From Octopus sinensis (lineage: Eukaryota): DNA of 64,000 nucleotides. A program made the position numbers and the translations under genes. The notes below the pieces were generated by a model. That model did no database searches, had not been told where the DNA came from, and saw only the letters and a program-made list of their open reading frames with translations. Below are positions 1 to 64,000 of this stretch, piece after piece. Every line of letters begins with the position of its first letter. Positions within the stretch are counted from its first letter, which is position 1. The DNA is taken from contig NC_043005.1 of NCBI RefSeq assembly GCF_006345805.1, positions 37,820,001 to 37,884,000 of the forward strand, given 5' to 3'.

Positions 1-1612
1 TTTCATGACACCTGCACTAGTAAGGCTACTAAGTAACTCGCAAGATAAGACCCATTGACTGAATGGGGTTGCAGTATTGAGCAAGATGTTGAGAAACAAA
101 AGTATGTTAGAGGGGCCAAAAGAAGTGTTTTGCTATAGAGGAGATAAGTGACTATTCCAGCTGGCAAAAGAGAAAAGGTGGGGGAGATAAGGGGTCTAGA
201 TATAATCCCAAGGTACAAGATGGTAGATAAAGAGAGAATAAAGGAAAAGAATTAAGGATGGTTGGCTGGGTAGGGTTGTGAGAGTGTGAAAGAAATGTTA
301 CAGATGGTTAGAGATGTGGATGGAAGTGAATGCAGGGACCAGTGGAATTGATGAGGAATAGGGAGACAGTGTGAAGTGTGTGAGAGAGAGGGAGACAGAC
401 AGACAAATAGATGCACACACAGACACACACACATACATGCACACATGGAAGACAGAGGTACTTAGCAGTAGATATAATGGGCGATAAATAAAGTTTGGAG
501 GGCCATTATTGGCAGATGTGAGTGGGTATTTAAAGGAAAATGAAGTGGTAAGGTATGATGTTGAGAATGTTGGATGGTTGACTAAAGGAAGTGGTTGAAA
601 GGAGAGGAATAACTGGCAGCACAAAGTGGGGATGAAATATGCATAGTTCTGCTCTTACATAATTACAGCATCTGATGAAATAGTGCCATAGTTAGAAGGG
701 TGAAGAAGGAATAGGTGTGTGTGTGTGTGTGTGTGCATATGCATGTATAACATTGTAATAAGGGTGCTGCACTTACAATTGTGACACTGTAGTTTTGATT
801 TCCAAGCCAAGCAGTACATTGTGTTCAAAGCAAAACACTTTATCTCATTTCTCTGCAACCACTTCAACATTTGATGTGTGGCCATTGTACACCTGTACAG
901 ACAAGGCCAATTTGATGGAGGGAGTGTGCTAATGTACAGCACAAACATTTGATCACTATAAACAAATCATCTGCATGGGTTATTCAGCAGTAAGTTGCAG
1001 AACCCTCGTCTGTCATTCACAACAGCAGAGTCTGCCATATGTAGTATATACATACATATACACACACAGCAAAATGAATTCACTTATAAACAATACGATA
1101 TATTTCATTGGATTGAAAATTCCATGAATGGTGAGTGGGGAGTAGTCAGTTTCCAGCAGAACTTGAATCGCTCATTTTCTCTAATCCTGAGAGACTTAAA
1201 CCAAATTACTCTAAGCAGCCATCTTCTTTGTATCATCAAACTGAATGTCTTATTCTTGCCTGTGAGTAACCCTGAATACATTTGGTATATAGAAGAAAGA
1301 TGGATGTTGCTTTAGTATAATTGGGGGTTTATTTGTCTGAGTTAGAGAAAATGCCTGATTTGATTCTTGCAAATAATGGCTTTCTCACTTTATCTATTCA
1401 AGGGTGTTTTAATTCAATGTATTATAATATTATTAATCATAATGTATTATCATGTTATTGTTAATAGATACTAATTTATCTATTCCTCAAAGCTTCTATA
1501 TTTGCATTCTAAATGTCACTATACTTTTAGTTTTATTCTAAATACACAATTATGAGTCATATAGGAATACTCTAAATATGATTTATTTTTACCTAGACAC
1601 ACTTGCCTTCCT

Positions 1613-1839
1613 TTAACCCATTAGTATATAAATCAACCATATCTCATTCAAATATTCTACCTGTTTTATGTTTAAAATGGCCAAATCTTGCCCCTCCCAC
1701 CTACCCTGCAGTATCATTATAAAGTTAAACAATCACATCTTTGAAATCTCAAAGCTACAAAATAATTCATGATTAATTCAAAACAATGTGAATAAATAAG
1801 CATTACATCTGACAGAGATGTCTGATGCTAAAGGGTTAA
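1613..1839. mobile_element. piggyBac-type MITE
   Basis: TTAA at both ends (1613-1616, 1836-1839) with terminal inverted repeats CCCATTAGTAT / ATGCTAAAGGG; no coding capacity. Confidence 0.7.
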
Positions 1840-2261
1840 TGATAACTGGAATTATTTTTAGTTAAATCAATACTATTAAAATACTGGTATTTCATTGACA
1901 AATCAATGTTATGTATATGGTTGACTCCTGGCAGCATTGAACTAAATACAATGATTGATTTAAATTTTCTGTCTACTATTTGTACAACTTTTAAAAATGA
2001 ATTTTCCATTGTGAGTATTGAAGACTATAATCTAGAGATATGAATGGTAAAATTTAATTCTAGTTGGAGATACACTTGGAATAATGAAGCTAAAAATTTT
2101 GAAGTAAGAAACCTGGTTCTGCTACAGATCTAGATAATTTGATAACTCAATGATAGGGATCATAAAACATTCCATTAATTTACTAAAACAAAATACCTGT
2201 AATTATTCAGGTTTATAACTCACATAACTCACATTACTTCCAAAGAATAGATTTTTATTTT

Positions 2262-3985
2262 TGCAGCTGTCAGGAAAAGCTGTTTTATTGTGGATAAATT
2301 CTCATCACTCAAAGAGGTGCATTGAAGTATTGCTTATCATTGTTATGAAACACTTGAAGAAATTTAAAATACTTAAATAGTGTGTACAAGATAGAACACT
2401 CTCACATCTTTCATTAAACAATTTCTTCTTAGTTGTTAATATCACATATAATTCATGTACACATAGGTTGCATCTAGCATTATTAATTTTGTATGATCTT
2501 GCATGATTAAGTATTTTCCAATTTATGTCGTATAATTTCATACTGTCCTTCAATTTCCAAACTAGTTTACGCAAACTAGTACTGTTAAACATATCTCTAT
2601 TCCTAAAAGTGTATTCTTGGTTTGCAATCCATTTTTTAATAAAATTTTCTGTTGACCCTATGTAAAAATAAGTTTCCCATTCTGAATCAACCCTAAATCT
2701 ATATACAATATTGTTCTGTAAACAAAAATTATTAAAATAACATTTATTGTTACATCTACAATCACAATTTCTTGCTAGATCATTCTCTGTAATAGTATTA
2801 CTATTTCTATTATTGTAAAAATTGTCTAATCTTTTATTATTAAAGGAAGAGATAATTCTAAACAAATTTTTAGATACAGAAAAATCTATTCTAATCCATT
2901 TATCATTAATTATTTTATTATATTTATGTTCTTTATTAAAGTGCTTAGATATCTCTCTCTCTATCCGCTCAGTCGAAGTCGGCTCTCGGTCACTTGTTGG
3001 ATCAGTGTCCTCCAGTCAGTTCTATCCTGGGCCGCTTCTTTCAGATTGGCTATGTCCATTCCAGTATCACTCTTGATGGTGTCAAGCCAGCGGGTTCTTG
3101 GTCGGCCTCTTCCTCTCTTGCCACTGACCATTCCGAGCATGATGTCCTTCTCCAGGGATTTTCTCCGCATAATATGACCGAAATATGCCAATCTATGCTT
3201 GGTGATCCTAGCTTCTAGCGACATTTTCAGCCTTATCTGCTTAAGAACTTCTCCATTGGTGAGCCTCGCTGTCCATGGAATCCGCAAAAGTCTTCTCCAA
3301 CACCAAAGCTCGAATGCATTAAGTCTCTTCTGGTCAGCTTAGATATAGATCTGTAGAAAAGCTTGACCAAATCCATTTTTATTTGTTGTGCTTAAAGAAT
3401 GATAAACCAAATATAATTATCTTTATTATAATTAACATCATTACATGAATCTGGGTTGAGATATGGTGTATACTTATTATCTTTAGACTTGAGTCTATTT
3501 ATATGTCCATTTTTGTACAGAATATAGTTACTACACTTGTTCCTCTTCATATTATTGCTATTGTTAATCATATCATTACTCCTTACAAATTAATTGGATA
3601 CATTTCTGCTATTCCATCCACTTACTTCGATGTCAACCAGTTTTCCATTATTATAATAAGATTTATTGCAGTTCCCATTCTATTCCCATATCCTGCTTTT
3701 TTAAGGGCATCATTATAATATTTGGTGTTATTATTAAAGATTTCCTCATTGGAGGATAAATAAGAAACATGTTTCGAAATATTATTAACCAAATCTCTTG
3801 TGATTGCTTTAGGATGGTTACTATGTAAGTTGATATATTTAAAATTATAGTTGGGTTTATGATATGGACTGTATAGGCCAGTATCAAGGTTCAGATTAAC
3901 ATCTAGGTAGCTGACTTAATCATGCTCATTTACTACAGAGATAGGTAAACCAAATCTTTTTTAAAAATTATGGTATTTTTTCACA
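2262..3985 (-). mobile_element. Degenerate Penelope-like element (RT C-terminus, Cys-rich linker, GIY-YIG endonuclease), probably Naiad-type
   Basis: Minus-strand translation: YLDVNLNLDTGLYSPYHKPN...NLHSNHP...LSSNEEIFN...YYNDALKKAGY (PLE RT/thumb), then KHFNKEHKYNKII..., CDCRCNNKCYFNNFC (CxCx5Cx5C), IVY...YIGST, and CNLC...CTH. Frameshifts and stops present; interrupted by the 2953-3336 insertion. Confidence 0.85.
2953..3336 (-). mobile_element. 5'-truncated BovB-like RTE LINE 3' fragment inserted into the PLE
   Basis: KRLNAFELWCWRRLLRIPWTAR...RLAYFGHIMRRKSLEKDIMLGMVSGKRGRGRPRTRWLD; short (GA)n tail; target-site duplication GCTTAGATAT at 2943-2952 and 3337-3346. Confidence 0.9.
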
Positions 3986-4126
3986 TATAGGTTTATTTTA
4001 CTATTGGATTGACTATTAATAAAAAAAATAGTGCAGCATCTCTATTGAGTCCACCTTTAATGTCTGGAAATTCATTATGGAAATGATATAGTATGTATAA
4101 ATATAGTATGTATATATATCAAATAG

Positions 4127-4920
4127 AAAAATGTGTGCAAGTGAAATAATATTATTAAGATTATAAACCTGGAAAAGTTCAGGACAAGTCATTACATCTG
4201 GTAAAGAACATTTTTATTTAAGATATTGCAACTAAGGATAAAATTTCAAATAATATATTTAGATTTAGAAAATATTAGCTTTTATTAAAACTAAAATTTT
4301 TATTACAAGCTATTAATTACATCTATTTGTTATTACTTGTTACTTCTATCAAAAATATAAAAAAACAACTCAAAATATTTTTGCACTTTAAAAAAAATCA
4401 TTTTTTAAATTATTATTCAATAATTATAAATTTGAAAGTAGGTTATAAAAATAATTGTAGTACATAATTGATTAGTTCAATAAATAGAACAATACAAAAA
4501 TTAGTTATAAATTACAGTTAAATCTACCTATAGCAACAAATTCACTGTAAAATTTGCTTGAGTTATTGCCTAAGTTATTGCCAAGTCTTCACATTTTGAC
4601 CCAATGCCTATTTTTAACAATGAATTTGCCTACCATATATACAATTTCACTTTGCATAAAACTTAAGCTATATTGGTACTTTTGGATCTCATATTATAAG
4701 TATAGTGTGTCAATATTTTAACAAAATGATGGTAGCTTTTTTAATTCTAATGTTACTTTGTAAATTAACATCAAATAATTTTTAATATTCAAATTTTATC
4801 TTTAGCTGCAATATTTTAAGTAAAATTTTCATGTTCTATACTTTACTAGATGTAATAACTTGTCCTGAACTTTTCCAGGTTTATAATCTTAAGAATATTA
4901 TTTCTCTTGCTTGCATTTTC
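4127..4920. repeat. Fold-back element: inverted arms ~4127-4252 and ~4786-4920
   Basis: AAGATTATAAACCTGGAAAAGTTCAGGACAAG at 4158-4189 is the reverse complement of the sequence at ~4860-4891; the arms extend with mismatches and indels. Confidence 0.8.
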
Positions 4921-6228
4921 CCATATAATCCATGTTTTTTACAGGTTATGCTATTATTCTAATTGATAATATGTCAAATGTGTCAATTAGTGGTATCGTT
5001 GATAATTTTTTCTTACCTCAATGATGCCGGTGACATATATTAAAAGTCCCCTTACAGAACTGTATTCATGTGAAAGTATAGAACTATATTATCACCCTCA
5101 AATTTGGGAAACAAACACTCATAAGTATCTTCTTTTAAAACTTCATTGCATGAGATTGATACCATGAAATTCCTCAAATTGATCTCTGTCATTTAAGCTT
5201 AATTAAAATATAGTTTGTTTTTAAAATAAAAAAAAGTTAATTATACTTAAGTCCAATTTTGTGCCTTATGTTTTTCCATGATATTTTACCTCACAACATT
5301 TTTCAGACAAATTTTTGTTGTACGAGACAAAATCTATGAAATTCTTCATGCTTTCTTCTATCATTGAAGCTAAGATAAACATATTTTACATTTAATATAT
5401 TTAGATGTAAACTTGATTAGAGATGTTACTTACACTCCTATAACATTGCTACGAATTTTGATGTACACTTTTTTCTCTTGGACCAAATCTCAATTTTTTT
5501 CATGCCAAAATGTAGCAAGGGACCAGCCCTCTTCAAAATGTTAACTTTTCTCAATTTGGTCGAGAAGTGAATTAGCGACAAGCTCTGAAAGATGCTGCAT
5601 GTGAGTAAATTGCAGCCTTAAGAATATTATTCAACTACTACTGTAGTTGAATGATATATGTATATGTATATTATATGTATATATGCGAGTTAATTTATTT
5701 ATGTAAAACTATACTGGAACATTCAAAGACATGATCTGAGATAATTTTAATTCACAACTCCAGTCAACACTAAATTTTTAACATTTGCTCACACACATCC
5801 TTTCTCCCCTCATCCACTTTCGTTGCTTTCTCTGTCTCTTGCTTTCTTTTCTCTTACTTCCCACTTTTAAACTTCCCTCTTTCTCTCACCACTGTGTCCT
5901 TCTATAAGTCCTTTAGTCTTTCCAGCCTTCTAACTGTTTATAATGTGGCTCATTAAATTCATTAAGTCCTCACTATTTGAAAATGGAAGATGACTCTTAA
6001 TGCATTCACTTCAGTAATGAGGAAAACAATCTTTACCAATAGAGAAATAAAAAAATAAATAGTAGTTTCTAAACTGAGTTTTATATGTAAATGTATGTAC
6101 ATATGGGTTGAAAATTTCAATGTAAAAACATTGAAAGATTAGGTAGTTTTTCTGACTAAAATTTATAGCCTCATAATCTCAGAAATGCTTCCTCCACTGA
6201 CTTTTTTGCTGTATACACACACACACAC

Positions 6229-6314
<86 letters not shown>

Positions 6315-6932
6315 CATGTGTCATAACACTCCCCATAACACCACCGACCCTCCTGCTTCTTTCCTCTAATACACTTAGCTCTCCACATTTAACCATTCCA
6401 CCTTTGAACTTCTCTGCATTATGATCTGAAATGTAAAATCTTTTCAAACCTGATGATGGACTCTCGATTTATCCGATGTTGATTGCTTCCATTATGGCTG
6501 AAATGTTGTATTGTGATGAGCTACATCTACCACCATTATGATGGGTCTCCAAGCCCTCAGAAACAGTTGTTGGACTTATAACACCTTTCTTCCTCCCCTT
6601 TAATTTTCTCTGTCATTTGTACTCTGTGTAAGTTATATCTAAATATTTATACTTAAATATTCATCATCTAAGTCATCACTTTTTGCTTCTCTCATTTTGC
6701 ATATAAATATATATATGCATATTTTGTATTCCATACCCAGACTGTTATATTTGATATATCTAATTTGTTTATTCACATCTGTTTATCCATATACTGTCAA
6801 CTTCATCATCTTGTAGCCTTTATTTACCCCATGGAATTGTTTCCTTGTAAAGAGATCAAAGTCTAAGTTTGAATCATTTGAGCACTACTAAATGTCTTCT
6901 ATACTGAGAATCTCTGGATCTTATCTATTGGC

Positions 6933-6960
<28 letters not shown>

Positions 6961-6963
<3 letters not shown>

Positions 6964-7150
6964 GGAAAGTTTACGAAAATAAACAAAAGACGAAGGCAGG
7001 TGGTGTACAAACAAACAGATGTATTAGTATAGCACTCAAGAATAGAAAAAGTCTTTTACGTTTCGAGCCTATGCTCTTCTACAGAAAGATACACAGGAAA
7101 AAACACGGAGAGAAAAAAATGTGTGTAGTAGCTAACGATCTATCATGGCA
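6961..7150 (-). mobile_element. Short non-coding element beside a (TA)n tract carrying a hammerhead motif (probable PLE pseudo-LTR)
   Basis: Begins directly after (TA)n at 6934-6960 and contains the 7052-7089 hammerhead. PLE origin is inferred from the ribozyme type. Confidence 0.55.
7052..7089 (-). ncRNA. Minimal type I hammerhead ribozyme motif (variant core)
   Basis: Minus strand: UCUUU-CUGUAGA-A-GAGC(AUAG)GCUC-GAAA-CG-UA-AAAGA. Helix I UCUUU/AAAGA, 4-bp helix II, palindromic ACGU helix III, GUA cleavage triplet. Position 6 is U rather than A. Confidence 0.7.
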
Positions 7151-7247
7151 CACACAACAAGAAATGATATTTATCTCTTTTTATATAAATGAAAGGGTTT
7201 AGAGAAATGCAAAAAGAAGTGCTCAAATGTAAATGAGACAAAGATAA

Positions 7248-8159
7248 ATAAACATTGGTCATAGAACAAACATTAAATTCTAGTCAATGACTTAATATAT
7301 GACATCATACCTCAAACAATTAAACATATATAAATATCACCATTATATAAAAAGATAATAATATACATAAAAATACAGAAAATAAAAATATATATTTGAA
7401 TAAAATGCAACTAGAACGGCCTATCAAAAGGGTAAATAAACGACTAAAAATTCAAAAGTGTGCCATACTACCAAAATATGTCCGTAAACTAAGATAAAAT
7501 ATCAAACGACTAAGAATGTTTCATCAAACAATTAAAAATATTATTTTAAAATATTTTTACTCCCCTCACAAAAAGTAGGTCCAAAGTTCAATTTTTAAAA
7601 CCATGGTAGGTTAGAGTTCATACACAAACAGACTTCCACAAGGTCAATTCAAATGCATCAATGGCCATTTTGGGAGCTCATCATCGTGGTTCAATTACAC
7701 TAAAGTGCAGCACGGCGGTGACACCCACCAGCAAGATGGACAAGAAACAGGAAATACACACAGATCAAATTTTAAAAACTTATACAATGCTACATGGTTA
7801 ATTTTAAAGACAAACTCATCAGTGGACCTGTCCAAATTTTCTAACACAAAATTTTTTTTAATAATATTTCTAATCGTTTGATGAAATATTCTTAGTCGTT
7901 TGATATTTTAGCTTAGTTTATGGGTATTTTTTGGTTGTATGGCACACTTTTGAATTTTTAGTTGTTTATTTTCCTTTTTGATAGGCTGTGCATTCTATTT
8001 GTATTTTATTCACATATATATTTTTATCTTCTGTGTTTTTATGTATATGCACATCTCTTTATATTATGGTGATATTTAGGTATATGTTTAATTGTTTGAG
8101 GTATGATATATATTAAGTCGTTGACTCAAATTTAATGTTTGTTCTATCACCAATGTTTA

Positions 8160-8160
<1 letters not shown>
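7248..8160. repeat. Large fold-back element: ~300-bp inverted arms (7248-7550, 7852-8160) around a ~300-bp spacer
   Basis: Arms align in reverse complement throughout (for example AAAATTCAAAAGTGTGCCATAC vs GTATGGCACACTTTTGAATTTT), roughly 80% by eye; ends at (TA)n. Confidence 0.85.
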
Positions 8161-8218
<58 letters not shown>

Positions 8219-8249
8219 TTATACATATATGTATATATATATGTGTGTA

Positions 8250-8314
<65 letters not shown>

Positions 8315-8415
8315 GGCCTGCTCGCTTAGCCAGCGGGTGGTGTCATTCAAAGGCTAAAACAATGCGAACGCATTGTGACCAGCGATGTGTTGCAACATCT
8401 GATGGTCTGGTCAGT

Positions 8416-8457
<42 letters not shown>

Positions 8458-9035
8458 TTATACACAGTAGCTATGTATCTCCTCTACAGCAAGACATCTG
8501 CTTCTATCTCTCTATCATACTCTAAACTCTCATCACTTGGCAATAATCCGCCTCCCTCAAAACTATTGTCTTCTCAGTTGATGGGCCTTGAATTACAAAG
8601 TACTTGGTGACCTCACCGGTGTTGGTACCATGTAAAAAAAAAAGCATTCAGCACAATCTGTAAAGTAGTTTACATTAAGAAGGACATTTAGCTTTAGAAA
8701 AATAGCTGAAGCAGACAGTAAAGCTTGGCACAGTTCTCCAGTTTGCCATCTCTTGCCAACCTGTCCAGTTGAGGCCAATATGGAAAACAGATGTTAATTG
8801 ATAATGTTGATGATTTATATGCATGCACACCGCACACACACAGAGTCAATAGATAATATTGAGAGAATCTCATTATAGAAATCACTTAGTAGAACTCAAA
8901 TGATTAGAATTTACACTCCAATATCTTTACTCAGGATCAAGTCAGAAGGGTAAAGAGTGGCTATGTAATCTGAGTAAGTTTACTCCATTAAAAAATATAT
9001 TATTTATACTTATATAAGCAAATAAACCCCAGGAC

Positions 9036-9098
9036 ATATTTAGTCCAACCCATGCTAGCATGGAAAGCGGACGCTAAACGATGATGATGATGATGATG
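9036..9098 (+). mobile_element. Extremely 5'-truncated copy of the RTE 3' end
   Basis: GTCCAACCCATGCTAGCATGGAAAGCGGACGCTAAACG(ATG)n matches 45286-45343. Confidence 0.8.
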
Positions 9099-9214
9099 AC
9101 TTCATTGCTAATCATCTGCAATCTTTAAGTCTGCCTTCGTTTATTACACGTATACATGTAGATATATTTTGTTTAATTCAAAACCCAAGGTTTATATCTT
9201 TTTCTTTGGATCAT

Positions 9215-9245
<31 letters not shown>

Positions 9246-9317
9246 CTCTCCCTAATGTAAACTTCGTTGAGATGACTATATATATGTATAGAAATTAAAT
9301 ATATATTTATAGAAATT

Positions 9318-9524
9318 ATGTATAGAAATTAAATATAAAATATAAATTACAAAGTGGGACAAGAATGCAAAAACACACAAAGAGACGACACAAAAAAAAA
9401 CAGACGGGTTACTCGAAGCCTCTAATCTTCAGTCGGAACCGGATCATCTTAGCAATTTCAGCTGTTTAATCTTGCGTTCTTGTCCCACTTTGTAATTTAT
9501 ATTTTATATTTAATTTCTATACAT
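9318..9524. repeat. Fold-back element: 53-bp near-perfect inverted arms (9318-9370, 9472-9524)
   Basis: ATGTATAGAAATTAAATATAAAATATAAATTACAAAGTGGGACAAGAATGCAA versus its reverse complement with one mismatch; GC-richer ~100-bp loop. Confidence 0.85.
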
Positions 9525-11574
9525 ATATTATTGCGGCGTAACGTACCCCTATCTCCTATATATATATATATATATATATAAAATGTAAATAAGGTTGTAA
9601 TCCAAGCTGTGTCCTCATGAATCACATCTGCATATTCCATTGCTTCAAAATTGTATGTAGATATCATCATTGTGTGAGTTATTCATCAGAGTTGAAAAGT
9701 CCTGGAAGATAGCATTTGCAGAATAATTGCATATCAAAACAGGGAAATGGAGAATACTTTTCGTGTCATTTATTCAGCATGACACATGTTTCATTTGCCA
9801 AGAGGAGGTACAAATTTGTGCCTCTCATTAAAATTTCTTCAGAGAGCTTACCACGAGAATCAAATAATTAATTAATTTTCTGCTTGAAGGATTTCTAATA
9901 AGAGATATCTTACCTGTCTCCTCAGACATGTATAATTTTGTAACTCCTGTTGGCAAATGAAAACATGTGTATTGGTGAATAAATAATACCAAAGATTTTC
10001 TCCAGTCACACACACACCACACACACACACATACACACACACACACATATATATATGCACATATATACATACATACATATACAATCTCACTCACATATAG
10101 ATACACACAAACACACACACACATATATATATAGATAGATTTGATTAATGAGAAAGACAGAAGATATGAAAATACACACACACACATATATATTTATACA
10201 TACATAAATATACTAATGAGTGTGTATACTTAATTATGCTATTTCCTGTAATTAATGACATTGGCAAATACATTGTTGTATTTGTTACTGTTGTACCTGC
10301 TGCTTAGTTAATTTTGTGGTTGTGAAGATTCATTTTAGCATGTTTTGTAAGGTTTTAAATTCTAGTAAATATCAACCACTTCATACCTCACGTGTATATC
10401 TCATATACTCTTTTTTTATTTCTGTTTGAGATATAGTGTGATTTTTGTATCTTTTCCATAAACCTCATTTCCCATATGAATACACACATTTGAATTGTAT
10501 ATATACACACCTTAACTGAAATTGAATTAATATTTTGAATGTTAATTCAATTTCAATTAATTTTAGTCTGTAATACACATACTCTATCCCATTAAATAAT
10601 TTTCACAATTTTCTCACTTCCATCGAATTTTGTCCTAAATCCTTGATATGATTAATATTTTCTTATTTTGAATGGTTTCATTTCCAACAATTCTTTTGTG
10701 CTCCATAAAATAAGTACCAGTCAAATACTAGTGTATATAATCAAATAATTCCCTCCCCTCAAATTACTGGTCTTGTGCCAAAATTTTGAAACCATGGTTA
10801 TTATTATGTCTCTTGTTTTGTTCATTTCTAACACTGCAGATGTATTACAGTGTCATGTGATCACTACTAGAGAACTGAGATATCACCAATTACTTTTCAA
10901 GCACTCTCCAGAGTATACAATCTGTTCCAAGGAGTGCTGTGTTATGCAAGTGTTCATTCTGTATTGTAACCCTTATTTGTTCAATGTTCTCAAGATTTTT
11001 ACTCATTTCTCCTAAGGCTGCAACAGTTATTGGTATTATTTTCACCTTTTTCAGTAGCTGCAACTGTTTAACCTCCAGAAGAAAAAGCCTGTAATATCTA
11101 TTGACTCTATTATTTTTTTTTACTATTGTTATTATTACTAGCAGGACCCATGAATATTTTATGGAATTAATAGTAAACCTATTAGGTTATTTCTGAAAAC
11201 CTTATCCAAAAACCCTGAAAGCATAGCCTGTGTTGTGTATGTATGGAAAGATAGTTGTTCATCTGCTACTCACTGAAAAGTGAAAGAAATTTGAATACAA
11301 TGATTACTTAATGCACTTTATATATACACTTTCTATACTTTATGCACAATTTTATAGACTTAATACACAGCACTCATAAGATAAATATTCACTCTTATAT
11401 TTCTATTTTTCCCATAAACAAAACAAAAAAATATACCCATACATAATGATACAACCTTTAGTTAAATTGCATATATCTGCCATGTGAATAAGTGCGAATA
11501 TTTCACAGACTTTCACTTATGTACATGTGTTAAGAGATAGGTGATATAAAAAAACTTAGTTCAAGAAAAAAATT

Positions 11575-11708
11575 ACACTCTGAGTGCAAATGCTGATGAG
11601 GTCGACTTTGTCCTTCAGGGTTGATGAAACAAGCACCAGTCAAACACATGATGTAAGTGACTAAGTCCTGTCCCTGAAATTTCATGCCTTGTGCCTATAA
11701 TAGAAAGG

Positions 11709-11755
<47 letters not shown>

Positions 11756-12175
11756 GGTGGCAAGTTGGCAGAATTGTTGGCATGACAGGCAAAATACTTA
11801 GCAGCATTTCACCCGTCACTATGTTCTGTGTTCAAATTCTGCTGAGGTTGACTTTGTCTTTCATCTCTTCGAGATTGATAAATTAAGTACCAGTGAAACT
11901 CTTGGGTCAATGTAATTGACTAGTCTCCTTCCTCCAAATTTCAAAACCTTGTGCCTTCAGGACAAAGAATTATTATTAAGGTGGTGAGCTGACTGAACTG
12001 TTAGCATGCCAGACAAAATGCTTAGCAGCATTTCATTGGGTTTTATATACTCACCTCAAATTCTGTTAAGATTGACTTTGACCTTCATCCTTTTGGGAAC
12101 AATAAAATAAATAGCAGTCAAGTACTGGAGTTGATTTAAAACTGCTGGACCTGTGCCGAAATTTGAAATCATTCT
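11575..12175 (+). mobile_element. Head-to-tail trimer of a tRNA-like SINE with (ATT)n tails (family D)
   Basis: Three copies of ...TTCAAATTCTGCTGAGGTYGACTTTG...AAGTACCAGT...CCTTGTGCC separated by (ATT)n. Further copies lie on the minus strand at ~23070-23280, 37340-37555, 51150-51400, 52330-52925 and 56040-56260. Confidence 0.7.
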
Positions 12176-12398
12176 TATATTTGCTTTACACTTTTTGTAT
12201 GCAATTTTTCTAGCATTATATCTGCCATCAGCATGATGAGTCATTCTTTTTCACTCAGTTTGGCTTGTCTGAAGGTGATACATGCCTTTGAAACTACTGA
12301 GTAAAGAGTCATGACACCAGCCTAAATAAACTGTTACATTCTGCGTTTGTATTGAGTAGTTCCCCAGCAGATATTTACTTAACAGTGGATGTATGTAA

Positions 12399-12445
<47 letters not shown>

Positions 12446-12862
12446 CTCTTTTCTCTTTTTACTCTTTTACTTGTTTCAGTCATTTTTGACTGTGGCCATG
12501 CTGGAGCACCGCCTTTTAGTCAAGCAAATAAACCCACGGACATATTCTTTGTAAGCCTAGTACTTATTCTATCGGTCTCTTTTGCCAAACTGCTAGGTTA
12601 TGGGGACCTAAACACACTAGCATCAGTTGTCAAGTGATGTTGGGGGGACAAACACAGACACACAAACATATACACACACACACATATATAAATATACATA
12701 TATACAACGGGCTTCTTCCAGTTTCCGTCTACCAAATCTACTCTCAAGGCTTTGGTTGGCCCGAGGCTATAGTAGAAGACACTTGCCCAAGGTTCCATGC
12801 AGTGGGACTGAACCTGGAACCATGTTGTTTGTAAGCAAGCTACTTACCACACAGCCACTCCT
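12446..12862 (-). mobile_element. tRNA-derived CORE-type SINE, family A, full length
   Basis: Minus strand: A-box head GGAGTGGCTGTGTGGTAAG, B-box-like GGTTCAGTCCC, CORE-like CTTGGGCAAGTGTCTTCT, internal TA/TG microsatellite, tail GACTGAAACAAGTAAAAGAG. Confidence 0.85.
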
Positions 12863-12870
12863 ATGCCAGG

Positions 12871-12904
<34 letters not shown>

Positions 12905-12910
12905 TATATA

Positions 12911-13288
12911 TCATGGCATGCCATCCCTTATGACAATGAGGTTTCCAGTTGATTTGATCAAGGGAACAGCCTGCTTGTGAAATTAACATGTAAGTGGCTG
13001 AGCACTCCACAGACACATGTACTCTTAATATAGTTCTCAGGGAGATTAAGCGTAACACAGCATGTGACAAGGCTGGCCCTTTGAAATACAGGTAACAGGT
13101 ACAACAGAAACAGGAAGGAGCGAGAGAAAGTTGTGGTGGAAGAATACAGCAGGGTTTGCCACTATACCCTGCCAGAGCCACATGGAGCTTTCACTCAATA
13201 AACACTCACAACACCTGGTCTGGGAATCGAAACCGCAATCATATGACTGTGAGTCCACTGCCCTAACCACTTAGCCATTGTGTCTCCA
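12911..13288 (-). mobile_element. tRNA-derived SINE, distinct family E
   Basis: Minus-strand head TGGCTAAGTGGTTAGGGCAGTGGACTCACAGTC...GGTTTCGATTCCCAGACC (A and B boxes) followed by a ~300-bp body unlike families A, B and D. Confidence 0.7.
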
Positions 13289-13294
13289 TTATAT

Positions 13295-16200
13295 CATCAT
13301 CATCATCATCATCATTTAGCGTCCGTTTTCCATGCTAGCATGGGTTGGACAGTTCTACTGGGGTCTGTGAAGCCAGAAGGCTTCATCAGGCCCAGTCAAA
13401 TCTGGCAGTGTTTCTACGGCTGGATGCCCTTCCTAACGCCAACCACTCCGTGAGTGTAGTGGGTGCTTTTTACGTGCCACCCGCACTGGTGCCAGACAGA
13501 GCTGGCAAACGGCCACGAACGGATGGTGCTTTTTATGTGCCACTGGCACGAGGGCCAGGCGAGGCTGGCAACGGACACGAAACGGGGCGGTGCTGGCAAC
13601 CGTCGCGAAACGGAAAGTTCTCTTACATGCCACCGGCACTGGTAACACATCTGCAATTTCCATTGATCGATTTCCATTGATCGATTTCGATTCTGATCCT
13701 CACTTGCCTCAATGGGTCTTCACAAGCAGAGTTTCGACATGCCACCGGCACTGGTAGCACATCCGCAATTTCCATTGATCGATTTCGATTCTGATCCTCA
13801 CTTGCCTCAACACGTCTTCACAAGTAGAGTTTTGTGTCCCAAGAGGGAAGGTATGCATACGTAGGCTGGCTCCATCCCATGTAGAAGGCCACGGGTTGTG
13901 GACTCACTTGTCCTGCCGGGTCTTCTCGCGCACAGCACACTTCCAGAGGTCTTGGTCTCTAGTCATTTCCTCAGTGAGACCTAAAGTTCGAAGGTCGTGC
14001 TTCACCACCTCGTCCCAGGTTTTCCTGGGTCTGCCTCTTCCACAGGTTCCCTCAACCGCTAGGGTGTGGCACTTTTTCACACAACTATCTTCATCCATTC
14101 TCGCCACATGACCATACCAGCGCAAACGTCTCTCTTGCACACCACAACTGATGCTTCTTAGGTCCAGCTTTCCTCTCATGGTACTTATACTCTGCTGAGT
14201 GTGAGTACCGGCATTACACATCCATCGGAGCATACTGGCTTCATTTCTAGCGAGCTTACACATATCCTCAGCAGTCACGGCCCATGTTTCACTGCCATGT
14301 AGCATGGCTGTTCGTACACACGCATCATACAGTCTGCCTTTCACTCTGTGCGAGAGGCCTTTTGTCACCAGCAGAGGTAAGAGCTCTCTGAACTTTGCCC
14401 AAGCTATTCTTACTCTAGCAGTTACACTTTCAGCACACCCGCCCCCGCTGCTGACTTGGTCACCTAGGTAACGGAAACTATCAACTATTTCTAGTTTTTC
14501 TCCCTGGAAAGTGACGGAAGTTGGTCTCAGAGCATTTTCAGTGTTTATTGTTCCTGAGCATCTGCCACATACAAAAACCATCTTCCTAGTTAGCCTTCCT
14601 TTGACATTGCTGCATCTCTTATGTGTCCATAGCTTACACTTGGTGCATCTTATAGAGTTTCTACCTACACCTTTTCTACAGATCGAGCAGGGCCATCTAC
14701 CTGAAGGTGTTTGTGATTTGTCTACCTTCCTACTGATTACGACTTTGGTTTTAGCTAGATTGACTCTGAGGCCCTTCGATTCTAATCCTTGTTTCCACAC
14801 CTGAAACTTCTCCTCCAGTTCTGATAGTGACTCAGCAATTAGAGCAAGGTCATCAGCATAGAGGAGCTCCCAAGGGCATCCTGTCTTGAGTTCCTCCGTT
14901 ATTGCCTGGAGGACTATGATAAATAGGAGGGGGCTGAGTACTGAGCCTTGGTGGACCCCTACCTCTACCCGGAATTCTTCACTGTACTCATTTCCAACCC
15001 TCACCCTACTAGCGGCGTCCCTATACATGGCCTGCACAGCTCTCAGTAACCATTCATCTATCCCTAGTTTTCTCATTGCCCACCAGATAAGGGATCGGGG
15101 GACCCTGTCAAAGGCTTTCTCCATGTCAACAAAAGCCAGGTACAGGGGCTTATCTTTGGCTAGGTATTTCTCCTGCAGCTGCCTTACCAGGAATATAGCA
15201 TCAGTAGTACTTTTCCCTGGCACAAACCCAAACTGCATCTCATCTAAACTAACTCTCTCTCTAATTAGTTGGGCTATGACCCTCTCCGTAACCTTCATCA
15301 CCTGGTCCAACAGCTTGATACCTCTGTAGTTATTTGTATCTAGGGCATGACCTTTACCTTTGTAGCAGTTGACTATTATACTGCTACACCAGTCATTGGG
15401 TATGACCCCTTTGTGTATCACCTGATTAACTATATGGGTGACTAGGCTATAGCCGACACTACCAGACATTTTGAGCATCTATGCAGTGATTCCTGATGGG
15501 CCTGGGGCTTTCCCTGTCTTCATGCTTCTAATTGCCTTAGCTACCACAGAACTATCAACTCGGATAGCTGGTCCCTCTGTTGGGTCAACATTCGGCAGAC
15601 TCTCTTTATCCCATTCATTTTCTTCATTCAGCAACCTTTCATAGTGGCATCTCCAAACCTCTCTCTTTGCATCCTCATTTAGCGCAAGTGAACCATCTTC
15701 CATGCGAACACACTTCTCTCCTACCACATCACGATTCTCTCTCACACACTGTCTTGCAACACGAAACACCTCCAGTCTTTGGTCCTCACGGCGCAGAACA
15801 TTGGCAAATTTTTTCTTATCTGCTTCCCCTCTGGCTAAATAAACCTGTCTCCTAGCTTCTCTTTTGGCAGTCTGATACAATTCCCTGCTACCCCCATTTT
15901 TCCAGACCTTCCAAGCCTGTCTCTTTTCTCTAATAGCCTTGTCTACAATATTGTTCCACCACCACGTTATTCTAGGTCGAGAGGGGACTTTGCACCAGCC
16001 ACAGATCTAGTCAGTGGCTCTCAGCAGGTTGTCCCTTAGAAACGTCCAGCTGTCTTCTACCCCCTGTGATGCTCTATCCCCTTCTACTTCGTCAGAGGCT
16101 TCAAGTAATATGTCCCTAAATCTCTGTCCATTTGCAGGATCTTTAAGCTTCCAGATCCTTCTTCTCCATATTTGTCGTCTTCTGGTTGTCCTCCTAGTCC

Positions 16201-16868
16201 TGATCCTAAAGTCACTAACTACCAGTCTATGTTGTGGGGTACATTCTTCACCTGGGAAGGTTTTGGCATTTATAAGCAGCCATCTCTCCCTTTGCCTTGT
16301 AAGGATGTAGTCAATTTGGCTGGTATGTTGGCCCGATTGGTAAGTGACTAGGTGGCTGGTAGATTTCCTGAAGTTAGTGTTGCAAATCATAAGATTATTT
16401 CCATCGCAGAACTCCAGCAGCCTGGTTCCCTCCTCGTTGCGGGAGCCATAGCCATAGCCTCCATGTACGCCATGGAAGCCCCCAGCATGTCGTCCAACGT
16501 GACCATTGAAGTCACCAGCCACAAAGATAAGGTCTCTGTCGTTCGTCAATGAGGTAGTCTGCAGTAGAGTGTCATAGAATCGGTCTTTCTGTCCATCGGG
16601 TAGCCCCGACTGAGGAGCATAGGCTGATATAATGGTTGCTAAACTATGATGAAGCACTAATCTAATCTTAAGTATTCTGTCACTTACTCTGATTACCTCA
16701 ATTACTTTATCTACCCATTTCTCAGCGATAAGTATACCCACGCCACCAACCCCGTCAGTGTTCCCTGCCCAGAAAATCTTGTACCTGCGTTCCTTGCCTG
16801 TGAGGAACCTAGCTGATCCTCCTCTCCACCTTATTTCTTGCATGCAACATATTCTTGCATGCAACATA
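13295..16868 (-). mobile_element. RTE-clade LINE copy 1, nearly full length: APE endonuclease, RT with PHD insertion, ~600-bp 3' UTR and (GAT)n tail
   Basis: One reading frame from ~16850 to 13904: CMQEIRW, SAYAP, GDFNGH, SQIDYIL (APE); KAPGPSG, YRGIKLL, QFGF, DMEKAFD, GVHQGSVLSP, YADD, FRYLG (RT); HGSETW, LRWYGH, GRGRPRKTW (RTE C-terminus). Two premature TAGs (16007-16009, 15479-15481), no frameshift. Extreme 5' end is missing. Confidence 0.96.
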
Positions 16869-18298
16869 TATATATATATACACATAAATATATATATACT
16901 CAAATACATACATATGCATACACACACATATATATACATGTATATACACACACAGATATACACATACATATATATATATACACACATACATGCATACATA
17001 CATACATATATGTATATATATTTTCAACCACCTTTAAACACCACTCCTCTTACATTCATATCAACTTATTCACCCAAACTCTGAGCCTTCATCTGTATTC
17101 TCTTCTAATACTCACCGTTTTGTACGTTGAGGGTATAATCTGACACCTTGTTACCAAAATCTCCAACTTCTCTCTATATATTCCCACCCACACTTATATA
17201 TTGTAAGATATCCATGTACTATATTTACAGCAAAACACTTGCCTGTCCATTATAGTTTAACCTCTAAACACTAGCCATAAAGCTACCCCATCTTACATCT
17301 ACAACCTCACTCATTGAGAAGATTTCTTCATTTTCTTTGTCTTGAAAGTTACGAGGTGATCTCACTAGTATTCATGTCATGAAAAAGACACCCAGTACAC
17401 TATGTAAAGTGGTTGACATTTAGAAGGTCATCCAGCTGTAGAAGCTATTGCCAAAGCTAACACTGGTCTTCAACTCAGTCCTCTAGCTCAGGGGATTCTA
17501 TCAAACCATCAAACCCACACTAGTATGGAAGACAGACTATATATCATTATGATGCTATGTCAGTTTAACTACCAATTCTCAAAGAGAGAGCTAGAGCTCC
17601 TGAACTAAGCTCACACTTCCTAGTCTTAGAGAAGAATCAATATTCAATTTTCATACCTTAAAGAGGCTTTATAAAATGCTAATAGATTGAAATTATTACC
17701 TTAATTAACATTTTATTCTCATACATTTCATTTTGGTACCATATGGTGTCTTGTTGCAAGCACCATATGGCGTACTTATTTGGAAAGAATGTTTTAATGT
17801 AAAATATCTTTCTTTCTGTTTTCAAGTTAGAAATGTGCTAGAAAAATTATAACACGGTTATCTTTGTGAAGAGGATTCAGCATCTCATTTTTGCTTTGTG
17901 TTTTGGTTTGTTTTTGTTAGTCTTTTTAAGCTTTACTAAATTTAAAATTTTTCTACTTTCAATTAATACCAGATGATACTGGCATAAAATACGTTTCTGT
18001 CTCTCTCCTCTTCCTTCTCGCCCACTTACATCTATTCGCTCATTCTCATGCATACATATATATATATACACATATGCACATACACATACGAACACACTCA
18101 TAGAGTTGATGAAATACAAAACTTTAGACAAGTGTATAACTTAAAGAAAACAATTTGATAACGATACACAGTCATATACTATAAAGTAAAAGAATGCATG
18201 TACAATCACTCACACATAAATGTGCTTGAAACTTACACTAAGGTAAGTAAATATGCATTCAAATGCTAGCAGAGAAATAGGTACTTAAACATATGTGG

Positions 18299-18340
<42 letters not shown>

Positions 18341-18521
18341 GTATACACACGTATATGTATATATGTGTATATGTATGTGTGTATATATACATATGTATGT
18401 ATATATGTGTGTATATAAATATATGTGTACGTATATATGTATATGTGTGTATATATATGTATATATGTATATGTATGTATATATGTGTATGTATATATAT
18501 ATTTATATGTGTATATGTATG

Positions 18522-18559
<38 letters not shown>

Positions 18560-18863
18560 TGGATGTATGTATATGTATGTATACATATATAGTGGGTGAT
18601 TTCCATCATTTGACACCATTCCATCATTTGGGATTTCAGTTGTTTAATTATCTGAAATACTTTTTACCTGAATTATCATGTAAGTGGCAGAGTATTCCAT
18701 AGACATGTCTACCCTTAATGTAATTCTCAGGCAGAATCATCATGAGACAGTGTGTGAAATGGTTGTCTTTAGATTACAATGACAGTCTATCTGACAAGTT
18801 TCAATTCAGTTTCCAGTGACCAAATCTCTCTCCCTCTCTCTCCTTCACACATACACAGATATA

Positions 18864-19192
18864 TCTTTATATATAAAAGTGAAGTTGTGTGTCTGTCTCC
18901 TACGATTTAGATTCCTAACTACTCCCACATTTTGCGGTGCAGTTTAACCAAAACTGGGTATCTTATAGTTGTGATTCATATCGAGCCCTTCTGGGTATTA
19001 GCGTGCGTCTACGATGAGTCTACGATTTAAAAAATAATTTACCATCATTTTTTTCCATTTTAATGCATTTTTTCGCCTTTATATAAGGGAAGTAACTCTC
19101 TAAAAATGTCTACGATGAGTCAACGATTTTAAAAAAATGCTTATATAGTTATTTCCCTTACAAACCCGAGCAACGCCGGGCAATACTGCTAG
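18864..19192 (+). mobile_element. Non-autonomous Helitron-like element
   Basis: Starts A|TC(TTTATATATAAAA), ends with the subterminal hairpin CCCG-AGCAACGC-CGGG and CTAG|T; no TSD. Confidence 0.75.
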
Positions 19193-19711
19193 TGATAAAT
19201 ATAATAAATACACCCATTGGTTTATGTTCTAAACTTACATCCACAATATGCAACACAAATGTTTCTATAATCTCTATGTATTCTTCATAGAAATTATCAT
19301 ATGATTTGAATGACCAAATCTATAAGGATCTTTGAATCTAGCTTTTTCAGTAAATAGCAGTAACAGACATATACATTTAGTAATCATGTCACGAAGCACT
19401 CAGCTGTATGCACTGATAATCACAGCAAGTTATTGATGATACGAGGCATAATATCTATATGCAAATAGATTTGTATAGATATCTTTAAATTGATAACTAG
19501 AGGTCAAATCACTTTGAGGCATAGAGGATAGGTAAGGATTCTTCCGACAGAACCAGCTTTAAGTAACAAATGATTTTATTCTTCACATTAATTGTATGAT
19601 AAAGTTGATAGTTTAGGTGTTGTTGTACTTGTTTGTTAAGTCACTTGATCTAAGATCATCTGTTGAAACTGTAGCAATTATATCGTGGTAGTGTGACGAT
19701 TATCACATGAA

Positions 19712-20100
19712 ATATGGCTGTGTGGTAAGTAGCTTGCTTACCAACCACATGGTTCTGGGTTCATTCCCACTGCATGTTACCTTGGGCAAGTGTCTTCTAC
19801 TATAGCCTCAGGCCAATCAAAGCCTTGTGAATGGATTTTGTAGATGGAAACTGAAAGAAGCCCATTGTATATATGTATGTGTATATGTTTGTGTGTGTTT
19901 GTCCCTCCAACATTGCTTGACAACTGATGGTGGTGTGTTTACATCCCCATAACTTAGCAGTTCGGCAAAAAGGGACCGATAGAAGAAGTACTAGGGTTCC
20001 AAAGAATAAGTCCTGTGGTCGATTTGCTCAACTAAAGGCGGTGCTCCAGCATGGCCACAGTCAAATGACTGAAACAAGTAAAAGAATAAAAGAGACATGT
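19712..20100 (+). mobile_element. SINE family A, full length
   Basis: Same head, CORE-like block and tail as 12446-12862 and 52934-53342. Confidence 0.85.
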
Positions 20101-20548
20101 CATTATATTCACTCATTGTTATCTTTTATTTTGTGTGCATGAATTCACACACACACACACACACATTTAAATATATATATACACATATGTATATACATAT
20201 ACACACATATATATGTATGTATCCGGCAAATGAAAGATGGAAGATGTGTATATGAGAATTTATTATTAATCACAACAATTGTTTTGACACATCTAGCATC
20301 GATTCCTCTTGGGTGGGACTCAACAACTGATTCAGGAGCATCTGGTGTTGCAGATGTATCTCGTTGGGTGATAAATAAATACAACTCATTAAAATGACTG
20401 TTCCGCAATGTAACTTTCCGTTCTGTAGAGAGAAAAGCAGCCAGACGGAGGAAATATCTTCATTTATATAAAAGATCAAAAATAAAATCACAGATGGCAA
20501 AAGAAGAAATGAACATGCAATCCAGTGAGAAAAGTATAAATATATATA

Positions 20549-21462
20549 CTAGCTGATGTACCCTGTAATTCCTGGGAAAGCGGGGCTTATCCCTTGGTTC
20601 CGTTCTTATAATTATTTCGCTAACCCAGTAACAATACAAAGTATAAAGCCTTTAAAATGGTTTTTGTGCATTTACAGAGAATACCGAAGTGTTTTACACA
20701 GGATCTTGTTTTTAATAATTCCCAGTAAGTTATGAATACCCAAATTGTGAAGTCAGTTATGTAATAACATGAAATGAGTTATGTGATAGTAAGAATTCAA
20801 ATAAAGTGGCCCCATAAAGGGCTTTAATGCATTCCCAGAGTATATAGAACAAGGGAGGAAATACTAAGAAGGTATGTATTCTAAAATTGTGAAGCATGTT
20901 ACTTAATTATAGGCTAGTCAGATATAAGATAATAACGATTCAAAGTAAATAACTCTGAAAAGGACTTTTGTGCATTCCCAGGGAATATTACTCTCCGGAG
21001 CACTAGTGTTGGTATATTCAAGAATAAGTCACTAACTGAAATAAGTGGATCTATTGTTTAGGAAAATACTATTTACTTGTTTAAAGTTTGTACTGGATAC
21101 ATTGTGAAAATAACTGTAACAGTTTAAATTCTAAGAAGTAAGCATACTCAATTTCATTTTTACCAAATAATTTAGGAAAATGAATGGGTTATTTCCCTTG
21201 GTTATATATAAGGATAATTTCCAGGAGCAAATGTGTTATTTCCCTTGGTTTTTAAAATAAAATATATTAGATATATATAAGGATCCCTTCCAGGGGCTCT
21301 ATTATCCATATTTTTTCAACAATCTGAGTATGCCTTGAGGTTTCCAGACATAAGTTCTACTCGTGTAAAGTTTCATCAAAACCGATAAAAACGATGTAGG
21401 AGGAGTTTGCTAGCAACTCCACAAACATACCTACAGACAGAATTTCCCACTTATGAGGTAGA
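20549..21462 (-). mobile_element. Non-autonomous Helitron-like element
   Basis: Minus strand starts A|TCTACC...TCTGTCTGTAGG...GGTTTTGATGAAACTT and ends CCCAGGAATTACAGGGTACATCAGCTAG|T; internal ATTTCCCTTGGTT repeats. Confidence 0.6.
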
Positions 21463-21558
21463 TTTCTTACAAAGACCATGAAGTTGCTGTGATGTTCAGG
21501 ATCAAATAATAAATCCTAAGTATTTAGACATCAATTAATCACAAGTCTTTATGTATGT

Positions 21559-21896
21559 AAAGGGTAAAGACCCCCTTCGGTCATGAGTGACCATGGGTTT
21601 GCACCTAGAGAGTTACCCTCTGAGGCACAAGTCTGGGCAAGGTTGTTTTTTTTATGGAAGACCAGTAGTCGCCCATGCATACCGGCCTCCCCTCTCCACG
21701 CCACCAGTGTTATCCAAGGGAAAGATAAAGGTCGATACAGCTTGGCACCTGTGACGTCGCAACTCATTTCTACAGCTGAGTGAACTGGAGCAGCGTGAAA
21801 TAAAGTGTCTTGCTCAAGAACACAACACGCAGCCCGGTCCGGGATTCGACCTCAGAACCTCACGATCGTAAGCTCGACGCTCTAACCACTGAGCCA

Positions 21897-21899
<3 letters not shown>
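21559..21899 (-). mobile_element. tRNA-derived CORE-type SINE, family B, full length
   Basis: Minus-strand head GCATGGCTCAGTGGTTAGAGCG...GAGGTCGAATCCCGGACC, CORE-like TTGAGCAAGACACTT, 3' end GGGGGTCTTTACCC. Second full copy at 36052-36386; degenerate copy at ~29490-29690. Confidence 0.85.
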
Positions 21900-21945
<46 letters not shown>

Positions 21946-22069
21946 TAAGAATAAGGGAGGAGATAAATTTTGATTATCCCCAAATGGTAAGTTTTAATGC
22001 AAAAAATAAATATATATATATAAAATGGAAGAAGGAAAAAGCACACAAATTACATAGTCATAACATATT

Positions 22070-22338
22070 TTATAACTGAAAGAGTATTGTTTTTCAACTG
22101 GTTTCACTTTCACTAACCATGATATAGAAATTATTGTAATTTCATATTTTCTTAAGAAGATTTTAGTCCATGTTGTGTATGGGGGTTTGTGTATGGGAGT
22201 TTATGTATAGGGCTTTCATTTACAAACCCCAGATACAATGTAGACTAAAATCTTAAGAAACTACGAAATTACAATAATTTCAATGTCATGATTAGTGAAA
22301 GTGAAACCAATTGACAAACAATACTCTTTCACTTATAA
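22070..22338. repeat. Fold-back element: ~120-bp inverted arms with a ~30-bp loop
   Basis: GAAAGAGTATTGTTT...GGTTTCACTTTCACTAA...GATTTTAGTC versus its reverse complement at 22222-22338; flanked by TA-rich tracts. Confidence 0.8.
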
Positions 22339-22390
22339 GATATATTAAAAAATATATTAAAACTATGTAATCTGTGTGCTTTTTCATCGT

Positions 22391-22453
<63 letters not shown>

Positions 22454-23589
22454 TTTGGTGCATTATTGTGGCTTTTTTTCAAAACATTTTATTCAACAGA
22501 AACAATAACAATATTTAACAAAAACATCTTTAAATTACGGTCTGACCATCTGCCAAACAAATGGGAAGCAGTAATTAAAGTAGATGGTGAATATGCTTCA
22601 GAATAATCATTTAAAGATGTTTTTGTTGCATGTTATTATTGTTTTTGTTGAATAGAATTTGTTGAAAAAAAAAGCTGCAATAATTATGCACTAACCCAAT
22701 ATATATGTATATATATGTGTGTGTGTGTGTGTGTATGTGTTTTATTGACTAAAATGATCTTAAGGTCAACTTTTTTAGAATATAAGCAGAACAAAATGTA
22801 GTTCATATATAGTTCATACTTTCCAATAGCTGTTTCATTAGGATGAACATCATTCATTGTATAATAACTTAACAGTGAAACACCATTATTTAATGCATAT
22901 TAATTTAATTTAAATTCAATTGTTTTGTTAGCAATTGTAAATTGTGTTTCCCTACAAAATCAAAAGTTTTATATGTGATAACTCAATACTCCTGATAAGT
23001 ATTTGGGTAATTGTTTTCTTAGGCAAAATAGACTCGAGGAAATCAGTAGAATTTTAATGATGATGATAAATAATGCTTTCAAATCTTGGCAGGGGGGGGG
23101 GCAATATTTTTGAATTAAGAGTAAGTCAATTACATGAACCCTCAGTACTTAACTGGTACTTATTTTATTTGACCTCAAAAAGTTGAAAGGAAAGCCAACC
23201 TCAGCAGAATGTGAAGGAGAGGAAATCCCATTAAGCATTTTGCCTAGCATGCTAATGGTTAAACCAGCTTATTACCTAAATGTTGGTAAATAATACAGAA
23301 AGAATATTTAAGTTGGCAGTGGATAAAAATATTTTGGCTGAAGCAATTGCATTAGAATATAAGAATTGGCACAGTGTTTAGTACAAAGCTTGTTTGCTGT
23401 TAATAACATGCCATTGTCCAGTAGTTGAACTTGTAGACATTAGCAACAAAGTTATTCCTAAATGTTATTGATTTATAGTTAAAAAACAGGGTTTTTGGTT
23501 TATTAGAGAGCTTATAAATTGAAACACTACTTGAGGAATAAAAATGAAAGATGCAAGTTGTGACTAGTATTCTTATCAGTGTAGACACA

Positions 23590-24026
23590 AGCATAGCTGT
23601 GTGTTAAGAATGTTGCTTCCCAATCACATGGTTTCAGGTTCAGTCCCACTGCATGTCACCTCGACAAGTGTTTTCTACTATAACTCTAAACTGACCAAAG
23701 TCTTGTGTGTGGATTTGGTAGATGGAAATTGAAACTGCTATATATATATAAATATGCATATGTGTTTCTGTTTCCATGTTTCTGTCTCCATGACGTGATA
23801 GTTGTAAATGAGTGTTACTATTATGCAAGCAATATACCTCATTTCCAGTCTTCTGTAAAAACACGTATGGTCTTGGGGAAACATTACCATACTAGGAAAC
23901 AGGTGAAGTTTAGCAACAGAAAGGACATCCAGCTGTAAAAAATCTACCTCAACAAATTCCATTTGATCCATACAAGTATCAATGAAGTGGATGTTTAAAC
24001 AATGATGATGATGATGATGATGATGA
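23590..24026 (+). mobile_element. SINE with family-A head/CORE and an RTE-type 3' tail ending in (GAT)n
   Basis: Head as family A; 3' end AAAGGACATCCAGCTGTAAAA...TTTAAACAAT(GAT)n is homologous to the RTE 3' end at 45205-45343. Related degenerate copies at ~28960-29345 and ~48425-48830. Confidence 0.7.
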
Positions 24027-25569
24027 ATATAGTATGCGGATAAACTATTTAATTTAAGAAGTATGACAGAGTAGAATTAATTTAATGATTGTAGTTGTTA
24101 TTAGTGCAGTTATTAGTTAATGGTTAATAGTGATGGGTGATGATAAGTGGGCAGTATCAAAAAGTTCCAGAAAATCATAGAATTAATGAAGAAACACTAC
24201 ACATTTACTGAATGACTCTAAAATGGAATGGAGTGAAAGTCAAATCACTGCAAGTACTTTAGTAATATAAGCTATAAGATGTGATGCATTCTGAAAAGGT
24301 TTTGTTCTTCAGCTCATGCCACACCATGTTGCTTACAATCTCCATGATATTCACCATCTTTCAGGGCAAAACGAAAACATCAAATAAAATCTGTTATTTC
24401 CTGATACAATGTTTTATATTGCTTGAAATGAATTTATATATATTCAAGTTTTTAGATTTCCATTTAGTATTGATGATGATAAAAGTTACATTTTATATGC
24501 TCTGTAATTACACTTATTCTGTCTATTCTAATACACTAGACTGAAGCTACAGCAACTGTTTCTTTCACTTTAAAACTCTTACACATAATGTTTATGATAA
24601 TACAATTCATGGAAAAGAAAAAAAAATCTTCATTACTTTTCTTGGAATCAAACAACAGAATTAGAAATCTCTTTTGTATAAAACATGACAGGAGGTATTT
24701 ACAAGAGAAATATCTTGCCAAAAGCCAAGGTACCACATAGACACCAAGAACAAATATCTCTTTGAAATAGTTACCTGAATTCTTTAAGAAAAATAATTCA
24801 CTACTTCTGTTAGGAAAACTGCTATATGCCAATGTTACTAAGTGACAAGGTAGAAGTAAGATAATTTAGAAAAGTATTTAACCATAAGAATGTAATTTAA
24901 AACAGTTATTAATTTTGTGTGTATATGCATATCTACAATATAATATATGATATGATATTTTTATAACTACTGCCTTAGACAGAAAAGAAAAATATTCAGG
25001 TATTTTGCACAGAATTTGAATCATGTGTCTGCTGTGTATAGGACAGCCACATTGCCAACTGCCCCAAAGATTTTCTGCACAAATTCATCAGTCAAATTAG
25101 CTCCTATAGTTGTTTTGCTGGAATAAAAATATCACCCCCCCCCCTCCACCTCATCACACGTAGATCACAGATAACTTTGTAGAAACTTGTGTGTGTATTT
25201 ATACATATATATGTGTGTGTAGATATATGTCCATTAATGAATTGGTGTTATATCAATTAGTTAAAAGAATTGATGTTATATGATTACTTTCAATAGTTTA
25301 CAGGTGTTTCTATTATAAAAAGCACTGCATTCAAAAACGAGTGCTTCTGCAACATTTTATACTCTGCTCCGAGTCATATACTCAATGGGTGCTGAAATGT
25401 TTGTGTCGTGAAAGGTCTAGCTGGAGGCCCAAACTTACAAGGGCTTAGAAAAACTGAAGGACTGCTTCAATAAGTGTGTGAATCTGAGAGGGGGATATGT
25501 TAAATAAATTCATAATCAACTGATCCTCCTGTATTTTCTTTTACCCAAAGCCAAGAACTTTTCAGCACC

Positions 25570-25610
<41 letters not shown>

Positions 25611-26218
25611 TGTTATATTAGAAGAAAAATCAAAAGATGTATATATATATATAACTGTTGCATTTGTTTACTTTCTTAATAAAAAGGTACACATAAAATT
25701 GTACAGTCATAAATAAAGAATGAATTAATTAAATTAATAATCAATTTATCTCATCATTCTTTTGTTAACACATTTAGTTGTTCTTTTAACAATAAAGTAA
25801 AAAGTTGACTCAGCTCCACATAAAGTTTCAAGGGTGCACAAGACATCTACAATTTTAGATGTATTGAATCAGATTGAAGAGAATTTAAAAGAATTTTCAT
25901 TGAATTATATTTAAATCAGAAGTAATGTTTATTGTCACATCAGTATGATTGTTTGACATTACTACGCTTTCTAATCCCAGGAAGGGTCATATTGAAGTGG
26001 TGATAAACATTACGCTTCAGTATAGTTACTACACTACTGTCAGCTCTTAGAGGAGATTTTCTAACTAGCTACTTTGCTTATATATATAAATCTTCAGATG
26101 TATGAAATCAAAGTAGAAAAAGATTTTAATTCTTTTAAACACTCTGACTCTGTAGATCTGAGGATAAGACGATACATACAAAAACCTTTAAGCAATGTTG
26201 GGATGATCAACCTGTTAC

Positions 26219-26259
<41 letters not shown>

Positions 26260-27167
26260 AAAGAATAATGAGAGAAATTGATTATTAATTTATTTAATTC
26301 ATTATTTATTCATGATTGTACAATTTTATGTGTATCTTTTTTTCAGAAAGTAAACAAATGCAAAAGTTATATATATTTTGATTTTTCTTCTAATATAACA
26401 TGATATATATACATATACAGACACACACACACACACACATATTCGATAACAGATTTATCATCCCAATGAAAGTTCTTTTAATTTCTCTTCAATCTGACCC
26501 TATACATCTAAAAATGTGGATGTCTTGTGCCCACTTGAAACTTTATGTTGAGCTAAGTCAACCTTTTACTTTATTATTAAAAGAACAACTAAATGTGTTA
26601 AGTGCTACTTTCTTTTGTTTCTTTACCCACTGTTGTATGTATATATATATATATACATATATGTGTATGGTGTGGTATATGTGCGCATATATATATATAC
26701 ATGTGCATGCGTTTGTGTATATGTATGTAGTGTACTGTTACATTTCAATAAGGTCAACAATAGTCTTCCTTTGTCTGATGAACCCCACAACCATTGTTAA
26801 TTCATATATAAACTGTATTTTCTTTCTAACAGGTCAAAAATATACAATTCTTACCTCTCTTTCCCTCAAAGCTGTCTGTTTTTTCCCAATGTTTTTTTAT
26901 TTTCTTGTTTTTCCTCATTCTTCCTCTCTTTTCCTTAGAGAATAACCATGTTTATTTTGAGCCTAAACAATTGCAGAATTGTACACAGTACACTTTGCAA
27001 TTTTATCCATATATTGTGCTATCTGAGCATGAAACTTAAAGTAGCTCACATCTTGTGTCTATTAAATTATGTAGGTTTTTGCATGTGTGTATTATGCATT
27101 GTAGAACATTAAAGCATATTTTCTATTACATATTGACTTAACATTGCTCATTTTGTTTATATTTCAG

Positions 27168-27350
27168 TTCTATGTAATAGACCCCCAGATATTCCAAATG
27201 CTTATCACAATGCACCCAAAGGGCAAGACAGCTTTCCTGCTGGTACTGTACTGACATATAAATGTGAAGCGCGATTCAGGGCTGATGGGCAAGAGCGTGC
27301 AATGTGCAGGGAAGATGGTACATGGAGTGGACCGACTATGTTTTGTAAAG
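27168..27350 (+). CDS. Internal coding exon encoding one sushi/CCP (complement control protein) domain of an unidentified host gene
   Basis: Acceptor ttttgtttatatttcAG|, donor AAG|GTGAGT. 183 nt, phase 1-1, open frame (x)LCNRPPDIPNAYHNAPKGQDSFPAGTVLTYKCEARFRADGQERAMCREDGTWSGPTMFCK with the four sushi Cys, C-x2-PP, GT-x-LTYKC and C-x3-G-x-WS-x5-C motifs. Confidence 0.92.
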
Positions 27351-27699
27351 GTGAGTACAGTCAATAAACGTTTCCAAGGAATTCTAATCTCAAATCCAAA
27401 ATTGTTATTTAACAACTTTTAGCCATTTGCTTTTTTGTTTTGGTTTTCTTCATATAATTTTCTCCTAAACAAGACTTTAGACCAATGTGGCATAAGGGAC
27501 TATGAGGAAGGTAAAGAATGGGCCTAGAAATTCAAAAGATATCAATGGACTGAAAGTTTGAAGAATTGGATATCATAGACTAGAGAAAAAGATGGTGGTA
27601 TTGAGTTTCAGAGAGCAGCAGTTTGAAGAATGATGTTATGATAATAAAAGGACGTATGACTAGCAGGATGCTCAACAATGAAAATCTACCAGGAATCTT

Positions 27700-28067
27700 T
27701 GCAACTACATGGTTTCAGGTTCAGTCCCACTGCATGGCACTTTGGACAAGCGTTTTCTATTATAGCCTTGGGTTGACCAATACTTTTTGAGTATATTTGG
27801 CAAACAGAAACTCTGTGGAAGCCTGACATGTTTAAGTGTGTGTGTGTGTGTGTTTGCATTTGTACCCTTCACCACTGTTTGACAACTAGTGTCGCTTTGT
27901 TTATGTTTGCATAAATTAGCAGTTTGACAAAAGAGACCAATAAAATAAGTACAAGATTTTAAAAACATAAGTAGTAACTGAGGTTGATTTGTTCAACTAA
28001 AACCCTCAAAGACAGTGCCCCAGCATGGCCACGGCCCAATGTCTGACACAAGTAACAGAGAATAAAA
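27700..28067 (+). mobile_element. SINE family A, head partly lost
   Basis: GGTTCAGTCCCACTGCATGGCACTTTGGACAAG...CCCCAGCATGGCCAC...GACACAAGTAACAGAG. Confidence 0.75.
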
Positions 28068-28295
28068 GATGTGACAGATTTTGAAGGATTGTTGCCAAAC
28101 AAGCAAATCAACCTACAGCTGGGCTTCCAGTGAATTGGTTGCCAGGTACACCTTGACAAGCTGATGTATTGTTAATGTGACCATGAAGCTAGTGGTCAGA
28201 GAAACTGACAAACATGGAATCACTAAGGCAGAGAAATGTTGCTAATGAGATAGCCTGATATATGGCCAAGTAAACTACAGTGGGTGTGATTAAAT

Positions 28296-28940
28296 CAGTG
28301 TTTCTCAAACATTTTTTTGCCTATGGATCCCTTTGATTCCTATTTTACACTTCTGGACCCTTGTGCCCATTCCATGTTAAAAACAAATCTTATTCTATTT
28401 TTATAATTAGATCAAGTCAAGTACGTCAACACCAACATCAAAATAAAAATCAAATGGAAATTGTAGTTAAGATACCCGTGCCAGTGACACGTAAAAAGCA
28501 CCGTCTGAACGTGGCAGTTGCCAATACCGCCTGACTGGCGTCCATGTTAGTGACACATAAAAGCACCAACCAATCGTGTCCGTTTGCTAGCCTCCTCTGG
28601 CCCCTGTGACGGTGGCACGTAAAAAACACCCACTACACTCATGGAGTGGTTGGCATTAGGAAGGGCATCGTGCTGTAGAAACGCTGCCAGATCAGACTGG
28701 AGCCTGGTGCAACCTCCTGGCTTCCCAGACCCTGGTCAAACCGTCCAACTCATGCTAGCATGGAAAACAGACGTTAAACGATGATGATGATGATGATATT
28801 ATTATTAAGAATTGTATAAGAAAATTGTTAAAATATTTGGTGTACTGTAGAAGTATAACTAGTTTTTTGGTCATAAATTTTAACAACAAAATTTTATATG
28901 GACCTGAAAGGGTCATATGAACTCCAGTTGAGAACCAGCA
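28296..28940. mobile_element. hAT/Charlie-like MITE interrupted by an RTE 3' fragment
   Basis: Starts CAGTGTTTCTCAAAC and ends GTTGAGAACCAGC, resembling Charlie-type termini; ~270 bp once the 28420-28797 insert is removed. Confidence 0.55.
28420..28797 (+). mobile_element. RTE 3'-UTR-only copy
   Basis: GTGGCACGTAAAAAACACCCACTACACTC...AGGAAGGGCATC...CATGCTAGCATGGAAAACAGACGTTAAACG(ATG)n. Confidence 0.85.
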
Positions 28941-30625
28941 GGTTACATGAATTTTCAGACATAGTTGTAAGCATGGTTGTCTGGTTAAGAAGCATGTTTC
29001 TCAACTAAGTGGTTTGGGGTTCAGTCTCACAGCACCTTGGGCAATTGTTCTACTGCAACCTCAGAGCCTTTTGAGTAGATTTTGTTGGGGGAAACTAACA
29101 GAAGCCCATTATGTGTGTGTGAGAGTGAGAGTTTGTGTTAAATCATGCAAAGACTGGAAACAAACATCGCCGCCACATTAGTGATATTGTTCACCTCCAG
29201 TTTTCTGTGAAACACGTCTGATTATGGTGAAATATTACCTTATTTCGAAACAGATCAGAGTGGGCACAAAAAGAACATGTGACTGTAAGAAATCAGTGTC
29301 AGCAAATTCTATCTGACCCATGGAAAAGTGGACATTAAAATAATGAAAATGGAGTCACCACTGCTCCTAATGTCAATGTTGTTAGATTGACATTTAAACA
29401 AGCAGAACAGAAGTTATTAGTCACTATCATCATCATCATCCCTTGGATATTACTATCTCAACTCCTAGGAATTGTAGGGCCAGTGACCTAGAAGTCACCA
29501 AAATAATAACATTACCCCTGACTAGGATATTACTCCATTGCTGAGCTACTCCTTTTCAGCTGAGTGGGCTGGAGCAATGTGAATGAAAGTGTTTTGCTCA
29601 AGAACACAAAATGTGGTCCAGTTCAGGACCTGAAACCATGATTTTGAAATTGTAAGTGCAGCACCTTACACTAGGCCACTTGCTTTCACTGATTAGACAG
29701 ACAGACATGCAATTAAGTAGACAGGTGTGTAATTAGACAGGACAAGTGTCAAAATAGGAAAATAAATGCACAAACAAAGAGCATTTTAACTTGGAAAAGT
29801 TGCAACACTATAAGCAAGTTGTATGTATGGAATGTTAAACAAATTTATTAAAACTGTATTGAACATCTAAGAATTTCAATACAAGATTTCAATTTGTTTT
29901 TTTAATTTTTTTTTTTTGTTTTCTTTGGTGGAAACCACCAAAAACAGATAAGAAAAAAATTATCAGCAGGGAATAAATAACATCACTGTAAAATTTTTCT
30001 AATTCATTTTCAAACAAAATATTTTCAGTTTTCCGTTTTTCTTTCTATTTCTGTAATTCTTTTACAAATGTTTTCCTCTTTCTTGTTATTTTTCTAATCT
30101 TTTTCATTCTGCTATCCATTTTATCATCATCATCTTCATCATTAATACACACACACACGCAATCATACACACACACATATATACAAATATACGAATATGT
30201 GTATAGATATTTACATATATATATGCATATACATATATATACAGCCATATATATATATATATAAACATAAATACACATACATATGTACACACATACATAC
30301 ATACATACATATATACATACATACATACATACATACATATGTATATGTATATACATACATACATACATACATATATATATAAATATATATATTCTTGTTT
30401 TTATTTCATTAACATCAATTGCTTCTTTATGAAATTATCTTGTTGTCATTGTTAGGAATATGAAGACAAAATAGATTTCCCTAACAACAAATCTATTTTT
30501 CTGGGTTTTGTTGTTTTTGTTGCTGTTGATTTTCTTCTTTTCGTTTTAGTTTTTAATATGATTTGTATGTGGCGTTTCATTTCTTTACATGTAGAAAAAT
30601 GTGTATATCTATATTTGTACATATG

Positions 30626-30680
<55 letters not shown>

Positions 30681-30696
30681 TTACATACATGTATGC

Positions 30697-30728
<32 letters not shown>

Positions 30729-30791
30729 CCTTACATATATGTTTGTATGTATATATATATAGAACATACCAAATATGGGAAGACTTCTAAA

Positions 30792-30823
<32 letters not shown>

Positions 30824-31019
30824 GCCTTACACATTTCCTACTCTTATTTTAAGCAGTTTTCCCTTTTGGTTTTCCTTACTTTCATTGTCACAGTTTTATT
30901 CCATTCACTTACTTTACTGTAGTATGTTTGTAGGTGGAATGGGTAGCTAGGAGTGAGGAAACAAAAGAAAAAATGAAAGAGAGAGAGACATAGAAAGAAG
31001 GCAGGCTAGAGACTGTGTG

Positions 31020-31071
<52 letters not shown>

Positions 31072-31659
31072 TTCATATGCATGTGTTTTTGACTTGAAAA
31101 CTCAGCTAACTTGTAAAGAAATAAATTGGAATAAAAAAATTATCAGAAATAAAAAGCATTTATGAAATGAAGAGAGTTTTCTACTCACTTGATTGTGTGC
31201 TCTGTTAATTTGTTAATTAATTTCATTTAGTTAGAAGTCTTGCCATATTTGGTATGTTCTACTTCCTTTTAACTGCTAAAGGTTAGCAAATAATTCTCTC
31301 TTTGTTGGTTTTTTTCCTCTGCTTTTTAGTTTCATTTTCCTTCTTATATACTTTTTTTTTTTTTCTGTGGTTAAGGTTTATTTTCTTCTCAGCTATTTTC
31401 AAAGTCAGTATTCATAAGACTTAAAATTCAGATTCACAGGCTTGTGTGTTTTGGAAAGCAGAACAATAACCGTAATATATATTTATCTGATACGTAGCAG
31501 ATACTTAACAGTTTGTGTGATAAACTCTCGAAAGATTGTTAAGAAGTTAACAGATTAAAAATCAACAAAGTGATATTGAAAACATGGCAGAGGTTGTGTA
31601 AACAGATAGGTAATAGCAATAATAATGAATATGTAAATATATAATGTGAATCCAGCAAA

Positions 31660-31685
31660 TCATTATCATCAACATCACCACCACC

Positions 31686-31762
<77 letters not shown>

Positions 31763-31935
31763 AATCTTCATCATCATAATCTTCATCATCATCAACATCA
31801 TTATTATCATCATTGTTACTATCATCAGAATCGTCATCATCATCATCATCAACAACATCATCATTGTCATTGTTGCTGCTGTCACCGTTCCTGTCACTGT
31901 CGCCATTGCTGTTGTCATCATCATCATCATCATTT
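31660..31935. repeat. Compound (CAC)n/(CAT)n trinucleotide microsatellite
   Basis: Pure and interrupted CAC/CAT/TGT runs; source of spurious poly-H and poly-M ORFs. Similar compound tracts at 18300-18590, 30140-30390, 48200-48400, 56270-56400 and elsewhere. Confidence 0.95.
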
Positions 31936-32429
31936 AATGTTCACATTTCAACAGTTGTATGGATAAGACAGAATTTAGTCGAAACAGATTTTTTTTTCAC
32001 AGCCAGATACCCTTCCTATAACAAACCCTTAACCAGATAATATTTCTCCATGGCCAGACCTGCATTTTACAGAAAACACTGTAGAGTTTTTATGACTGTG
32101 GTTGCTCATTAATAGAACATCACATGATGTTGAGACAAGGGTATATACAAACACATACACACAACCAGACACACACACACTCATATACATACATGCATAC
32201 ACACACACACACACACACACTCACTGACCTCTTTCGTTCTCATCAAATCTACTCTATCCACTTACAAGGCTTTTGGTGGTTCATAGCTGTAGTAGGAGAC
32301 ACTATCTCAAAATGCCATGGAGTGGGACTGAAGCTGACACCACAGAGTTCCAGAACAAGTTTCTTAACCACGTTGCCATGCCAACGAATTCTTTGATTTA
32401 CTTGAATACAACAAAGGATTCACAAATTC

Positions 32430-32760
32430 AGGCATGGCCTGGTAGATAAGAATCACTTTGTGCAACCATATGATTTCAGGTTCAGCCCCACTGCACAGTT
32501 CTTTGGATGAATCTATTCTACTATTGCCCCCAGGCTGACCAATGCCTTCTTGTGAGTGAATTTGGTAAATGGAAGCTGTGTGGAAACCTGTTGTGTGTGT
32601 GTGTGTGTGTATGCATTTGTGTGTCCTTCTACCTCTTGACTGCTGATATTGGTTTGTTTATATCCCCATAACTTAGCAGTGTGGCAAAGCACCCAATATT
32701 ATAAATTTCAGACTTTAAACAAAAAAAAATAATGAATTGGGATTAATTCAAGTTGATCCC
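32430..32760 (+). mobile_element. SINE family A, degenerate
   Basis: GCATGGCCTGGTAGATAAG...GGTTCAGCCCCACTGCAC head and CCCCATAACTTAGCAG body. Other degenerate copies at 32180-32385 (-), 34005-34440 (+), 41940-42115 (+), 55755-55960 (-) and 63420-63665 (-). Confidence 0.7.
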
Positions 32761-34153
32761 CATAGTCTAATGATGAAATGAAAAGATAAATGATAACAGT
32801 ATTTAATGAGATAATTTATATTATTTTCATATTATGTTGGAGACAGGAGGAACAGCAATAATATTAGAAGTCTTTGGTGCAGAACAGAATTTTGACCTTC
32901 TACTTCTATGATGGAATTAGACCACTGCGTTAGGCATGACAGATTATTCTGTTGACAAGAATGATAATGATGATGATGATGGATGGTGGTGGTGGTGGTG
33001 GTGGTGGTGGTGGTGGTCTTTGCAGTGTTGCTTCTCATATTTAAAGATTTGGTGGTGTTTGCCTCTCAGAAGGCATTAGCTAAATACTGCATGACAGCTA
33101 ATGAAATGCTCATTAATTATGTTATCCTTATATTATTGAATTTTCCAGCTCGTGATATTTATTTACTGCCACACAAAATTATGTTAGTGATAGTTAAATG
33201 CTTCTGGACATGTTGAGGGATCCATAGTGGATTCCCTTGCTTCCTCCCATTTGTCTTCCCTCAACACCTGTTTTTCATCATATTCACCCCTATACCCTAT
33301 CTTTAACCATCACTCACTCTCTTATACACTCTTACAACCTCTACCCACTAGCACACCCTATCCTCTTGTTCCCACTCACTTGTAATTGCCTTCAGTCTTG
33401 AGGACCCACACTGACACCTCATCACATAACAGTTTTCTCTCCCCAGCTCCATCCACATCATCCCTGCCCTTACTTCTGTAATGAAAGTAGTCATGCAGTT
33501 CGCTTCAACAAAAAGAAACCTGTTCCGATCTGTTCTGGCCCCTTCCATTATACTTTAGCCCTTCATTTTTTTAGCTTCCTTCCATTCTACTGAAACCCTG
33601 ATCAATCATAAGGGATCTTAGTCTTACAAACTGCACAGTGATCTCACAAGTGCTGGTGCAATGAAGAAAGGATACCCAGTACATACTGCAAAGTTGGTGG
33701 CATTAGGAAGTATATATGGCTGTAGAGACCATACTGAAGTAGACATTGGAGCATAACGTAATCTTTAGACCCATCTGATATAGCCAAACTGTCTTAACCA
33801 GCATGGAATATGGAGGTTAAATAATGATGAAGAAGTTGGTTGGTTGGAGTGGTGGTGGTGGTGGTATTAAAACAATGATGTAGGTAAGATTTGAACTGTC
33901 AGTGTTTATCAACTTATAGACTGGCACTTTGTTAAAGAACTAGCTGTGACTCTAAATATTCCATCAAATATTGCTAAATTCTTTCAGTAAATAGCAATAG
34001 TTGCAGGCATAGCTGTGTGGTTAAGAAACATGTGGTTTTAGGTTCAACCTCACTGCACAGTACACTGAACAAATGTCTTCTACTATGTACGTAGCTCTGG
34101 ATCATCCAATGCTTTATGAATGAATTTGGTAGACAAGCTATGAGGAAGCCCAT

Positions 34154-34219
<66 letters not shown>

Positions 34220-36051
34220 TGTGTCTGTGTGTGCGTGTGTCTGTTAATTCCTCATTCTGCTAATTCTTGACAATGATGTTAGTTTGTTTACATCCCTGTA
34301 CTTTAGAAGTTTATCAGAAGAGACTGATGGAAAAAACACCAAGCCAATGAATAAGTACTTGGCTTGATTTGCTCAACTAGCCATTAGTAGTGTTGTCCCA
34401 GAATGACCACAGTCAGATGACAGAAACAAGTAGAAGGCAAATGACAAATAATCTATAGACTGAAGAGCCACCAAAATATATACATGAGGCCACTTGAGAA
34501 TATTGCCAATGATTGTGTCTATTGTTTGTTTGAATGAATCATTATTTTAAATGTTTCCTCATTTTCTGTAATGAAATATTGCAGCCATTTATGAATACAT
34601 TTCTTGTCTTATTTTCTTCTGTTTTGGCAGTTTTTCTTCCCTGTTTTTTTTTTTTTGGTCTTTTTTTTTTTGCTTTGAAATTCACTTATAGGTCATTCAG
34701 GAAGCAGAAAACATCCATGTTTGATTCCTGATTGTTTTTTTTTTCTATTTAATTTTAGCTATTATAATCGTTACCATTCATTATTTTTTTTTTCCTCTAA
34801 CTTATCACAGTGTATCTCATACTCCTCACCACCACCACCACCACCACCACGCACCACCACCACCACCACCACCTGTTTAATTTTGACACCTGACCTTATT
34901 CTATTGTATCAAATGTTCACTGTCTCATTTGACATATATGTGATATTGTAGTTTTAACAAACAAACAATAATAGATTGCTAAATGAATAAATAAACAGAT
35001 CAATAAATAGCCAATTTTCTATAAATATAGTGTGTGTTGCAGGTTTTTTTTTTTTCTTTTTTGTTATGTCTAAGAAAAGAATTTGATTAGAATTTTCAGT
35101 GAAGCAAGGATATTTGAGATAAAATACTTAGGTTATACAAGATAGTCTGAGATGTCGCCTGTTGTGTTTCAGAAAGAAATTCGAATGTGTCTGAAAATAA
35201 ATATGTTTGAAAAAGACAAAAGAAATTTGTATCAGCTTTTTTCTTTAAATACATCCCAAATGAATATCGAAGAAGTTCTACAAACCATTTTTATCATTAT
35301 TGCCATCATCATTGTCATTGTCGTCGTCATCATCACCACCATCATAATCATCACCATCACCATCATTACCACATCATCACCACCACCACCATCATCATCA
35401 TTATCATCATATGTTCATTTTCCATGCTGGTATGGGTTAGATAATCAGACAGGAGCTGGCAAGCCAAAGAGCTGTGCTGTTCTTCAGTGTCGGCTTTGGT
35501 TTGATCCCCTTTCCTAGCTCTAGCATCAATGACTGTACTGGGTGCTCGGTTTTCATGCTACTGACACTTATGAAGTTGCTATGTAACTTGCTAGACAGGA
35601 TAAGAACATGGAAAAAGAAACAAAAGAAGCCCCTACTACTAAATGAGGGAGTATATGAAAGGACGAGGTAGCTTTATGCCTGGTGTTGAGAAGCTAACGT
35701 ATGATAAAGGGGCAAGCACAGGTGTCTTGCAATAGAGGAAATAAAATGGCCACCACATTATGTAAGAGTTGCTAGGGGTAGCTGAAAAGGATATAAAGTG
35801 ATGGGGTACCAGAGCAAATTTCAAGCTACAAGAAAATCAGCAAAGGCAGAATTCACAAAAAATAAGGAGGATAGTGGTAGATTCATGATTGTGAGCAGGG
35901 AGGGTAATGGATGGTTTACAGATGGGGGCAGAGATAAACTTGAGTGATGACCATAGGCAGAGGAGCAGTTGATGGGAAATATCAATATGGAAAGGTAGTG
36001 GAAGGTGAGATGGATATGGATCATGTATATCCAGGTTCAAGTTCCAGTACT

Positions 36052-36386
36052 AGGGTAAAGATCCCCTTTGATCATAAATGACTATAGGATTGTATCTAGA
36101 CGGTTCCCCCTTTGAAGTGCAAATCTGGGCAAGGTTGTTTATGGAAGACCAGCAATCGTCCAAGAATACCAGCCTCTCCTCTCCATGCCACCAATGTTAT
36201 CCAAGGAAATGGCAAAGACCAATACAGCTTTGCACCAGTGATGTTGCAATTCATTTCTACTGCTGAGTGAATTGGAGCAATGTGAAGTAAAGTGTCTTGC
36301 TCAAGAACACAACACACAGCCCAGTCCGGGAATCAAATTCACTATCACACGAATGTGAGCCTGACCCTCTAACCACTGAGCCATGC
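36052..36386 (-). mobile_element. SINE family B, full length
   Basis: Colinear with 21559-21899. Confidence 0.85.
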
Positions 36387-36418
36387 ATCTTCACTATATC
36401 TGTACTAAAGTTGCTAGT

Positions 36419-36698
36419 CTTTCTTTTACTTTTCTTTTACTTGTTTCAGTCATTTGATTGCGGCCATGCTTGGACACTACTTTGAAGGCTTCTAGATGAA
36501 GAAATTGACCCTTGGGACTTATATTTTTAAGCCTGATACATATTTTATCAGTCTCTTTTGCCAGACTGCTGATTTATGGGGATATAAACACACCAACACG
36601 GGTTGTCAAGCAGTCATAAGGGACAAACACAGACAGAAAGTCAAACACACATGCACACACACATACATAAACACATATCTATATGTATGTATAAATAT

Positions 36699-36732
<34 letters not shown>

Positions 36733-36880
36733 CGACAGGCTTCTTGACAGTTTCTATCTACCAAATTTACTCATGAGGCTTTCGTTGGCCTGAGGCTATA
36801 GTATAAGATACTTGCAGAAGGTACCATACAGTGGGACTGAACCTAGAACCATGTGGTTGGGAAGCCAGCTTCTTATTACA
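36419..36880 (-). mobile_element. SINE family A
   Basis: Tail CTTTTACTTGTTTCAGTCATTTGA and head CAGTGGGACTGAACC as read on the plus strand. Confidence 0.8.
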
Positions 36881-38458
36881 TTCCTTAAAAATGTTAACAT
36901 TACTCTTATTTCAATACAGGAGATTTAGAAAGAAGAAGGTTTAGTTTGATTATTAACTTATGAAGTGACATAAACTGAGGGTTAGGATTTTTGGCTCCTG
37001 ACTTTAAAGTCACAGGTTCACATCATGGCCTAAGTGGGGCATTGTATCTTTAAGCTTGGCTATTCATTTCATGTTATTCATCACACCAACCAACTATTAC
37101 ATTCCTCATGTTTTGCTGGTTCAAATGGGTTTTGCCAGTTGAAGGCTAGAAGAGCAAAGCAGATGTATGTGTCTATTTGGGACTGCATAGGCAAATGTAA
37201 CAATTAGTGAAAGCTTAGTACATGTAACCAAACCATACTAACTTCTGCACCATTGCTATACAGTACATTTCACTGAGTCTTGTCAATAGAGACAAAAGTC
37301 CATTGCCGGTGATGGAAGCTGAAATCAAATGAAAATATTCAATTCAAATTTTGGTACAAGGCCAGTAAGTTTGGGTGAGAGGGAAAATCAATTACATCTA
37401 CCCCAGTGTTCAACTGGCACTTACTTTATTGACCTCAAAAGAATGGAAGGCAAAGTGGACCTCAGCAGAATTTGAACTCAGAATGTAAAGACAGAGGAAA
37501 TGCCACAGAACATTGTGCCCAACAAGCTAACAATTCTGTCAGCCCACCACCTTATAAATCAAGTGAAAATATATACAACATTGTTATAGAGGTTTCCATT
37601 ATATATTATTCAAACTGCATATCAAATACAGAACAACAAAAGAACTTAAGGTGCCACTGTATGGTCTAGAAGAAAATTACTTTCATGATAATATAAATTA
37701 AAGTAACTTTAAACTAGACAAATACATTTAACAGTTGATATTTTCTACATATCTTTAAGGTATATATGATTTTCTACTAAGATTATTTATCTTAGAAAAT
37801 AGATTAATGAAACCAATTGAAATGAAGTTAAATAATCTAGATAAAGCATCATAACAATAGATATATACATATATAACTCTGTGTGTGTTTGTAGATATTT
37901 GTGTATGTCTGTAAATGTATATATATATATGTATTATGCACAGTTATATACATATACACATATATTAATATACATGTGTGAGTGTGTATGTTTGTATATG
38001 TGTATCTTTATGTATTATGCAGTTATATGTATATATATATATATATATAACTGCATCATTCTGTATAATACAAGTGTCTTGGGCGGTGTGGGGAGTTAAC
38101 GAGATATAAGATGCATGACTTCTGATAAAAAGGGGAAAATAGCAGATAGAAAAAATATAAGGTTAGTTTTGGCCTGTTTGTTGATGTAAATGTAATTTTT
38201 TATAATTGTTTGGGAGGGGAGGTGGAGGAGATCATGCTAGCCCACATAATTACTCTCTTACTCTCTCTCTTTCTACTCTTTTACTTGTTTCAGTCATTTG
38301 ACTGTGGCCATGCTGGATCACCGCCTTTAGTCAAGCAAATCGACCCCAGGCCCGCTAAGTTACGGGGACGTAAGCTCACCAGCATCAGTTGTCAAGTGAT
38401 GTTGTGGGTGGTGATGGGGCAAACACAGACACACAAACGTATACACATGCACACACAT

Positions 38459-39396
38459 CATCATCATTATTGTTCGACCGTGGTCGAGACAATGGAATTT
38501 ACCATGCTACGCCAGACTTCACGGTCCGTCATGGCATTACAGAGGTCCTGTTGCTGGATGCCTGTATCCTTAGAGATTACATCAGGGTAGAAGAGTGTGT
38601 GCCCTCTGGTATTGTGAGTAGATGGCTTCCAGAGGAGAAGAGTAGAAATTACCTCTTTTTCAGCTCTACAACAATGTCCAGCAAACTGGACTTTCCTACC
38701 CTTCACAAGAGATGCCACAGGTGGTAGTTTCCCATATATTTGCATTTTGGTTGGATGGCGCTTCCACGAGAGATTTTGAGCTCTCATAAGGAGGCGAGTG
38801 TAGGTTCCATCCAACCGCCTCTCAAGCTTCTTTGATAACGTCCAGGTTTCTGAGCCATATAGTAGAATTGGTTCGACTGGCTTTGAAGATTTCAAGTTTG
38901 AAGTCTCTACTTAGATTTGATGACCAGATCTTATGCATGTCATTACAGGCTGACCAGGCCATACCCTTTCTAGTTAGAAAATCTTTTCCAGATGATGATA
39001 TGTATGACCCAAGATATTTGTAATCAGAGAAACCATATTTAAGGGCGCATTGTTGAGAGTATGGATGATGCAATCACTGTTGGACAGGCACTTGTTTAAT
39101 ATTCAGTCTTGGCCTCATTGAGGTAAAGACCTACACAATTTGAGGCTTGTTCAAGAGATTGTAAAAAAGACTGGGCATTGGAGAGAGAATCACTGATAAG
39201 AGCGATGTCGTCAGCAAAGTCAGGGTCTGTCAAGTATTCAGCTGGGTGTCTGGAACTTCTTCTTGGTTTTATTTCAAAGCCCTTGCCAGAGATGGTATCA
39301 ACTGACATACGTAGCACATAAGTCAACGACAATGATGAAAAGAAAAGGGGCGAGTTGTGTCTCCCTGCAGTATTCCGGCTTTGATTGAGAAAGATG
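38459..39396 (-). mobile_element. 5'-truncated RTEX-like LINE (RT C-terminal half) with short (GAT)n tail
   Basis: SFSIKAGILQGDT...FADDIAL...GLYLNEAKTE...YKYLGSYI...VEPILLYGSETWTLSKKLERRLDGTYTRLL...FAGHC; stops and frameshifts; degenerate TSD ATGCACACACAT / ATGCACTCATAT. Confidence 0.85.
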
Positions 39397-39408
39397 ATGC
39401 ACTCATAT

Positions 39409-39910
39409 CATCATCATCATCATCATTTAGCGTCCGTTTCCATGCTCCATGGGTTGGACGGTTCTACTGGGGTCTGTGAAGCCAGAAGGCTTCATCAGGC
39501 CCAGTCAAATCTGGCAGTGTTCTACGGCTGGATGCCCTTCCTAACGCCAACCACTCCATGAGTGTAGTGGGTGCTTTTTACGTGCACCCCGCACGGGTGC
39601 CAGACAGAGCTGGAAACGGCCACGAACGGATGGTGTTTTTATGTGCAACCGGCACGAGGGCCAGGCGAGGCTGGCAACGGACACGAAACGGGGGCGGTGC
39701 TGGCAACGGTCGCGAACGGAAAGTTCTCTTACATGCCACCGGCACTGGTAACACATCTGCAATTTCCATTGATCGATTTCGATTGATCCTCACTTGCCTC
39801 AATGGGTCTCACAAGCAGAGTTTCGACATGCCACTGGCACTGGTAGAACATCCGCAATTTCCATTGATCGATTTCGATTCTGATCCTCACTTGCCTCAAC
39901 ACATCTTCAC
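39409..39910 (-). mobile_element. RTE 3'-UTR-only copy, same subfamily as copy 1
   Basis: Near-identical to 13295-13825, including the diagnostic ~100-bp internal duplication (ACATGCCACCGGCACTGGTA...CTCACTTGCCTCAA twice). Confidence 0.9.
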
Positions 39911-40299
39911 ACAGACATATATATATATACATATATACAACGGGCTTCTTTCAGTTTCCGTCAAACAAATCCACTCACAAGGCTTTGGTGGGCCCGAGGC
40001 TATAGTAGAAAACCCTTGCCCAAGGTGCCATGCAGTGGGACTGAACTCAGAACCATGTGGTTCATAAGCAAGCTACTTACCACATAGCTACTCCTACGCC
40101 TACATATAAACAAGCAAAAAGTATGATCTCCCCACCTCCCCTCCCAAACCATTATAAAAAATTACATTTCTATCAACAAACATTCCAGAACTAACCTTAT
40201 ATTTTTTCTATCTGCTATTATCCCCTTTTTATCAGAAGTCATGAATCTTACATCTCATTAACACCACCACGCCCAGACACACATCTAAACTTATCTTTA

Positions 40300-41320
40300 A
40301 CATAGAAAATTACTGAAGCATTTCTTTATGAGATTAAAATTGTTGATTCAGCCATAAGAGAATTTGAAAAACATCCAACCATCATATTTTTCACCTAAGG
40401 TCAACTATTCAAACGGGACCAGCAGGAGGGCACTTTCACTATTTTTCATCTATATCTCCTACACTACTCAAAAAGGCCCTTCTCCTTGCATAAAAAATCC
40501 CTAACAATGAAATTAGTATTATCCTTACAGCTACACATAGTCTTATCAATTTTCAAGGTGAATCACGGTCCCACACTGCTCAGTGCAACAAATTTGTGAT
40601 CACTATGGGCTCATCTAACTCTGCATAAGTTGCAGACTACATAGGCTTGTACCTCCTATATGAAATTCATAAGTTATTTCCATATATTTTGTGAGCTCTG
40701 TATCAAGAAATGCTCTCCTTACTGTGGTTAATAAACCCTCTTTTTTCCTACGAAAGGAACTACACAAATTTTTCCAAAATTTTCACCTAATTATCTCCTT
40801 TGAAAAGGTTACTGCAACAGTAAACTTTCTTGCCCTAACTCTTGACATAAGTTCAAAACGTTCTGCACCTGCCATAAAGCCGAATGAAAATTTACATTAT
40901 ATCCATATATCCTCTGATCATCTATATTCAGTTGGGATTGTTAGTTATAACATTCTTAACATATCTATTTGAGTCTCTAACTTTTCTGCAAATGAAACCA
41001 TCTTCCAAAATCATGCTACATATTAAAACCAATTCCTTAAAAGTAGTGGTTATGATGCAACTATAACACCAAATGTAAATAGATCTTGTGCACAAAGATC
41101 GACCCACTTTACACACCTTTCAAAACAACAATCTTAAAGCTAATGCTTCACTAGCCAAACATTCATTTCTTAAATCCCAGAACATCAGGACATGATTAAA
41201 AGCTCAGCCCTATAAGGGTAATGAGGGTATTTATAAGCTCTGCCTCTGCAAAAATCTGGAAATCATTTTTGCAGATAGGAAAAAAAAAATGGTCATTAAC
41301 GAAGTCTGCTCCTTGTACAT
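40300..41320 (+). mobile_element. Highly degenerate Penelope-like element (RT and GIY-YIG C-terminal remnants)
   Basis: FSSISPTLLKKAL, FVITMGSSNSA*VADYIGLYLL, TVNFLALTLDI...KPNENLHYIHISSDH, FLKSSGY, ASLAKH...AQPYKG...KLCLCK match PLE RT/EN motif patterns and the 2262-3985 element. Confidence 0.7.
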
Positions 41321-41813
41321 AAACTAAAATGTATTTTTAAGAACTTCATGAGAGAAAAGGAGTAGCCCTATAATACATTATTTGTTTTATCAAGTGGTTT
41401 AATTGTCGTTTATTTTCACCAATTCCACTATGTATTTGCACTATATGTCTGTCCACATGGTCAGGTAATGTATTGTGGGAGGAGAGCTTACCTAGAGCTG
41501 ATTGGTTAAGAATGAAATTCTAGAAGTTACAAAGTCATGCAAGGATTCTAGATTAATGCATGAGCTTATAAGGAGAGTCTAGTCTATAATAGACTCTGTC
41601 CACATATAACTCATTTAATTCCCTTTCATTTTTACCATTCTTGAAATTCTAAGCTTTGCTTCATATCATCTCATACCACCTTTTTCTCATCTTGTTTTGC
41701 ATTATTGTACTGTTCTGTCTCTCTGTTGCATCTGGTTAATTTATCCTATGCATTTGTCCCACGGCCAGTCTCCTCATACATTTTGAGTTGCTTGGTTATG
41801 TATTAATATATAA

Positions 41814-41869
<56 letters not shown>

Positions 41870-42144
41870 GTGTGTGTTTGTTTGTCTGTATATATGTGTG
41901 TGTGTGTGTGTATAGCTGTGTATGTATATACGTGTGTTCATGTATTGTGTTGGTGTTTGTTACCTTCACTGCTTGAAAAACAGTGTTGGGCTGCTTATAT
42001 CTCTGTAACTTAGCAATTTGGCAAATGTGGCCAATAGAATATGTACCTGGCTTTAAAAAAAACAAATAAGGACTGGGGTTGTCCCAACATGACCACAGTC
42101 TAATGACAAATGGATGAAAGATATATATATATATATATATATAT

Positions 42145-45100
42145 CTAGTCACCTACCGTTCTGGCAGACACACCAGCCAGATTGACTACATCCTTGCCAG
42201 AAAAAGGGAAAGAGGGCTGATTATAAATGCCAAAACCTTCCCAGGCGAAGAATGTACTCCCCAACATAGATTAGTAGTTAGCGACTTCAGGATCAGAGCT
42301 AAATGGTCGCCCAGAAGAAGACCAGCTTGGAGGAGAAGGGTCTGGAAGCTTAAAGATCCTGCAAATGCACAGAGATTTAGAGACATACTACTCGAAGCCT
42401 CTGACGAAATAGAAGGGGATATAGCTTCACTTAATGTGGAAGACAACTGGAGATTCCTACGGGACAATCTGCTGACAGCCACTGACCAGATCTGTGGATG
42501 GAGCAAAGTACCATCTCGACCCAGAGTAACATGGTGGTGGAACACGGTGGTTGACGGGGCTATTAGACAAAAGAGACAGGCTTGGAAGGACTGGAAGAAC
42601 GGTGGTAGCAGGGAATTGTATCAGACAGCCAAAAGGGAAGCTAGGAGACAGGTTTATATAGCCAGAGGGGAAGCGGATAAGAAAAAATTTGCCAATGTTC
42701 TGAGCCGTGAGGATGAAAGACTTGAGGTATTTCGTGTTGCAAGACAGTGTGTGAGAGAGAATCGTGATGTGGTAGGAGAGAAGTGTGTTCGCATGGATGA
42801 TGGTTCACTTGCGCTAAATGAGGATGCAAAGAGAGAGGTTTGGAGATGCCACTATGAAAGTTTGCTGAATAAAGAAAATGAATGGGATAAAGAGAGTCTG
42901 CCAAATGTTGACCCAACAGAGGGACCAGCTATCCGAGTTGATAGTTCCGTAGTAGCTAAGGCAGTTAGGAGCATGAAGACAGGGAAAGCCCCAGGCCCAT
43001 CAGGAATTACTGCAGAGATGCTCAAAATATCTGGCAGTGTCGGCTATAACCTAGTCACCCGTATAGTCAACCAGGTGATACACGAAGGAGTCATACCCAA
43101 TGACTGGTGTAGCAGCATACTAGTCAACTGCTACAAAGGTAAAGGTGATGCCCTGGATACAAATAATTACAGAGGTATCAAGCTGTTGGATCAGGTAATG
43201 AAGGGTACGGAGAGGGTCTTAGCCCAACTAATTAGAGAGAGAGTTAGTTTAGATGAGATGCAGTTTGGGTTTGTCCCAGGGAAAAGCACCACTGATGCTA
43301 TATTCCTGGTAAGGCAGCTGCAGGAGAAATACCTAGCCAAGGATAAGCCCCTGTACCTGGCTTTTGTTGACATGGAGAAAGCCTTTGATAGGGTCCCCCG
43401 ATCCCTCATCTGGTGGTCAATGAGGAAACTAGGGATAGATGAATGGCTGGTGAGGGCTGTGCAAGCCATGTACAGAGATGCCGTAAGTAAGGTTAGAGTT
43501 GGCAACATGTACACAGAAGAATTCAAAGTAGAGGTTGGGGTCCACCAGGGTTCAGTACTCAGCCCCCTCCTATTTATCATAGTCCTCCAGGCAATAACGG
43601 AGGAATTCAAGTCCGTTTGCCCCTGGGAGCTCCTCTATGCTGACGACCTCGCTCTAATCGCTGAGTCACTATCAGAACTGGAGGAGAAGTTCCAGGTGTG
43701 GAAGGAGGGTTTAGAATCGAGGGGCCTTAGAGTCAACCTAGCTAAAACCAAAGTACTAATAAGTAGAAAGGTAGAAAACCCACAAATATCATCAGGAAGA
43801 TGGCCCTGTTCGATCTGTAGAAAAGGTGTAGGTAGAAACTCTATAAGATGTACCCAGTGTAAGCTATGGACACATAAGAGGTGCAGCAATGTCAAAGGTA
43901 GGCTAACTGGGAAGATAGTTTTTGTATGTGGCAGGTGCTCTGGAGCACTGACCTCCGAAAATCTGCAGAAAACAACTTCTGTCACTTTCCGGGGGAAAAA
44001 CTAGAAGTAGTTGATAGTTTCCGCTATCTAGGTGACCAAGTCAGTAGTGGGGGTGGGTGCGCTGAAAGTGTAACTGCTAGAATAAGAATAGCCTGGGCAA
44101 AGTTTAGGGAGCTCTTACCTCTGCTGGTGACTAAAGGCCTCTCGCTCAGAGTAAAAGGCAGACTGTATGATGCATGTGTACGAACAGCTATGCTACATGG
44201 CAGTGAAACATGGGCCGTGACTGCTGAGGACATGCGTAAGCTCGTGAGGAACGAAGCCAGTATGCTCCGATGGATGTGTAATGTCAGTGTACTTACTCGA
44301 CAGAGCGTTAGTACCTTGAGAGAAATGTTGTACCTAAGAAGCATCAGTTGTTGTGTGCAAGAGAGACGATTGCGCTGGTATGGTCATGTGGCGAGAATGG
44401 ATGAAGAGAGGTGTGTGAGAAAGTGCCAATCCCTAGCAGTTGAGGGAACCCGTGGAAGAGGTAGACCCAGGAAAACCTGGGACGAGGTGGTGAAGCACGA
44501 CCTTCGGACGTTAGGTCTCACCATGGAAATGACTAGAGACCGAGACCTATGGAAGTATGCTGTGCGTGAGAAGACCCGGCAAGACTAGTGAAGCCATAAT
44601 CCGTGGCCCCTACCTGGGACGTAGTCAGTCCACCTGTGCATACCTTCCTTCTTGTGACACTTGTGAAGACCTGTTGAGGCAAGTGAGAATCGAATCGAAT
44701 CGTATCAAATCAAATCGAACCAAATCAAAATAGATGAACATCAATGGAATTTGTATCCTTGTGGTACCAGTGCCGGTGGCACATAAAAAACCATCCGAAC
44801 GTGACCGTAGCCAGTACCGCAATGACTGGCCTCCGTGCTGAGGGCACGTAACAAACACCATCCGAGCGTGGCCGTCCACCAGCCTCGTCTAGCACCTGTG
44901 TCGGTGACACATAAGAAAACACCATCCGAGCGTGGCCGTCTGCCAGCCTCGTCTGGCACCTGTGTCGGTGGCACATAAAAAACACCATCCGAGCGTGGCC
45001 GTCTGCCAGCCTCGTCTGGCACCTGTGTCGGTGGCACATAAAAAAAAACACCATCCGAGCGTGGCCGTCTGCCAGCCTCGTCTGGCACCTGTGTCGGTGG

Positions 45101-45343
45101 CACATAAAAAACACCATCCGAGGTGGCCGTCTGCCAGCCTCGTCTGGCACCTGTGTCGGTGGCACATAAAATCACCCACTACACTCTCGGAGTGGTTGGC
45201 GTTAGGAAGGGCATCCAGCTGTAGAACACTGCCACATCTGACTGGCCTGGTGCAGCCTTCGGGCTTCCCAGACCCCAGTTGAACCGTCCAACCCATGCTA
45301 GCATGGAAAGCGGACGTTAAACGATGATGATGATGATGATGAT
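42145..45343 (+). mobile_element. RTE-clade LINE copy 2, 5'-truncated within APE: RT with PHD insertion, tandem-array 3' UTR, (GAT)n tail
   Basis: Open frame from 42145 (LVTYRSGRHTSQIDYIL) to a 1-bp deletion at ~43990, continuing in a second frame to TAG at 44586-44588. About 93% identical to copy 1 in one ~235-nt RT segment compared by eye. Inserted in (TA)n. Confidence 0.96.
44854..45172 (+). repeat. Five tandem ~63-bp GC-rich units within the RTE 3' UTR
   Basis: Unit AACACCATCCGAGCGTGGCCGTCTGCCAGCCTCGTCTGGCACCTGTGTCGGTGGCACATAAAA; units differ mainly in A-run length; no spacers. Confidence 0.92.
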
Positions 45344-45366
45344 ATATGTATATTTATATATATATA

Positions 45367-45708
45367 TTGTAAGATTCAAATAAGATGACAATTTATTTTT
45401 GAACACAAAAATGCTATTAGAACAGCAGAATTATTGGGTAACAAAGTGGAAAAATTTGTCAACAAACAGCTATAATTGTGCATTTAGCTTTATAGCATCT
45501 AAAATTGCAGATTAATTTGTCAGTGGGCAGTTTAGCTTAATGGTAAAGCACTTGACCAGAGACCTCAAGCGATGTGCATTCAAGTCTCATGGCTGTTTGT
45601 TCACAAATTTTTCAACTTTGTAAGCGTAATTTACGCAATATTTCTGCTGTTCTAACACCATTTCTGTGGTCAAAAATGAATTATCATCTTATTAGTATCT
45701 TACAATAC
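45367..45708. repeat. Fold-back element (arms ~45367-45472 and ~45592-45708) enclosing a tRNA-like sequence
   Basis: ATTGTAAGATTC...TTAGAACAGCAGAA...AAAAATTTGTCAACAAACAGC versus its reverse complement. Confidence 0.8.
45526..45597 (+). pseudogene. tRNA-like sequence (SINE head or tRNA pseudogene)
   Basis: Cloverleaf-like: wobble-rich acceptor GGCAGTT/GGCTGTT, D arm GCTT-AATGGTA-AAGC, anticodon stem CTTGA/TCAAG with an abnormal 9-nt loop, T loop TTCAAGT with a mismatched T stem. Confidence 0.55.
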
Positions 45709-45773
45709 ACATTTCGTTGTTTATAAAAAACAAATATTAGTTTGTTTATTGTTTATATTTATGTACACATAGT

Positions 45774-45805
<32 letters not shown>

Positions 45806-46083
45806 TTTACCAGCTTAAACTCTATGGTTTCCATTAACTCACTTGCATGAGCGGAGCATTGCAATTTATTTATAATACACCTTAACTAAAGTACAAGACA
45901 TACATCTACATGATTAATATATAGTTACATTGAAGAAAACATTTTTTGACACGATATAACAAATCAATTCATCAATAAAAACACACCTGAAACAGCTGTA
46001 GTGAGTGAACCACTATCCATCTATTGTTATTTGTTTGTCTGTGTGTGTGTGTGTGTGTGTATACTGTATATATATTCAAACAG

Positions 46084-46445
46084 TTATCTGGAGCTGCTGG
46101 AAACTGTGGTCAAGCCCTGGCTAGGGTGGTCGTTGCTGTCATCTTTGTGACAGCAGCATTTGGCTCCTTGCCATGTCTCTAAAAAGAGACAGTAGTGGTG
46201 TTTGGAGAATTTCTATTGCTTTACCAGCCCCAACTTCTAGTTCCTTTGATTCTAAATCTCATGGATTACTATGTATTGGGCACAGTTTTGGGAGACAGCA
46301 AATGCTCTGCCTGCCACACCAAGGCTGAGCTGGTGTCCAAGGAGATATTCAAACTTCTCCCCACGACACAGTGAGAAATACATGTACCATGTCCCAGAGC
46401 TGTTTTGAGGCTATGTTGGAAGCTGAGGGTGGCTACACTGAGGTC
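46084..46445 (+). mobile_element. Tc1/mariner-superfamily (maT-like) transposase C-terminal pseudogene
   Basis: YLELLETVVKPW...APCHVSK...LENFYCFTSPNF...LMDYYVLG...EAMLEAEGGYTE with multiple stops and a frameshift. Confidence 0.75.
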
Positions 46446-48256
46446 GCTACTTTGAGTAAATCAAATCATAATGTAATATCATAATGTAATCAACATTTTA
46501 TTTTTTAAAATACTTTTATTTTTGTATGGCATATTGTGTTTTCTTTTATGTTTATGCAAACTGTTCTATTTAGCCCAAATATACTGCGTGTATGTAAATG
46601 AGATCCATATAGTTTCTAGCTAGCAGTCCTGGTCACGTAACATCAGTTATCCCTAAGCTAGAATAATAAACAACTTGACCAAGGCATTGCATAGAACCCC
46701 AAACCCACAAAGTTGCAAAACAAACTGCATTTATACCAAAATGGCTCCAACAGCAAAATTTAGCAGCAGGAAGACTGTAGATCATCCTAACTCAGCCAAC
46801 TTGCCCAGAGAAGAAGTCATGCACAGCTAGGTGTCTTCAAAGCCAATGTCTCATGGAATGTTGTTCTTTGTTACTTAATTTCACACTGACTGACTTCTGC
46901 TGCTTACTACTTGGAGACTTGACCCTCCTTATAAGCTCATGCATTAATCTAGAATCCTTCTAAAGAGTTGCATGACTTGGTAACTTCTAGAACTTCATTC
47001 TTAACGAATCAGCTCTAGGTATGCTCCCCTCCCACAATATATTACCTGACCATATGAGACATCTCATTTATCATTTAACATAATTCTGGAATTTTTCTAT
47101 GGCATTCTAACATGAAGCAATATTGCCAAGTGATTACACAGAAAACTAAACAACTTCACAAATTTACCATAGAAAATCAAAGTTAACACAAATATAACTT
47201 ATTCGCTCCTTCATAACAATACATATAGACACACATTGACAGACATTTATTTGAACTTCTAGAAAACAATGATACTGTTACATTCTGGACATTTAAAAAC
47301 AAATTGTCTTGCTTCAGTGAAATTTACCAAATTCTGTTGTTAGTCTTAATATCCTGTATATTGATATATCCTCTCCCCGTATGGTATATTGTTCTTCCTT
47401 ACCCTCTCCTATGTAACAGCTTTCATTAATACTTCACCTTCTTCCTTTCCTCCATTCCAATGTTGTATGTTGATTAACTGGTCTTTAATTGCTTATAACT
47501 TGATGAACATTACTAAATTATCTTCTGATTGAATACATATGGTGGCATTTTGTTTTTGTTTGTTTTCCTTTTGTTCTTTCTAATGTCAGATTTCAATTTT
47601 TTTCTTCACTTTTATGAAATAACTTTTTTCTATTTCATTTATTTTTTACTTTTTATTATTTAATGATAAATGCTAGGAGGAAGCCATGAGCTGTAACTAA
47701 AATGTTTTACTTTGTTGCATTATTTTAGTTTTATATATTTTTCAAGGGTTAAATATTTTTCTCCAGCCTTTTAAATATGTCCAACCAATGAAATCAACTT
47801 AAATTACTTAACAAATATTCGACCAATGAAGATAAAACTATTATTTAATTGACTAGGAGGAGGAAAAAATTACGAAAACAATAGCAAATAAACAAGAGAA
47901 AAGTCAAGAAAAATATACATCATTCACCAAAAAAGATCAATAATTATATGCTACCGAATTAAAAAATAAAACAGAAAATAGTGTTTGCTTGAGTTATTTT
48001 CTAACAATAAATGGATATCATAAATCATCTTAAAAATGTCATCGTTATCTATTAATTTACTTGTGAAAGGTTCACACTAAAATATTCAATAATATATAAT
48101 GGTTTACTTTTTGTATTACTATTGTTTTTCCGTCCATACATTGTTATTACTTAGTATAATTTTAATTATGTGTGTGTACATATATGTATATATATATTTA
48201 TCTGTCTATCTATCTGTCTATTTAGCTGTCTATCTGTCTGTCTATCCATCTATCTA

Positions 48257-48314
<58 letters not shown>

Positions 48315-48317
48315 ATA

Positions 48318-48359
<42 letters not shown>

Positions 48360-49389
48360 TCTATCTATCTATCTATCTGTCTGTCTATTGATATATGTGT
48401 ATGTGTGTGTGTGTGTGTAATTTCAGGTGTAGTAGTGTGGTTGTGAAGTTAGCTTACCATTCATGTGGTCTCATTCAGTCCTGTAATCATATGACTGGAG
48501 ATAATCTTCACTTCTTGGCACCTTGGGCAAGTATTTTCTACTATAACCTTATACCAACCAAAGCCTTATGAATGAATTTAGTAGATAAAAATTGAAAGAA
48601 GCCAGCCTATCATGTGTGTGCACGTATGCCTATTCTTGACTTCACATCATGTTAGTAGTAAATAAGCGTCACCCTCATAGAATTAATGTTTGTTTCTAAT
48701 CTTCCATGAAAAACATGTGTAAACAAGGGGAAATATTACTTTGAAATATTACTTTGCGTGAGAACAGGAAAAGCATCCACCCTTTCTATAGGAAAATCTT
48801 CTTCAAAAGCCTATCTTACACATGCAAGCAGGAAAAAGAGTTGATGTTATATAATTATATATATATATATTATATATATATATTATATATATATATATTT
48901 ATCTGTCTATCTATCTGTCTGTCTATTGATATATGTGTATGTGTGTGTGTGTGTGTAATTTCAGGTGTAGTAGTGTGGTTGTGAAGTTAGCTTACCATTC
49001 ATGTGGTCTCATTCAGTCCTGTAATCATATGACTGGAGATAATCTTCACTTCTTGGCACCTTGGGCAAGTATTTTCTACTATAACCTTATACCAACCAAA
49101 GCCTTATGAATGAATTTAGTAGATAAAAATTGAAAGAAGCCAGCCTATCATGTGTGTGCACGTATGCCTATTCTTGACTTCACATCATGTTAGTAGTAAA
49201 TAAGCGTCACCCTCATAGAATTAATGTTTGTTTCTAATCTTCCATGAAAAACATGTGTAAACAAGGGGAAATATTACTTTGAAATATTACTTTGCGTGAG
49301 AACAGGAAAAGCATCCACCCTTTCTATAGGAAAATCTTCTTCAAAAGCCTATCTTACACATGCAAGCAGGAAAAAGAGTTGATGTTATA

Positions 49390-49410
<21 letters not shown>
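48360..49410 (+). repeat. 538-bp direct tandem duplication containing a degenerate SINE
   Basis: TTTCAGGTGTAG at 48421 and 48959; ORF-track entries 48754 and 49292 start identically. No differences seen outside the microsatellites. Confidence 0.9.
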
Positions 49411-49432
<22 letters not shown>

Positions 49433-49504
49433 TATATATATATATATGTATGTATGTATGGATGTATGGATGTATGTATGTATGGATGTATGTATGTATG
49501 TATA

Positions 49505-49800
49505 AAATAATGACAATGATAATAATGAAATTATTGTATACAGTGCTCAGGTGCACCACAACTTGTCAGAAGTGTGTATAAAGCATATTCAGTAATGTAC
49601 AAATGTCTGGGAAGTGAACAGTGTATGAGTCAGATACATGCTTGCGTGTGTATTGAGAGGAGAAAATCAGGTGTAGTGTTGGCGAATCTCAGGAAGCATG
49701 GAGGTTTTGAAGGATACAGTGCTCCGACAACTAACAACTGATGGTGGCAGTTTGTTCCATACTTCAGCAACTCTTAGCGTGAAAAAATGTTTCTGGAAAA
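49505..49800 (-). mobile_element. CR1/L2-type LINE 3' fragment
   Basis: Minus-strand RKHFFTLRVAEVWNKLPPSVVSCRSTVSFKTSM...* resembles the CR1 ORF2 C-terminus, followed by a short 3' UTR and ATT-like tail. Confidence 0.7.
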
Positions 49801-50318
49801 GTGTACTATTGTAAGTGTACTATTTATAGGAAAGTTCCAGGGGAATAATTACAAGGTAGCTAAATGTTGCTTAAGTTTACTAGAAAATAATGATCACACT
49901 TGTGTGTGATTTGATCCTGGGAAAGTAAGTTGTATTTAGGAGAAAATAGGAAAAGTTGAATAAGGAGACAAATGCTCAGGATGTTATTAAATCATTTATA
50001 TCTTCATATCTTCTACATATGTTTCGGTGGATGCATTCAAAATACATCCAACAGGATGAATTATGGTCAACTATGCATCAATCTTATCGGGAAGGATATA
50101 AACAACAGCACTCATCAAATAGATTTTATTACAGATATAGAAAGCCCTAGAAAATGTGACGTATTTATATGCATAGGCACGCAGATGTACACATGCATAT
50201 ATGCAACATGCATACATAAACATATATATATATATACACATATATATATATATATTTACCAACATGAACATATATATACATATATACACATACATGTCTA
50301 TCTGTATCTATCTATCTA

Positions 50319-50349
<31 letters not shown>

Positions 50350-50444
50350 ATATATATATATATATGTGTATGTACATGTATTGTCATAAATTATAGATCC
50401 AAAAGAGAAGCACACTCTAAGTTAAAGAGCAGTAGATTATTTAG

Positions 50445-50650
50445 ATAAAGATAGTTATGGCTGGTTTATAGTGTTACCCAGGGTTTTGCGTCCATAGAGT
50501 ACTTCGCTTTACAACATCTCATCACACCCTAATGCCAGTGGCCTATAACCTCTCTAGACCACCAGCCATTAGGGTCTGATGAGACACTGTAAAGCTAAGC
50601 ACTTTATGGACATGAAATCCTTGGTAACCCTTTAAATAATTATCTTTATC
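50445..50650. mobile_element. Palindromic element with two divergent degenerate type I hammerhead motifs
   Basis: Plus copy 50571-50631: AGGGT-CTGATGA-[31-nt stem II]-GAAA-TCCTTGG-TA-ACCCT. Minus copy 50470-50530: AGGGT-GTGATGA-...-AAAA-CCCTGGG-TA-ACACT. Located between microsatellites. Confidence 0.65.
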
Positions 50651-50681
50651 TCTCTCTCTCTCTCTCTCCATATACATATTT

Positions 50682-50733
<52 letters not shown>

Positions 50734-51401
50734 ATGTGTGTGTATGTATGTATGTATGTATGTATGTATGTATGTATGTATGTATGTATATGACTGAAGC
50801 CATGCCTTAGATTTGTTGCCAAGAGATAATTAGGATTATAGTATTTATTGCATTTGGTAAAGGGTTTCATAGAATAGAAACTGAAGTTGATTCACAGAGT
50901 TTTCTCTAAATTGCTTCATACATGCACAAATAAGAACACAGTGAAAGAGACATCATAAATTGAATCACCTCATCCCCAACAAGTACTAGCATGATATTTA
51001 TTTCATCAGCCCTGGAAGGATGAAAGACAAAGTGCAGTTTGAAATCAAAACCCAAAGGGACATTATCAGATATAGCCCATACTGTTTTCTCTCATTCTAT
51101 GGGGTTTTGTCACCCAACCATACTAACACATATATATACACACACCGGCAATAATAATAGTTGTTTCTGATTTAGACCCCAAATCAGCACTTTTGAGAGA
51201 ATGAGTAATTCAGTTACATCAAACCCAGTACTTGAATGATACTATATTTTATTGACTCATTCCACTCAGAAAAAAAAAAAACAAAGGGTTGAAAAGACAA
51301 TTTTGTCCTCAGCAGGATATGAAATCAGAATACAAAGAGCAAAAAGAAATACCCCCAAGCATTTTGTCCAACGTGCCAATGATTCTGCCAACTTGCTGTT
51401 C

Positions 51402-51440
<39 letters not shown>

Positions 51441-52221
51441 GACTAGCAAGTTATGAAAGGCGCATTAGATTCTTCAAGGACAGCATGTTCAAAAGTAGCC
51501 CCCCAAATTTTTTCAGTAAGATAGGGAAAATACTAGTTTCAGTAAAATCTATCCCATCAAAAGAAGTGCAGGAATTTTGGGAGTAAAATTTGGGCGGAAG
51601 AAAAAAACACACAATAGAAAGGCCCCTTGGATTGATATAATATCTGCTGACTTAGACTCTTTAGAAGAGCAAAAGTGGGAGAGAATCAAGGTAGAGGATG
51701 TAAGATCTGCTCTCGGGATGTCAAGCAAATCGAAATCTCCAGGAAAGGATAAAATTCCAAACTTCTGGTTGAGTGGCTTCCCAGAGAGTCATGAACGGCT
51801 AATAAAACTTTACAATAATGTTTTGCAACATCTTAGTATGATTACCTCTTAATAGTGTTACATTCCTACTTCCAAAAAATGAAGAAACAAATGAACCAAA
51901 AATATTATAGACCCATAACCTGCTTAACACCAATGTATAAAATACTAACATCTGTCTTGACTGAATATGCCTACAGTTTTTAAGTAATAATAATTTAAAA
52001 AATCGTATTAACTGGAACTGCTCATGTGCTGAGAAGAGCATTATCGCTGTGAAAACAACATCCATCCATGAATTTATCTATTTATTAATTTTTAAATACA
52101 TATTTTATCTGTGAATATGCACGTGTAATCTGGGAATGCATACAATGAGCTTCTCTGCCCTAGGTGTATGGAAAACACTCGGCAAGAAACGGAAGAAAAT
52201 TTGAAGAAAGAAGGAAAAAAC
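51441..52221 (+). mobile_element. Internally deleted R4/Dong-like (RLE-type) non-LTR retrotransposon between (AAT)n tracts
   Basis: RLASYERRIRFFK...KSPGKDKIPNFWL...VTFLLPKNEETNEPKYYRPITCL..MYKILTS joined to the C-terminal KIVLTGTAHVLRRALSL*, then 3' UTR; (AAT)n on both sides. Confidence 0.8.
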
Positions 52222-52252
<31 letters not shown>

Positions 52253-52933
52253 TAATAATAATAATAATAACTACAACAACTACATAACAATAATGATGGT
52301 TTCTTCTTTAACCAAAAATTTTCAGGGTAGATGGACATGTCAGTCAGCACCAATGACCTTAGCAGTTTACTAGTGCTTTATTTTATCAGTCAAAGAAGAT
52401 TAAAAGGCAAAATCAGCCTTGGCTCAGTATGTAATGATCCAAAATAAATATGACAAGGTGTCTTATCCCGTGCTTAAGTCATTCTGCCAGTGCTGTGCCC
52501 TAACACATAAACATACATTTACTCACTTATACATATATATACACACACAAATACACTCCGTCAACAATAGTGATTATTTCTAATTTAGGCACAAGGTCAG
52601 CTATTTGTGATAGGGATATGGGGTTAGTCAATTACCAGTATTAGACTGGTACCTTATTTTATCAACATGAAATGGTGAAAAGTAAAATTAGCCTCACTAG
52701 CCTCTGGACTCAGAGCATAAAGAGCTGAGAAAAATACTGTAATGCCTTATGTTTGATTCATTCATTATTCTGCCAATCCACTGCCCTTATTTTAATAATT
52801 TCTAATATAAGCACAAGGCTAGGAATTTTAGGGGCAGAATGGGGCCATAGGTTAGTCAATACTGTTGACCCTAGTATTTGACTGGTATTTTATTTCATCA
52901 CTCCCAAAGGGATAAATGAAAAAGTTGATCTCC

Positions 52934-53342
52934 GAGTGGCTGTGTGGTAAGTAGCTTGCTTACCAACCACATGGTTCCGGGTTCAGTCCCACTGCGTGGC
53001 ATCTTGGGCAAGTGTCTTCTGCTATAGCCTCGGGCCGACCAATGCCTTGTGAGTGGATTTGGTAGATGGAAACTGAAAGAAGCCTGTCGTCTATATGTAT
53101 ATATATATGTATGTGTGTGTATATGTTTGTGTGTCTGTGTTTGTCCCCCTAGCATTGCTTGACAACCGATGCTGGCGTGTTTACATCCCCATCACTTAGC
53201 GGTTCGGCAAAAGAGACCGATAGAATGAGTACTGGGCTTACAAAGAATAAGTCCCGGGGTCGATTTGCTCGACTAAAGGCGGTGCTCCAGCATGGCCGCA
53301 GTCAAATGACTGAAACAAGTAAAAGAGTAAAAGAGTAAAAGA
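52934..53342 (+). mobile_element. SINE family A, best-preserved copy
   Basis: GAGTGGCTGTGTGGTAAGTAGC...GGGTTCAGTCCC...CTTGGGCAAGTGTCTTCT...GTCAAATGACTGAAACAAG(TAAAAGAG)n; CpGs largely retained. Confidence 0.9.
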
Positions 53343-53971
53343 ACCAGAAGCAGTATAAAACATCAATAAACAAACCTTATTGTGTTGTAAGTTCACTCAG
53401 CCAAGAGGTATAGAAAGCACAGCTGATGCCTGACTCAGTTGTTTCCATAGCAATTAATTAGCCCTAACTAACACAAATAATGCCAAAACATCTTTTATAA
53501 TTTCAAGTATATATTGATATTATGTTTAAGTATGTGTATAAAGTTATAAATGACAGAGAAACAGTACAATAAAAATATATTTAACTGTAAGAAAATTTAA
53601 ATATCGTGGCAAATTGTTTCATAACTTAAAGCATGTAATGATAATTTATATTATATTTAATAATAAATAAATTGCTTACATGTCTGCATTAATGCAAAAT
53701 GCAAAAAAATCTTTGAAAATAATACTGTAATTAAGCTATGTCCTCAGGTGAAAGAAAATCTTTGTTAAATACTAGTCTCAACATGATATTAGAATTTTCT
53801 TATAGTTAGATAAATTTTCATCATAGTATATCTCTGTCATTTATAACTTTATACACTCCATATTGTTTTCTCTTGAATCATATGATATATTCTATATGCT
53901 TTGTAGAATGATACATTAAGGAGATCTTTTTATGAGTACTACCAGATTACTTGGATCCATATGTTGTGACT

Positions 53972-54035
<64 letters not shown>

Positions 54036-54036
54036 T

Positions 54037-54355
54037 ATGCAAATAAACAAATAAAACACTTCGGGCTAAATATATAAGATACACAAATATAAACATGTAA
54101 ATAGAGAAAAACAAAGATTTTCAGTTCTATATTTAAGAAATGAGGAATTACGTACATTATTTACATTTGACAGATATTTGTCCTCATCTTGTTTATTGTT
54201 AACAGCTGAAACATGTTAACAACAAACAAAATAAGGACAAATATTCGTCAAATGTAAATAATGAACAAACACTTTGTCTCGCTATTTATATGTATGTATG
54301 TATGTACGTATATTTTCTATACCTAGCCCAAGTGGGTTTATTTGTTTATTTGCAT
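54037..54355. repeat. Nested fold-back element: outer arms 54037-54075/54318-54355, inner arms 54155-54204/54214-54263
   Basis: Outer ATGCAAATAAACAAATAAAACACTTCGGGCTA / TAGCCCAAGTGGGTTTATTTGTTTATTTGCAT; inner ~50-bp hairpin with loop GCTGAAACA. Confidence 0.8.
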
Positions 54356-54515
54356 TATTATCTGTACATCTACTCACCTAGATTCCTCTTATAGCTATGC
54401 TTTCCCCTATGGACTTTGTCCTCAATAAAGATTTAGGAGTATGCTCAAACCATTTGGCCACTACTAAGGGTTTTCTATATTGAGTGTCTCTGGATCTCAT
54501 CTGTTGACTCTCTCT

Positions 54516-54554
<39 letters not shown>

Positions 54555-54903
54555 TCATCATCATCGTCATCGTCGTTTAGCGTCTGCTTTCCATGCTAGC
54601 ATGTTTGGACGGTTCAGCTGGGGACTGGGAAGCCAGAAGTCTGCACCAGGCCCAGTCTGATCTGGCAATGTTTCTACGGTTGGATGCCCTTCCTAATGCC
54701 AACCACTCCGTGAGTATAGTGGGTGCTTTTTACGTGCCACCGACACAGGTGCCAGGGGAGGCTGGCAGCAACCACGATCAGTTGGTGCTTTTTACGTGCC
54801 ACCAGCACGGAGGCCAGTTGGGGTGGCGCTGGCAACGGCCACTTTCAGATGGTTCTCTTACGTGCCCCTGGCACTGGTATCACAGCTACAATTTCCATTG
54901 ATG
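54555..54903 (-). mobile_element. RTE 3'-UTR-only copy in (TA)n
   Basis: (CAT)n-TTTAGCGTCTGCTTTCCATGCTAGCATG...GGATGCCCTTCCTAATGCC...GGTGCTTTTTACGTGCCAC modules. Confidence 0.85.
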
Positions 54904-54918
54904 TATATATGTATATAT

Positions 54919-54973
<55 letters not shown>

Positions 54974-54974
54974 T

Positions 54975-55325
54975 CTACTATAGCTTGCAACCATGCTGGA
55001 GCACCACTTTCAGTCAAGCAATTTGATCCCAGGACTTATTCTTTGTAAACTTAGTACTATTCCATCGATCACTTTTGCCAAGCCGATAAGTTACTGGGAT
55101 GTAAAACTACCATCGGTTGTCAAGCGAAGTTGGGGGACAAATACACAAGTACACACACATATGTAATACGATGGGCTTCTTTCAGTTTCTGTCTACCAAA
55201 TCCACTCACAAGGCTTTGGTTGACCCGAGGCTATAGTAGAAGACACTTACCCATGGTGCCATGCAGTGGGACTGAAACCGGAACCATGTGGTTGGTATGC
55301 AAGCTACTTACCACACAGCCACTCT
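54975..55325 (-). mobile_element. SINE family A
   Basis: CCATGCTGGAGCACC tail portion and CAGTGGGACTGAAACC...CTTACCACACAGCCACTC head, as read on the plus strand. Confidence 0.8.
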
Positions 55326-56584
55326 TATATAGAATAATGGTACAACAATGCACCAATATTTACTGGAAATAGCAGTTGAGTTGTAATAATGAAGTGAAAT
55401 CAATTAATGATCTTTTGAAAGCATTTAATATGCGCATTTCAGATCTGTGAATTTTCTGTGTTTCCTATTATATAGATTACACAGATTTGGAACATATATA
55501 TTCAATGTTTCCAAAATATCATTATTTGCTTTGACTTCAGTATTACAACTGATACAAGCACTAACCAACCTCTCCTGATTCCACTTCCGCAGATACTCTG
55601 ACTAGGATTTGGAGTAGTTTGCTGTATTTGACTTGTCCAAAATTCTGGTAGCATTCATTGCTTCTTAGCAAAACACTAAAATCTACCTATCTATCATTCA
55701 TCCATCCATCCATATAGTATATGCATAAACACACACACACGCACACACACACACATCTTTTATCTTTTACTTCGGTCATTTAACTGTGGCCATGCTGGGG
55801 CATCACCTTGAAGGGTTTTAGTTGAACAAATGAACCCTAGGACTTATTTTTTGAAGCCTAGTACTTATTCTATTGTTGTCTTTTCCTGAACCACTAAGTT
55901 ACCCACTAAGTTACAGGGACATAAACACACCAGTGCTAGTTGTCAAGCAGTGGTGATGGTCTTTAATGTGTTTTGTTGAATGGGGGCCTATTTATTAGGC
56001 AACAACAGTATTAATTATAATGATATGATAATAATGATAATAATAATCCTCTCTTCTCTGGGCACAAGACCTGAGATTTGGAGGTGAGGGAGCTATTTGA
56101 TTACATTGACCCAAATATTCAACCTGATACGTGTTTCATTGACCCTGAAGGGTGAAAAGTGAAGTTGACGTTGGTGAAATTTGAACTCAGAAACTTAACT
56201 AGCTGTAAGAAATGCTGCTACGCATTTTGTCCGATACATTAACAATTCTACCAGCTCACTGCCCTAATAATTACAACAACAGCAATAACAACAACAACAA
56301 CAACAGCAATAATAATGATGACAACAATTATGATAATAGCAATAATAACAATGATGATGATGATGATGATGATGGTGACAATGGTTGTGGTAGTGATGAC
56401 TTTGTTAAATTTGATTATATTCTATCACATCCATCATTAATTGTTTTTTTTCTGATTAGGTTTTGGGTTGTAATTTTTTTTTAGTTGTTTTTTCCATCTT
56501 TTGTTTTTGTCTTTGACTGATTGCTTCATTGAGTTGAAATTTAATTAAAGATAGCGGGTCACACATCAAACCATTTCATGCACG

Positions 56585-56623
<39 letters not shown>

Positions 56624-56771
56624 CTACACCATGTGTTTGTCAATGTGTATAAGAGAGAGGGGAGGGAGAGTGAGGGTAAGAAAGAAAGAGAGTGTAACTT
56701 CAAGATTAAAATAGAATTTCTTTACTTCTCACATTATTTAATAACATATGTATATATTATATATATATATA

Positions 56772-56844
<73 letters not shown>

Positions 56845-57397
56845 AGAAAGAGAGACAATAAAGGAATAAATGGTTATCTAATGTGCTTCATTAGCTTACA
56901 GTTGTTTCTGCTATAAGATGCAGTGGACTCATAGTTGAGTGCCTGAATAACACCCTATGACTTCATTGGAACCTCGAATATGAAGTGCAATCATATGTAT
57001 ATTGAGTTCTACAACAGGTTATTAGTTTTGCAATGCCTAAGCAAAATATACGTATATACTTGTATGTAGATACTTACAAATATTCATATATATATATACA
57101 CACACACACACACAAAAAAGAATTACATATATGTTATATATATACTACAAATAGAGGATAAAATTTTTTTCAGAAAACAATTTCATCAAAAGCGGCATAT
57201 TAAAATACCATTAAAGGTTAAAATTATAAACAACTTATAAACAAGGGCAAAATAATTTTTCTTTTGCCCTTGTTTATAAGTTGTATATATAATAAAAATG
57301 CGAAGTACCTGCTGTAAAGTGGTTTGCATGGGGAAGAACATCCAGTTGTAGGAAACCTGCCAAAACAGACACTGGTGCAAAATGCATTCGCTGGACC

Positions 57398-57434
<37 letters not shown>

Positions 57435-57689
57435 CATTATTATCATTATTATTCAGTAGTCTTATTTTTATCATGTGCTTTCACTGCTCTACCAAGCGCA
57501 GCTCTGTGTGCCTTGGGTATGTGCTGTGGTTTGTTGTGATGCTCTTATTTTTACTGTATTGAAAGTGTTTTATGTAGGATGCATACGGTACCTAGTAGTA
57601 CTATTTTCTGTATGTTGTTGTTGTTGTTGTTATTATTATTATTATTACTATTATTATTATTATTTTAGAACTACTTTGTGAGAATGCAT

Positions 57690-57960
57690 AGCCTAGTGTT
57701 TAGGGTGTTGCATTTACGATCACGACATCATGGTTTCAATTCTCAAACCAAATGGTGCATTGTGTTCTTGAGCATAAACACTTTTTCTCACATTGCTCTG
57801 CTATCACTTCAACACCTGATGTGTGGTACACTGTGCATATGTTCAGGCGACATCGATCTGATCAAGGGAGTGAGCTAATGTATATGAACATACATTTGAT
57901 CACTATAAACAAATCATTTGTGCAGGTTGTTCAGCAAAAGCTGAACACTCATATGTCATT
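57690..57960 (+). mobile_element. tRNA/CORE-headed SINE with a third tail type
   Basis: Head GCATAGCCTAGTGTTTAGGG...TTGTGTTCTTGAGCATAAACAC; tail ATTTGATCACTATAAACAAATCAT is also at ~948-975. Confidence 0.55.
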
Positions 57961-58567
57961 GTCAATGGGAGAGTTCATCATTATTCCAGAACTACTATAA
58001 ATCTTATTCAATACCATGAAACATTGTTATATTATTGTTCTCTTATCAAGCATAATTCATGTATTTTGATGTGTTTTTAAGATTTGTAATATTATAATAT
58101 TTATGTTTTATTTAACAAATGAAATTTCATATATTTTACAGTATTACAGAATTTATTTTTCCATTTTGTTTTCTAATTTCAGTTAAAAACAGAAATAAAG
58201 ATTCATGTAAGTCAAAAATCTTTTATTTATTTTAAAATTTTTTATGTTTGTATAAGATTTGGTCAAAAGCAACTGATTCTATATATATATAAAAAAAATC
58301 AAAAGATTTGTTATTGGTTTCATTAAGTATATTACCTCTTTTTTAAAAAAATTATTTTCCCCCCAAATAATGTTTTAAACTTTTGTGAAAAAATGTTCTG
58401 ATTGTAATCAAGTGAATTTACTTGTTGTGAACATTCAAACTGGTAACATGTTTATAAAATTACAAATAATGTAATTTTCCTGAATTACATATATATACAT
58501 ATACACTCACACATACATACATAAATACACACACACACACACACACATACATACATACATACATACA

Positions 58568-58601
<34 letters not shown>

Positions 58602-58602
<1 letters not shown>

Positions 58603-58920
58603 CTATGGACAATTGATGAGGAGTTTGCCCATCCAGTACCCAAGATACACTTTCAGCTTCATACTTAATATTTTTGGAGTAACAGGATATGTACCAACCA
58701 AGCAGGAGGAAAGGAATGGCTGAACTTGGGTTCTTGGGGAAGGATGCAACTCCTTAATTCACATGTTGCATATGATCACAATACCTGGTACAATAAAATT
58801 TTGCAAGACATTTTTGGCATTGAAAGATTGATAAACAAAACAAGATGCTTTCCTTCACAACCTCACTACCGAGTGGGTAGTCAGCCAAAATTAACTTTAA
58901 ATTAAGAAGAGAAAGAAGCA
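58602..58920 (+). mobile_element. 3' fragment of an RLE-type non-LTR retrotransposon between (ACAT)n tracts
   Basis: FGVTGYVP...ELGF...CNSLIHMLHMITIPGTIKFCKTFL resembles RLE-element C-termini and is homologous to 59942-60200. Confidence 0.55.
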
Positions 58921-59102
58921 TGCAATCATGTGTGCATACATACACACACATACGTACATACATACATACATAAATACATACATGTATGTACATAGATACG
59001 TACATATGTACATACATACATACATACATACATACATACATACAAGTTGATGGGAAAAGGAAAGAAGATAATTATGGTCAACTGTTTTGAAACTTCAGTT
59101 TT

Positions 59103-59941
59103 TACAAGGTGCATTCAAAAAAGATCTGGCTTAATTTTTTACTATCAAAACTAATGTCACATGGGCAAAATCCTTTGAGTGGGAGGTGCCACCACCCTTC
59201 CACCTTGTGCATGAAAATATTGTGTGCAAAAATTTTTGTCCCAATAGGCCATGTCAGTTCCCAGCTATTATGCCTAGAGTACGAATGTATAGCGTATGCT
59301 TGTGAGATTTTCACTTTCATGAAACATGTCTAGTAGAGATATTGCATCAAGTTATGCTAAAAGGTTGGTTATACTCAAGCTCAAACCATTCATAACATTC
59401 AACAGGCCTTTGGCAATGTTGCCACGGGCAAAACTCACAGCAAGGAGTGGTACAACCACTTCAAACATAGCTGCATCTCAGTGGAGAGTGAGACACAGTC
59501 AAGCAGGCCATCCTCAAGCCAAAATGAGGAGTCAATTGAGAAGGCTTAGCAAATTGTCATAGAAGACTGTTGAGTAACAATCCAGAAAATTGCCTACAAA
59601 TTGCAAATAATCACAGGATCAGTTCATCCTATTTTAGTAGAGAATTTGTAAATGCAGAGAATGTTGGCATAGGACATGCTAGATTGTGCAAAACACAACC
59701 CAGACTTCACTGGTGATGCGACATAAGTTCGATGCATTCAATTATCTTGTACAAAAGCGAACATCCAACAAGCATGCAATACACACCTGTACTCTAGCCA
59801 TAATAGCCAGGAACTGATACATTTTCTGGTATGAAAATTTTCATACATATGCAGGAAGGGTGGCACTACCTGTCACTCAAAGGATTTTGCCCAAACAGCA
59901 ACAGTTTTTATGGGAAGGATACTTTTTGAACACACCTCGTG
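59103..59941 (+). mobile_element. Internally deleted mariner element with long (~170-bp) inverted termini
   Basis: Termini TA-CAAGGTGCATTCAAAAAAG / CTTTTTGAACACACCTCG; internal GYTQAQTIHNIQQAFG...KEWYNHFK...SVESETQSSRPSSSQNEESIEK...VTIQKIA matches a mariner HTH region; catalytic domain absent. Confidence 0.8.
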
Positions 59942-60200
59942 TATCCAGAATATATACTCTCATTGATACCAATAATAATTGGTGCACTAGGTTTTATTAG
60001 TAAATACCTAAACAACAGCCCGGGTAAGCTGGGATTTTTAGAAAAAGAAAATAAACCAGCTGACTTGTACATTACAAATACAAATTGTGAGCAGAACAGT
60101 AAAAAACATGCCAGACTTTTCTCAAATTCAAAATGTGATATTGTTTTTGTTATCTACATTCCAATGCTGGAGCTTTGTATCTTTATCAGAAAACCACATT
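59942..60200 (+). mobile_element. 3' fragment of an RLE-type non-LTR retrotransposon
   Basis: YPEYILSLIPIIIGALGFISKYLNNSPGKLGF... matches the PIVIGALG-type C-terminal motif of R2/R4/NeSL-group ORFs. Confidence 0.6.
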
Positions 60201-61169
60201 ATTCCTTACAATAAGACTTGGAATAATTGAAAATAGGAGTGAAGACACATGCATGCATGCACACACTCACGTACACGCACACACACACATTTGTGATTGT
60301 AACAGACATTAAAGGATACTGTGGGTAAAATTCTTCATCAGGAGAAACAAATTTACTTGAGGCAATAAATACCATTTGGCCTGAGACACATAAAGCAAAA
60401 CAAAAATTTGATCATAACAAATTATGTTGAACATTTCCCCATAAAAATTGAGTCTAAATGTCTATATTGAATGCTATTTTAGCCATCATACTTCATATGA
60501 AATATGAGAAAGTACAGTTTTATGAATGCTTAGAACAGGAATCCATTTCATCAATAAGTGTATATATGTCTTACAAGTTCTACTGGTCAGTCATCTTTAT
60601 TTAAATATATTAAATTCTCTCCCCATGCACTACACCTACCATTCTCCCTAACACTCATGCAACCTACACAATCACTCATATCTTTCTCTATCTGTCTTCT
60701 TCTCTCTCTTATTCTGTCTAACGTTTTGTCTGACCCTCTCTCTCCATTGCCCTGTCTATTTTATCATCTTTACTGTACTTCTGCTGTCTACTCCAATCAT
60801 CAGTGATCATTTCTTCCCCCCACTACTTATCCACCATTTACTAATCCACCCCTAAGGCAAAAGTGGGGCGAAATCTACTCTCTAAAAGAGATAAATATGT
60901 TGAAGTAGTGACATTAATCACTAATATGTTTATTTAAAAAATAAATCAAGAAATTTCTTATTGCTTTCATCTCTCTCTAAATAAAATCCTTTGTCTCTCT
61001 CTGTTTATCTATTGCCTATGCATTCTCAAACAGCTCCACCAAATCAAATCAAATCAAATTTCATAAGGTAATAGTATTAGACCCCGCAAGTGTCAACATG
61101 TAAATTTTATTTCTATTTGGATTAAAACAATATAACATTTTGTCAAAAATAATCTTTCTGTAGTCAACT

Positions 61170-61560
61170 ATAGTAAAGAACATTTTATACTACCACGATG
61201 ATGGCATCACATTTTGTATATGTGACTGTGTGTGTGTGAGTGTTTGCGCATTCATTATGTATGACATAGTAAAGGACATTTTATGCCATGATGACAACGA
61301 CAACACATTTTGCATATGAATGTACATGTGTCTGTCAGTGAGTGTGTTTGTGAGTTCATTACATACGAAATTTTATGCCACAACAACGACACGTTTTGTT
61401 TATGTATCTGTGAGTGTTTGTATGTTTGCACATTCATTATGTACCACGTAGTAAAGGACATTTTATACTGCCACCACCACCATGACACATTTTGTAAATG
61501 AGTGTATGTGTCTGTGAGTGTGTGTGTGTATTTGCACGTTCATTACATAAATGTTTGTCT
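61170..61560. repeat. About four degenerate ~90-100-bp tandem units with TG-rich cores
   Basis: Recurring TAGTAAAGGACATTTTAT...CACATTTTG...TG-rich...CATTCATTA at ~61170, 61268, 61360 and 61450. Confidence 0.65.
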
Positions 61561-61739
61561 GTGTCTCTGTCTTAGTATATGTATGTGAGTGTATGTGTGT
61601 GTCAGTGTACATGAGAGTGTATGTGGGTGTCAGTGTATGTGTGATTGTCAATTACACTGATGTAAACAGACTTGTAAAGGAACTATACTGGCTCCAACTA
61701 ATGAAATGGTTAGAAATTACTTTTCCATCAATTCACACA

Positions 61740-62233
61740 ATAGCTGATCAAGATCAAGCTGTTCAATACCCTGTTGAATTTCTGAACACACTTAAACCCA
61801 CTGAGCTGCCACCACATAACTTGGCACTAAAGCTGGATGCTCCCATTATGTTGCTTAGGAATCTTGACCCACCTTGCCTGTGTAATGGAACTCATATTAT
61901 TGTTACTTCCATGTCCTACAGGCAACAATCATGACTGGTAGTCACAAAGAAGAAAATATCTTTATTCCAAAATTTCCTCTCATTCCTACAGATGTTCTAT
62001 TTGAATTTAAGAGGCTTCAATTTCCAGTCAAACTAAGTTTTGGAATTTCAATTAACAAATCTCAGGGTCAATCCCTCAAGGTAGTCGGACTTCATCACTG
62101 TACTACATGCTTCTCCCACAGCCAACTCTATGTTGGTTGCTCACAAGCTGGAAGCAGCAACAATTTATTCAATTGGACACAAACAAAAAATTACACAATG
62201 AATATCATTTACCTTGAGGTGCTTCAAGTTTGA
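61740..62233 (+). mobile_element. Helitron RepHel PIF1-type helicase C-terminal pseudogene
   Basis: YPVEFLNTLKPTELPPHNLALKLDAPIMLLRNLDPPCLCNGT, then after a deletion/frameshift IFIPKFPLIP...FKRLQFPVKLSFGISINKSQGQSL...FSHSQLYVGCS...NIIYLEVL. Confidence 0.85.
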
Positions 62234-63834
62234 CAGATTTTCATTTCTAAATTCTTTTATATTAATCTGAATAATTTTTTAATAAAATATAGACTGGTCT
62301 ATGGATTGAACCTAAGTTGGTTTGCTAAAGTCTTATGCTTAACACTTACTCAATGTTTACATTCACTATCCCACTGTCCTGTAGGAACTTCAGTGAGTGG
62401 TAACTTAGAAACTGGGAACCTAAAACTAAACTTTATATTTTATGCTGGGTTTCAATAACCTCTGTTGGCCCAGCATAGAAAGGAACAACAAATGGAAGTC
62501 TTTGATTAGGAAAGAACATTAAACATTTAAAATAATAGCAATGATGACGACAACAACAATAAAAATAAAAAGAGAAGTTAAAGGAGGAAGTAATTAGTTA
62601 ATTCATTAGTATTTAGCTGTCGGTGTCTAAATAAACAGACAGGACTGTAAAATGTGTTGTATTTGTGAAGATAAATTATAGACACTATTTAATCTCACTG
62701 GTACTTGCATCCATCTAACTCCATTGCTCATTAGCAACTACACCACAATTTTGGTTTTATTTTAATAAATGAGAACCAGAGAGAAATATCAATTTCAATC
62801 AAAGACGTACTATAGTAATGTTCATCAATATCTTTAAATATATGTTAGAGTTGGCCGTTATTATCTGGTAGTTAATCTAATTAGCTCTGACCATCCTCTC
62901 CAACATCGAACTAAAGAGAACTTGTAAGTTATATCAATGTAAATCAACTGACTTGCTGGTTTAGAAGTTAGTGATTTGCTCAGACATTTTCTCTAGTTTA
63001 GAGTCTCACAGTTTTACAGGTAAAATCATAATAATTCATTTTTGTATTTATACTTTTGTCTGATGATTAATAAAAAGACAACTAACTATGTTGGGTTGTA
63101 GTCACTTTAAGCCGTGCTTCTTCTTTTCTTCCTTCCAAAAAAAAAAAGAGTTTTTATAAGCTAAAATTAAGCAGAACTGCTGCATATGATGGTCCAGGGG
63201 TGGGCTGGAAATTTTGAAGAAGATATGTGTGTGTAGTGCATCTGTTCTTTTGTCTTGACAACATCAATGTCATACACAGTCGACTTGATGGGTCTTCTTC
63301 TCAAGCATGACATAATACCAAAGATTTCATTCATTACCTCCATGAGGCACAACATTCAAAAGGAACTCAGCCACTTTGCCTCTATGAGATCCAGCACTCA
63401 AAAGGAACCCAGCCACTTTGCACACCAACACCGGCTGTCAAGTGGTAGTTGGGGAACAAACACATGTACAAAGACACACACACACACGCAAACACGCATA
63501 TATATATACAACAGGTTTCTTTCCGTTTCCATCTACAAAATCCACTCACAAGGCTTTGGTTGTCCTAAAGCTGTGTTAGAAGATACTTGCCAAGGTGCCA
63601 TGCAATGGGAGATTGAATTCTGAACCATGTGATTTGGAAGCAAGCTACTTACTACAGAGCCATACAGCAGCACCTGCACACACGTGCACACACACACACA
63701 CACACATACACACACACACACACATACATAGAAGTAGGTGTTTCAACACCCTAGTCAGATTTAGTGACAATTATCTTTTTCATTTTTGGTAAAACATTGC
63801 ACAATGCTGTCTATATTAATTATATATATATAAA

Positions 63835-64000
63835 AGCACCGCCTCGACTGGCTTCCGTGCCGGTGGCACATAAAACACACCAATCCGACCGTGGCCGTTG
63901 CCAGCCTCGCCTGGCACCTGTGCAGGTGGCACGTAAAAAGCACCCACTACACTCACAGAGTGGTTGGCGTTAGGAAGGGCATCCAGATGTAGAAACATTG
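63835..64000 (+). mobile_element. RTE 3'-UTR-only copy, running off the window end
   Basis: GGTGGCACATAAAACACACC...GGTGGCACGTAAAAAGCACCCACTACACTC...AGGAAGGGCATCCAG, following (TA)n. Confidence 0.85.

What the first reader, a model, noticed from the sequence alone, without database searches (positions are those of the whole stretch)
43807..43938. PHD-type (C4HC3) zinc finger inserted inside the reverse transcriptase domain of an RTE LINE (copy 2)
Seen: between the GLRVNLAKTK motif and the FRYLG motif, about 90 codons intervene, versus roughly 30 in the RTEX fragment of this window. They include W-P-C-S-I-C-x10-C-T-Q-C-K-L-W-T-H-K-R-C-x14-C-G-R-C, an exact C-x2-C-x10-C-x2-C-x4-H-x2-C-x14-C-x2-C PHD spacing. 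Established: PHD fingers occur in ORF1p of some CR1/L2 elements and often read histone H3 tails; RTE elements typically have one APE-RT ORF and no ORF1p. Inference: this family has grafted a reader or nucleic-acid-binding module into the polymerase itself, possibly for chromatin-guided target choice or RNA/primer handling. The finger keeps the Trp two residues before His, as in H3K4me3 readers, but is very basic and lacks the usual acidic H3-contacting residues, so nucleic-acid binding is equally plausible. I cannot tell whether this architecture is already catalogued in repeat databases.
Basis: partly seen in the sequence, partly recalled or inferred. Interest (0 to 1): 0.8.

Follow-up and report, generated by a model that had tools for sequence, protein, structure and literature searches.

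The report
PHD zinc finger inside LINE polymerase
Two decayed copies of an RTE-type jumping gene in this window carry a real, strongly conserved PHD zinc finger spliced into the middle of their reverse transcriptase, a layout shared by over a thousand relatives in cnidarians, molluscs and amphioxus. I found no paper describing it, and it may help the element dock onto target DNA or chromatin.

Summary
The motif C-x2-C-x10-C-x2-C-x4-H-x2-C-x14-C-x2-C lies exactly at 43807-43938 (+). A second copy lies at 14558-14689 (-). None occurred in 200 random windows.

It is a genuine PHD finger. The isolated segment passes Pfam's cut-off. The closest solved sequences are Pygopus, PHF23, PHF13, TAF3 and BPTF. 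The top 50 structural matches to the predicted fold are nearly all PHD fingers.

It is a roughly 67-residue insert between reverse transcriptase motifs 6 (…NLAKTK) and 7 (FRYLG). That gap is 90 residues here, 23 in BovB-type relatives and about 29 in an RTEX-like fragment in the window.

All 120 closest homologues (47-73% identical; Hydractinia, Mercenaria, Branchiostoma) carry the insert. The eight zinc ligands are kept in 119-120 of 120. A PHD-only profile finds 1047 representative proteins at E<=1e-10. Between the two window copies dN/dS is 0.12 in the finger and 0.10 in the RT core.

Function is inferred only. The insert occupies the position named motif 6a in R2 elements, a loop that wedges into target DNA. 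The finger is basic (family mean +6) yet keeps two aromatic positions that I assign, from memory, to Pygopus's methyl-lysine pocket. I favour target DNA or chromatin docking.

Nine literature searches found no description. I rate it a new variant of a known kind.

The parts
42145..45343 (+). Copy 2 of the RTE-type LINE. It is 5'-truncated (the APE domain is missing) and abuts a (TA)n microsatellite.
   Evidence: Self-comparison of the window and translation. It is 88.8% identical in DNA to copy 1.
42436..44004 (+). Longest open frame of copy 2: RT fingers and palm, followed by the PHD finger.
   Evidence: ORF list. Pfam RVT_1 E=7e-31 over residues 238-442, and PHD over 458-501.
43723..43752 (+). 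RT motif 6 (GLRVNLAKTK).
   Evidence: Translation. G236, L237 and K243 are invariant in 120 homologues.
43765..43977 (+). The whole insert: linker 1, PHD finger and linker 2 (residues 250-320 in copy-1 ORF numbering).
   Evidence: Comparison with BovB-type and RTEX-like spacing. In the model, pLDDT is 91-95 for the finger and about 72 for the linkers.
43807..43938 (+). PHD finger, from the first to the last zinc ligand (C4HC3).
43990..43991 (+). Site of a 1-nt deletion (frameshift) in copy 2 relative to copy 1.
   Evidence: Pairwise DNA alignment.
44018..44032 (+). RT motif 7 (FRYLG), read in the shifted frame.
   Evidence: Sequence and translation. F335, L338 and G339 are invariant in homologues.
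44033..44588 (+). Thumb and C-terminal region, through the stop codon.
   Evidence: ORF 43926-44588. The model aligns to R2 and LINE-1 ORF2p over about 490-550 columns.
44843..45171 (+). 63-bp tandem repeat (5.2 copies) in the 3' untranslated region.
   Evidence: Tandem Repeats Finder.
45323..45343 (+). (GAT)7 microsatellite at the 3' end of the element.
   Evidence: Sequence. The repeat alignments end here.
13293..16870 (-). Copy 1 of the same family. It is nearly full length, with APE, RT, PHD and thumb in one frame and two in-frame stop codons.
14558..14689 (-). PHD finger of copy 1, with all eight ligands intact and continuous in frame with motif 7.
16289..16852 (-). APE endonuclease domain of copy 1.
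   Evidence: Pfam Exo_endo_phos_2 at 30.8 bits (cut-off 27.4) and Exo_endo_phos at 24.5 bits (cut-off 24.5).

Best explanation
Shown: a genuine, selectively maintained PHD-type (C4HC3, cross-brace) zinc finger of about 47 residues, flanked by two linkers of about 12 residues, replaces the short loop between RT motifs 6 and 7. It does so in a large clade of RTE-type LINEs spanning several animal phyla. The two window copies are decayed members of that clade.

Inferred: the finger is the element's target-site docking module. During target-primed reverse transcription it would sit where R2's motif 6a loop wedges into upstream target DNA. It would hold the target DNA, or nucleosomal DNA, through its conserved basic surface (K287, K/R288, R306, K/R295, K/R261). 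The retained aromatic pair (position 262 and W284) may add a contact to a histone tail or to an unpaired base.

My confidence that it is a functional PHD insert is about 0.95. My confidence in DNA or chromatin docking as its role is about 0.45, and that is the figure entered in the confidence field.
For: Identity as a PHD finger:
- Pfam PHD scores 27.2 bits (cut-off 24) on the isolated segment and covers the full profile. Relatives score 24.3-27.8 bits.
- The family profile hits Pygopus PHD at 3.4e-7, then PHF23, PHF13, Alfin-like, KDM5B, TAF3, PHF2 and BPTF.
- The top 50 Foldseek matches to the isolated model are nearly all PHD fingers (probability mostly 0.9-1.0, lowest 0.69; rmsd mostly 2-4 A).

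Selection:
- All 120 closest homologues carry the insert, and the ligands are kept in 119-120 of 120 at about 50% overall identity.
- The finger (mean top-residue frequency 0.67) is better conserved than the thumb (0.56) or the linkers (0.45 and 0.48).
- Between the two window copies dN/dS is 0.12 for the finger, 0.10 for the RT core and 0.18 overall.
- A PHD-only profile finds 1047 representative proteins at E<=1e-10.

Insert status: 90 residues here against 23 in BovB-type elements and about 29 in the RTEX-like fragment.

Docking role:
- The finger's net charge averages +6.2 across the family, with near-invariant basic positions.
- R2 cryo-EM papers report that the RT motif 6a loop wedges into, or contacts, upstream target DNA (PMC12180492, PMC11204384, PMC12247875).
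- No other nucleic-acid-binding accessory domain was detected in the ORF.
Against: - No ligand was tested, so the function is pure inference.
- I could not obtain model coordinates, so the finger's orientation relative to the DNA path was not measured.
- That motif 6a lies between motifs 6 and 7 rests on the nomenclature and my recollection. It was not checked residue by residue here.
- PHD fingers are overwhelmingly histone-tail readers, and direct DNA binding by a PHD is uncommon.
- The best sequence and fold matches are H3K4me2/3 readers, and two aromatic positions that I assign from memory to that pocket are conserved, which favours the histone-reader rival.
- The window copies score below Pfam's cut-off when scanned as whole proteins (21.0 and 21.4 bits against 24).
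Confidence: 0.45

Rival explanations
1. The finger is a histone H3 lysine-4 methyl reader. It tethers the polymerase to nucleosomes carrying that mark, so integration is steered by chromatin state. Comparable cases are the RAG2 PHD finger and the chromodomain of chromovirus integrases.
For: - The closest solved relatives by sequence profile, and most of the best fold matches, are H3K4me2/3 readers: Pygopus, PHF23, PHF13, TAF3, BPTF, MLL5 and ING.
- W284, two residues before the His, is kept in 117 of 120. An aromatic residue two positions before the first Cys is kept in 112 of 120.
- In the alignment to Pygopus these fall on the Tyr of 'YPCG' and the Trp of 'WFH'. From my recollection of the Pygopus structures, not checked here, those two residues form its methyl-lysine pocket.
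- The family consensus has acidic residues in the loop before the seventh ligand (D299, D301).
Against: - The finger carries net +6 on average and +13 in the window copy, while the H3 tail is itself strongly basic.
- The loop that carries the pocket Asp in Pygopus is two residues shorter here and has no acidic residue.
- The window copies have lost the acidic loop residues.
- No peptide binding was tested.
Confidence: 0.3
2. The finger handles the element's own RNA template or the primer, acting like a nucleocapsid zinc knuckle. It would make up for the missing ORF1 protein and the missing C-terminal CCHC domain in this minimal LINE.
For: - It combines a basic surface with conserved exposed aromatics, as in retroviral nucleocapsid knuckles (the nucleocapsid comparison is from general knowledge).
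- It lies immediately before motif 7, the primer grip.
- No other RNA-binding domain was found in the ORF.
Against: - In R2 the equivalent loop contacts target DNA, not the template RNA.
- The PHD fold is not a known RNA chaperone.
- Whether full-length members have an ORF1 could not be settled, because every copy examined was 5'-truncated.
Confidence: 0.15
3. The finger is a protein-protein or purely structural module. It might recruit a host factor, mediate dimerisation, or brace the palm against the thumb.
For: - Pygopus PHD, the closest solved relative, also binds BCL9 on a second face (entries 4up0 and 2xb1).
- The finger is modelled more confidently within the full-length protein (pLDDT 91-95) than alone (78.5). 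The two alignments differ in depth (120 against 46 sequences), so this is weak evidence.
Against: - The low-confidence linkers suggest a tethered rather than a packed domain.
- The conserved basic and aromatic surface points to a small charged or aromatic-stacking ligand rather than a protein face.
- No partner is known.
Confidence: 0.08
4. The cysteine pattern is a chance match or a neutral passenger insert with no function.
For: The window copies fall slightly below Pfam's cut-off when scanned as whole proteins.
Against: - There were no matches in 200 random windows.
- The ligands are invariant across sequences that are about 50% identical overall.
- dN/dS is 0.12 in the finger.
- A PHD-only profile finds 1047 representatives at E<=1e-10.
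Confidence: 0.02

Closest known systems
PHD fingers in ORF1 proteins (or at the N-terminus of ORF2) of CR1 and L2 LINEs (Kapitonov and Jurka 2003; Metcalfe and Casane 2014, PMC4120745)
   Same: A PHD finger carried by a non-LTR retrotransposon. It is presumed to engage chromatin, and no functional study exists.
   Different: Those fingers sit in a separate protein or at a terminus, and in the Jockey superfamily. Here the finger is spliced into the polymerase palm between motifs 6 and 7 of an RTE-type element. Metcalfe and Casane describe ORF2 structure as highly constrained.
RT motif 6a loop of R2 retrotransposons (cryo-EM of Bombyx, zebra finch and turtle R2; PMC12180492, PMC11204384)
   Same: By name, it is the same position in the RT, just after motif 6. 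In R2 this loop wedges into upstream target DNA during target-primed reverse transcription.
   Different: R2's motif 6a is a short loop, whereas here it is a folded zinc-binding domain. R2 uses a restriction-like endonuclease and N-terminal zinc fingers and Myb for targeting. This element has an APE endonuclease and no such domains. The positional equivalence was not verified by superposition.
H3K4me2/3-reading PHD fingers: Pygopus, PHF13, PHF23, TAF3, BPTF
   Same: The same fold and ligand spacing class. They share the 'YPCG[IV]C' and 'W-x-H' signatures (with Pygopus in particular), and they are the best profile and fold matches.
   Different: The LINE finger is strongly basic, has a shorter first loop without the pocket Asp, and is embedded in an enzyme. 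Histone binding is untested.
BovB/RTE-type LINEs
   Same: An APE+RT single-frame layout, a total length of about 3.6 kb, a simple-repeat 3' end, and C-terminal RLRW.GH and GRPRK.W motifs.
   Different: BovB-type elements have only 23 residues, with no Cys, between motifs 6 and 7. The C-terminal regions are only about 29% identical.
Chromatin-reader modules in other mobile-element enzymes: the RAG2 PHD finger and the chromodomain of chromovirus integrases (from general knowledge)
   Same: A reader fold fused to a DNA-insertion enzyme, which could couple insertion to chromatin state.
   Different: Those are terminal fusions to recombinases or integrases. This one is an internal insertion in a reverse transcriptase. 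This is a functional analogy only and was not tested.

Membership tests
PHD finger (Pfam PF00628) | Eight zinc ligands in the order C4-H-C3, with PHD-like spacing | tested here: met
   The spacing is C-x2-C-x10-C-x2-C-x4-H-x2-C-x14-C-x2-C in both copies. The same 10-4-14 spacing occurs in 96 of 120 homologues.
PHD finger (Pfam PF00628) | Profile score above Pfam's curated cut-off (24 bits) | tested here: met
   The isolated 61-residue segment scores 27.2 bits over profile positions 1-47 of 47. Four of five relatives scanned score 24.3-27.8 and the fifth, P0108, 21.8. Caveat: the window copies scanned as whole proteins score 21.0 and 21.4, below the cut-off.
PHD finger (Pfam PF00628) | Cross-brace fold similar to solved PHD fingers | tested here: met
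   The isolated AlphaFold model has pLDDT 78.5. The top 50 Foldseek PDB matches are nearly all PHD fingers, with probability mostly 0.9-1.0 (lowest 0.69) and target-normalised TM 0.5-0.7 for single-domain entries.
PHD finger (Pfam PF00628) | Binds two zinc ions | not testable with these tools
   This needs metal analysis of the purified domain.
H3K4me2/3-reader subclass of PHD fingers | Aromatic pocket residues: Trp two residues before the His, plus an N-terminal aromatic | tested here: met
   W284 is kept in 117 of 120 and an aromatic at position 262 in 112 of 120. These align with the Tyr and Trp of Pygopus 'YPCG' and 'WFH'. Their role in the Pygopus pocket is from my recollection, not checked here.
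H3K4me2/3-reader subclass of PHD fingers | Acidic or neutral surface that accepts the basic H3 tail (contacts to A1 and R2) | tested here: not met
   Net charge is +6.2 on average and +13 in the window copy. There is no acidic residue in the first loop.
H3K4me2/3-reader subclass of PHD fingers | Measured binding to a methylated H3 peptide | not testable with these tools
   This needs peptide arrays or calorimetry.
RTE-superfamily LINE | N-terminal APE endonuclease and RT in a single reading frame | tested here: met
   Copy 1 has APE (Pfam 30.8 bits) followed by RVT_1 (E=1e-32) in one frame, interrupted only by two stop codons.
RTE-superfamily LINE | No ORF1 | tested here: inconclusive
   Both copies and the homologues examined are 5'-truncated, so the 5' end was never seen.
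RTE-superfamily LINE | 3' end made of a short simple repeat rather than poly(A) | tested here: met
   (GAT)7 lies at 45323-45343. The 3' ends of the solo tail copies elsewhere in the window align to the same point at the element's 3' end.
RTE-superfamily LINE | RT groups with RTE reference elements in a phylogeny | not testable with these tools
   No Repbase or Dfam references were available. The only indirect evidence is that the C-terminus is more similar to a BovB-like fragment (29% identity, E=2.6e-6) than to the RTEX-like fragment (25%, E=0.008).

The most novel reading that the evidence does not exclude
The finger is a working methyl-lysine (H3K4me-type) reader built into the polymerase at the loop that faces target DNA. 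Initiation of reverse transcription at the nick would then be gated by the chromatin state of the target nucleosome. That would make this the first LINE clade with an intrinsic epigenetic targeting device inside its catalytic domain, and could help explain the clade's spread across marine animal phyla.
Probability: 0.3. Interest if true: 0.8.

Novelty: new variant of a known kind. Interest (0 to 1): 0.55.

Why it matters
LINE reverse transcriptases are regarded as architecturally rigid, and PHD fingers in LINEs have so far been reported only in ORF1 proteins or at termini. Here a folded reader-type domain sits inside the palm of the RT, at the loop that touches target DNA in R2. It is under purifying selection about as strong as on the catalytic core, in over a thousand representative sequences from several animal phyla.

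This offers a tractable system for asking how APE-type LINEs, which have little DNA sequence specificity, choose targets in chromatin. It also shows that the motif 6-7 loop tolerates a roughly 67-residue domain, which is useful to know when engineering retrotransposon-based gene-insertion tools.

Tried and rejected
- I looked up the copy-1 ORF in public assemblies to identify the source organism. It was not on record, so the organism stays unidentified. A cephalopod is a guess only.
- I used the BovB-like C-terminal fragment as a protein query to get full-length PHD-less relatives. It returned only short C-terminal fragments. I recovered the motif 6-7 region by fetching two contigs and translating upstream.
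- I searched the supplements of the octopus RTE-2_OV paper for this finger's peptide strings, to see whether its reported 'C2H2' finger is the same module. No sequence is held there.
- I wanted to measure where the finger sits relative to palm, thumb and the DNA path. Model coordinates are not exposed, so only pLDDT and secondary structure were available.
- I tested whether the solo 3' tails are tRNA-derived SINEs. No tRNA-like sequence was found in the window, and the tails fit 5'-truncated LINE copies equally well.
- I considered C1, RING and ZZ fingers as alternatives. All scored below their cut-offs and covered only part of their profiles.
- I first guessed, from amino-acid against DNA identity, that the two copies had diverged neutrally. 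The codon-based count showed purifying selection instead.
Full report
**1. What is in the sequence**

The window is AT-rich (35% G+C) and full of microsatellites. At 42145-45343 (+) lies a 5'-truncated LINE, copy 2. Its longest frame (42436-44004) reads through an RT domain and then ...GLRVNLAKTKVLISRKVENPQISSGRWPCSICRKGVGRNSIRCTQCKLWTHKRCSNVKGRLTGKIVFVCGRCSG....

The pattern C-x2-C-x10-C-x2-C-x4-H-x2-C-x14-C-x2-C maps exactly to 43807-43938. A 1-nt deletion between 43990 and 43991 shifts the frame. After it the protein continues ...EKLEVVDSFRYLGDQV... to a stop at 44586-44588.

A second, longer copy lies at about 16870-13293 (-). It is 88.8% identical in DNA. It has an APE endonuclease domain (Pfam Exo_endo_phos_2, 30.8 bits), then the RT, the same finger at 14558-14689 and motif 7. 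All are in one frame, broken only by two stop codons.

A relaxed C4HC3 pattern finds these two sites and nothing else in six frames. It finds nothing in 200 random windows with the same dinucleotide statistics.

**2. It is a PHD finger**

- The isolated 61-residue segment scores 27.2 bits against Pfam PHD (cut-off 24) and covers the whole profile. As whole proteins the two window copies score 21.0 and 21.4, just under the cut-off. Four of five relatives scanned score 24.3-27.8 and the fifth 21.8.
- A single-sequence search of solved structures hits the PHF13 PHD finger.
- A profile of 46 family fingers hits Pygopus PHD at 3.4e-7. PHF23, PHF13, Alfin-like 3, KDM5B, TAF3, PHF2 and BPTF follow.
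- An AlphaFold model of the finger alone has pLDDT 78.5. Its top 50 Foldseek matches in the PDB are nearly all PHD fingers, including MLL5, BPTF, TAF3, Pygo2, ING and PHF13.
- C1, RING and ZZ profiles matched only partially and below their cut-offs.

**3. It is an insert inside the RT**

The Pfam RVT_1 match stops at profile position 193-194 of 205, immediately before the finger. Motif 7 (FRYLG) and about 190 further residues follow.

The full 524-residue model of the copy-1 frame is confident (pLDDT 90.3, pTM 0.86). The finger is at 91-95 and the two flanking linkers at about 72. The model matches R2 and LINE-1 ORF2p structures over about 490-550 alignment columns, with E-values of 6e-20 to 3e-16.

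There are 90 residues between the KT of motif 6 and the F of motif 7. Two BovB-type elements recovered from public contigs have 23 residues and no cysteine there...KTKFMASGPITPWKIKSDTVETVSDFIFLG and ...KTKVMSTEEIEDFELDGENVEIVRDFVFLG. An RTEX-like fragment in this window (about 39390-38600, -) has about 29 codons. The insert is therefore about 67 residues, placed at the tip of the hairpin between the two motifs.

**4. It is conserved and widespread**

- A search with the copy-1 frame returned at least 2600 proteins at E<=1e-5.
- The 120 best hits are 47-73% identical to the query. Named sources are Hydractinia symbiolongicarpus, Mercenaria mercenaria, Branchiostoma belcheri and B. floridae. Most already carry machine-made Pfam RVT_1 + PHD labels.
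- All 120 have the insert. The two that fail the pattern have a single ligand mutated.
- Ligands are kept in 119-120 of 120. P263 is kept in all 120, W284 in 117, and G270, V271, G272, N274, S275, I276 and L296 in more than 90%.
- The mean frequency of the commonest residue is 0.67 for the finger (0.61 without the ligands). It is 0.77 for the RT core, 0.56 for the thumb, and 0.45 and 0.48 for the two linkers.
- A PHD-only profile searched against 1.84 billion representative proteins finds 4387 at E<=0.001 and 1047 at E<=1e-10. Most are short frames from LINE copies, and many show motif 6 or motif 7 beside the finger.
- One relative, P0117, has an uninterrupted 808-residue frame and represents a cluster of 2029 near-identical sequences. 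Its 808 residues do not include a detectable APE domain, so it is probably 5'-truncated or its gene call starts at an internal Met. I therefore do not count it as evidence of current activity.
- Between the two window copies dS is 0.33 and dN 0.06, so dN/dS is 0.18 overall. It is 0.12 in the finger (6 synonymous and 3 non-synonymous changes), 0.10 in the RT core and 0.21 in the C-terminal region. The two copies thus descend from lineages that were still under selection, with the finger as constrained as the catalytic core. The count for the finger is small.

**5. How it probably works (inference)**

Three observations bear on function.

First, position. R2 cryo-EM papers report that the RT 'motif 6a' loop wedges into, or contacts, upstream target DNA between the zinc finger and Myb contacts (PMC12180492, PMC11204384, PMC12247875). 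By its name, motif 6a is the segment after motif 6, which is where this finger sits. I could not verify the equivalence by superposition, because model coordinates are not exposed.

Second, charge. The finger carries net +6.2 on average (range +2 to +11), and +13 in the window copy. K287, K/R288, R306, K/R295 and K/R261 are near-invariant basic positions.

Third, a pocket signature. W284 and the aromatic at position 262 align with the Trp of 'WFH' and the Tyr of 'YPCG' in Pygopus. From my own recollection of the Pygopus structures, not checked here, these form its methyl-lysine pocket. The loop that carries the pocket Asp in Pygopus is two residues shorter here and has no acidic residue.

I therefore favour a target-site docking role, with the basic surface on target or nucleosomal DNA (about 0.45). 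A true H3K4-methyl reader comes second (about 0.30). Template or primer handling in place of a missing ORF1 protein or CCHC knuckle is third (about 0.15). A structural or protein-binding role follows (about 0.08), and no function is about 0.02. None of these was tested.

**6. Comparison with what is known**

PHD fingers in LINEs are described for ORF1 proteins, or the N-terminus of ORF2, in CR1 and L2 elements. That review notes that no functional study exists and calls ORF2 structure highly constrained (PMC4120745).

The octopus RTE-2_OV paper reports EN, RT and a zinc finger it calls C2H2, 'relatively rare in RTE elements' (PMC9115989). Pfam's RT model ends just before this finger, so a domain diagram would draw it after the RT. 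That reported finger might be the same module, but the sequence is not held in the supplements.

Recent mollusc LINE surveys do not mention any zinc finger in RTE elements (PMC11203168, PMC10294476).

Nine full-text searches found no description of a PHD finger inside an RT. Repbase and Dfam could not be consulted. The architecture is visible in machine annotations.

**7. Verdict**

It is a new variant of a known kind: a LINE with a PHD finger, in a new position and a new clade. It is common in nature and seemingly unremarked in the literature I could search.

I rate interest at 0.55. The structure is real and testable, but function is open, and the architecture is already implicit in public annotation.

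No step needed referral.

Noticed in passing
window 28474-28797 (+), 54878-54557 (-), 39685-39407 (-), 63841-63994 (+, cut by the window end), 9043-9097 (+): Solo copies of the last 55 to about 530 bp of this LINE's 3' untranslated region, 80-93% identical. They are either extreme 5'-truncations or a SINE-like parasite of the element. No tRNA-like head was found.
   Followed up: partly
window 44843-45171 (+): The 3' untranslated region of copy 2 holds 5.2 copies of a 63-bp tandem repeat, and copy 1 has fewer. The element ends in (GAT)7 at 45323-45343.
   Followed up: partly
window about 39390-38600 (-): A decayed RTEX-like LINE fragment (FADDIALIS ... GLYLNEAKTEY ... DYKYLG ...) with several frameshifts. 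It lies directly beside one of the solo tails.
   Followed up: partly
window 3332-2961 (-): A BovB-like LINE C-terminal fragment (…AFELWCWRRLLRIPW…GRGRPRTRWLD…). It has more than 5900 database relatives, including true ruminant-type BovB.
   Followed up: partly
protein P0031: A protein 75% identical to this animal LINE RT-PHD is deposited as 'MAG: hypothetical protein [Herbaspirillum sp.]'. This is almost certainly eukaryotic contamination of a bacterial metagenome bin.
   Followed up: no
proteins P0121 and P0122: Some family copies carry two tandem PHD modules. In P0121 the two repeats are nearly identical, so the insert itself has been duplicated at least once.
   Followed up: no
PMC9115989: The brain-expressed octopus element RTE-2_OV is reported with a 'C2H2' zinc finger next to its RT.
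   Followed up: partly
window 42121-42146 and 16870-17000: Both LINE copies abut microsatellites at their 5' ends: (TA)n for copy 2 and a TA/CA-rich tract for copy 1. The listed ORF 16007-16999 (-) begins inside that tract.
   Followed up: no
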